The translations under genes were made by a program, and so were the position numbers. A DNA stretch of 64,000 bases, from assembly GCF_015852565.1 (NCBI RefSeq), contig NC_136191.1:11912578-11976577 (forward strand), in the 5' to 3' direction. The notes beneath the pieces are model-generated. The model did no database searches. It saw only the letters and a list, made by a program, of their open reading frames with translations, and was not told the DNA's origin. Positions within the stretch are counted from its first letter, which is position 1. The number at the start of each line of letters is the position of its first letter. Shown here in pieces: positions 1-64,000 of the stretch. Source of the DNA: Branchiostoma floridae (Eukaryota).

Positions 1-146
1 GTCAAAGGCAATGTCAATGAAACATAAATGATAAGCTTTGAAAACGTTGCGTTTCTAGTAATAGTATTGGATTTTAGGTCCAATGACAAGGCAGGTAACC
101 TTTAATAAGATAGCACTGCCTAACATAGAATCCAATATTTCTGCAG

Positions 147-287
147 GTGGACGCCAAGACTAAGACGTCTCAGCGGATACGGGCGGGAGAGTCCGTACAT
201 CTCATCGTCAATGTCACCGGGAAACCACGCCCTGCTATCTTCTGGACCAAAGATGAAGTTGACATCCTGAAAGTTTCTGGAGTCAGG
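147..287 (+). CDS. titin-like exon A (Ig, part)
   Basis: Acceptor ctgcag|; VDAKTKTSQRIRAGESVHLIVNVTGKPRPAIFWTKDEVDILKVSGVR; donor AGG|GTAGGA. Confidence 0.6.
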
Positions 288-3200
288 GTAGGAAAAAGTT
301 AACCAATCTTCTTTTGTCTTAATGTGGCAAAAAAATAAATAATACGTGAGGAAAATATGAAAGTTGAGCAAAGATTGTACCTTGATAGACATGTATAAAA
401 TGTATTCGCATAGGCGATTTCTCGTTCTACAATTTGGCCATCGTGAGTTGTAGCAATACGATTTTGAAAAATCTTTTATAAATTTTCATGAAGGTGAATG
501 ATTTCATGTTCCGAAGCAATATGTATTCAGGAATTTTAAAAAAGATAGTCATATGTGAGATTGAGCTAATTCTCCACACTCTTACGATTGTATGGCACGA
601 ATATCAGTATCTGATGAAACACTTTGATTTCTGATGAAACACTTTGATTTCATTGTACTACCATGCAGGCGACAACTGTAGAAAAGAACCTAGGGCCTAC
701 TTGTGAGCTCTATATTGCGTCGTCAGAACGTGCACACAATGGGAAATACGTCATCACGGCACAGAACGAGCTGGGGAAGGCGTCCGAGACACTGGAGTTG
801 GTGGTCACCGACAGACCACAACCACCGGAGGGTGAGTCATTTCTAATTCTATAATCCAACTCTTAGAACAACTTTGGCAAATATCTGCCACTTGATAAAA
901 ATCTTTTATTATTACCTGTCCTCACTGCTTAGCTCCAACTCAGTTGTCCAAAAGCCTGTCAGTGACGCAATTTCCCATGAACCCTTTAGATGTTGAAGTG
1001 ACTGAGATAACCCCCGAGACCGCCACAGTCACATGGCGCCCACCTGAAGACGACGGCGGGTCAGAGGTCACAAGCTACGTTGTGGAAAAGTATGACTTCA
1101 AGGTCAGTGACATAGTCGTAGGACTTGGTATGTCTGACATGAAAAAGACTTTTAAAGTAAAATCGCATTAGGAGGTTTGTCAGAATTACCATATAGAACA
1201 ATTACACACTCGTAATGTTATTAAACCAGTATTATAGACAAGGTATAATCAAACATTGTCTTAACATCAGGAGAAAGAGTGGACGGAGGTGAACCGTAAT
1301 GTCCGTAAGACGCCCTGCACCGTGACAAGGCTCGTCGGCGGCCGGGTCTACAAGTTCGGCGTGCGTGCGCAGAACATGTACGGCGTCAGCGACAGAAGAG
1401 CCACGTCACAGATGGAGGCCAAATACAACTTTGAGCCACCTGAAGCACCTGACATGCCCAGGCCAATGCAGGTAACAACATTCCACAACAACATTACCAC
1501 ATAATATCAACCGTTTCAACAGCAGCGTCGCAGGCGACGAAATGGTTTGCGTAGGTGAAGAATGTTGTCATTGTAGGCTTTCTAGCTAGTGATGAGCCCA
1601 ATGCCTACGACATATTACATAGATATTGTCTTAACACTAAAACAAGTTTTGCCTGCTTGCGATTACCATATAGCGGATAATATCATAGAAACGTAGTTGA
1701 TTTCGTAAAAGAAGGAACAATGATCACATGCTGGTTAAAAGCATTGTACCTTATTATGATGCATGTAACCTTTGAAAATTGTTTCTCATAGATTTCCAAG
1801 GAAGAAATAGTCCTTCGTTGGAACGCGCCCCCGGCGGATGGAGGCAGCCCTGTGCTCGGGTACGTCCTGGAGAAGAAGACCGGCACGTCAGTACGCTGGG
1901 ACCGGGTCAACACGGACCCCATCGCCACGGAGATCTACACCGTACCCACCGTGGAGGGCGGGGAGTACGACTTCAGGGTCGCCGCAGTGAATGCCGCGGG
2001 GGTGGGCAAGTGAGTGGATACACCCCGATATACGATCAATTGCTAGCCTGGGTACAATCCGATTTCTACCGGGGCTCCTTGCACTCTCTGCCCTGTACCA
2101 TCATTCGATTTCTACTGGGGCAGCGAGTGCAAGGAGTCCCAGTAGAAATCGAATGGTACGCAGGACAAACCATGGTGCGCCAAAGGAAAAATCTCCAACA
2201 TAACATAGACTTTTACACGGGCAAATGTTTACAGGTCGGTTGAAAAAATATAGCGGGCCATATTCTAAGTAAGGATAACATGGTAATCTTAATCTTTAGG
2301 GTCAACCAAGATTAAATGTATAAAGTTATTTACACACTAACAACTGAAGTTAGCAACGATGTGCTACGCACACCTTGTTTTTGACTACATGATTTTCATC
2401 TGTTCAAACATTTTTAATCTCTGTCCTATGCTTACTCCCTTCCCATGCTCAGGTTCAGTGTGTCGTCGGGACGGATTGTAGCGAGAAACATTGGGAAGCC
2501 GGGACCGCCGCCCAGTGTGACTGTAGTGGACACGACCAGGTCCTCTGCCACTGTGCGATGGACACAGCCGGAGGACAAAGGTACATCAAAAGTCATATAT
2601 TCAATTATAGAAAATTTTGGATAAATCATATCTGTCTTCTAGATCGAGTTTATTCTTTGTTCTGAACTAGTCACTAAGTTAGATAAGTTACACATGATTA
2701 ACACAAATATCTGTCTTGCAAATGGTCTTCGTGCATGACGTAGCCATAACATTGATGATGAATATCATGTCGTGATTATCATTTTGATATAAGCTTAAGG
2801 ACACATTATGTATTTTTCATTGGGCAATGCCTTTTAGGAACGATTCCTCTTTTTCCCAATACTTCAAATATATATTTAATGTGTCTGTCCCTGGTGCTGA
2901 AATACCGCTTGTTATTGTACATTACAAAGTATGGGTAGATGCTTACCAATTTCTCTTGTTTTCGACCTCAGGAGGCGCTGCCATCCAGGGGTACGTCCTG
3001 GAAGTTAAAGATACGACGACTGGGTGGCGCAAGTGCCACACCTGTGACGTTATCAAGGGTTGTAACATGACCGTGACTGGTCTAGATCCAGGTCAGGAGT
3101 ACCTGTTCCGGGTCAGCGCCGTCAATGAACATGGACAGGGAGAGGAGACGGAAACCACTGAGTCTGTAGAAGCTAAGGATAGGTACGTTATAACCTTACC

Positions 3201-5598
3201 TAGATACATGTACAGCACTTTCTATCTGTGTAACCATGCATGTATTTTTTTCCAATGTGTAATAAAGAAAATATGTCTATGAGACTTAGGACAAATATTA
3301 AAATCCAGAGAACATGTAGCCAAGTATAGATGTGCAGGATGAATTATAATTGTAACATTGTGCAGGCTTGAGCCACCGGAAGTGGAAGTAGACCCCTTGA
3401 TGACGCGCGGCACCTCGGTGCATGCTGGGGAGACTCTGCACCTAAAGGCGGGAATCAGCGGCAGACCTGCTCCGGAGGTCACGTGGTCCATCCCACAGGA
3501 GGTACAGATGATTTTATTACAGATTTTATTACAAGACGTTCGTTCATCGTCAGAAGAATAGATAAAGACGTTGGTACAAACTTTCAGAAGCCTCTTTCTA
3601 TTCCCATCCTCCTACGCACGGTCCTCCAACGGCACTAGGTAACTGCCAATAGGCACTTATATTTAATTAACTTGTGCCGTCGGGGGACCGAGCGTTGGAG
3701 GATGTCTATTCCTTACGTCAGGTGTTCATAAGGTCACGTGTTTTTAGCAAATGGTATCCGAACATGAAGAGGGAAATAATGACGGCTAATACGAGAAGTT
3801 TATGCGTAAGGTCACAGTTAGGTATAGAATAACCATCTGTCCGTCTTTCAGGAGCGCGAGGGTCGCATCGCTGTGGACACGACGACAAAAGACACGCAGC
3901 TGTTGGTGATGAACTGCGACAGGACTGACGCTGGCAGGTCTGTGTTCTACTACATGTTCATATTAGGTGGTAAACTCATCAGTGGACATCAATATAGTGC
4001 AATAAGAAAAAACGTTCCTAATAAGTATTCTGCTAGCACTGTAATTTTAAGTATCAGATTTCGTTGCTGTTTGTGAAGCTTTGTTAGCGGTTACTGAACT
4101 TTGTTAGCCTTAACTGAAGAAAAGATTTCACAGATCATCATACCAAACGACAATAACTGATCATTTAAGGTTTTGCAAAATGATCCGTGTTTCTGTGGCT
4201 GACGGCTAAGGATGTTGGCAAGAACTGATATAGACATTAATTCTTGTTTCAGATACGTGCTTACCCTTAAGAACAGCGTTGGTGCCAAGACAGTGACGTT
4301 CAGTGTCAAGGTGCTGGACAGTCCTTCTGCTCCCGTCAACCTTCGAGTCAAGGACGCCAACAAAAATCAGGCTGTTCTCAACTGGGATCCTCCAGAGAAG
4401 GTGCCGTCTTGTCTTCACATTAACATAACAGACTTATAAGTACGTTGGGTGGTTTGCCACTGTGAACGTCTGTTGACTTATACTTTTGATATAAGACGTA
4501 TTACTTATTTCGGTTGCTCATTTATGTAAATGTATATGTTAAAGGATGGCGGTAGCCTGGTCACACACTACATTGTTGAGAAGAGAGAACAGTCACGACG
4601 CACCTGGGGTCCCGTGGATAGGGAGGTGCAGAGGAACTCCTACCGGGTCAACATGGTCGAGGGCAACCACTACTACTTTCGGGTGACGGCCGTGAATGAA
4701 TATGGAGAGGGCGTCCCGGCGGAAACCTCGGCACCGACCTTGGCGGCCGACCCTGTTGAGGTGCCGGATCCACCAAGATTCCTGGAGGTACTTTGTCCAT
4801 AACTTTTGATATCCGTTTTCACAAAATGGTACCCCAGATTGTAAACTGGAGTGTCCAATTACTTTCAGCTCGTCCCGAGTCCAATAGCTTTAGTTCTACT
4901 GCAGTTTCAAAAGGAACCGCTAAGGTATCCAAAATGTGTCCCGTTTTCAAGCCGTCACATATGAAACATTATACATGTAGCGCCATCTTTATAACATATC
5001 GTGTTAACAGACTAAAATTCCACAAAAGAGCCGGGAACAAAAATATGACTTTCTAACCCTTGAAGCAAAAACCACGGTAGATACAACACTATTTCTCGAA
5101 AGCAATGTTCATACATGGGATGTTTCAGGTGACCCAGGTGACGGAAACAAGCATAGGTCTGTCATGGGAGAAACCTGACTGGGACGGAGGCGCCAGGGTG
5201 GAGACGTATGTCATTGGTAAGTGTGGAACTATTTTTATTTCGTGATGTCAGAATTAGTAATGGTTAAAGATTTCCTCATAACGACCACTTTTAACAGTGA
5301 AAGCGTTTTGTAGTTGATTTCTGTTGTCCTGCCTCGTCAGATTTAATTTAGTAACATTGTTCGTCTATCATCTATCGTTCTTGCAGAGGGATTATGGGAA
5401 GGCAGCAACTCCTGGACGTTTATGAAGAATACGTGTCAGACTCACGTGACCCTGATGGGACTGGACGAGGGGATGACGTACAGCATCCGGGTCCGTGCGC
5501 AGAACGGGGCGGGAATCGGGCATCCGGCGGAGGTGGAGGAGGATATCGTCTGCAGACACCAGGGGAGCCTGCCAATGGTGGACCTGGGAATGCTGTAG
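147..5598 (+). CDS. 3' portion of a titin/twitchin-like Ig-FN3 repeat protein gene. 13 coding exons lie in the window and the 5' end is upstream of it. Domain order is Ig-FN3-FN3-FN3-Ig-FN3-FN3.
   Basis: Translated exons carry FN3 hallmarks (W..PP.DGGS..GY..E, Y.FRV.A.N..G.G) and I-set Ig hallmarks (DxGxY, C...). All junctions are GT/AG and phase-consistent. The last exon reads ...GHPAEVEEDIVCRHQGSLPMVDLGML and stops at TAG 5596-5598. Confidence 0.7.
669..831 (+). CDS. titin-like exon B (Ig, end)
   Basis: ATTVEKNLGPTCELYIASSERAHNGKYVITAQNELGKASETLELVVTDRPQPPEG; donor |GTGAGT; phase 1. Confidence 0.65.
933..1102 (+). CDS. titin-like exon C (FN3 N-half)
   Basis: ...PMNPLDVEVTEITPETATVTWRPPEDDGGSEVTSYVVEKYDFK; donor AAG|GTCAGT. 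Confidence 0.6.
1271..1471 (+). CDS. titin-like exon D (FN3 C-half)
   Basis: EKEWTEVNRNVRKTPCTVTRLVGGRVYKFGVRAQNMYGVSDRRATSQMEAKYNFEPPEAPDMPRPMQ; CAG|GTAACA. Confidence 0.7.
1792..2009 (+). CDS. titin-like exon E (FN3)
   Basis: ISKEEIVLRWNAPPADGGSPVLGYVLEKKTGTSVRWDRVNTDPIATEIYTVPTVEGGEYDFRVAAVNAAGVGK; donor |GTGAGT. Confidence 0.7.
2040..2165. repeat. ~125-bp hairpin or inverted repeat in a titin-like intron.
   Basis: gatttctaccggggctccttgcactc ... gagtgcaaggagtcccagtagaaatcg. Confidence 0.5.
2453..2580 (+). CDS. titin-like exon F (FN3 N-part)
   Basis: FSVSSGRIVARNIGKPGPPPSVTVVDTTRSSATVRWTQPEDKG; an in-frame alternative acceptor lies at 2459; donor AAG|GTACAT. Confidence 0.55.
2972..3182 (+). 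CDS. titin-like exon G (FN3 C-part)
   Basis: GAAIQGYVLEVKDTTTGWRKCHTCDVIKGCNMTVTGLDPGQEYLFRVSAVNEHGQGEETETTESVEAKD; donor |GTACGT. Confidence 0.7.
3366..3501 (+). CDS. titin-like exon H (Ig N-part)
   Basis: LEPPEVEVDPLMTRGTSVHAGETLHLKAGISGRPAPEVTWSIPQE; GAG|GTACAG. Confidence 0.7.
3852..3937 (+). CDS. titin-like exon I (Ig middle)
   Basis: EREGRIAVDTTTKDTQLLVMNCDRTDAG(R); donor CAG|GTCTGT. Confidence 0.6.
4253..4400 (+). CDS. titin-like exon J (Ig end and FN3 start)
   Basis: YVLTLKNSVGAKTVTFSVKVLDSPSAPVNLRVKDANKNQAVLNWDPPEK; AAG|GTGCCG. Confidence 0.65.
4545..4787 (+). CDS. titin-like exon K (FN3)
   Basis: DGGSLVTHYIVEKREQSRRTWGPVDREVQRNSYRVNMVEGNHYYFRVTAVNEYGEGVPAETSAPTLAADPVEVPDPPRFLE; GAG|GTACTT. 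Confidence 0.7.
5129..5216 (+). CDS. titin-like exon L (FN3 start)
   Basis: VTQVTETSIGLSWEKPDWDGGARVETYVIG; donor |GTAAGT. Confidence 0.7.
5387..5598 (+). CDS. titin-like terminal exon M (FN3 end and stop)
   Basis: EGLWEGSNSWTFMKNTCQTHVTLMGLDEGMTYSIRVRAQNGAGIGHPAEVEEDIVCRHQGSLPMVDLGML*; acceptor ttgcag|. Confidence 0.6.
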
Positions 5599-8049
5599 AA
5601 TCGTACACTTGCCAAGCTGATTCATTTGTACCACAGTGATAAGCAAGATCACAGTCCCAAGTGCGCATGTGTAGCCGTGATGCATTGTGGTTTAAGGTCA
5701 ATGTTTAAGGCCCCTGGTAATTTTTATCAATGCTTGGGGTCATGGGCCTTACACCTGTGAACATGCGCACTTCGTACTGTGAATTGACTTATCAAAATTA
5801 ACAGTTGAGCCAAAAAGAGAGTTAGGCGCCTCACCACTTTTTGAGGACTTGGATTATGTTCATAGAGTCAAGTTGCCACTATACTATTGAGCTCAATTTG
5901 CCTGTAAATATTGCTATGTGCAAATGTACAAAAATGTAAGACTACCTTATCTTAGCTATACAATGTAAAAGAAACTGAAAGGAGTGGACCATTTGTAAGA
6001 TCAAGACAAAAGATATTCTTGCAGTGAAGTGTGACCTGGCAATGGCAGTACTTGTAGACACATACACAGCCTTGTATACTGGATATGACGGCGGCACGGC
6101 GGTTGTGTGCTCTATACTAAATTAAACCATGACATACCTGTGTGGAGACATAACAACCTTGCAAGACAGCCATGTGCTTATATATGACAAAATAGCCGAG
6201 GTGCTATTGCCGGACGTGACAAAACTGGTAAATTTTACCAGATTATATCGAGGCTTTGTAATCTGACCACGACAATGAATTATTTGCATGCTTGTATGGT
6301 ACATATTGTCAAAATAGGATTTGTGATTAGTATATATAGGTGTTGTTTTGAAATTGATTAGTCAGTAGTTACCAAGCCAATTAGGTGTTCACTTGCATGG
6401 TCCATTTATTCTTCATACCGCAAGTACAATAGATATTTGCATGACGGATGTCTCATGAAAACCCATGTAATTGTGCACTATTGTCTTATTGGTTTGCAAT
6501 ACATGAAATAAACAATAGTCATTCAAAATCTTTTAAAACAATTGTCTGGTATCATGAAATAAAAAAGTGCCAACAGTTGCGTTTGCTTTGTTTTTTTTTT
6601 TTTGCAAACGTGACACATTTCAGTTTTTAGACTTTACTTTACGCAAGTGTCAGGTGTTATTTTCTATTGGTTACAAGCTACGTTATCATTAATTCATTTA
6701 GAAATTGGTCACTTTACGAACTAATTGGAAAATTGAATTACATATGTATTGATAAAATTTGATACATTATCGATAAGTATTGCCCACAAGGTTAGATGAA
6801 GTCGCCATAGTTTAAATTAATAAATTAATAAAGTGGATACCATTTTCGGAAAAAGAAGGCAGCTCCAGACCTATAGAATCACGGTCTTCACTATGGCTGT
6901 GTCTCAAGTGATGTACCTTTCATTCTCTCAAATGATTGGTCACGATTGTCCAATACAATAAATACCATCATCTGTAGTTGATTGAAATTGGATGCCCCGA
7001 TCCCCGGCCCATTCAAGCAGATGCGAAAGTAGGCAAATCACTTTAACGTTTTCTGACCGGGCGACGTTTCTGCATTTCTCCATTGTTAGAAAAGCCATCC
7101 GGTCAGAAAACTGTGCAATTTTCTAACCACCCAAACATCTGCTTGGAGTTTAGCGTTGTCTGACCTAGGAAGTAAATGCCACAGGGGTCACGAGGGGTCA
7201 TGAGGCTTCTATGACAACACGCACGTACCATCCATGATTTGATTGATTTACTGGTCTTCTAGGTACAGAATCTGTGGAAATAAGAGTCTATTTCTCACTT
7301 GCTATAATACCTATCTTTGTTGATGAAGTTAGACTGACAGAATATGGCCTAATCTTGTGGGAAAAGCTCAGTTTAAGCATGTTGTTGTTGTCGGAAGATC
7401 CATGGTTACAACCGGTTTGACAGGTAAGCCCCCCTCCCCGCATACTTTCACTTGTATTGCTCTGTAAAAATACAATATCATTTGATCGGCTTTACAATAT
7501 GAAAGAAATTTACAGAAATGAGATAGTTATATCTGCATATCCTTTTCATCTAGTTACAATTGATCGTGTTAAATCTGGAAACAAACTACAATTTTCACAA
7601 ATGATAAATGACACCCTATGGCTGCTTTTGGTGTAGTGATATTAAACTACACAACTGCTTTACAAAGTCAGACATAACTGAGAAAAAACGTGGATGACAC
7701 TAAGATCACTTTGGGGTAAATATATGTCATTGAGAAATATAAACAATGGAATGAGACCATATGTAACCTAATTATGACAGGTTAGGGTAAACATACATTT
7801 GTATTTAGGTCATGAAAAGGCCATGATTATCAAAGCAAAATATTGCTGCCATCAATTTTATATTAAGTTACAATGCACAGATTTGAGATGAGAGCAGTAT
7901 ATGATCTAATAACAAATCCAAAAATTGTTATAGAAAAGCTCAATAAATGAACAAATAAATGATAAACATTTGCTACTGCAGCAGTATATTCTCTTCAATC
8001 ATATTGTTTACGATGATGTTTTCTGTGCAGTGTGTGAATCAGAGTGAAG

Positions 8050-8313
8050 ATGGGTTGTGGGGCGTCGACAAACTATCAGTACGAGGTGAACCTCACCTGG
8101 GAACAGGTGAGCCGCACCGTGGACACGCCCAGACCCAAGGACGACAAGCTGGTCCTCAGGCACTCCAACTGGAAAACTGTCCGCATCTTCGTCTCATCAA
8201 CCTTCAAGGACTTTCACTCGGAGAGAGACGTTCTCGTGAAGGAGGTGTTCGCAGACTTGAGACATTGGTGCGAGAAAAGGAGGCTACATCTTGTGGAATG
8301 TGATCTAAGATGG
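8050..8313 (+). CDS. NTPase-TPR gene exon 1
   Basis: Kozak tgaagATGG; MGCGASTNYQYEVNLTWEQVSRTVDTPRPKDDKLVLRHSNWKTVRIFVSSTFKDFHSERDVLVKEVFADLRHWCEKRRLHLVECDLRW; TGG|GTAAGA. Confidence 0.75.
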
Positions 8314-11300
8314 GTAAGAAAAATTGAGACTTTTGAAATAAGTAGAAACAGACAGAAACAATATAAAGTGTATGCAAAGATATCCTGACTTCCAGGATTC
8401 GAACCCACGCCGATCCCGGGCCGCCAGCTGGTCAGTTTAGCAGTCCTTGAACCTCACTGTTACACTTTCTTTATCTTGTAGGACAATCTTATGAGTTGCA
8501 TATGATATGTGATATGTTTTTAAGAGCATATAAGCATATACAATGTTTATCAGCAAAATGAAGACATTCTAGGCTGTAACATTAATGTACATGTATCAAC
8601 TTTTACACAGGGTATTCCCAAGGATACAACAACAGAGTTTACACTGAGGACATGCTTGGAGGAGATTGACAGGTGCTATGAAGACAACATCATGCCTTTC
8701 TTTCTCAACATGACCAGGTATTATTCAAATAATTGTTAATTGTTCTTTGTGCAGAGTTGCTAATTTTAGGAGACAAAACTTTCCAGTCTAGAAATGACCA
8801 TTACACATTTTGTTAATCAACTTTGCCCCAAGTAACTGAAGTTAGTTTGTCTGTCTGTCTGCCTGTGTGTCTATACTGCAGTTTCTGTATGTTCTGCCAG
8901 ATGGCATTTACTGTCAATTATATTTGTCTACAGTGAGAGATGTGGTTGGATCCCGGGTGTCCAGGAGGTACCTCCGCAGTTCGCAGCAGAGTATCGCTGG
9001 ATCCACGGCCTGTCTGTCACCGAGATGGAAATCATGCATGGAGCGTACAGGAAAGGCAACCCAAACTGTGAGTGGACTTAAAGATGTTGTTAATTTCATG
9101 CTCACAAACGATGCAAGCAAGCACAGAAAGTATGCATAGAAAGGCAGACTTTTAATCCAATACCTCAGAAAATACATTCTATTATAGTCTGTTAAATCTT
9201 TGAATAAGGATTCACTTTACTTGTAGTTTTTACATGATTCCAGACGCCTAAACTAACTTTGTCTCTGTTGTAAATTCCTTCCAGCCCTGTTCATGATCAG
9301 AGATGGCTCTTTCCTGGAGTCTGTACCTGAAAAACATCATAAAGACTTCATCGACATCACACCTGAGGCTCCCTTCAAACTCAAGATGCTGAAAAAGATG
9401 CTACAAGACAGATTTGATGTATGTTCCCTATTTGTACTATCTTATCTTTTCTTCAGTGAAAACAAAATTTTCTTCTTGTAGACTATTACAATGCTTCTAC
9501 ATACAGAAGAATGCCATAATTTTTCCTTCACATTAACCTAATCATTATGGGGCCCATTCAAGTTTTCCAAACAGTAAAGTAAAAGAAATGACCAGAAATT
9601 GCAAGGGATACTCACCTGTTCTCACCTGCCTCCAGCCCAGCCAGGTGTACCAGTACCAGTGTGAGGTCGCAGGGGTCAACTCAGAGGGCAGAGTTCAACT
9701 CAAGGGGCTGGAGAACTTCAGTCTGAAGGTACCCCAGGAATAGTTTAATGTCGGTTTAAGTTGAAATACTCAGATATTTTGTACAATTTGTACTATAGAT
9801 TGTGCTGTGGAACTTATTGGAAGGTTCAGTCTTTACTGATGATCTGTATGTTTATCATTAACATGCCTGATCATCTGTGTTTTTCAGGTGTTTGAGTTCT
9901 TCACACAGAGAGTAGGGGAGCAGTACCCACTGGAGGAGGTACAGACGGACCCATACAGACAACAGGAGGAGGCTCATGAGGTAAAGAGGAGAGGAAAAGT
10001 ACATGTACATGTATTAAGGATGGAAGCAAGTTGTTTCACAGCTATCAATGTTTGTATGAAAATGTCATTTTCTTTTGCGTCAATCTTGTATTTGACCTAA
10101 GGCAGGACAATTGACAATGGTACCATTTTAGATATTTGTTTTCTTCAAGCTTTTCCTTTACCCTATACAATATTAAATATGTATGCCATTGTGTTTTTGA
10201 TAAACAAGCAAACCACAAAATGAATGACTATTTGTAACAATAGTTGAATCAAAACAGAGACAATTTTGTTGATGTTGTATATCAATGTGAGCTGCATGAC
10301 ATGTAATCAAATGACATGTTGCAAGATTTTTTTTAATTGTCATTTACAACATTCTGTATGATTTTACCAGGCCTACATGAAGAATAAGGGAGACCTTGTT
10401 TTGGGAAGGGACTCCATCCTACAGGAGATCCAACTTTACATCACAGAACTGGGGGTGGACTATCCCATGCTGCTGGTGGGGGAGGCAGGGTCCGGCAAGT
10501 CAGCCATCATGGCCAGGGTAGCAGATGTGGCCACAACCAAGGCTCTGAACAAGGAGATACCTGGGTAGGCATATTGGAGGGATGTTTGGACATATAGTGT
10601 GTTATATGCAATTATGTACGTGTGAAACAACTTCACATTGAGTTAATTTATGATTTATATCAGGAGAATTTTATCCTGATTAACAGAAAGATGCTGTGTT
10701 TTTTTTGTCCATTCAGCGGAGGAGACACAGGCTGGCATGTGTTCTACCACTTTGTCGGAGCGATCCCAGGATCCACTGATCTGGAGACTATTCTGAAGAG
10801 GCTGCTGAGGGAGCTGGACATCGTCAATGTAAGTCTCACTGGGAACCCTACAAGTACAAGTGTCAATCATCCATTTTATGTACACAGGAACCACATACAG
10901 TATCACCAATGGGGCAGTTTTCAAAGGGCCCTCATGAATAAAAGATTATATGACATAACAAAAGCATTAATTTTCAAAGTAACTTAAAACTACATCAGAA
11001 GGCTACCACAAAGTAAGTAGATATACAGTAAAACCTACAGCAGTTGCTCAAGGGACTGGCCAGATTTGACCACTATGACAGGTGGTCAGTATGAAGAAAA
11101 GGCTAATGAATTGACCACTGGCAATTGGAGTTCTTGGTCTTACAGTTGCAATCCAAGTGCCGGATTCCGGTGTTCCAGATTTTAAGCCAAAGAAAGCACA
11201 TTAGTTGAGAACACATACACAACTAATGCTTACTTCTGATATCACTTATCAGGATACCACCATGCCCAAAGACATGGAGTCCACAGTACAGCTGACATGT

Positions 11301-19879: not shown

Positions 19880-22393
19880 GTAAGCAGTTATTAAGAATAC
19901 TTTATTGACAGGAGAAAAATGTTCATGGTAGAAGTAACACCTTTTTAATTTGTGGGGAGGGGGGGCGTCCACAACAGAACGCTGATATAGATTTAACCGT
20001 TATATATATAATTTGAGAGATGACTGCCGTTTGACCTAATGTACATATTATTGTTTTACAGTCAGGAAAATATTTTCCATGCAGCTGGACTTTTGGGAAA
20101 GCACTTAACACGACTTTCCTATATAGGCTACAAAAGTCTTCAGCAAATTGAACTTGGTAGCCTCAAAAACGGAAGAAGGAAGAATGATGCAGGCTCCTGG
20201 CTGTAGTAAATTATTATCGTTAACGTTACATAAAATGTGTAACGTGACATGTTTCCATACCCACATTTTGTTGTCAAATGTTTAAGCCACTGCAGTAAGA
20301 TCGCTAGCAACCCAGAGCCCAGACCATGGTGTACCAGACACAGAGGATAATGACATCATCAATCCAAACTTCATCAACCGCAATCCTCGCAACCTGGAGC
20401 GGATGGGCCTGGGTAGGAAGGAGCGGGGATGGAAGACAACCTGGCCCAAAAAGGAGTGCTGGCATAGGTACGTGATTGTGACATGTCTCTGTAATTATAC
20501 AGTATACTACTAGTAGGCTAGCTATCAAGCCTTATCACACAATATCAGACCATGAATACAGTCTAAACTAATCAAGAAGACTATTCAAGAGACCAAAATA
20601 TCGTAATGGCAATTTTAATTTTTTTTAGCCTATGTCACAGTAACCATTCTGCAGCTGAGTATAGGTTGGCTGACAATGGAAGAAACAAAAAGAACACAGC
20701 TGCAGGCCAGTAGGCCATTAAAAACATTATCTTTTCATTCGGAAACATAATGACAACCAAACAGTGCTCACATTAGCCATATGATCAATATGTAGAGGTG
20801 CCCACTTTGCACAGGTTTGACTGATACTTGTCTTGTAAAGTTGATGATCTCAACCCTAACTCTGCAGAAAAGAGGTTTCGAAGGAATAACGTGTTTGTTT
20901 TTTCTGTCTCCAAGGTGTCATTTTGTGAAGAGTAAACGTTATGTGACTGGGTATGTTCAGCACCACAACGGACACATTGTTGCATCCGCCTCGTCCTTTG
21001 AGTGGCCCATAAGGAAACACCTGTACAGCACCAGGTAAGTTTCCTATAGCTTATCATAGGAATAATTTTGCTTTCGTGTTCCACCAAGTTGTAGAGTGAG
21101 AGGGGCACACACCCTCAGAGTTAATGACCATCTCTTCCAGGAAATGCCTTTATTTATTTATTGATCTTATAGGGTGGTCCCTTCAGTCAGCAGACTGATT
21201 TCCAAGGGAGCCCTGTGACAATCAACATATACAATAACCATACAAGCAGAAAAAGTTGTGTATGGGAATGAAGGATATCCCTTCAAACTCTCCAGCTCTA
21301 GTAAATCATAGGGTAAAAACGTATTTTTGGCATAGCAACATGGTGAACGGTGGACGGTGAATCTGTGGCAAAAGATGCAAATTACTTTCCGCATGGAAGA
21401 TTACCCGAAAGTCAGACTTGGGCCCAATATTAATTTTTACCCAAAACACATCACTTCTTTCTCTTGTCAGTCATGTTACTATCTAGACTATAATGTCATT
21501 TTGCAGCAGATTATAACTTAAGCCTGGATCCTCAAAACCCTTTCTACACCTTTATTGCCATGCACTTTGAACCCTGCCATTGAAGAATTGGAATGTGCAC
21601 CCTTAAGTAAATCAGGGTAGCCTCAATCTGTAGCTTCTTCTTTGACTTTTCTAGTAAATTTAGTATCCCAGCCTTTGTCTACTTGAATATCAAAGGTGTT
21701 CCAGTGCTGAAATCTGAATTAATCTTGTTTCAGTGACGTTTCTGCAGCGGAGAACATCGGCCATGTCCTAGCGCAGCGGTGCCTGGAGGCAGGGATCCAC
21801 TTCATGGAGTTTGACGATGTTCCTCACAAGTTAGAGTCTGAAACGGTGAGGGGGCCATCTTGTACAGTTTTGTAGCACTGTATGCTGCATAGATCAGTCT
21901 AATGACAATTCAATGATTTAAAACACTTAGGTTGTTAATTCTCAGACTTAATAGTCTGATCAGAATATCTGTCTCTTAATACATGTGATTCAATGAACAG
22001 ATTTCTGTGAAATTTTCCTCATGTCAGAATGTCTTAAGTGGGTTTATTCACTTTCATACTCCTTAAGAGCATAATGTATTGCACTGCACTATTCGCTTTT
22101 GATGTCCTTTCCTAAAAGTTATTCCTTTATTCCATGGTGTATTTATTCTCCCGTGATTCTTCCAAGCTTCATATGTCAATACTAACTCAGGTGTTCAAAG
22201 TTAATTGTTAATACCCCCGGTATTAATACACTGTTTTTTTACCCCACAGGTACAGAGATTCCAACAGGCCATGGTAGATGGAGGAATGAATCTGTCAGAG
22301 CCAAGAAGAATTTACGAACACAAACATCTGTTCAAGGAAACAGACTATGATGCAGAAGATTATAACACGAAGGAAGCAGAGATTGAACAATAG
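19723..22393 (+). CDS. MRPL18: Mitochondrial ribosomal protein L18 (uL18m) orthologue, 5 coding exons.
   Basis: The translated exons align from memory to human MRPL18: NRNPRNLE...RKERGW; HHNGHIVASASSFEWPIRKHLYSTR matches [44 protein letters not shown] matches [27 protein letters not shown]-like EPRRIYE. The N-terminus is a basic presequence. Junctions are phase-consistent. Confidence 0.85.
20296..20467 (+). CDS. MRPL18: MRPL18 exon 2
   Basis: ...DTEDNDIINPNFINRNPRNLERMGLGRKERGWKTTWPKKECWH; donor |GTACGT. Confidence 0.7.
20915..21034 (+). CDS. MRPL18: MRPL18 exon 3
   Basis: RCHFVKSKRYVTGYVQHHNGHIVASASSFEWPIRKHLYST; CAG|GTAAGT. Confidence 0.8.
21734..21845 (+). CDS. MRPL18: MRPL18 exon 4
   Basis: [46 protein letters not shown]. 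Confidence 0.8.
22250..22393 (+). CDS. MRPL18: MRPL18 exon 5 (stop)
   Basis: VQRFQQAMVDGGMNLSEPRRIYEHKHLFKETDYDAEDYNTKEAEIEQ*. Confidence 0.8.
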   Translation, partial: VQRFQQAMVDGGMNLSEPRRIYEHKHLFKETDYDAEDYNTKEAEIEQ

Positions 22394-22959
22394 AGCAATC
22401 TATAGATCTGTTACTAACGACAATAGATGTAGACAACAAGATTTTTGATAAACATGAAAGATGCCTTTAGAAATCAGCAACAAATTTAAAAACTGGATGG
22501 TTTAAAACTTTAAATGATACATGACACGTATGACTATGAAAATCTAAGAGTGTTCAAGAATGTATGTGTATTGCCAAGAATAAAACTGGATGTAATACAA
22601 CCAGTATATCAAGTTGGTTTCCTATTGCCTTAAACATTTATCTATTAAAACTAAGGTATCTCACTTCTCAGTTATTCAAGAAAATAATTTAGTCTATTTA
22701 TAGACTCTAAAGCTTAAAAATGTTTGGTTTCTGAAAAACTATCACTTTCACAGCTTTTAGGCTTCTTGCAACTGGTAGCTAGGGAAGATGGGGGCATGTC
22801 TATGTACATATATGTCTTGCTCAAACCTTTTAACAGCCTTTTCCACTGTTGGTGTTAAGACTTGCTTGATCCTTGAGTACAAGGGGGAATTAAGATTGAT
22901 GAGTTCAGGCATTTATGTCCCTTTTGCTTCGTGCATCACCGTTCTTTCAAGGATACAAC

Positions 22960-23215
22960 AGGTAACACTGCTTTTATTAAGGAGAATACTTACTGGTGAT
23001 GTAGTGTTTCAGGATCCCCATTGTGGATCACAAGGTTGTGGGTTCAAATCCCAGCCTAGCCATCAGAGTTCTGCAGCCTTAATTAAGGTACATCAACCAC
23101 CACTATCATCACAACCTCCACTTAACAGAGACAGGTATGCGACAGTACTTCATGGAACATCGAGTGCTTGTAAGGTCTCCTGTACCAAGTGAAAAGTGGC
23201 TCGATTCTGCAGAGA
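22960..23215 (+). mobile_element. tRNA-derived SINE-like element in the MRPL18-MVP intergenic region.
   Basis: ...ggatccccattgtggatcacaaggttgtgggttcaaatcccagcctagccatcagag... Confidence 0.4.
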
Positions 23216-24639
23216 ATTTGGTGAGTGCATATTTTGTGTTGGAACAAGATTTAGAGTTGATCTCCAAGAAAATGCTGAAACTATGAAAGGCAAAATCAAT
23301 TACAATGTAATGCAAGAAACATAACATTTTTCTTTTGGGTGGGTGGGGGTTGGGGAGGTTCACTTAAGTATGGTAGGTGGCTTACCCAAAATTCGGTCCC
23401 GAAGTGATGCACATGTAAGTTTTCTTTGCACCTCACAATTTTTAAAACAACTAATTAAGTAACTTGCAAGCGCAATCCTTATCATACCATGACACTGAAT
23501 AATACATTTATACTTTAAGATATATTTCAACAGAAAATTATCTAGGAAAGCGCCTCTCTTAAAATTTTGACTTCTGACATTACTTTACAACGTTTTCTGT
23601 AACACTAGTATTTGTGTTAGAACCCTTAACATCCAGGACACGACATTGCATCTGATGATAGCTCCTTAGCAACCACATGTCATTTTTTGTTTACACCCTT
23701 GCATGTACACACATGGAGCTTATAAGATGGGCCCCTAACATAGGAATGCATGCGTATGTTTCCTATTCATTTCTGATGACAACACGAAGTCTTTTTGTTG
23801 AGATGTCATGCCGGCCACGCTTGCAAGAGTTGCACAACAAGTTGCAAGTTCTATTCATGTAGCTGACTCATGACAAAGCCCCTTGCGTAGCAGTGTTGGG
23901 GATTTAACCCAATTATCAACTCGACCAATGACGTCGCGAGTTTGTGACCATGTGATGAAAATCCGTAACTCCTATTGGTCAGTATCAGATAGATTACCTG
24001 CCACGCCCCCATATACTTGTATTTACATCACTTCCTTGTCGGGGGTGTGTTACTGAGCTGAGCTGCCGAGACGCTGCAGGTTTGAACAAGTTTTATTACT
24101 CCCCTTTTCGTGTTTCTGCGGTAGATGTTACAGTAGCATTGTCATAAGGCACCTAAGGCCATTGCTCGGGATAGAACATGGACTAAACTTGCAGCGCTTT
24201 GTGGCAAACGTCCCTCCATGTACCCGCCTTGTTCGACCATTTTGTAGCTTTTCAAAAGAGGAACAAACTGGTTCTGGTAGACATTCATTAGATAATACGG
24301 TATTCTGTATGCGAACGGTTCCCGTTTCGTGTCATTCTAACACAAACTTCCGCTGATGCCTGTTAATGCCATGTCATAAATATAGAGGATCTTATGACTT
24401 TGTTGTGTTGTATAAACTAAGGTTACCCTCAAGAAAATTGCAGGTGATTGCATGGAACCTGCTAGTGTTTAATAGTTCAGGAAGAACATAACACAACTTA
24501 TTTCTTGACGGGAATCGGTAATTTTATTTGCTTATCTAGGTGAAATAATTGGCAGATTTTCAATGATCCATCTATTCTCACAGAACAGTCATGTGGCAGA
24601 TCAGCATGGCTTTAGTAGTTAGTAATCTTATCTTAAAGC

Positions 24640-24668
24640 TCGATGACGTCAGTGTGACGTCAAATGTT
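24640..24668. promoter_or_regulatory. Two adjacent full palindromic CRE-like sites (TGACGTCA), about 1.8 kb upstream of the MVP ATG.
   Basis: cgaTGACGTCAgtgTGACGTCAaatg. A CCAAT / ATTGG / TGACGTC cluster also lies at 23915-23985. Their function is inferred from sequence only. Confidence 0.25.
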
Positions 24669-26463
24669 TTTCACTCCAGACTATTTGCTTTGAGAGATTT
24701 TTAAGGGTGTTGCATGTGTTGATGCAATAGCTATTTCACCTGTGAACCTTTTAAAATCCATGAAAAACTTGTTCTTTTTAAAGAGCCCCACAGCATAAGG
24801 TAAGAAATGAGGTTATCTAAGGAGGTTATCATCTCTGTGGATTTTAATCCAAAGGAAGATAGGGATTTCAAAGATGCATAATGATAAGTGATGATTTGAA
24901 TTTATAACTGGGAATGCAAATCATCAGATGTTTGGAAAACCATCAAAAGTTTCCTGTAAGAATACTAATGTGCTTAGAATTTCTTAAACTTGTCTATCAA
25001 GATCCACTCAGCTCACAAAGGTCACAGACTGACATTTATTCGGTCATTGACGTGCTGCACTACTTGTATTCATATGCAAATTATCTTCCTACATACAGTA
25101 CCTAAAAGCTATTGGAGGGGCATTGTCATAACTCCGCATTTATGGACTGTGTTTTAGTCTGCAGTTTTTACTTAAGTTAAAAATTAGGTCCCAAACCTGT
25201 AACCTTTGATGGCCTCATTGATGGAATATTTAAAAACAGCAGATATGAATATCTCATGACCAGAGAAGGAATGACAGATATGAATGAAATAGAATAAGCA
25301 GAAGCTTTGTGAAGCAATATAATCTTTGCAATCATTATCCCTATGTCAATCTATTGATTCATACATTTGGTACAAATTTTGAAGGATAAGCAGTGATGCA
25401 CTCCTAATTAGTCTACTGTAGAAAATTTTGAATATTCCTAATATCATTTTCCTACAACCATCAGCTAGTTAAGTTCAAAGGAACTGGGAACATGGGGAGG
25501 TAAAAAAAAAGGTCATGTTTGCCCTACGTGTACAATGTATGACAAACAGGTGATATTTGTTATTTGCGAAGACTAGCCCCGCCCACGCACACCTTTGTGT
25601 GACGACCCCTGGTCACAGATCCTGATTGTATTCAGACACAAAGGTACGGCTTTGTGCATGCCATTCCAGACCTCTGTAGTGTGCAGTAACTGGGGAAGAA
25701 TTAGGTTGGTCAAGCATCATTGGATATAGATTCAGTCCAGTTGGTACAAGGCTACCTTGGTAGGGCAGGGTTACATGTGCTAGCCTCAGATCCAGCCGTA
25801 TTAGCATAATTATCCTCTCCCAACTGTCAGTTGAGGAGCAGCCACACTCATAAGGCCGGATTTCAGGCTATAGCAGGTGCAGCTTTGGGGTACTGTAATT
25901 CACTTTGTCTTCACTGTACCAAACTTTCACGGTCTGAGAAAATTTAACTTGTTCTCGGAACTAAATGTTCACTATCGCAGCAAGTGCACATACAAAAAGT
26001 CAGTAATGATAAGTTCACGTTACAGTCGTCTCCGTGAAAACCGTGAACATAACAGTACATTGAAAAAATCAGGAATTACAGTATGTGGTAAAATGATATT
26101 TGTTTACATATTGAGGTAAATCAGTACTTTCTGGTATGAAACAGGTAATACATTTGTACCATCAAACTAAGGTAAACCCATGGTTACTGTTGTGTTGTAT
26201 AGTATTATCTCCAGCCACTACCTTCTTTTCGAAAGCATAATTATGACAGATGTGTATAATGACAAATGTAATTTGTGTATACAATGAGATATGATGTATG
26301 TTGATGATATTTGGGGACAGAACATACATGGTAAACTACAAGCATAATCATATTTCTCCCAGGATGGAATTCACAGTTGGTTCAAATTTGTCGCATCACA
26401 TTATCCGATATGTCAAATCTCTTTTTATTCCCAGTATCATAATCTGGACAACAATCAGCAACA

Positions 26464-26621
26464 ATGACGGACAGGAAGCAGGGTCGGTTTTCCGGAGGGA
26501 ACTCGGAGGAGTCCATCTTCCGCATCCCTCCGTTCTACTACATGCACGTACTGGACCAGAACCTCAACGTCACCAGGACAGAGGTTGGGCCCAAGACTTA
26601 CATCCGACAGGACAATGAGAA
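26464..26621 (+). CDS. MVP: MVP exon 1
   Basis: [52 protein letters not shown]; donor AA|GTATGT. Confidence 0.85.
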
Positions 26622-29600
26622 GTATGTACTGATACTTAAAAACCTCTAAACATTCACAGTACAATTAACATTAACCCTAAAGGCATCGAGTAAGCATGCA
26701 TCAGCCCACACCCACTTTTGACATTCATTTGCGTCATCAATACGTTGAGAACTACATTTTGTACACAAGCTGTATTAATTCTTATCTACAAAAGCGTAAA
26801 GCAAAATGACAATTCTTTGTATCCAGATCAATGATAAAAAACATAACATTTTGAAGTAAAAGGTCCATGTTTCTAAAGAATTGCATGAATTTGTATACTG
26901 AATAATTTATTGTGTAATAACATTACATTGTTCTGCAGTCAATACCATTTTGGAAATTGGGTTTGATGAATAACATTTTTGAACTGGGAAACCTTGAGAA
27001 AACCTTGTTAATAAAGGTTTTTGTTCCATGATGCCCCCATGATGTAATGTTGGCATGGCAGGGTACAATATCATGTTCTTTTTTGGGAATTGTGCCAAAT
27101 TGTAAGGGGTAACTCATTAGTGTGTAGCCTAGGAATATGATACTAAATGTATTATGAAAAAAAGGGTGATTTTGTATTAGAATACCTTATGCACAATACC
27201 ACCCATTTTTTTCATAATAAAAACCTGACGTTGTGCATGTATATGCTTTTTGCTCAAATTTAGTCATTTAACATTATACATTATCAATAAGAAGATAACA
27301 AAATGTTGTAAATATCTTACCAACTTACATTATTGTGAGCTGAAATATGTTTGTTTATTTTGCTGTCTCCAGAGTTGTGCTTCCTCCAGAGAAGATGATC
27401 ACGGTGCCGCCGCGCCACTACTGCGTGGTGGAGAACCCCGTGGTGCGTGGCGAGGACGGCGCGCCCGTGTACGACACCAGCGGACAGGTGAAGCTGGTCC
27501 ACGCAGACCTGGAGATCCGCCTGGCGCAGGACCCCTTCCCACTCTTCCCTGGAGAAACTCTCAAACAGGTGGGTTTATACTATATGGCACAGGACCCCTT
27601 CCCACTCTTCCCTGGAGAAACACTCAAACAGGTGGGTTTATACTATATGGCTCAGGACCCCTTCCCACTCTTCCCTGGAGAAACACTCAAACAGGTGGGT
27701 TTATACTATATGGCACAGGACCCCTTTCCACTCTTCCCTGGAGAAACACTCAAACAGGTGGGTTTATACTATATGGCACAGGACCCCTTCCCACTCTTCC
27801 CTGGAGAAACACTCAAACAGGTGGGTTTATACTATATGGCACAGGACCCCTTCCCTCTCTTCCCTGGAGAAACACTCAAACAGGTGGGTTTATACTATAT
27901 GGCACAGGACCCCTTCCCTCTCTTCCCTGGAGAAACTATCAAACAGGTGGGTTTATACTATAAGGCACAGGACCCCTTCCCACTCTTCCCTGGAGAAACA
28001 CTCAAACAGGTGGGTTTATACTATATGGCACAGGACCCCTTCCCTCTCTTCCCTGGAGAAACACTCAAACAGGTGGGTTTATACTATATGGCTCAGGACC
28101 CCTTCCCTCTCTTCCCTGGAGAAACACTCAAACAGGTGGGTTTATACTATATGGCACAGGACCCCTTCCCTCTCTTCCCTGGAGAAACACTCAAACAGGT
28201 GGGTTTATACTATATGGCACAGGACCCCTTCCCACTCTTCCCTGGAGAAACACTCAAACAGGTGGGTTTATACTATATGGCACAGGACCCCTTCCCACTC
28301 TTCCCTGGAGAAACACTCAAACAGGTGGGTTTATACTATATGGCACAGGACCCCTTCCCACTCTTCCCTGGAGAAACACTCAAACAGATGGGTTTATACT
28401 ATAAGGCACAGGACCCCTTCCCACTCTTCCCTGGGGAAACACTCAAACAGGTGGGTTTAGAGGAAGGAATCATGAAGGAAAGCACTGTGTCTGTACATGT
28501 GGTGTACGACCACAAACTACTATATATACTTTTTCACCCTTCTCTTAGTCCTAAGCATAGCAATGCATTAAGCCATAGAATGCCCTTTACATTTTAACGC
28601 ACATTGGTTCTGACCAGAATTGTTCAACCAGAAGTTCTAAAGGAAGTCAGGACCAACTATTTTCTACCTGAGTCAACATATATAATCAAAGGTATCATGA
28701 GGGACCATAAATTTGATACCCCTTTAATTTGACACTTATGAGTACCTAGTGCCACTTAAAATCCAGCAGGGCAATGCTAAAATCCGTTAATTGCATAATT
28801 TCCGAGATGAGCAAAGTACCAAACTTAAAAAGGTACATTTTTGTATGTATGTGAGGTCCTGAGGGTTATATATTAAATGTAAGCCTGTATTGGATAAGTG
28901 TCAAAGGGCAAAGGACAAAATCAATTGTGATGTGATGTAGAATCACCCTTTGTCCCCTTCCCAAAGGTTGTTGTGCAAAAGATTAGAGATGGCCCGGTGA
29001 ACTTCAGGTTAAAGGTTACCAGACAAAGATGATAAAATTGAATAACAATACTTGTGATGCATTGACTTACAGAAATATAATGCAATGAAACTTTGGACCA
29101 TTGGAATAATCTCCAATCAGCTAGACATTTACAGAGGTCTAATGTATATTCTATAAGAAGTTTGTGTCTAAGATCTAGTTTATGCATTATCAATCATTTT
29201 TTGTTAGACTTGTTAGAAAAGTAACAACACTTTTTGACAGTTGTGAATACAGATAATGCTAGTTCACCTTTATTCATTGGGTAAGCTATATCCATTGCTT
29301 TAGAAAACAGGGTAGCTTGGGCACATCAAGTCGACGGTTGGTAGTTTAAACTGCAATATCCTCAAAATGTCGCAATTTGAAACCAATGTCCATCGACATG
29401 ATATCCACAAATACCCTGTTTTTAAAAGCAGGATATAGGTAACTCAACGGATAAAGGTGAACTAGCGTTACATGTTGTATACCTTCTCCCTTCTGTCTAA
29501 CCCAGTAATCGAGTACAGATTCTGTTCCAAAAGGCTGCCAGGGCAGGGAAAACATTGACAGATACATTTTGTTCATGATTGTTCCCCCTTCCAGAATGTG

Positions 29601-32600
29601 ACAGCCCTGAAAGTTGTCTCTGCGGACACTGCCCTGAGGCTGCGGGCAGTGCTGGACCTGGAAGACCAGACTGGACAGAAGAGAGTGGCAGGAGATGAGT
29701 GGCTCTTTGAAGGACCAGGTTAGATACTTCTTATGCAATAGACAGTGGCATCAAAACTGGAATCATTGAAAATGCTATCTTAAGAGCATTCAAAAATTCC
29801 AGAAGATTTACTAGATATTTGGTGGGTATACTTTCAAACTGTGTTCCAAATTCCTGCATGTAATCCAAAGAGAAGACCTTTTTTTAATATCCCTTAAAGC
29901 GCGGTCACATTGAGTTGGTGCAATTGTCCTACGATCGCTAACTTGGGGCATGTTTTAGGACAACCATGCATGTGTCCTACAATGTTCAGCTGTCTTGTTG
30001 CATAAAACGCTCTCTTGGATCCTTGTGGGTGTTTAACTTTGTTACTGCCTGTTTAAAAATCCTATTATCAAAATCGTACGACGATCGAACGACCTACATG
30101 TGACCGCACCCTTACCATTGATTTCTCCTCATGTCACCACGTCTTATGATGGATCTCTTCCTTTCCAATAGGCACGTACATTCCAAGGAAGGAGGTTGTA
30201 GTAGACGAGACAGTCCGTGCGACCGTGATTCTGCCTAACCAGGCCATCAAGCTGAGGGCTCGCAAGGAGACAGAAGACCGTGATGGCAACCACAGGGTCA
30301 CAGGTGACATTGCAAACCCTAACTCAGATTGTTTTAACATCTCAAGACATGTTGAAATCATCTCAAGATTTTGCACAAAATTTCAAGATGTTTAGAAATA
30401 AATTCTATCATTAACGAAGCACAAAGACATCTGCAAGGATCATGATAACATGGACGGCTGTGAGGAAATATAAGATTCATATTACCGGTAAGCATATGGC
30501 TTAACAAAGTCTTTGATGCAAAAGGTTGAAGCATTAGTTCAAGAGACACAATATAAGTTTAAGATGACTGATGTTTTTACTGAAGCCTGTTGATGATAGT
30601 GCATACAACAGTTTTTGGTTTTGTCCCCACAGGTGAGGAGTGGGTGGTGAAGAAGGTGGGAGCTTATCTGCCTGGTGCATATGAGGAGGTGGTTGACGTT
30701 GTGAACGCCTACGTCCTGACAGAAAAGGTATCTTGGAAACAGATTTTCTTCAAACTGTATTTTTACTATGTGCAAACCAATCTCATTTACCTGCCCGCAT
30801 TATTCCAAATCTGGAGTTTGATGTCAAATAAAAACAGAATTGTGGAAAAAATGTGACATATGAGTTAATTGGAATCAGTCATTTCAATCTAGTAGCTGCA
30901 GATTTTTTGCCAGAGGATTTGTTGCTGGTTTACTTCTTTCACTTTTCACTGCTGACCATGAGTTTTGTTAAATGTGTTTTACAGAAAGCCCTGCACATGC
31001 GAGCACTGCGGACCTTCAAGGACTTCAAGAACCAGACCAGGAAGAGTGGTGAGGAGTGGCTCATCACCATGCAGGACACCGAGACTCACATCCCTGACGT
31101 TTATGAGGAGGTAGGGGAGTCGGACTGTCATTTAGCCATTGGAGCTGTAGTTATAATGCATGTTTGACAAATAACCTTACAGGCCATACAAATATCATCA
31201 CAACAGTGGGCTATGACCAATACAACTGCAAAAAGGCTACCTTTCGTTGGCAAGCAAAAGGTGCAAACAACCTTAAGTTAGACAGTATTTAGGACATGAA
31301 ATGTAAAATATAGAAAATATGAAAATCGAGCTGATGAGTCCAGATTTCAGTATCCATGTTTATTTCACAGGTTGTTGGAGTGATTAACATCACAACCCTG
31401 AGCAACCGCGAATACGCCGTGATCGTGGACCCTGTAGGGGAGGATGGGAAACCCCAGTTGGGCCAGCGGAAGCTTGTTAAGGTCAGTCCCTATATTGCAC
31501 ACATCCGACAGCAAAAGAATTCCTCTTCATGTTACGAAGGTTTGACTAGCTGTGAGCTAGTTTGCATGTTTGCGTCTGAGAAAAAGATAAAAGCATTTCG
31601 CTTATCTACATCATCAAACAATGTCAAGCATTAAACGTAACTATCTTTCCAATCAATATTAACCTTTTGGTGACAAATTGTGTTGAAGTGTTTTTCTTCA
31701 TTAGGATTAAGAAAACCCCAAGGAAAAGCTATATGTCATCAACCAAGATGTTTCTGTATGTTTCAGGGGGAGAAGTCGTTCTTCCTGCAGCCAGGAGAGA
31801 CCCTTGAGGACGGGATCCAGCCCATGTACATCTTGGAAGAGGACGAGGGTCTCATCCTTAAGGCTAATGAAGCCTTTAAGGACATGGATGCTGTAAGAAC
31901 AAATTTGTTCTATATAAATAATTTCAAAAAGTGATTTCAAGTTTTATCAGGTGCAATATCAGGATTTCACTTCAGCGACAGGTGTTTTTCTGTGAGGTAT
32001 TTCATAGCAAGTCTGTTTTACTCAGAATGACGATGAAGAAGCTGAAGAAGTGTCGTCCGAACCTGGCGCCAAGAAAACACTGGTGACTACAGCAGCTGAA
32101 TCTGTAGCTTGGCTTGAGTTTGCGGTGTAATGGCATGGAAAATAAAACTCACAGTATTTGACTGGATTGTCAATGGCAAATCATGTACAACTCTGTTTTG
32201 ATTGCTTCCAGTGTCCTTTTGGGTTGTCAAATGGTGCTATGATTTAATCCTGTTTGCCTGGTGTTCTTCCATTTTTTTTTTTACAGTCAAACTTTTATGC
32301 TTCATTGATTTGCCCATGTTCTGTCATGTGTTTGGTGTCAAGTGATGATAAGAATTGTACAATCTCTGATTCTGTTAGTCTATCAAAAACTGACAAGAAT
32401 ATCGTAATGCCTGTAGATTGCTGTGGACTTATATTATCTGTTTAAGGTTTGTTAGTGAAAAATTGCTATGAATCAACTAGGTCACCGTATAATCACTAAC
32501 GTTGCACATTTTACCCAAGCCATTTTGATAGTGCAATGGCATGCTAATCACTTCTTGTGATTCCTGCAGCCTCCAATGTCTTAATCTGCTCTTTCCATAC

Positions 32601-35600
32601 TACTTTTGACATGCTGTTATCCATAAAATAGAAATCTATCATTTTGACCAGAGTATGAAATTTTCTTTGCAGCAGAAGGACGGAGTAGAGCGCAAACCTG
32701 GTGACCGCTGGATGATTCGCGGCCCCAAGGAGTACGTTCCGCCCGTGGAGGTTACCGTGGTGATGAAGAGGAAGGCCATTCCATTGGACGAGAATGAGGG
32801 AATCTACATCCGGAATATCAAAACTGGCAAGGTGAACAATTTGGTTTGCATTTGAGTAGTCACTTTAAAGTTTTGACTGTGTCCATTTCACTGATGTGAC
32901 CTCAACTGTTGTTGTAACTTTATATTTTTAATGCCATGATTTGAATACAATTTCAATTTTTCTTTTAATGCCATTGTGAATGTGGGCATTTTCAGATTTT
33001 CTAGATACTATGTTATACTATGTGCTATTTGAGGAAAACCATCTCCCCTTGTAGTAACAAGCTGAATATAAAATATATGCTGGAAAGAAGCTGCCATTCA
33101 GAGGTACTGCGGGGCAACTGCATTGATTGTTTTGCCTGCCTGAAGCATAACGTATGACCTTTGACCTTGCAGGTCCGTGCGGTGTGCGGACAGACCTACA
33201 TGTTGGACCAGGACGAGGAGAGTTGGGCTAAACAGCTGCCACCAGCAGTGGAGTCTCTCCTCACACAGAACTTGGTGGGTACATACTAAAATTCTGCAAA
33301 CTGAAATGGTGATATTTGAAAAGAATATTGCAGAAGAAACTAGATGACAATATCAGGAACTCAGGTGTGACATGTTCTCAAATACACCTTTCTCAGGCAG
33401 CGGCCATGATAGATTGAAGACGAGGTCAATGAGGCAAATAGACAAAAATTATTTCTAAAATCAGGTCCCATTTAGTTTTTCTTCAGACCACACAAATTTT
33501 CACAATGTAAGATAAAATGATAAATATTATAACTAGTGTTATGCAGCAAAATACAGTCAAACCTGCCCAAGACGACCACCCGGGGGACCGGACAAAAACG
33601 GTCGATTTGAACAGGTGGTCGCTGAGAAGAGTATCGACTCAAAACATGCCCTATGCAAAGTATAACGGTTTCCGTTGTGTTTAATGGCAAATAGCAAGCA
33701 CACTGCACGCACGCAAAGAAGCGAGGTATTTAATGGCAAATACAACACGCACACTGTAAATTGTAAATTTAACCCCAGCTTTTATACGATACAGTATAAT
33801 ATTTGTACACTAACGTTTTAGACAGTAAGGGAACTTTGATGCTGTCATGCGTCGCTGTGTTCTTGATCGCCGTATCTGAAATAACTACGGTGCACCTTTC
33901 GAATTCTATGCCCGGCACGTCCCGATAGGGCACTTACCCAAGGGTGAATATACAGTACAGTTGGACAAAAGCACTCACACAGATCTTTCTTTAAAAGGTA
34001 TGAGCTACACAGATCTTTCTTAGACATTTCCTCCCATATTACAGTAGACTGCCCCATTGACCCACCCATTGACCGCCGCAATCTTTATTCTAAACATAAC
34101 ATCGTAAAGGCAGTCAAATCCGACGCAAACTGGTCGATTTTGGCACAAAATCGCGCTAGTTATCATAAAAAATCGATGAAAACCTCAATTTTGAAAATGA
34201 TGCGGCCGTTAAGGGGCCCAATTTGGGCCGGTCGCGGTCGCGTTGGCCAGGTGGTCGTTGAGAAAAGGTCGCTTAATGCTTACGTCAATAGGAAAAAAAA
34301 TCGGGAACGAGAAAAAGCGGTCGAAATGGCCAGGTGGTCGCTGAGAAGAGGTGGTCGCTCGGGCAGGTTTGACTGTATGTAGCAATTTAGACTCGCGTAC
34401 TGATCCTATAGTCCCTTAAGAGATGCAAAATAAAAACATAATAATGCAAATATTTGACGGACATGAAGCCATTCTCTCATTGGTCACTTTCCTAATAGGC
34501 AGGCTATCATTGGTTGAATTGTTAATTATGATGGACAGTCTTTTGTTTACCTCATTGAACTCGTTTTAGATCTATCATGGCCGCCGCATGAGAAAGGTCT
34601 ATGGCTTGTGCAGAGAAAGCCAGTTTTACATGTACTTGGTATGACAAGTTGTTCAACATGCCAATGGTGTATGACTGAACAGTGCTCATTCTTAGGAACA
34701 GCTAAAGTACAAGATATAGATGGGGAAACAAAGGAATAAATCAGGTCACTTAAGCTTAATCAAGATAATGAAAGTTGAAATTTTCTTTCCAAAACAAGTT
34801 AAGTACACTTATCAAATTTCTAAGTGATGCTTGTACATTGTACTTAAATTGGGAAAGACAACTTATACTGTCATTGATCATATGACTTACCAACACAGGT
34901 GAGCTAATTCATTCTAATACTAGTCAAATCTATTCCTTTGTTACCCCACTATATAGGTGCTAGACTCAGGCAGGCCTGCATTTGGGTCTATGATGAACAT
35001 ATGCCCTGATCTAGGGGAAATTCAACAGGAAGTTCAAGTTCAAAAACAGCAGAGGTCTCAGCCTCGCTTCCGACCTGCTGAAGTTGGCATGGCTGTGCAG
35101 GCCTACTCTAATGTTGGGATTGTAAGTTTTATGGTAGAGTGTAACATGCATGGGTGCAACTTAGAAATCACTGTGGCCTTTTTTAACTGCTCTCAATATC
35201 ATCTCTGTTTAAGTGCTTACAAAATGACGAGATGTATGTGTGCAAAAAAGCACATGCTTTTTTTCTTCTTGCTACACACATGCTGCCTAAGGTTTAATCT
35301 TGCAATAGCTGGAGTATAGCTGTAGATAAAGCTGCACAGCACTAGTTTTTGCTGTACTACCGGTATGATGAATGTGGGGAGTACAGCAGACATCTATCTG
35401 CTTAGGCAATCTCCCATTGAGGGAATTGCAGAAACATTTAGTTGCAAGGTTTTGCTGTTCTTGTAGAGCACAAACCTCTGTGATTTATGTTAGACTCTGA
35501 ACTGTTCTGAATTTCACCCCTTTTCCTATTCAGGATCCACTTGCGGATCGAAGCGACCGTGGGCCCCGCCCTCGTCCGGATCAGCCACGTGACAAAACCA

Positions 35601-38600
35601 AGGTCGTGACCTTCCGCGTGCCGCACAATGCTGCTGTCCAGATCTACGACTACAAGGAGAAGAAAGCAAGGTATGTGATATCCTTTCATTGCTTGTTAAT
35701 GAAGCACTGAGCCACACACATAAGCTTGTGGACATTTGTACAAACTTAGTATGCATGAAATAACATTATATGTTAGATCATTATAGCTAAATATTAACCC
35801 CTGACACTCCTCCCAACTCCACCTTCACAAAAAGCAGCCCTGACAGCCAAATGGAGCACTATCGAGTTTAAATAAAGGCACAAACAAATAAGATATATCA
35901 GATGGACAGATATGAATGCCATATAGTATTTTCCATTTACAGTTATAGTTGATATTCCTCAAAAGTAGTCGTGCCTGATATCAAAGTGCTAAATCTCTGG
36001 ATACCTCACTGACCATGGATTGCGGACTATATTCCAGGGTTATATTTGGTCCTGAACTGGTGCTGCTGGGTCCTGATGAGCAGTTCACCCAGCTCAGTCT
36101 GTCTGGAGGGAAGCCCAAGCGACCCAACGTCATCAAGTCCCTGTGCCTGCTCCTGGGGCCTGACTTCTGCACTGACATCATCACCATAGAAACGGCTGAC
36201 CACGCCCGCCTACAGCTGCAGATGAGCTACAACTGGTAGGGGATTCATGACCTGCCCATTCCTTTATAGAAAATGAAACCTTCTTGCTCCCATTATCTAC
36301 CTGCTCCAACTATCTAACAAGTACATTAAGCTGAATTTAGTAGCCATTGGTCTCACCATGGTGTTCCCATATTTTCCTGCCTACAGCCTTGCTTTAAGCT
36401 ACTAATTATTTGTCTCATCTCAGTGTTCTTTTCTTGTGACCTCCAGGCACTTTGACGTCAAGGACAAGACAGCAGATGGCAAGAAAATTTTCAGTGTCCC
36501 TGACTTTGTTGGTGATGCCTGCAAGGCTGTTGCCTCCCGTGTCCGTGGTGCTGTTGCAGGTGTTCAGTTTGATGATTTCCACAAGGTAGGTTTGATTTAA
36601 GGTTGTGGAGACTTGATTTCGTGTTGAGGAAAAGGAGGTGTGGTGAAAGTTTATGGTGGAACAAATAACCAGTGCATCTAAATGCAAAAACTTAAAACCA
36701 CAGTGAATATTGACGATTTACATTTTTTTTCTGAAGGTTCTACATTATGGAGTATCTCCCTTGTGATGTTTCATAACAATTATGAAATGTAACCTCGATG
36801 AATCCAATTATGATTCCAGAACTCTGCACGTATCATCAGGGCATCAGTATTTGGTCTGGATGAGAACAACAAGGTCCGCGATGTGTGAGTAACCTTATTT
36901 GTTGTTGCTTTTTTTTACTTAACTGATATGTGTGCCAAAGGTACGTACAGCAACAGCTATGGAGTAATTTTGGATTGTCATTGAATAAAGGAGCTTACAG
37001 ATTCAAGTTACACCTTAACAAACTGATGATAATCACTGAACATTGCCCTTTGTCTGGTACAGTTTCAAGTTCCCCCAGAACAACCTGGTGATCACCAGTG
37101 TGGACATCCAGTCTGTGGAGCCGGTGGATCAGCGCACACGGGACTCCCTGCAGAAGTCCGTCACGCTTGCCATCGAGATCACCACCAACTCCCAGGAGGC
37201 CGCAGCCAGGCACGAGGCCGAGCGCGTGGAGCAGGAGGCCAAAGGTCGCCTGGAGCGGCAGAAGATTCATGACGAGGCAGAGGCGGAGAATTCACGTCGG
37301 GATCTGCTGGAACTGCAGGCCAAAAGGTTTGTAGTGTTTCCTGTAGGGTGAAAGCTTCTTGATCAAAGCTGGTGTGTTACGATGAAGGGCAGTTACACCG
37401 GCTATACAGACTGATACAGATACAGAGTTAGACTCTTGATTCAAGCCTGCATAAATGTTCACTACTATTGTGTAGCATCTACCAAGTTGTCACTGATTTT
37501 TAGGATTTGTGTTTCCTTGCACAGTGTGCCTGACTGTTACTGCTCTGATTCTTTTCATGGCAGCTCTGTTTATAACAAATAGAATATCTGTTTTTGACAA
37601 AAATTTTAACAACATACACACAACTAAAGTTCAATTAGCTTGGGGAAGCTTTCGAGACAAACTCTGTCTCTTTGTCAACCCGAAGATCTCATCTAGGAGT
37701 TCCTCTGTCACATTACGGTTGAGACTATTTGATATAAATGTGTTTTCTTCCTTCCGTAGTGCTGCTGTGGAGAGCACCGGCCAGGCCAAAGCAGAGGCCC
37801 AGTCTCGCGCTGAGGCAGCCAGGATCGAAGGCGAGGCAGCTGTTGAGCAGGCAAAGCTCAAGGCACAGGCCTCAAAGATTGAAGCTGTAAGTTTTTACTA
37901 CTTAGGCCATCAAAACCTTTTTTTTTTTAAGTTTTTAACTGTCATTCAACACCTCGAATTTTTGGTCACACATTCGTCAACTTTTATCGGGAGTGGTGAA
38001 GGTATACATCCTCGAGTAAAGAATCGTAGATGCCTGGAAGCGGTATTGGCCCCCGTCTCTGTTAAGTGTCAGCTGGTGTGCTCTTATGTATATGGCCTCC
38101 TTTACCCCCCTCACGAAGTAATCTGTGTTGAATGACAGTTAAAAACTTGAATCATACCAACACACATTAGCTTCATGTGAACACTTTATCTTAAGAATGA
38201 CATCTGTTGCATCTGTAAAAATATCACGTTTCAATGGTCATTTACTAACTGTAGCAGTTTACACCACTGTCCAAAAAATATCAGCCTAGTGAGTGCACTA
38301 AATTTGATCACATCTTGATTCTGTAGGAATCTGAGCTGGAGCGCCTGACTACAGCACGTGAGGCCGAGCTCAAGTACTTGCGGGAACAGAACGACATGGA
38401 AGTGGCTAAGCTGAGGGAAATGGCTGACATTGAGACACAGAAGTTCAAGAACCAGGTGGATGCCATCGGCGCCCAGACTATCCAGTCTATTGCCCTGGCC
38501 GGTCCGGAGCTACAGGTGAGGGTTTTTGTGTGCTCCTGCCCTTTGTTATCATGTAGAGGGTATTTTTTTTCCTTGGCTACATATTTGTTTACATGTGGAC

Positions 38601-38980
38601 AATGGTTTGAGGTTGTAGCTGTGCCTAATATTTGGTATGACATGGGTAGGTCTTGCAATTGCAAAGATGCACCACATTTTTTGGCCTTCGGGCAGCTTAC
38701 CATATTTTCCTTTGCCTTCTTTTTTTGTCATACAAAAATCTTCTTCTGGCTTGACACACTCTACCAGGTGGTATAATCATCTACACCATCACTGAACATG
38801 TTTTTTACCCATCCACAGGTGAAGCTTCTGAAGGGCCTAGGCCTGACATCTACCCTGATCACAGATGGCTCTTCTCCCATCAACCTCTTCAACACTGCAG
38901 GGGGTCTGATCGGAGCCATGGGCGGGGAGACCAGGGGCCCAATTTCTCGCCGCCGCCACTCCGATTCCTCTGATGAGTAG
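26464..38980 (+). CDS. MVP: Major vault protein gene: 18 confident coding exons plus one putative 57-nt acidic mini-exon. The product is about 890 aa.
   Basis: The translated exons are collinear with human MVP as recalled from memory: [15 protein letters not shown]...[12 protein letters not shown]; [12 protein letters not shown]...[16 protein letters not shown]; [20 protein letters not shown]; [14 protein letters not shown]; [30 protein letters not shown]; [21 protein letters not shown]; NSARIIR; [57 protein letters not shown]; [24 protein letters not shown]; [27 protein letters not shown]. All junctions are GT/AG and phase-consistent. The stop is TAG 38978-38980. Confidence 0.95.
27373..27568 (+). 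CDS. MVP: MVP exon 2
   Basis: [65 protein letters not shown]; CAG|GTGGGT. The exon's 3' end and its donor are reiterated about 15 times downstream. Confidence 0.8.
27524..28468 (+). repeat. 63-bp minisatellite of about 15 units in MVP intron 2. Each unit copies the last 45 nt of exon 2 plus the first 18 nt of the intron, including the GT donor.
   Basis: The unit ACAGGACCCCTTCCCACTCTTCCCTGGAGAAACACTCAAACAGGTGGGTTTATACTATATGGC (63 nt, 21 codons) repeats at a 63-nt period from 27569 to 28451. Minor variants are CCACTC/CCTCTC, ACACTC/ACTATC, ATATGG/ATAAGG and CAGGTG/CAGATG. The array is open in frame with exon 2 (ORF 27347-28597). Confidence 0.9.
29254..29470. mobile_element. MITE family A, copy 2 (inverted relative to copy 1), in MVP intron 2.
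   Basis: taatgctagttcacctttattcattgggtaagctatatcc ... ggataaaggtgaactagcgtta. Its internal sequence is the reverse complement of copy 1's internal sequence. Confidence 0.75.
29595..29718 (+). CDS. MVP: MVP exon 3
   Basis: [41 protein letters not shown]; ccag|; donor CAG|GTTAGA. Confidence 0.8.
30172..30303 (+). CDS. MVP: MVP exon 4
   Basis: [44 protein letters not shown]; donor G|GTGACA. Confidence 0.8.
30633..30727 (+). CDS. MVP: MVP exon 5
   Basis: [32 protein letters not shown]; AAG|GTATCT. Confidence 0.8.
30985..31110 (+). CDS. MVP: MVP exon 6
   Basis: [42 protein letters not shown]; GAG|GTAGGG. Confidence 0.85.
31371..31481 (+). CDS. MVP: MVP exon 7
   Basis: [37 protein letters not shown]; AAG|GTCAGT. 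Confidence 0.85.
31767..31892 (+). CDS. MVP: MVP exon 8
   Basis: [42 protein letters not shown]; GCT|GTAAGA. Confidence 0.85.
32026..32082 (+). CDS. MVP: Putative MVP 57-nt mini-exon (3n, phase 0-0) encoding an acidic segment.
   Basis: [19 protein letters not shown]. Acceptor ttttactcag|; donor CTG|GTGACT. It resembles human MVP EGEDEEKVSHQAGD at the equivalent position. Skipping it also keeps the frame. Confidence 0.45.
32673..32831 (+). CDS. MVP: MVP exon 10
   Basis: [53 protein letters not shown]; AAG|GTGAAC. Confidence 0.85.
33173..33274 (+). CDS. MVP: MVP exon 11
   Basis: [34 protein letters not shown]; TTG|GTGGGT. Confidence 0.8.
33550..34379. mobile_element. Non-autonomous Tc1/mariner-like DNA transposon (MITE, ~826 bp) with ~30-bp TIRs and TA flanks, in MVP intron 11.
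   Basis: Left end is TA|CAGTCAAACCTGCCC..GACGACCACC and right end is GGTGGTCGCT..GGGCAGGTTTGACTG|TA. Internally the motif GGCCAGGTGGTCGCTGAGAAGAG recurs 4 times. There is no transposase ORF. The ORF 34140-34382 is repeat-derived. Confidence 0.7.
35533..35669 (+). CDS. MVP: MVP exon 12
   Basis: [45 protein letters not shown]; donor AG|GTATGT. Confidence 0.85.
36038..36235 (+). CDS. MVP: MVP exon 13
   Basis: [65 protein letters not shown]; donor TG|GTAGGG. Confidence 0.85.
36447..36585 (+). CDS. MVP: MVP exon 14
   Basis: [47 protein letters not shown]; AAG|GTAGGT. Confidence 0.85.
36820..36884 (+). CDS. MVP: MVP exon 15
   Basis: [21 protein letters not shown]; donor GT|GTGAGT. Confidence 0.8.
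37063..37326 (+). CDS. MVP: MVP exon 16
   Basis: [87 protein letters not shown]; donor AG|GTTTGT. Confidence 0.85.
37759..37885 (+). CDS. MVP: MVP exon 17
   Basis: [42 protein letters not shown]; GCT|GTAAGT. Confidence 0.85.
38327..38515 (+). CDS. MVP: MVP exon 18
   Basis: [63 protein letters not shown]; CAG|GTGAGG. Confidence 0.85.
38819..38980 (+). CDS. MVP: MVP terminal exon 19
   Basis: [53 protein letters not shown]. Confidence 0.85.
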
Positions 38981-40118
38981 AAAGCATGGATGAACCCTCG
39001 TAAAATAGTTTTATAAGACATGTAATGCTGCAGTAACTGTTGAGCTCCATGGAGTTGTATGAAAATGATTTGTTACTTTACCACAGAAATGAATACTGGA
39101 TAGAATGGACTTAAAGGAAAGTATAACTTTCAAAAAGAACTTCTATGAATTGTTCTACTTCAAGTGTTAAAGAGGGAACCCTTACCAATATATGGCTGCA
39201 ATCCCTACCTATTGGATAGGGGAGGGGATAGAACTACATATTTGAAGTGTTTCTTACATTACTCAATATGTACAATGCAAATGCTGTGCTAGGGAGTTAT
39301 CAAAGTCAGGGAGGGGGCTAGAAGTAAAACCATTAAAAACTATGGAAGAGAGACCTGTGCAGGATGTGTGTTTTTTCACTCCAAGAAACAAGTCCAAAAT
39401 ACACTTAAACATGCATAAGGCAGCTGTATTTTGACCACCAAAGAAATGTACTGTAAGTAAGATACTAGTACTATTGATAATCCCGTTTCTATGGTGAAAA
39501 GTGTTGAAGAAACATAAAAAACAAAAAAAATATGCACCAATCTGGCTTATGTCGTGTTGTTGATATTCTATCGTGATTGGGTGGAGTGTGGTTCTGATGA
39601 TATGTAGGTTTGATGGCTGTCACTGATAGTTGTTCTACTTAATATGTTTATCTCTGTATGATAAAAACACTACAAATGATATAAAGTTTTGAAGAAGTAG
39701 ATTCTATATTGAACAGATTATCACATGGTGTCAAAAGTCTTCAGATTCAAATTATACAACATGTATGTAACACTACTACAGACTTAGTTTAGAAGCTATT
39801 CCTTGCTTCTTTGTGCAATATTACTACGGTGTTAACTTCTGCACTGTATTACTTTTTCTACATTTTGTACTTTTTGATAGTGGTTTTCTGCACTTTTGCC
39901 AGTCATTTAAGATACTTTTTTTGTGCAGGTTGATTACATTTCTGTTTCTGTAAGTACAAGTTCAACAATGTTCTTTATGCCTTGAAAATAAAGCTTCACA
40001 AAAGGATATATTAAGGCATGTTTTGTCTTAATGGCAATAGTCATGATAAACACTGACCATGCAACTAAAACTTTGGTACAGTTTGATAACCATGTGACGT
40101 TATGTAAAAAATATACAT

Positions 40119-40296
40119 AACACAACTTCACCTTTATCCGTGAGGTAACCTATATCCATTGTTTGATAAAAACAGAGTATATAGGGATAATAATTTGATG
40201 GATACATGTATTTTCAATTTTGTAGTTAAAAACCATCATCGGTCGCTCCCTTAATACGGACATAGGTTACGCCACGAATAAAGGTGAACTAGCGTT
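40119..40296. mobile_element. MITE family A, copy 3 (left TIR partly truncated), downstream of the MVP 3' UTR.
   Basis: aacttcacctttatccgtgaggtaacctatatccattg ... cgaataaaggtgaactagcgttaa. Confidence 0.7.
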
Positions 40297-41394
40297 AACT
40301 GTTAACAACAAAATGCAAACATGTATGATCCACTAAATGAAGATGTTGCTTACAAAAGGTAAGAATTGGCAGCTTTCTTTTAATTCAGTATAAACATTTT
40401 CCCTGTTTATATTGAGACAAAACAAAATGTTGACAAATGCTGTGTTGTTGACTTGAGACTTGAAGACTGCATGCCAGGAAGTTTAGGATATGTCCAGAAG
40501 TTGTTTATCATTTTACATATACATCTTAACATCATAATAATACTATAACTCTGTCATGAGAAACCATTAGTCAGTGGCAATAACAAGGTTCAACCACAGC
40601 CTAAACATTTCACCAGCCCTCGTCATTGTCAAGTGAGGCTTCTGAGAGTGTCGGGAGTTCAACAGTGCCTTTCGGTCTCAACAACTCCGGAGTGACGGGT
40701 CTGACTAGTAGCGGAGGTGCGTTCGGGTCTAAGGAGATGGAACTTCGTGGTGAAGCGAAGGGGCCGGCCTCAAGGCCCTTCCCGCCAAAAGCATGGTCAC
40801 TTGCTGATCTGCATACGAAAGATCAAACGTTTTGATAAAAAAAGTCCTCTTCCTCGGACTTCCAAACTATGGAACTCTCGATGACAACTATTTGCCTCCT
40901 GTATGCAATCTACAGGCTTTCAAAACCAGTGTTCACCTCAAAATGATTTTCATCATGCATTATATTCATAGCATTGCATTAAACAAAACCGTTAGATTGG
41001 CAGTAGGTATCGTAAGATTTAGGATTCAAGTGTTTTGTGTTGTTTGTAGAAATATATCTCTGCGTCCAAAGTAAAACCGATATCTCTCATAGTTTGTAGA
41101 GAAATAAGGAAAACCATTGAATTTATTGTGCGTACTTGCCCCATTGGGCTAAGTATAGGTCGCAAAATATTGCTTACGATATATTTTGTACATTCCAGCT
41201 AGTCTTGAAAACTATGGATACAGAAATTTAGTATGTGAATTTGCCTTCTTGTCTATGTGTAATCATCGTGCCATGGATATATAAAAGAAAATATTGCAAC
41301 GTTACATTTATAGTTTTGTTTGTTTCCCCCTTCCTTGCCCCTGAAGTAGTTATGTTGGGTGGCAAAGAAAAAGTATGGCAAGTATATCTAAATG

Positions 41395-41688
41395 CTAAAG
41401 AAATATTAATTTGTCACTACTGCTTTTAGTGTATCGAGTAAAAACAAGAGTCGTTTGTGCGTACCCTTCATCTTGTTCTTCGGCGATTGCGGCCACCCCT
41501 GGAGCAATGGAAGACCGTCTTCGAGACCTCCTTCTCGCCCTGTTCATTCTCTGCAGTTCCTCCTGTGCGGAGATAGGGATATCCTCGTCTTCTTCCCCCA
41601 TCACTGTGATCATCGGAGTTTGTGAAATTGTTTCCGCCCGTTTTAATAGATGAATAGAGGAGGCTCGTTTTGAGATCGTACATCCCAT
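41395..41688 (-). CDS. Single-exon small ORF of 97 aa. It has an MGCTISK N-terminus (a consensus N-myristoylation and palmitoylation motif) and an RRRSRRRSSIAPG basic/phospho-site motif. It is a paralogue of the ORF at 46539-46721.
   Basis: The ATG at 41686-41688 (minus strand) sits in the Kozak context atcaaaATGG. MGCTISKRASSIHLLKRAETISQTPMITVMGEEDEDIPISAQEELQRMNRARRRSRRRSSIAPGVAAIAEEQDEGYAQTTLVFTRYTKSSSDKLIFL*. No homolog is recognised. Confidence 0.35.
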   Translation of the reverse strand: MGCTISKRASSIHLLKRAETISQTPMITVMGEEDEDIPISAQEELQRMNRARRRSRRRSSIAPGVAAIAEEQDEGYAQTTLVFTRYTKSSSDKLIFL

Positions 41689-43445
41689 TTTGATCACGTG
41701 TCGGCAAAAGGTTTGTTGACAAGTCTGCCCATGTTAAGTCCTCAAGATTTTCTTTTGGGGTCGTTGTGCCCTTGTGGAATGTTTTGAGATGTTCGCGACT
41801 AAGGGTAACAAGTAATGCGCTACACTGTTTCGTCATATTTGTTTGTGACGTTTTGAGACATGTTCCGTGGAAAACTAATCTTCAAGCAGATGTCGGGACG
41901 AGAATCAGTATCTAACAACTACTTGTTGGAAACCTTTTTTCGATAGTGTTCCTTTTGCTTCTATTTGTAGAGCATTAGATTTGTGAAGTTCTTTATGTCA
42001 TTTACAAATCGTTCTTTCGTGTGTTAATCTTCATGCAGACTTTACTGGAAGTACAAGAATTTCGAAAATCTTCTAGAATTCAAATAGCTGAGGAATTTAT
42101 CCGCTGTGTTTATTCTACTACTACAGACACTGTCCTCTTGCTCAAATAGTCCTCGATTATTTGATCTCAATACTCAAAACATAGTAGCGGCCGCGGTTTT
42201 CCGCGGTATGGGCTTAATACGTCGGCTATGCTATGAGTCCTTTGTTTGGCTACATTGGTTGGAAAATACTCAAAAGCTTAACCGTTACTTCAAAAGCACA
42301 TGAGAAACAGAGCAAATTGTTACACATGTTACCAATTCAAAAGTAACGTTACCTAGTCGCAATTTCAGTTTTTGGCATGCGGGGAATGGCCACATGACTG
42401 TCCTTGTCAAGCTGCCAAAGTAAAATATATGGACATAATGTTGGTCTCTAGAGCTATCTTTTCAGCATAAGCAGTTGTTAATACCGTTACAACGTATGGT
42501 ATAAAAGGTGGCGTTCTACGGTAAACCGACAGGGCAGTTGTTCTTGGGGTCAGCTGAGGACACAAGGGTTACCTACGGTCAACGGAGGGTCACCTCAGTT
42601 CTATGACGTCTCCATTTTGACTTCTATGACGTTCAGAGTTACCAGTCTGAGAACAAAATAAGCACGCCAAAACTTTACCAAGTCGTCTCCAGGGCCCCGA
42701 TTGAAAGACGATGTTATTCCGGTAAGAACCATATTTGTTTGTCTTGCAACATCATATGTGTATGTAGCCAACCGTTACACTATCCTAGGAGAAGAATTAC
42801 ATGGTGAGAGCGTTGATTATAGAATGTTGACGCCTTAGCCGGTTGATACCATCTTGAAACCTTCTGACTCGCAAGTTTAAGAAGTTCAACTGATATTGAT
42901 CTAGCCATGCCAGATGATATGAGGTAGAAAACAACTACATCTATGTAACAGTTACACAGTGCAATATTGATAGTCCCTGGAGCATGCGTATTTGTAATCG
43001 CATAGTCTTTTTAGCGAATGCCCACGAACGCCCACTCTGGAGAAGTCCGCGCTGCACCAATGAGAGTTAGTGGCATATTTCTACATAACGCCAGTTGTAT
43101 CTAGTAGCAATGGGCCCTGGTGCGAAAACATGTATTACCGTATTGTATCAGTAACACGAATTTCTGAAGAGCTTGGCACAAACATGAACGAAGGACATTG
43201 TGCGATTACAGTTTTCATCATCCAGAATATATGTAATTCTACACCAAACTTTTTTCTTCCTTCGGAGAAAGATCGATGTTTTCTGAAAGCTTCTGACCAC
43301 ATCGTCTATTCGTCGTGAGTGATAGATTTATTTTGTATGTTCATATTTTCAAACAAGACTTCGGAGGCCTCTGTGTCGAGTTGAAGGCTAGAAATTCTGT
43401 ACTGGTATTGTCACTTTGGTCTGCCATAGGTCATGACTCATGACT

Positions 43446-43562
43446 ATTCTCCAAGCAGAGGTTGGGTCGCGGTGTGGGATAGTAGTGGCCGGGAGGGGAG
43501 CGAACCGGTAAAAATGCCGGCCACTACTACAGTATCCCCTCGACCCAACCTCTGCTTGGAAC
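43446..43562. mobile_element. MITE family B, short copy (~115-bp hairpin element with CTCCAAGCAGAGGTTGGGTCG TIRs).
   Basis: tctccaagcagaggttgggtcgcggtgtggg ... ccctcgacccaacctctgcttggaaca. Confidence 0.6.
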
Positions 43563-43990
43563 ATAGGTCATCTCGATGTCCCACCTGTGACTGCCATGTG
43601 AAGTTGGGAATGAAGTTCACTCTTGACATTGCCATTACTGCCTTCTCGGTAACGATGTCCGACATCTCTTCATAAACGGGTAAGTAACTTGTCTGAAGCA
43701 AATGCCATTGGGGAAATCCGTCGTACTTGGTTTGACGCTGCAGCTGATATTTTGAATTCCAATTCGCAATTCTATATATACACTCTGTGGATGGATCGTA
43801 TTTGTATTAATGAATGAGAAGTAATGAGTGTACACAAAAGACGTGGATGTGCGTCGAAGATTAATGACATTTGTACTGTTCAGAAATCACGTGCTTTGAC
43901 CAATTCTCTAAAAGTATAAGAATCATTGTATTTCATACCAATAACATCTGTGAATCTTCCTCAAAGGTTTTTTCTACTTTACTTTAAAAC

Positions 43991-44968
43991 TTGATATTCA
44001 AGATAATCTTCCAGCTACCATTGAAGAAAAACACATCTTCTACATTGAATAGTACTTATGTTGTATGTTTGGAAAGAGATACTGATAAAGAAATGCTATT
44101 GCGTCATGCCAATAGCCAAATTTTACGAGAGAACGGCTTCCAAATTATAAACATGAACTCAAATCAACAAATTCCAGAATTTGACATCATTGACATGCGC
44201 TTCCAAAAATTTCTGTTAGGCATTCATGCTAAAGCCTCAAACGATGGTGTCAGGGGAGAATTAGGAACCTTCCCAGCTATGATTGATGCCGAAATACAAC
44301 TTGTAAAATGTTGGCATCGTTTAGTTAATTTGCCAGAAGATGCTCTTCTTAGCGAGGCATACAATACCGTTTTACTCGGAGAACATGATTGGTTTGTCCA
44401 CGTAAAAAATATCCTCAATTACCAAGGCTTTGGACACATATGGCTGAACCCGAGGTCATACCACATAGACACAATCACCACTCAGCTACGACAACGTTTA
44501 CAAGATATATACGTGCAAAATTGGCATTCCTCTATTCGAAACAATTCCAAACTCTCCTCTCTTTCTACATTGAACAAGCATTACAAGCAAGAAAATTACA
44601 TTTCAACCATAAAGAGCCTTGACATTCGTAGGTCAATCACACAAATCAGAATTGGCTGTCACAAATTAAATATAGAAACCGGGAGATTCCAAAAAATCCC
44701 TATAGATCAGAGGGTTTGTCCATTCTGTCCAGAGCTAATTGAAGACGAAAATCACTTTATGGTTGTATGTCCCAAATATTCTGATATACGAAATTCTCTG
44801 TACACAAGGCTGTCATCTTATACACAAGGATTTATCTCGATGGACCTGAAGTGCAAATTCAAATACATCATGACATGTGACAATCCCCGCATGACAGATA
44901 TAGGAAAATATATCAAAGAAGGTTTAGACATTAGAAATTCCTCCAATGATTGTAAAAGCCTCCAATAA
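43991..44968 (+). mobile_element. 5'-truncated non-LTR retrotransposon (LINE, CR1/L2-like) ORF2 C-terminal fragment.
   Basis: A 325-aa ORF contains the LINE ORF2 post-RT hallmark FLLGIHAKASNDGVRGELGTFPAMIDAEIQLVKCWHRL and the C-terminal CX2C...HF(M/L)..CP.Y...R zinc-knuckle-like motif (CPFCPELIEDENHFMVVCPKYSDIR). No upstream RT or endonuclease is present in frame, so the copy is truncated and dead. Confidence 0.7.
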
Positions 44969-45310
44969 CTGTAAGAAACTTATCCCATACCACAACTTCT
45001 GTATTAGTTAGATAAGCGTTAAGTTATAGAACTGTAGTTATGTAGATGCCATACTTTGTACCCCGTACAATTGTTGTGCAAAAAAACTATACATGTTTAT
45101 CATTAGTGGTCTTCAATAATCTAAATGCCAACAAGATGCCAACGCAAACAAGGTGTTTAAAATTCAATCAGATTACTCAGATTGACGTGACTTTTCGGGT
45201 TTTCCTTTTCAACTATTCTCACTAAGTTACGTTCACTTACACTGATCTATTTATTTCTTGATAGCTGCACACAACATATACAACTATTCAAGACGACTGC
45301 TTCCACTGAA

Positions 45311-45560
45311 AAGTGTCACTTTAATTCTATATCCCTTACGTTATAACGCATGAATATATTAAAACGTTACAACAGTTCGACTGTTCGGCGCATTATCACT
45401 CTCAGCTGATCAATATTGAATATTGAGTGGATATGTCACTTTGGTTCTAGTTCGTTTTTTACAGTTTTGTTATAACGCACAGCGGTTCGGCATTGTATCA
45501 ACCTCAGTTGATCAAAATTCAATATTGAGTGAATAGTGACATTTTCATTCTCCTGCTATA
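45311..45560. repeat. Tandem duplication (~125-bp unit, 2 diverged copies and a partial third).
   Basis: ...gtcactttaattctat..gttataacgca..cagttcgactgttcggcgcattatcactctcagctgatcaatattgaatattgagtggat compared with atgtcactttggttctag..gttataacgcacagcggttcggcattgtatcaacctcagttgatcaaaattcaatattgagtgaat. Confidence 0.7.
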
Positions 45561-46538
45561 AAAAAACACGCCATTCTGATGTAGTGTAGCAGATCATACA
45601 TTTACACTTTGTGTGTCAAGGGCAAGAAAATACCACGATATGTCTATTACAAAATATTATCGATATCAGTTCCACTTTATCGGTACAGTTTTCTCCAGAT
45701 CTGCTGTTCTGATAAACTATGATCTTGGGGGGTCCCGCCTGTCGCTGTGATGAGATGATCTGCTCTGGTCGGAGACATCTTCCCCGTAAGCGATGTTCGC
45801 GCTCTCCGATGAGCCAAAATCCCAGCTGCCGGCCTCCCTGGTAGACAAAGGGAGGTACGTTTGGTTATCATTTCGGTACGGCGGTTTTTTCTGCTCATGT
45901 TGATAGATATCTTGCCTATAACCTCATCTCCTCACTGTCCTTCTTAGTCCGCTCCCAACGATCGCTACTCCGCCAATAACTTGCCTAACCCCTGCCATTG
46001 AACAATAATGATTTGAACCAGCAACCTTTATGCTTAGGCTACACTTCCAACCCGTGGCCCGGCCCTGCTGTTTGCCGAAACGACAATTTTCTTAAAAAAC
46101 ATGCATAAATTGTGCTCATGTCTGATTATTCTTACGTTTTACATGCTTTGTTTTTTTGTATATCAAATTTTTCGTTTCGACCTAAGCATAAGCGGGACTA
46201 CTACGTATCACACCAGACCGCCATGACATTCAAAAGACGCTGACTTGACAAAAGACGCTATTGAACATATTTTACAGCTCAAACGTGAACGAATTGTCCA
46301 AAACAGACGGCGGGAATGGGAATCTTTGTCTTTCCTATCGTAGTGAACATTCAATGAGATGCCCTGATCAGCCTGTGTCACACTCCCTTGTGTCAGGCTC
46401 ATCGTGTAACGTTACGGGATCCAGAGTGGTCCAGGGGCCTTCCGTGCCATGGCCGGCCCAGCCCTTGGTGTAGAAGTGTATGAGGTAGGTAGAAATAGGA
46501 CGCTAACCAATTCCATATATGTATGCTACGTTGCAGAC

Positions 46539-46721
46539 CTACTCTTCATCAGGATCGTCTTGAATTGTATCCAGTCCCGGCACCACCGACGCTCTCCGTG
46601 CCGTCCGTTTGGGTTGTCTCCGCCGAACCTCTTCCGGTGAGCTAGAAGGATTGCTTTTTGAGGATTGCTTGCCTCCTTGCTGCTTACTTTTCTTTTTAAT
46701 CTTTGACGGGACAGAACCCAT
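46539..46721 (-). CDS. Single-exon small ORF of 60 aa. It has an MGSVPSK N-terminus (N-myristoylation consensus), a polybasic stretch and a kemptide-like RRASV site. It is a paralogue of the ORF at 41395-41688.
   Basis: ATG 46719-46721 sits in the Kozak context aaaaacATGG. MGSVPSKIKKKSKQQGGKQSSKSNPSSSPEEVRRRQPKRTARRASVVPGLDTIQDDPDEE*. It shares EE(L/V)xR..(K/R)R.ARR(A/S)S(V/I).PG and an acidic tail with the 41395 ORF. Confidence 0.35.
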   Translation of the reverse strand: MGSVPSKIKKKSKQQGGKQSSKSNPSSSPEEVRRRQPKRTARRASVVPGLDTIQDDPDEE

Positions 46722-47578
46722 GTTTTTCTTTCCCTATTAGTGCAGTGATGTATGTTCCCTTGTTTGATTGTGACGTAATAAATGATGTTTTTCCGTCATA
46801 GAATAACGTAGACCACGTCATGAATGTGACATGGCAACGAGCAGCATGCAGGAGAAATCCAGAGCATTTTAAAATTTAGTCGTTTCCTTAATGTCCAGCT
46901 AACAGAAAGTTTTATGCTCTTTAATACAGAGTGCCAAGCCAGGGGGCTCATGTAGCATACGGCATGTGTCTGTTGCTCGGCAATTCGTTTCGACCTCCGG
47001 AATTTCTTTTTCCTTGTTCTGCCAATACGGCCTGCGTGCCGTCTCCGTGTGAGGCGAGAGTTGTTCCAAATATGCAATGCCCACTTTCTGTGGTCCTTTA
47101 AAGTATCATCATCTTGTTGACATGTTCTAGAACAGCGTTTCGTCGATCAAGCCGTCGAAGAATAACAGAAATGAGCGCGCCCAACATTACTAAAAATCAT
47201 AGTTGCTACAATCTTAAAAACAAACACACACACACACATACGTCGACGTTTCTACTCGATCGTTTGCTGTTTAGAATTTCTAAGATAAATGACCAGTATT
47301 GGGTTGCTCCTGGCGACTTGTACCTGCACTGCACGTATATCCAGTGCGTTCACCTTTCATGACCTTAACGAATTCTAGGGTGATCACTCATTACCAGGTG
47401 ATGACACCAGGTGCTACATCTCTGCATAACAAGGAGGATTAATTTCAGCGTCGTGTCGAGTGGGCAGTGCATGGTACAGCCAACATTACCGTAGATTTCT
47501 TCATCGGTTTAAGCGCCCACTCCACCTCACCACAGGAACATCTTGCTGTGTACCGTCGTGTCATTTTGTGGCCCAGCC

Positions 47579-59457
<11,879 letters not shown>

Positions 59458-62400
59458 CGTGTACTAGACTTCAACCTTTGAAAGCAGTTCGAAGGGGCCG
59501 GGGAAAATCCAGATCCTTATTATTGAAATAACCAAGTCTGACATCAGAACATTACCTATGAACTAAGATTTAGATAGAATACATGTATTTTGAAAGCAAT
59601 ATAGAGATTGTCAAATATTTTCAATTATCTTGCAGCGTGCCAAAGTATGGCGGAAAGAACATGATTTCGGCAAAACTGTATGCTTGGACAATAATTCGTT
59701 GAAATAAAGAAAGCCTAATGTGAACAGCCAATATGTGTACAACAATTGGTAGAAAAATATTCCAGGATTTATAAAATGGACATAAATGTGTATCTATATG
59801 CTCTACGAATTCAATCGATGCGTACCCAAATCAAGTGCTACCTTTACCTCTGACTATGTCCATTATGTGCGGTCATCCTTTTTTATTTCATTTTACATTG
59901 TTTTATTTAATTTTCTCTGATCTCCACGTCCTGTCAAGTATTTCAATCTCTTTATTTGCTAAATGTATGTCTTTAAAAATTACACTGATGTTTGGGTACA
60001 TACGATATTTCGCCTGTGGTCTGATTTCGAGGCTACACTATCAGAAATCACCGAATGTCCGGATTTCAAGGCTAACTAATCATCCTACATGACCCCCCTA
60101 ACAGAGGAAACGTCTACACAAAGGAAATGATTGATTACCTTTAGAACAATCCCCCTTTTTAATTTTTGGGTCCGAGTTATTAGTTTTAAGACTCGCGGCG
60201 GGCAACCCTGAGGGCACATATGTGGGAGGGGAGGGGTCCAGGTGCCACAGTAGGTACATTGATGGTGGGCAGGTGTGCTGAGGTTCCTTACACACCTGTG
60301 ACTCCGAGGTGGAAGGTCGCCCTGGATGAAAGAACAAGCGTCAGTCAGTCGGTATGGAAGGTTATAGGTTAAGTGAAAAGTACCGGTTTGTCAGCTAATT
60401 TGCACACAGTCAAAAACAATTTGAACTATATTGTTGTTATTGTTGGCAAGACATCAAAATCCTTCGTGGTTTCTATATTTTGGCATGAAAAGACCGTCAA
60501 AAAAATCAAAGTCTGTAAGAAATGTTTTCGTCGTTAATAAAAATTGGACTTACTGAATACTGATCGTGCCATGTGCATCTTAAATAATTTCTCAATGATC
60601 ACTTTACTCTTCGGTATTTCGTTGGGCTTATAAAGTAAAAACATTCAGACAGTCAAAGCTTAAGCAATTTCGTATCGTCTAAACATTAGAACTGCTACAC
60701 TAGAATATAACGCATGTCCATGTGAACGCCCCTCAACATTAACATCACCTTTGAGATACGAAAAGACGGCGGATGTCAAATTTTACGCTACTTATAAGAT
60801 CAAAGCAGCAACAGAAAACTCCACTTGCAAAAGAGTCAATGAAGGTTCTGTTCATGATGCACAGGTGCACGTCAGCGTTCTTCGGACGACAATACAGGAT
60901 GACTAGTGGATAATATTTGGGCTTTTAGGGCCGGCGATTTCGGCCTCACGAAAGAAAGGCAGAAAGGTTGGAAATCTTATAATTGAGTATCACCACGGGG
61001 AGACCATAGTTTAAGGCTTCTGGCTGGATGTACACCTATAATGTAGCTGATATAATGATGGTGGCTTGGTTCGGGATCTTGCGCTTATAAAGTCGGTAAC
61101 TCTCTGCACCAAATTTTCATATAAGCTAATTTCAAGCCAAAATACATAGTTGGTTAGGTCTAACTACTGATCAAGGAGGTTTTATCAGAAGAGGTTTCAT
61201 AAAACCTCCTTAATTGTAATGATGCTCCAGACAAATACACAGACCTCAAGTACATACACGTACAAGTGTTTACTTTACAAAGGCAACAAATGGTTACAAG
61301 ACAGTTCAAGGCCATGACAGTTGTGTAAACTTATTCAACTCATTGATACCTTTCACATAATTCTCCCATCTTGTGCGAACACCAAGAGACAAGGAAAATC
61401 CCCAGTGATCTGGGTGTCCAGACTCCAGCTGTGCACGGCTTGAGCAGTTTTTAATTATTTTGGATTATCAATTTTACGGTCAATGTGTTCTGACACAGGG
61501 TCTATCACTCTGCCGTCAGACGACGTTTTCCCAAACCCCTCCGGACAAAACCCAGACCCAGTAGTCTCCTGTAATAACCACCGTCCGGCTCCTAACACAG
61601 CCTTCAAAGGAACTACATCAAGCCACAGGCCAACACCTCAAGATATTAGTAATTGGGCGAGCTTTTAAAGGCAAGCTGACGCAAACCTCCTACTAAGATT
61701 TAATTCATTAAGCCCGAAATAAAATTACTTCCTCTGTGCGTTTCTGACAGGAAAGTTAATCCACATGATTAACGATTTGACATGTCCGATGACATGAATA
61801 ATTAGAGGGCAGTGCTGGGCCCAATTATGTTCAGATGAGGGAACGGGGACGTGCCTTATTTGTGGAGAAAGTTTGTGGCTTTGTGAAGGGGGACGGGTCG
61901 CTTTGTGTGCACCTGTTGAAAAGATGAGGTAATGCTTGCGGCTAATTTGGCGATGCGGCTGTGGTTTGACGAGAGCTAGTCGAGCATAACTGTGTTTTTA
62001 TTCAGACAAAGTATGAGAAGGGGCGGCTTGGGGACACTCGTAAAGGGTATACAAAAGGAGAGTTGGTGCAGATACAGGTTCGATAGTGATAGAAGATGTG
62101 TTATACATTGTTTATTGGTAACGGAAGGAACACTGAAGAGATCTGAAGAGCCACCGGCTTATCCGAAACGCAAACCTGAATTGAAAACGCTTTCGTCACT
62201 CCTGCCCCATATACGCACCAGGACGGGCTATATCCCGTATCAGACAGGAACTGCGGATTCTTGATCCTCTAAAAGTGGTGTCAGCCTCAATTAACCAAAC
62301 ACGGTCCTCTCACACTAAGTGCGACATGTTTACCAACATATAATGTATCAAAGTCGGCGTTATGTAACGTCATGCATCCATTTTGAGCAACCAATCCCGG

Positions 62401-63099
62401 CGGAAATTGTTACAGAACTCCTTCGTCATCTTGTTTCCTATTATTGATTTTCATGCGAAGGATGTATGATATACTAAACTCTTACGGAAGCACCTCGGCA
62501 TATCAGTATTTGTTATTTGCCGATGAGAACACTGATCCGGAGATCGTCTGCAGGTGACGTCATGCTCGGCAAATGTCGTCAATCTCCGGCCTAATATAAC
62601 GGCGGCTCCTACCTGATTAAAAGGTTTCGACAAAGAGGCAATGATAGAGGACATGTGGACAAAAGAAGACGCCAACACGATGACTTACTTTCGAACTACA
62701 TGCCACGTCTAGTATATCTCTTCCCTCCAAAATTATAACTTTGTGCAAAAAGGAAGGAACTAGATGATAGCCGGTGTCTTCTGTACAAGGCCATTTCCGA
62801 AGTTGCGTTCCGATGCGGTCTGCTCATCATAGTAATTAGTACTCGTGATTAGTAACTAACCACAGGTTAGGCGCAGAAGGACCTTTCATGTCGAGCCACG
62901 TATGTGAGAAATGCTCTTTCCAAGCCACAAAAAAGAGAAAGTGACTATTAGTGCTCTGGTTCAGACCTCTAAAAGTAGAGACTTGTATGGAGTGACGTAC
63001 GTTAGAAACGCGGTATTGTACCAGGTCTATACTAGTGCCTGAGCTAGCTCAAGCCACGCGCTGGCACGTTGCGCATGCTCAGGCTAAACGAGCATAAGC

Positions 63100-63312
63100 T
63101 ACTCTCCAAGCAGAGGTTAGGCTCCGGTTGTTTTTTTACGTTTTTTTTAATAATTTTTTTTAATCGTTTAATCGGGCGGGCTTTCTATTTTGTATTGTAC
63201 CTTGCTGTATCAAAACCTAACTGGCTGGCGTAAGAAAAATGACAAAATAGAAATCCCGATAAAAACGACTAAAAAAACAGCCGGAGCCTAACCTTTGCTT
63301 GGAGAGTAGCAT
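63100..63312. mobile_element. MITE family B, longer copy (~210 bp).
   Basis: gctactctccaagcagaggttaggctccggttg ... cagccggagcctaacctttgcttggagagtagc. The interior is AT-rich with T and A homopolymers. Confidence 0.65.
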
Positions 63313-64000
63313 AAGCATGGTCATCGCTACCTGGTCATCGTTATTAGCCGTCGAGTGACCATGGGCCAGTGATAGCCCCAATCTGACCCAGCAAACAGGG
63401 TACCCTACTCTTCTTTAGTCGTGTGCTGGGTTCTTTAACGACCTGCATAAATTTGACGCCTGAGCTAAGGCTCCCCCATGCACGAGACTGATTAAAGGAG
63501 TCCTAACTCCACAGGAGAGGGGTGATGGTAAATACTCGTCATGTTGTTTGATATCATGTGAACAATTGGCCGTCTTGGTGTGCACATCGCCGAAAATATT
63601 CACGATGAAGGAAGTGTCTATACGCATAACTGTAGGAAATACATGCGTAGGGTCTGCATGCATATGGGTTTAGTGAGTTATCTTCGCCGCGACAATTCAC
63701 CACAAGTGAAATTCATGCAAAAAGGTTGCTGATTATGAGTTAAATGATACATGATCTATTGGAAAATAGCACCCCCTTCTGGAGTTTAGTACCCCTTTAA
63801 CTTCCGTCTAAGATACGATTGGATCGCTGAAGCAACCCTCACACAGGCCTGAGCGGGGTTCGAACCTCAGCCTTCTGGATCAACCGAATTTGATCCATAC
63901 TCATGTAAGCCAAGGAACACCAATTGATGATGCTTAGGTGAAGTAACATGACGTTATTAGACAATTTGAAACAGTTCCATTCTCTAGCCTAAACTGTCGT

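Follow-up and report, generated by a model that had tools for sequence, protein, structure and literature searches.

Minisatellites that reiterate an exon/intron junction, and with it the 5′ splice site, are known from human genes, and in one of these, IFI6, such a boundary minisatellite reportedly gives rise to in-frame isoforms. Among the closest described systems is intron 7 of F7 (coagulation factor VII), in which a 37-bp unit with the donor UGG/gugggu is present in 5 to 9 copies, only the most upstream donor is used, and the pseudo-donors become functional once the upstream donors are mutated (Borensztajn et al., 2006; PMC1557585). According to the summary of other cases in the same paper, intron 2 of IFI6 (6-16) contains 25 pseudo-sites of which the first three are used (Turri et al., 1995, cited in PMC1557585), and the first three donors are also used in intron 13 of CBS, which has 15-20 repeats of 31 bp. 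In the same summary, LMNB2 (100 bp, 10-15 copies) and intron 4 of PDGFA (81 bp, 16-18 copies) are listed as using the authentic donor only (PMC1557585).

An array of this type is present in the gene for the major vault protein (MVP) of the amphioxus Branchiostoma floridae, within the 64-kb window (the whole stretch of DNA that we analyzed). It shares three features with the class that are known here from the sequence, namely that it spans an exon/intron boundary, reiterates an identical donor and varies in copy number. As in F7, the array is polymorphic, its first monomer lies across the exon/intron boundary, identical donors come after the authentic one, and the intronic hexamer is /gugggu. 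Unlike the 37-bp unit of F7, which is not a multiple of three, contains 4 exonic nt and shifts the reading frame when a downstream donor is used, the MVP unit is 63 bp in length, contains 47 exonic nt, is in frame and occurs in up to 15 copies, and while the choice of donor in F7 has been tested by experiment, in MVP we infer use of the first donor from precedent and annotation. IFI6 resembles MVP in that a boundary-spanning minisatellite repeats the donor many times, but several IFI6 donors are documented as being in constitutive use in the summary cited above, whereas internal donor use in MVP is represented by automated gene models. CBS, LMNB2 and PDGFA likewise have minisatellites of 10-20 copies that reiterate the exon/intron junction, although in other genes and in mammalian hosts. 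The units of LMNB2 and PDGFA are the nearest to the 63 bp of MVP and, as summarized there, both genes use the authentic donor alone, and the passages cited report no member of this class from MVP or from a chordate outside the vertebrates. The original prediction did not know of such an array having been described for MVP, and this appears to hold, as our search of the literature on amphioxus MVP found no mention of this locus or array, but the architecture itself belongs to a described class. The MVP array differs from the other members in its host gene and lineage, and in a unit whose length is divisible by three and which includes 47 exonic nt.

That the gene encodes MVP, as had been predicted, is confirmed by the Pfam matches of its product (Vault_2, 1e-26; Vault, 4e-26), by matches to the rat and human MVP chains in the PDB (E = 1e-95 to 1e-99), and by exact splicing. 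The 18 coding exons (+ strand, 26464-38980), when joined using the first donor of the array, give a protein of 869 aa that is identical throughout to XP_078599456.1, which is the 'major vault protein-like isoform X9' in the annotation of the Branchiostoma floridae x B. japonicum hybrid assembly. The MVP protein of the B. floridae reference differs from the window product at residue 3. The features of the locus, together with the corresponding regions of the other assemblies, are listed in Table 1.

Table 1. Features of the MVP exon 2 to exon 3 region in the window and copies of the exon-2 tail at orthologous loci.
Feature	Sequence	Position	Strand	Evidence and remarks
MVP coding exon 1	Window	26464..26621	+	ATG at 26464, donor GAA/GTATGT; tblastn and exact splicing to XP_078599456.1
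MVP exon 2, canonical mRNA form, 196 nt	Window	27373..27568	+	Exact splicing to XP_078599456.1
63-bp minisatellite	Window (B. floridae haplotype)	27522..28459	+	Tandem Repeats Finder: 14.9 copies of exon-2 tail, 97% matches, 0% indels, score 1764
First, most upstream 5′ splice site, CAG/GTGGGT	Window	27569..27574	+	Yields the conserved 869-aa protein
First of 12 in-frame junction ATGs (filler TACTATA + TGG)	Window	27584..27586	+	Recur every 63 nt
12 internal donors, CAG/GTGGGT	Window	27632..28330	+	Last exonic bases 27631, 27694, ... 28324, every 63 nt
Dead donor of copy 14 (28343-28405), CAG/ATGGGT	Window	28388..28393	+	G>A, also V>M
Last donor, copy 15	Window	28451..28456	+	Only donor with native intron sequence GTGGGTTTAGAGGAAGG after it
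Rest of intron 2, unique	Window	28460..29594	+	Orthologous to B. floridae reference; acceptor CCCCCTTCCAG/AAT
MVP exon 3, NVTALKVV...	Window	29595..29718	+	Opens repeat domain R3; starts AATGTGACAGCC; tblastn, Pfam, exact splicing
Orthologous array	B. floridae reference GCA_000003815.2 (L004)	20793-20974		2.9 copies, same 63-bp unit, orthologous flanks
Orthologous boundary	B. lanceolatum, two assemblies (L001, L003)			1 copy of exon-2 tail
Orthologous boundary	B. belcheri (L002)			1 copy of exon-2 tail; intron 2 ~740 nt

The array is 938 bp long, begins 47 nt before the end of exon 2 (27568) and extends into intron 2, the final 47 nt of the exon being the opening part of copy 1. The expectation of about 15 copies of a unit of exactly 63 bp is borne out by Tandem Repeats Finder, and this is by far the strongest repeat of the window, the next sizeable one being a degenerate 44-bp array at 49.9-50.4 kb. 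In each unit, 47 nt come from the exon tail, 9 nt (GTGGGTTTA) are native intron and 7 nt are the filler TACTATA, and the diagnostic sequence of the unit-to-unit junction is GTGGGTTTATACTATATGGCA. Of the 18 nt per unit that had been assigned to the intron, only the 9 are native, as 7 are the filler and the last 2 (TG) already belong to the copy that follows. Divided from 27524 onward according to the MVP frame, the array yields 15 units, each with the 15-residue peptide of the exon-2 tail followed by VGLYYM or a near variant, and none of the 15 contains a stop codon in that frame, in agreement with the prediction. Intron 2 is in phase 0 and hence all of the downstream donors are in frame. This open frame is weak evidence for coding, since two forward frames out of three run the length of the array without a stop and only six new codons per unit need to lack one, and we did not retain it as evidence of coding.

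The donor motif AAACAG/GTGGGT is intact in 14 of the 15 copies by a regular-expression count, and not in all of them as had been thought, with copy 14 reading AAACAG/ATGGGT. The site CAG/GTGGGT fits the consensus at 7 of 9 positions, which is equal to any donor of the MVP gene. What sets the first donor apart is only its position, the real exon sequence upstream of −47, and the base at −10, which is T in copy 1 and A in the other window copies as well as in the reference allele. Each successive internal donor would add 21 aa beyond the previous one, and use of the donor in copy 15 would extend exon 2 to 1078 nt and the protein by 294 aa.

We propose that the array is probably a young intronic VNTR, specific to B. 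floridae, in which the first donor is used in nearly all transcripts and the remaining donors are decoys. Splicing at the first donor would generate the conserved 869-aa MVP from almost every transcript, the remainder of the array would be removed as intron, and the downstream donors would be silent or rarely used, with any use of them inserting 21 aa per unit at the linker between repeat domains R2 and R3. Consistent with this, the junction formed by the first donor (...GETLKQ/NVT...) is present in every amphioxus MVP model whose N-terminus is complete, and over 100 MVPs of other animals share it. An MVP N-terminus joined to VGLYYM units was not found among 5.8 billion protein clusters using both read-through and repeat-focused queries, and VGLYYM units were absent from all cluster representatives; four matches of higher coverage proved to be ordinary MVP fragments. 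The precedents for use of the first donor come from mammalian cells only, and counting against a silent VNTR is the fact that the 13 downstream donors match the first one from −47 to at least +9, with the exception of −10 (T vs A).

It is also conceivable, although we consider it unlikely, that the downstream donors are used to an appreciable extent, producing isoforms of MVP that are longer by 21 x n residues at the R2/R3 linker, the possible lengths being set by the allele. All 13 of these donors are intact, have the same 9-nt site as the first and are in frame, and according to the summary cited above IFI6 and CBS employ their second and third donors, whereas the first donor alone is used in those precedents that have units of 37 nt or more (PMC1557585). 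Two isoforms in the NCBI annotation of the hybrid assembly bear directly on this question. Isoform X5 (XP_078599451.1, 767 aa) starts within the array, uses an internal donor and then continues with NVT..., while isoform X11 (XP_078599458.1, 788 aa) has one additional 21-aa unit as a whole unit is read through. Both are encodable from the window, from which X5 can be spliced exactly at 10 and X11 at 8 alternative positions, all of them using donors 2-13 together with an array ATG, and X11 requires at least some reads with the unit-to-unit junction, which weighs against a silent array. However, both isoforms begin within the array, which is what short reads that are limited in length or mis-mapped, together with pre-mRNA reads, would give, and gene models that begin within a repeat are a typical result of the limits of short-read chaining. 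Junction reads with an exon 2 overhang of less than 47 nt fit any copy of the array, and reads with A at −10, that is, from a reference-type exon, match the downstream copies more closely than they match copy 1 of the window with its T, such that reads from other animals would map preferentially onto the downstream copies. Hence X5 and X11 may represent either real minor use of internal donors or the mis-mapping of reads, and we infer that pre-mRNA reads alone could explain the read-through in X11. The expandable in-frame insertion that was originally envisaged is thus sound in its arithmetic, at 21 aa per donor and up to 294 aa, and array donors do appear in X5 and X11, but no NCBI model and no protein in the database joins a normal N-terminus to extra units.

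The start codons of X5 and X11 are ATGs created at the junctions between units, and one might therefore suppose that these ATGs initiate genuine N-terminally truncated isoforms, with transcription beginning internally, either in intron 1 or within the array. Twelve intact junction ATGs are available, each with G at +4, yet their context has T at −3 and we found no promoter evidence for an internal start. In addition, such a truncated protein would lack R1 and the greater part of R2, and these domains make up the rim that lies between the vault halves (PMC2752026). We regard genuine internal initiation as highly improbable.

The predicted insertion site also bears on the use of downstream donors. 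The junction of exons 2 and 3 corresponds to residues 107/108 of rat and human MVP and to positions 58-59 of the 60-position Pfam Vault_2 model, which spans residues 61-120 of the window MVP model, and it lies just ahead of the next Vault repeat. In the crystal structure of R1-R7 the modules are close-packed with short linkers and there is a characteristic bend between R2 and R3, with the β2-β3 loop of R3 starting around E130 (PMC2752026). Taken together, these positions place the insertion at the R2/R3 linker and not between the first two vault domains as had been proposed. With modules this tightly packed, up to 294 extra residues in each of 78 subunits would probably disturb the vault shell, which is a further point against appreciable use of the downstream donors. 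If they were nevertheless used, the vault shell would contain a heritable insertion of variable length, which would be a rare case.

The differences between the copies might be expected to show whether the units are translated. Within the window, the amino-acid variants are L/I and M/K, as previously noted, and also V/M. The P/L variant that had been noted with them is absent from the window as CCA>CCT is synonymous, but the B. floridae reference allele does have Pro>Leu in its copy 3. Copies 2-15 have eight variable sites that are arranged non-randomly. Synonymous changes account for five of the six sites in the exon-derived 45 nt (nominal p = 0.003-0.02) and for five of the eight over the whole unit (p = 0.02-0.09), although these are small numbers. 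The three remaining sites change the amino acid: L>I falls within the exon-derived 45 nt, while V>M and M>K lie in the 18 nt that follow the donor. An excess of synonymous changes in the part copied from the exon could hint at translation, which would speak against a silent VNTR and in favor of downstream donor use. However, three of the five synonymous variants are A>T, and they fall exactly at the three CAC trinucleotides of the unit, for which the chance among 17 A's is ~0.0015, and so a context-specific mutational bias fits better than selection at the level of the protein. With so few sites and a CAC>CTC hotspot as a confounding factor, the synonymous excess was dropped as evidence of translation. 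Moreover, there is no sign of strict constraint, as one downstream donor has decayed and a copy in the reference allele carries Pro>Leu. A stronger proposal would be that allele length determines which in-frame MVP isoforms are available, some transcripts gaining 21 x n residues at the R2/R3 hinge through downstream donors, and that the synonymous bias in the exon-derived part of the units reflects selection on the translated peptide. We consider this proposal quite improbable; if it were true, animals with 3 and 15 copies would build vaults with differing, heritable and expandable insertions in their walls.

To place the array in an evolutionary context, orthologous loci were found either by direct lookup or by using the upstream uL18m gene as an anchor with 10 kb of flanking sequence. 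The window and the B. floridae reference chromosome are colinear with ~89% identity through introns and intergenic DNA, while matches to B. lanceolatum and B. belcheri are just 76-79% identical and are confined to conserved patches. As reported by Huang et al. (PMC10013865), heterozygosity is 3.2-4.2% and the parental species of the hybrid are at least 50 My apart, and given these values the colinear match at ~89% identity indicates that the window is a B. floridae haplotype. An origin of the window from B. japonicum was rejected on the basis of this same match in non-coding DNA. An ENA contig (L005) from an amphioxus MVP cluster was set aside, as it comes from a different animal and has exons 1-3 fused.

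The array appears to be specific to the B. floridae lineage among the three species compared (B. floridae, B. lanceolatum and B. belcheri), and its presence in multiple copies in the first and as a single copy in the other two, a comparison with related species that the original prediction had called for, points to a young, lineage-specific VNTR. Comparison of the two alleles sampled, with 2.9 and 14.9 copies between orthologous flanks, supports variation in copy number, in line with the earlier suggestion of a population-variable VNTR. It had also been suggested that the array might be an artefact of assembly, and an expansion from a true allele of ~3 copies, as in the reference, would explain why 15 copies are seen in only one assembly, tandem repeats being prone to assembly error. 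We regard this as extremely unlikely. The unit is present in two independent assemblies, the copies in the window have eight distinct variant sites with a non-random layout, none of which is the TTA variant of the reference, and there are no indels between units. The hybrid assemblies of Huang et al. were made from 20-kb PacBio libraries (PMC10013865), and 938 bp is far below the reach of such reads, which makes the count of 15 copies credible if the NCBI assembly is one of theirs.

If the first donor is used exclusively, then the array is a neutral intronic VNTR whose main value would be as a natural experiment, in which a non-vertebrate chordate carries 14 identical donors at a spacing of 63 nt and has one allele with 3 copies and another with 15. 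It could be used to test whether the 5′-to-3′ rule seen in human F7, in which the first site wins, holds outside of mammals, and how this rule scales with the length of the exon, from 196 to 1078 nt. As every choice of donor is in frame, nonsense-mediated decay would not mask minor products. The array is also of concern for annotation, as RefSeq isoforms of doubtful status have already resulted from it, their start codon being an ATG created at the duplication junction.

The boundary in B. lanceolatum shows how the array was formed. The intron of B. lanceolatum starts with GTGGG...TAGAGAAGGATCGAGA and this matches the window sequence that follows the last copy, GTGGGTTTAGAGGAAGGAATC, while the filler TACTATA is absent both from the B. 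lanceolatum boundary and from the sequence after the last copy in the window. Because the B. lanceolatum boundary matches the post-array sequence, the native segment that was duplicated can be defined as 56 nt (47 of exon and 9 of intron). As judged from these alignments, the array arose by a duplication that spanned the exon/intron boundary, followed by changes in copy number. The 56-nt piece was first copied in tandem, with 7 nt of filler where the two copies join, and replication slippage or unequal exchange then altered the number of copies to give at least the 3-copy and 15-copy alleles. The filler is common to both B. floridae alleles, which points to a single founding event. Intron 2 also holds a second polymorphic element, a MITE-like insertion of 214 bp at 29256-29469.

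The longest annotated MVP products in the gene tables are 927 amino acids in B. belcheri (locus L002), 947 in B. lanceolatum (L003), and 943 in the B. floridae reference assembly (L004), exceeding the canonical form by ~58–77 residues. As the 63-bp array is missing from B. lanceolatum and B. belcheri, the extra length of MVP in these two species must come from alternative exons other than the array. A putative alternative micro-exon encoding an acidic segment is present in the window (see the table) and is orthologous to an 18-residue exon of CAH1232375.1, the 888-residue MVP of B. lanceolatum. That species splices this exon at the donor CAG/GTAAAA; the corresponding window sequence is AAG/AAAACA, and the following GT lies 9 nt downstream of that position, with the reading frame kept. 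The 868- and 869-residue forms of B. floridae MVP are a single Gln apart (DMDAKDG vs. DMDAQKDG), a difference that is explained by the tandem NAGNAG acceptor at the start of exon 9.

Features of the MVP gene in the window (slashes mark splice boundaries)
Feature	Window position	Location	Size or sequence
Putative alternative acidic micro-exon	32026–32082	MVP	19 residues
MITE-like element	29256–29469	MVP intron 2	214 bp
Tandem NAGNAG acceptor	32670–32675	MVP exon 9 start	TTTGCAG/CAG/AAG

The MITE-like element has terminal inverted repeats of ~16 bp (GCTAGTTCACCTTTAT ... ATAAAGGTGAACTAGC) and relatives at window 13697–13917 and, in the B. floridae reference locus, at L004 3891–4118 and 7511–7736. 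Because the orthologous reference site (L004 ~21690) is empty, comparison of the two sequences indicates that the element is an insertion polymorphism between haplotypes. Within the array itself, the A>T variants fall at CAC trinucleotides in three of three cases (CAC>CTC; window 27526, 27541, and 27559, and the matching positions of other copies) and, since these are the only three CACs in the 63-nt unit, the pattern suggests that a context-specific bias in mutation or repair operates inside the minisatellite. A second, degenerate and GT-rich minisatellite (window 49895–50439; ~44-bp unit, ~12 copies, 75% matches) is located outside the MVP gene.

MVP is directly preceded, on its own strand, by the gene for the mitochondrial ribosomal protein uL18m (MRPL18; window ~19400–22400), and B. 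floridae, B. lanceolatum, and B. belcheri all keep this neighborhood. The ENA contig ERZ25070917 (L005) clustered with amphioxus MVP fragments, but with 65% identity it comes from a different animal, in which a single ORF (L005 2221–2799) holds MVP exons 1–3 in fused form; introns 1 and 2 are thus missing there.

What the first reader, a model, noticed from the sequence alone, without database searches (positions are those of the whole stretch)
41395..46721. Two tandem paralogous minus-strand small ORFs encoding putative myristoylated basic phosphoproteins
ORF 41395-41688 (97 aa, MGCTISK...) and ORF 46539-46721 (60 aa, MGSVPSK...) are about 5 kb apart on the minus strand. Each has an ATG in good Kozak context (A at -3, G at +4). 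Both start with the N-myristoylation consensus MG-x-x-x-S-K. Both share a motif EE(L/V)xR..R.ARR(A/S)S(V/I).PG followed by an acidic tail. RRASV is a textbook PKA/PKG substrate site. ORF2 also has a polybasic KIKKKSK stretch like myristoyl-electrostatic-switch proteins (MARCKS/BASP1-like). I do not recognise the family. Two diverged copies that keep the same motifs argue against random ORFs.
Basis: partly seen in the sequence, partly recalled or inferred. Interest (0 to 1): 0.55.

Follow-up and report, generated by a model that had tools for sequence, protein, structure and literature searches.

The report
Two lipid-anchored amphioxus paralogue genes
The two small ORFs are the first exons of two real neighbouring sister genes, found only in amphioxus, that encode small unstructured proteins with a conserved fatty-acid anchor signal and a protein-kinase-A-type phosphorylation site; their function is untested.

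Summary
The window is Branchiostoma floridae DNA. Each ORF is the first coding exon of a two-exon minus-strand gene.

- Gene 1: CDS 41688..41465 + 40808..40610, 140 aa. It equals LOC118425507 / C3YDH8, annotated "uncharacterized protein".
- Gene 2: CDS 46721..46543 + 45837..45717, 99 aa. It is annotated only in B. belcheri (LOC109467578).
- ORF1's last 22 residues are intron read-through. ORF2's stop codon lies inside its splice donor.

Both genes lie in the same order (protease, gene 2, gene 1, MVP) in three Branchiostoma species. Reading frames and splice sites are intact, all indels are in frame, and dN/dS is 0.22-0.45.

Evidence for paralogy:
- hhalign E = 2.6e-5.
- The same phase-2 intron in the same aligned codon.
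- The same MGxxxSK start.
- The same R-x-x-R-R-x-S-(I/V)-x-P-G core.
- A shared upstream 9-mer, ACGTCACAA.

A profile search of 1.84 billion proteins found the family only in Branchiostoma. Pfam, PDB and the literature gave nothing. AlphaFold indicates disorder.

Best reading: membrane-anchored, disordered substrates of PKA/PKG-type kinases. Gene 1 would use myristoyl plus palmitoyl, gene 2 myristoyl plus a polybasic stretch. The gene structure is shown; the biochemistry is inferred. Interest is modest.

The parts
41465..41688 (-). Gene 1 coding exon 1 (codons 1-74 plus two bases of Gly75). Contains MGCTISK, an acidic patch, the predicted helix AQEELQRMNRARRRSRR, the site RRRSSIAPG and the acidic EEQDE.
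   Evidence: 95% identical to B. floridae LOC118425507 (P0096) over residues 1-77. The donor GAAGG|GTACGC is conserved in all species.
40809..41464 (-). Gene 1 intron, 656 nt, phase 2 (GT...TGCAG). The tail of ORF1 (41395-41464) is read-through into this intron.
   Evidence: The spliced model reproduces the annotated proteins of three species exactly. The intron does not align between species, whereas the exons do.
40610..40808 (-). Gene 1 coding exon 2: SASDHAFGGKG...SEASLDNDEGW plus TGA.
   Evidence: tblastn to P0096 residues 76-140, 98% identical, E = 1.6e-39. Coordinates verified.
41689..41896 (-). Gene 1 conserved 5' flank (5'UTR or promoter). It holds ACGTCACAA (41851-41843), TGACG (41835-41831), a 12-codon uORF MGRLVNKPFADT* (41732-41694) and the E-box CACGTG (41700-41695).
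   Evidence: The block aligns at 78-80% with B. lanceolatum and B. belcheri. The motifs and the uORF are intact in all three species.
40379..40384 (-). ATTAAA, a candidate polyadenylation signal of gene 1, 225 nt after the stop.
   Evidence: Hexamer scan. It lies inside the conserved 3' block 40831..40324. Not verified by transcript data.
46543..46721 (-). Gene 2 coding exon 1 (codons 1-59 plus two bases of codon 60). Contains MGSVPSK, the polybasic KIKKKSK, PEEVRR, the site RTARRASVVPG and the acidic DDPDE.
   Evidence: 100%, 77% and 72% identical in B. floridae, B. lanceolatum and B. belcheri, with one in-frame 4-codon deletion. The donor AAGA|GTAGGT is conserved.
45838..46542 (-). Gene 2 intron, 705 nt, phase 2 (GTAGGT...TCTACCAG). 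ORF2's TAG (46541-46539) lies in the donor.
   Evidence: Only this donor/acceptor pair gives a consistent product in all four sequences, and it reproduces the annotated 108-aa B. belcheri protein.
45717..45837 (-). Gene 2 coding exon 2: EAGSWDFGSSESANIAYGEDVSDQSRSSHHSDRRDPPRS plus TAG.
   Evidence: In the B. belcheri comparison the conserved block 45867..45704 matches the exon closely.
46768..46829 (-). Gene 2 upstream conserved elements: ATGACGT (TGACG at 46820-46816), TGACG (46798-46794) and TTACGTCACAA (ACGTCACAA at 46776-46768). The last is the perfect CRE palindrome TGACGTCA in B. lanceolatum.
   Evidence: The region lies between gene 2 and the divergent protease gene (ATG about 47579, + strand), so the elements could serve either gene.

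Best explanation
Two tandemly duplicated, cephalochordate-restricted genes each encode a small, intrinsically disordered protein. The likely mechanism is as follows. The protein is N-myristoylated on Gly2 during translation and held on the cytoplasmic face of membranes by a second signal. In gene 1 that signal is palmitoylation of Cys3 (MGC). In gene 2 it is a polybasic stretch (K-x-KKK). A basophilic AGC kinase, most likely PKA or PKG, then phosphorylates the invariant Ser of R-x-x-R-R-x-S-(I/V)-x-P-G. This changes how the Arg-rich segment and the adjacent acidic/FG segment interact with the membrane or with partner proteins. Shown here: the gene models, coding status, paralogy, conservation of the motifs, disorder, and absence of homologues outside Branchiostoma. 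Inferred from motifs and general knowledge: the lipidation, the kinase and the switch.
For: Gene structure and coding status:
- Spliced models reproduce the annotated proteins of three species.
- Gene order protease, gene 2, gene 1, MVP is kept in B. floridae, B. lanceolatum and B. belcheri.
- Only exons and short flanks align with B. belcheri.
- dN/dS is 0.22-0.45, with Fisher p from 7e-3 to 6e-8. Differences are commonest at third codon positions, significantly so (p < 0.05) in four of six pairwise comparisons. All indels are in frame.

Paralogy:
- hhalign of the two orthologue alignments gives E = 2.6e-5, 45 columns, 40% identity, spanning the exon junction.
- Both genes have a phase-2 intron in the same aligned codon.
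- Both start MGxxxSK.
- ACGTCACAA occurs only twice in the window, 163 and 55 nt upstream of the two ATGs on the gene strand.

Motifs:
- MGCTISK is invariant in gene 1 and MGS(V/F)PSK in gene 2. Both fit PROSITE PS00008 (G-{EDRKHPFYW}-x(2)-[STAGCN]-{P}) and have the favourable Ser6-Lys7.
- The columns invariant across both paralogues are Arg at P-6, P-3 and P-2, Ser at P0, Pro at P+3 and Gly at P+4, with Ile/Val at P+1 in B. floridae. P-6, P-3, P-2 and P+1 are the positions that PKA uses to recognise PKI and RII (my own knowledge of Knighton et al. 1991 and the Kemptide work).

Disorder: AlphaFold2 gives mean pLDDT 54.6 and pTM 0.16, with only a helix at residues 41-57. Disorder-promoting residues make up 62-72%.
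Against: - No experiment or transcript data were available. Transcription, myristoylation, palmitoylation and phosphorylation are all untested.
- Basophilic sites are not kinase-specific, and Arg-rich stretches can also act as nuclear-localisation or RNA-binding signals.
- P+1 of gene 2 varies between species (V, M, A).
- Gene 2 is absent from the B. floridae gene list of the fetched locus. My spliced model is not in the protein collection for B. floridae or B. lanceolatum.
- In B. floridae the gene 2 C-terminus is 8-9 residues shorter than in the other species.
- Within B. floridae, gene 1 differs at four residues between haplotypes (dN/dS 0.8 on very few changes).
Confidence: 0.55

Rival explanations
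1. The proteins are membrane-tethered, substrate-type inhibitors or docking sites for the PKA catalytic subunit, as the RII inhibitor site or PKI are. They would hold or silence the kinase at the membrane rather than act as downstream effectors.
For: The residues invariant between the paralogues (Arg at P-6, P-3, P-2, Ser at P0) plus a hydrophobic P+1 and a preceding predicted helix match the layout of PKI(5-24) and the RII site RRxSV (my own knowledge).
Against: No Pfam match to PKI (PF02827) or any R-subunit domain at E <= 10. There is no equivalent of PKI Phe10, no nuclear export signal and no cNMP-binding domain. High-affinity binding cannot be inferred from a consensus site.
Confidence: 0.15
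2. The Arg-rich core is a nuclear-localisation or nucleic-acid-binding element. The proteins would shuttle from membrane to nucleus, as the myristoylated messenger Jacob/NSMF does, or would not be lipidated at all. The RRxS resemblance to a kinase site would be secondary.
For: RARRRSRRRSS and RRRQPKRTARRAS are Arg clusters compatible with a basic nuclear-localisation signal (sequence). The proteins are disordered.
Against: Strict conservation of Ser at P0, the hydrophobic P+1 and the following Pro-Gly in both paralogues is not required for a nuclear-localisation signal. The invariant MGxxxSK start argues for lipidation.
Confidence: 0.1
3. The two ORFs are alternative first exons of one downstream gene, or exons of one longer transcript.
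For: They lie on the same strand, share an N-terminal motif, and each ORF ends at a splice donor.
Against: Each exon has its own conserved second exon with its own stop codon within 0.7 kb. Three annotation pipelines give separate genes. Directly downstream of gene 1 is the 3' end of the convergent MVP gene.
Confidence: 0.02
4. The ORFs are chance ORFs or conserved non-coding sequence, and the gene models are annotation artefacts.
For: ORFs of 60-100 codons are common in this window: 56 ORFs of at least 40 aa overlap this 7 kb. No transcript evidence could be retrieved.
Against: dN/dS is well below 1. Indels are in frame, splice sites are conserved, conservation is limited to exons, and differences are most frequent at the third codon position.
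Confidence: 0.02

Closest known systems
MARCKS / MARCKS-like proteins (Pfam PF02063), the model of the myristoyl-electrostatic switch
   Same: An N-terminal myristoylation signal, intrinsic disorder, and a basic cluster containing kinase-target serines that could release the segment from acidic membranes when phosphorylated.
   Different: No sequence similarity (no Pfam hit at E <= 10). These proteins are much smaller (99-140 aa). The site is PKA/PKG-type (RRxS-hydrophobic), not the PKC-type Lys/Phe-rich effector domain. There is no MH2 region.
BASP1 / CAP-23 / NAP-22 (Pfam PF05466)
   Same: Gene 2's start MGSVPSKIKKKSK resembles BASP1's MGGKLSKKKKGY: myristoyl-Gly, Ser6-Lys7, then a polybasic run. 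Both are acid-soluble-type disordered proteins (my own knowledge of the BASP1 sequence).
   Different: The resemblance is confined to about 13 residues of a functional motif. There is no Pfam hit. BASP1 has no RRxS(V/I)xPG core and no FG motif. Gene 1 has Cys3 instead of a polybasic run.
SH4-type dual acylation signals (Met-Gly-Cys of Lck, Fyn and G-alpha-i) and the small membrane AKAP smAKAP/C2orf88
   Same: Gene 1 starts MGC, the pattern for myristoylation of Gly2 followed by palmitoylation of Cys3. smAKAP is likewise a protein of about 100 aa, starting MGC, in PKA signalling.
   Different: There is no kinase, G-alpha or AKAP amphipathic helix. The predicted helices (11-18, 41-57) are highly charged, not an RI/RII-docking helix. 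No Pfam match.
PKA recognition sequences: Kemptide LRRASLG, the RII inhibitor site RRxSV, PKI pseudosubstrate RTGRRNAI (PF02827)
   Same: Arg at P-6, P-3 and P-2, Ser at P0 and Ile/Val at P+1, invariant or nearly so in both paralogues and all species.
   Different: This is a short linear motif shared by convergence, not evidence of homology. There is no cNMP-binding domain and no PKI family match. Only a sub-threshold hit to PF16643 (E about 0.05, 14 bits against a cut-off of 27) in the low-complexity Arg/Ser region of gene 1.

Membership tests
N-myristoylated proteins (NMT substrates) | Met-Gly start fitting PROSITE PS00008, G-{EDRKHPFYW}-x(2)-[STAGCN]-{P}, ideally with Ser/Thr at position 6 and Lys at position 7 | tested here: met
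   GCTISK and GS(V/F)PSK fit the pattern and are conserved in three species. These are the only two MGxxx[ST]K ORFs in the window.
N-myristoylated proteins (NMT substrates) | Covalent myristate on Gly2 in vivo | not testable with these tools
   Needs metabolic labelling or mass spectrometry.
Myristoyl + second-signal membrane proteins | A second membrane signal next to Gly2: a palmitoylatable Cys, or a polybasic cluster | tested here: met
   Cys3 is invariant in gene 1. K9-K10-K11 are invariant and the flanking residues mostly Lys in gene 2. Whether either signal is used is not testable here.
PKA/PKG substrates | R-R-x-S/T followed by a hydrophobic residue, conserved in orthologues | tested here: met
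   RRSS60-I in gene 1 and RRAS45-(V/M/A) in gene 2. Arg at P-6, P-3 and P-2 and Ser at P0 are invariant across both paralogues.
PKA/PKG substrates | Phosphorylation by the kinase | not testable with these tools
   Needs a kinase assay or phosphoproteomics.
MARCKS (PF02063) / BASP1 (PF05466) / PKI (PF02827) sequence families | Significant match to the family profile | tested here: not met
   hmmscan against Pfam-A at E <= 10 lists none of them for either ORF, for three gene-1 orthologues or for three gene-2 orthologues.
cNMP-binding protein linker (PF16643, cNMPbd_u2) | Score above the gathering threshold (27 bits), in a protein with cNMP-binding domains | tested here: not met
   14.2-14.8 bits, E = 0.04-0.06, for gene 1 in two of three species only. 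There is no cNMP-binding domain and no hit for gene 2.
Branchiostoma LOC118425507 / LOC109467578 family (uncharacterised) | Orthology: sequence identity, same exon structure, same genomic neighbours | tested here: met
   Gene 1 is 97% identical to P0096. Gene 2 is 74% identical to the B. belcheri 108-aa protein (P0099) in the orthologue alignment. Gene order is the same in the loci of all three species.

The most novel reading that the evidence does not exclude
This is a chordate-lineage-specific, de novo or fast-evolving family of lipid-anchored regulators of cAMP signalling. The genes would themselves be cAMP-responsive, through conserved CRE-like TGACG/ACGTCA elements upstream of both paralogues. 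The proteins would be phosphorylated by, or would inhibit, PKA at the membrane, forming a small feedback module. The two paralogues would be sorted to different membrane domains by palmitate versus polybasic second signals.
Probability: 0.12. Interest if true: 0.5.

Novelty: new member of a known kind. Interest (0 to 1): 0.3.

Why it matters
If the inference holds, amphioxus has a private pair of very small membrane-anchored kinase substrates. The two differ in the two textbook "second signals" for myristoylated proteins: palmitate in one, a polybasic patch in the other. That would be a neat natural experiment in subfunctionalisation after tandem duplication, and an example of a taxonomically restricted, motif-only protein family kept under selection.

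Practical points:
- Gene 2 is not in the B. floridae gene list of the fetched locus (it is annotated in B. belcheri) and could be added.
- The two "uncharacterized proteins" can be linked as one family.

It does not bear on a long-standing open question. Lineage-restricted disordered proteins are common.

Tried and rejected
- The word-index protein search with ORF2 found nothing. This was a false negative, because the B. belcheri orthologue shares many 5-mers and was found later.
- Exact look-ups of the raw ORFs, of the spliced window gene-1 protein, and of my gene-2 models found nothing. So no transcript-derived contigs were obtained.
- I searched for orthologous loci through an MVP exon. This first gave two compact MVP loci from unrelated organisms (L001, L002) with no ORF1/ORF2 relatives, so I dropped them.
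- DNA-level comparison of the two gene neighbourhoods (blastn, tblastx, repeat finder) found no similarity. The duplication is therefore old and visible only at protein, intron-position and motif level.
- My early idea that the ORFs were alternative first exons of a PKA regulatory-subunit-like gene is rejected. No cNMP-binding exon lies downstream, and each gene ends after its own second exon.
- I first read the two introns as different phases (1 and 2). That was a misreading; both are phase 2.
- Pfam, PDB sequence and literature searches gave no family, structure or paper.
- Resemblances to TUSC2, HSPB6 (RRASAP, 14-3-3 mode I) and Arp2/3-binding acidic-Trp tails came from memory only. I did not pursue them. 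Pro is at P+3, not P+2, so the canonical 14-3-3 motif is not met.
Full report
**What is at the coordinates**

Both ORFs exist as described on the minus strand. The window is amphioxus DNA. It carries two copies of the Branchiostoma microRNA family mir-2060. It aligns at 95-97% with the B. floridae assembly GCA_000003815.2. A major vault protein (MVP) gene lies on the + strand up to about 39 kb. An LDLa/TSP1/trypsin-type protease gene lies on the + strand, with its ATG at about 47579 and trypsin-like exons visible from about 49.5 kb.

**Gene models**

The word-index search with ORF1 returned three annotated proteins of 140-147 aa:
- B. floridae LOC118425507 / C3YDH8
- B. lanceolatum Hypp450
- B. 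belcheri Bbelb_146150

They match ORF1 only as far as ...EEQDEG and then continue SASDHAFGGKG.... That continuation is encoded at 40808..40610.

- Gene 1 is therefore CDS 41688..41465, a 656-nt phase-2 intron (GG|GTACGC...TGCAG|A), then CDS 40808..40610. The product is 140 aa. ORF1's last 22 residues are intron read-through.
- ORF2 is conserved in the three orthologous loci at 100%, 77% and 72% identity, with one in-frame 4-codon deletion.
- In B. belcheri, ORF2 is annotated as exon 1 of a 108-aa protein (KAI8507234.1, XP_019621159.1).
- Only one donor/acceptor pair works in all four sequences: AAGA|GTAGGT ... TCT(A/C)(C/A)CAG|.
- In the window this gives gene 2 as CDS 46721..46543, a 705-nt phase-2 intron, then CDS 45837..45717. 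The product is 99 aa. ORF2's TAG lies inside the donor.

**Are they real genes?**

- The order protease, gene 2, gene 1, MVP is the same in all three species.
- Against B. belcheri, conservation around gene 2 collapses almost exactly onto its two exons. Around gene 1 it covers the exons plus about 200 nt of 5' flank and about 130 nt after the stop codon (about 290 nt against B. lanceolatum). The introns do not align and differ in length.
- Between species, dN/dS is 0.22-0.38 for gene 1 and 0.26-0.45 for gene 2. Fisher tests give p from 7e-3 to 6e-8. Differences are most frequent at third codon positions, significantly so in four of six pairwise comparisons. Every indel is a multiple of three.
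- I could not obtain direct transcript evidence. The only indirect support is that independent annotation pipelines produced the same models.

**Are they paralogues?**

- BLASTP of the raw ORFs gives 13/32 identities.
- tblastn of the gene-1 orthologue against the whole window finds ORF2 as the only non-self hit, E = 5e-4 (composition-based statistics off, which is liberal here), with the next hit at 0.35.
- hhalign of the gene-1 orthologue alignment (A1) against the gene-2 alignment (A2) gives E = 2.6e-5, probability 75%, 45 columns at 40% identity. The aligned stretch runs through the exon junction into xAxxxxFG of exon 2.
- Both genes have a phase-2 intron in the same aligned codon, Gly75 and Glu60.
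- They are the only two of 259 ATG-ORFs of at least 50 codons in the window that start MGxxx[ST]K. None of 100 shuffles produced any.
- The 9-mer ACGTCACAA occurs exactly twice in 64 kb. Both copies are on the gene strand, 163 and 55 nt upstream of the two ATGs, inside blocks conserved between species.
- There is no DNA-level similarity between the two genes. Since both are present in all three species, the duplication predates their divergence.

**What the proteins look like**

- Gene 1: MGCTISK is invariant. Then come a short conserved segment SSIHLLKRAE, an acidic patch, the predicted helix AQEELQRMNRARRRSRR, the site RRSS-I-APG, acidic EEQDE, SASDHAFGGKG, a Pro/Ser-rich stretch, and a conserved acidic C-terminus ending in Trp (SLDxDExW). 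The pI is 5.25.
- Gene 2: MGS(V/F)PSK, the polybasic K-x-KKK-x-K, PEEVRR, R-T-A-R-R-A-S-(V/M/A)-V-P-G-L-D, acidic DDPDEE, AGxW-x-FG, and a Ser/Asp-rich tail. The pI is 9.1.
- Across both paralogues the invariant core residues are Arg at P-6, P-3 and P-2, Ser at P0, Pro at P+3 and Gly at P+4. P+1 is Ile or Val in B. floridae.
- AlphaFold2 on the gene-1 alignment gives mean pLDDT 54.6 and pTM 0.16, with no fold beyond a helix at 41-57. The alignment was shallow, so this agrees with intrinsic disorder but does not prove it. Composition points the same way.

**Comparison with what is known**

- A profile of both paralogues (A3) searched with HMMER against 1.84 billion representative proteins returned only the gene-1 and gene-2 clusters, both from Branchiostoma.
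- Pfam-A at E <= 10 gave nothing. The one exception was a sub-threshold hit of gene 1's Arg/Ser-rich stretch to PF16643 (14 bits against a cut-off of 27), which I treat as compositional.
- PDB sequences and full-text literature searches (gene and protein identifiers, motif peptides) gave nothing.
- The family is therefore annotated but uncharacterised. As far as these searches reach, it is restricted to cephalochordates.

**Mechanism (inference)**

- From established knowledge, a Met-Gly start fitting PS00008 with Ser6-Lys7 is the N-myristoyltransferase signal.
- Myristate alone binds membranes weakly and needs a second signal. That signal can be palmitate on a neighbouring Cys (the MGC of Lck, Fyn and G-alpha-i) or a polybasic patch (Src, MARCKS, BASP1). 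The two paralogues carry one each, and each is conserved.
- R-R-x-S-hydrophobic with an extra Arg at P-6 is the PKA/PKG recognition pattern seen in Kemptide, the RII inhibitor site and PKI.
- I therefore propose membrane-anchored, disordered PKA/PKG substrates. Phosphorylation inside the Arg cluster would alter contacts with the membrane or with partners.
- Rivals: a substrate-type PKA inhibitor or docking protein; a nuclear-localisation or nucleic-acid-binding role for the Arg cluster; alternative first exons of one gene; chance ORFs. The last two are effectively excluded by the data above.
- The conserved CRE-like half-sites upstream of both genes suggest cAMP-responsive transcription. Those of gene 2 lie in an 860-nt head-to-head region shared with the protease gene. 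This remains a lead only.

**Verdict**

The finding is two real, already (partly) annotated, lineage-restricted genes of unknown function, belonging to the familiar class of lipid-anchored disordered kinase substrates. Interest is modest.

Noticed in passing
window 27347-28597 (+): Inside the MVP gene, a 63-nt unit encoding [21 protein letters not shown] is repeated head-to-tail about 15 times. It appears to be the end of an MVP exon plus the start of its intron, amplified in tandem.
   Followed up: no
window 49970-50063 and 50153-50243 (+): Two copies of the mir-2060 microRNA precursor (88 and 65 bits) sit in a repetitive stretch of the protease gene region. This is what first identified the window as Branchiostoma.
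   Followed up: partly
window 40122-40295: A 174-nt segment present in the window is absent from the B. floridae reference locus L003. It coincides with a 40-nt terminal inverted repeat pair, 40118-40157 / 40258-40297. It looks like a polymorphic MITE-like insertion between the 3' ends of gene 1 and MVP.
   Followed up: partly
window 43991-44968 (+): A 325-aa ORF between the two genes resembles the C-terminal part of a non-LTR retrotransposon ORF2, with a Cys/His motif near its end, but has no Pfam match. Nearby, the reference haplotype carries extra segments of about 700 and 160 nt relative to the window.
   Followed up: no
window 41694-41732 (-): A 12-codon upstream ORF (MGRLVNKPFADT*) ends 5 nt before the gene 1 start codon. 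It is intact and of the same length in all three species, and it overlaps a conserved CACGTG E-box.
   Followed up: partly
window 46722-47579: Gene 2 and the LDLa/TSP1/trypsin protease gene are head-to-head, with ATGs about 860 nt apart ([15 protein letters not shown]... signal-peptide-like start at about 47579, + strand). The conserved CRE-like elements could therefore belong to a bidirectional promoter. The B. lanceolatum protease model extends across gene 2 on the other strand.
   Followed up: partly
window 8044-8388 (+): An exon-like ORF, MKMGCGASTNYQYEVNLTWEQ...FKDFHSERDVLVKEVF..., also has an internal Met-Gly-Cys start. From memory it resembles the N-terminus of NACHT/TEP1-type proteins. 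It is unrelated to the two genes studied.
   Followed up: no
tool behaviour: The word-index homologue search returned no candidate for ORF2, although a 72%-identical annotated protein (P0099) is in the collection. Negative results of that tool for short, charge-biased queries are unreliable.
   Followed up: yes
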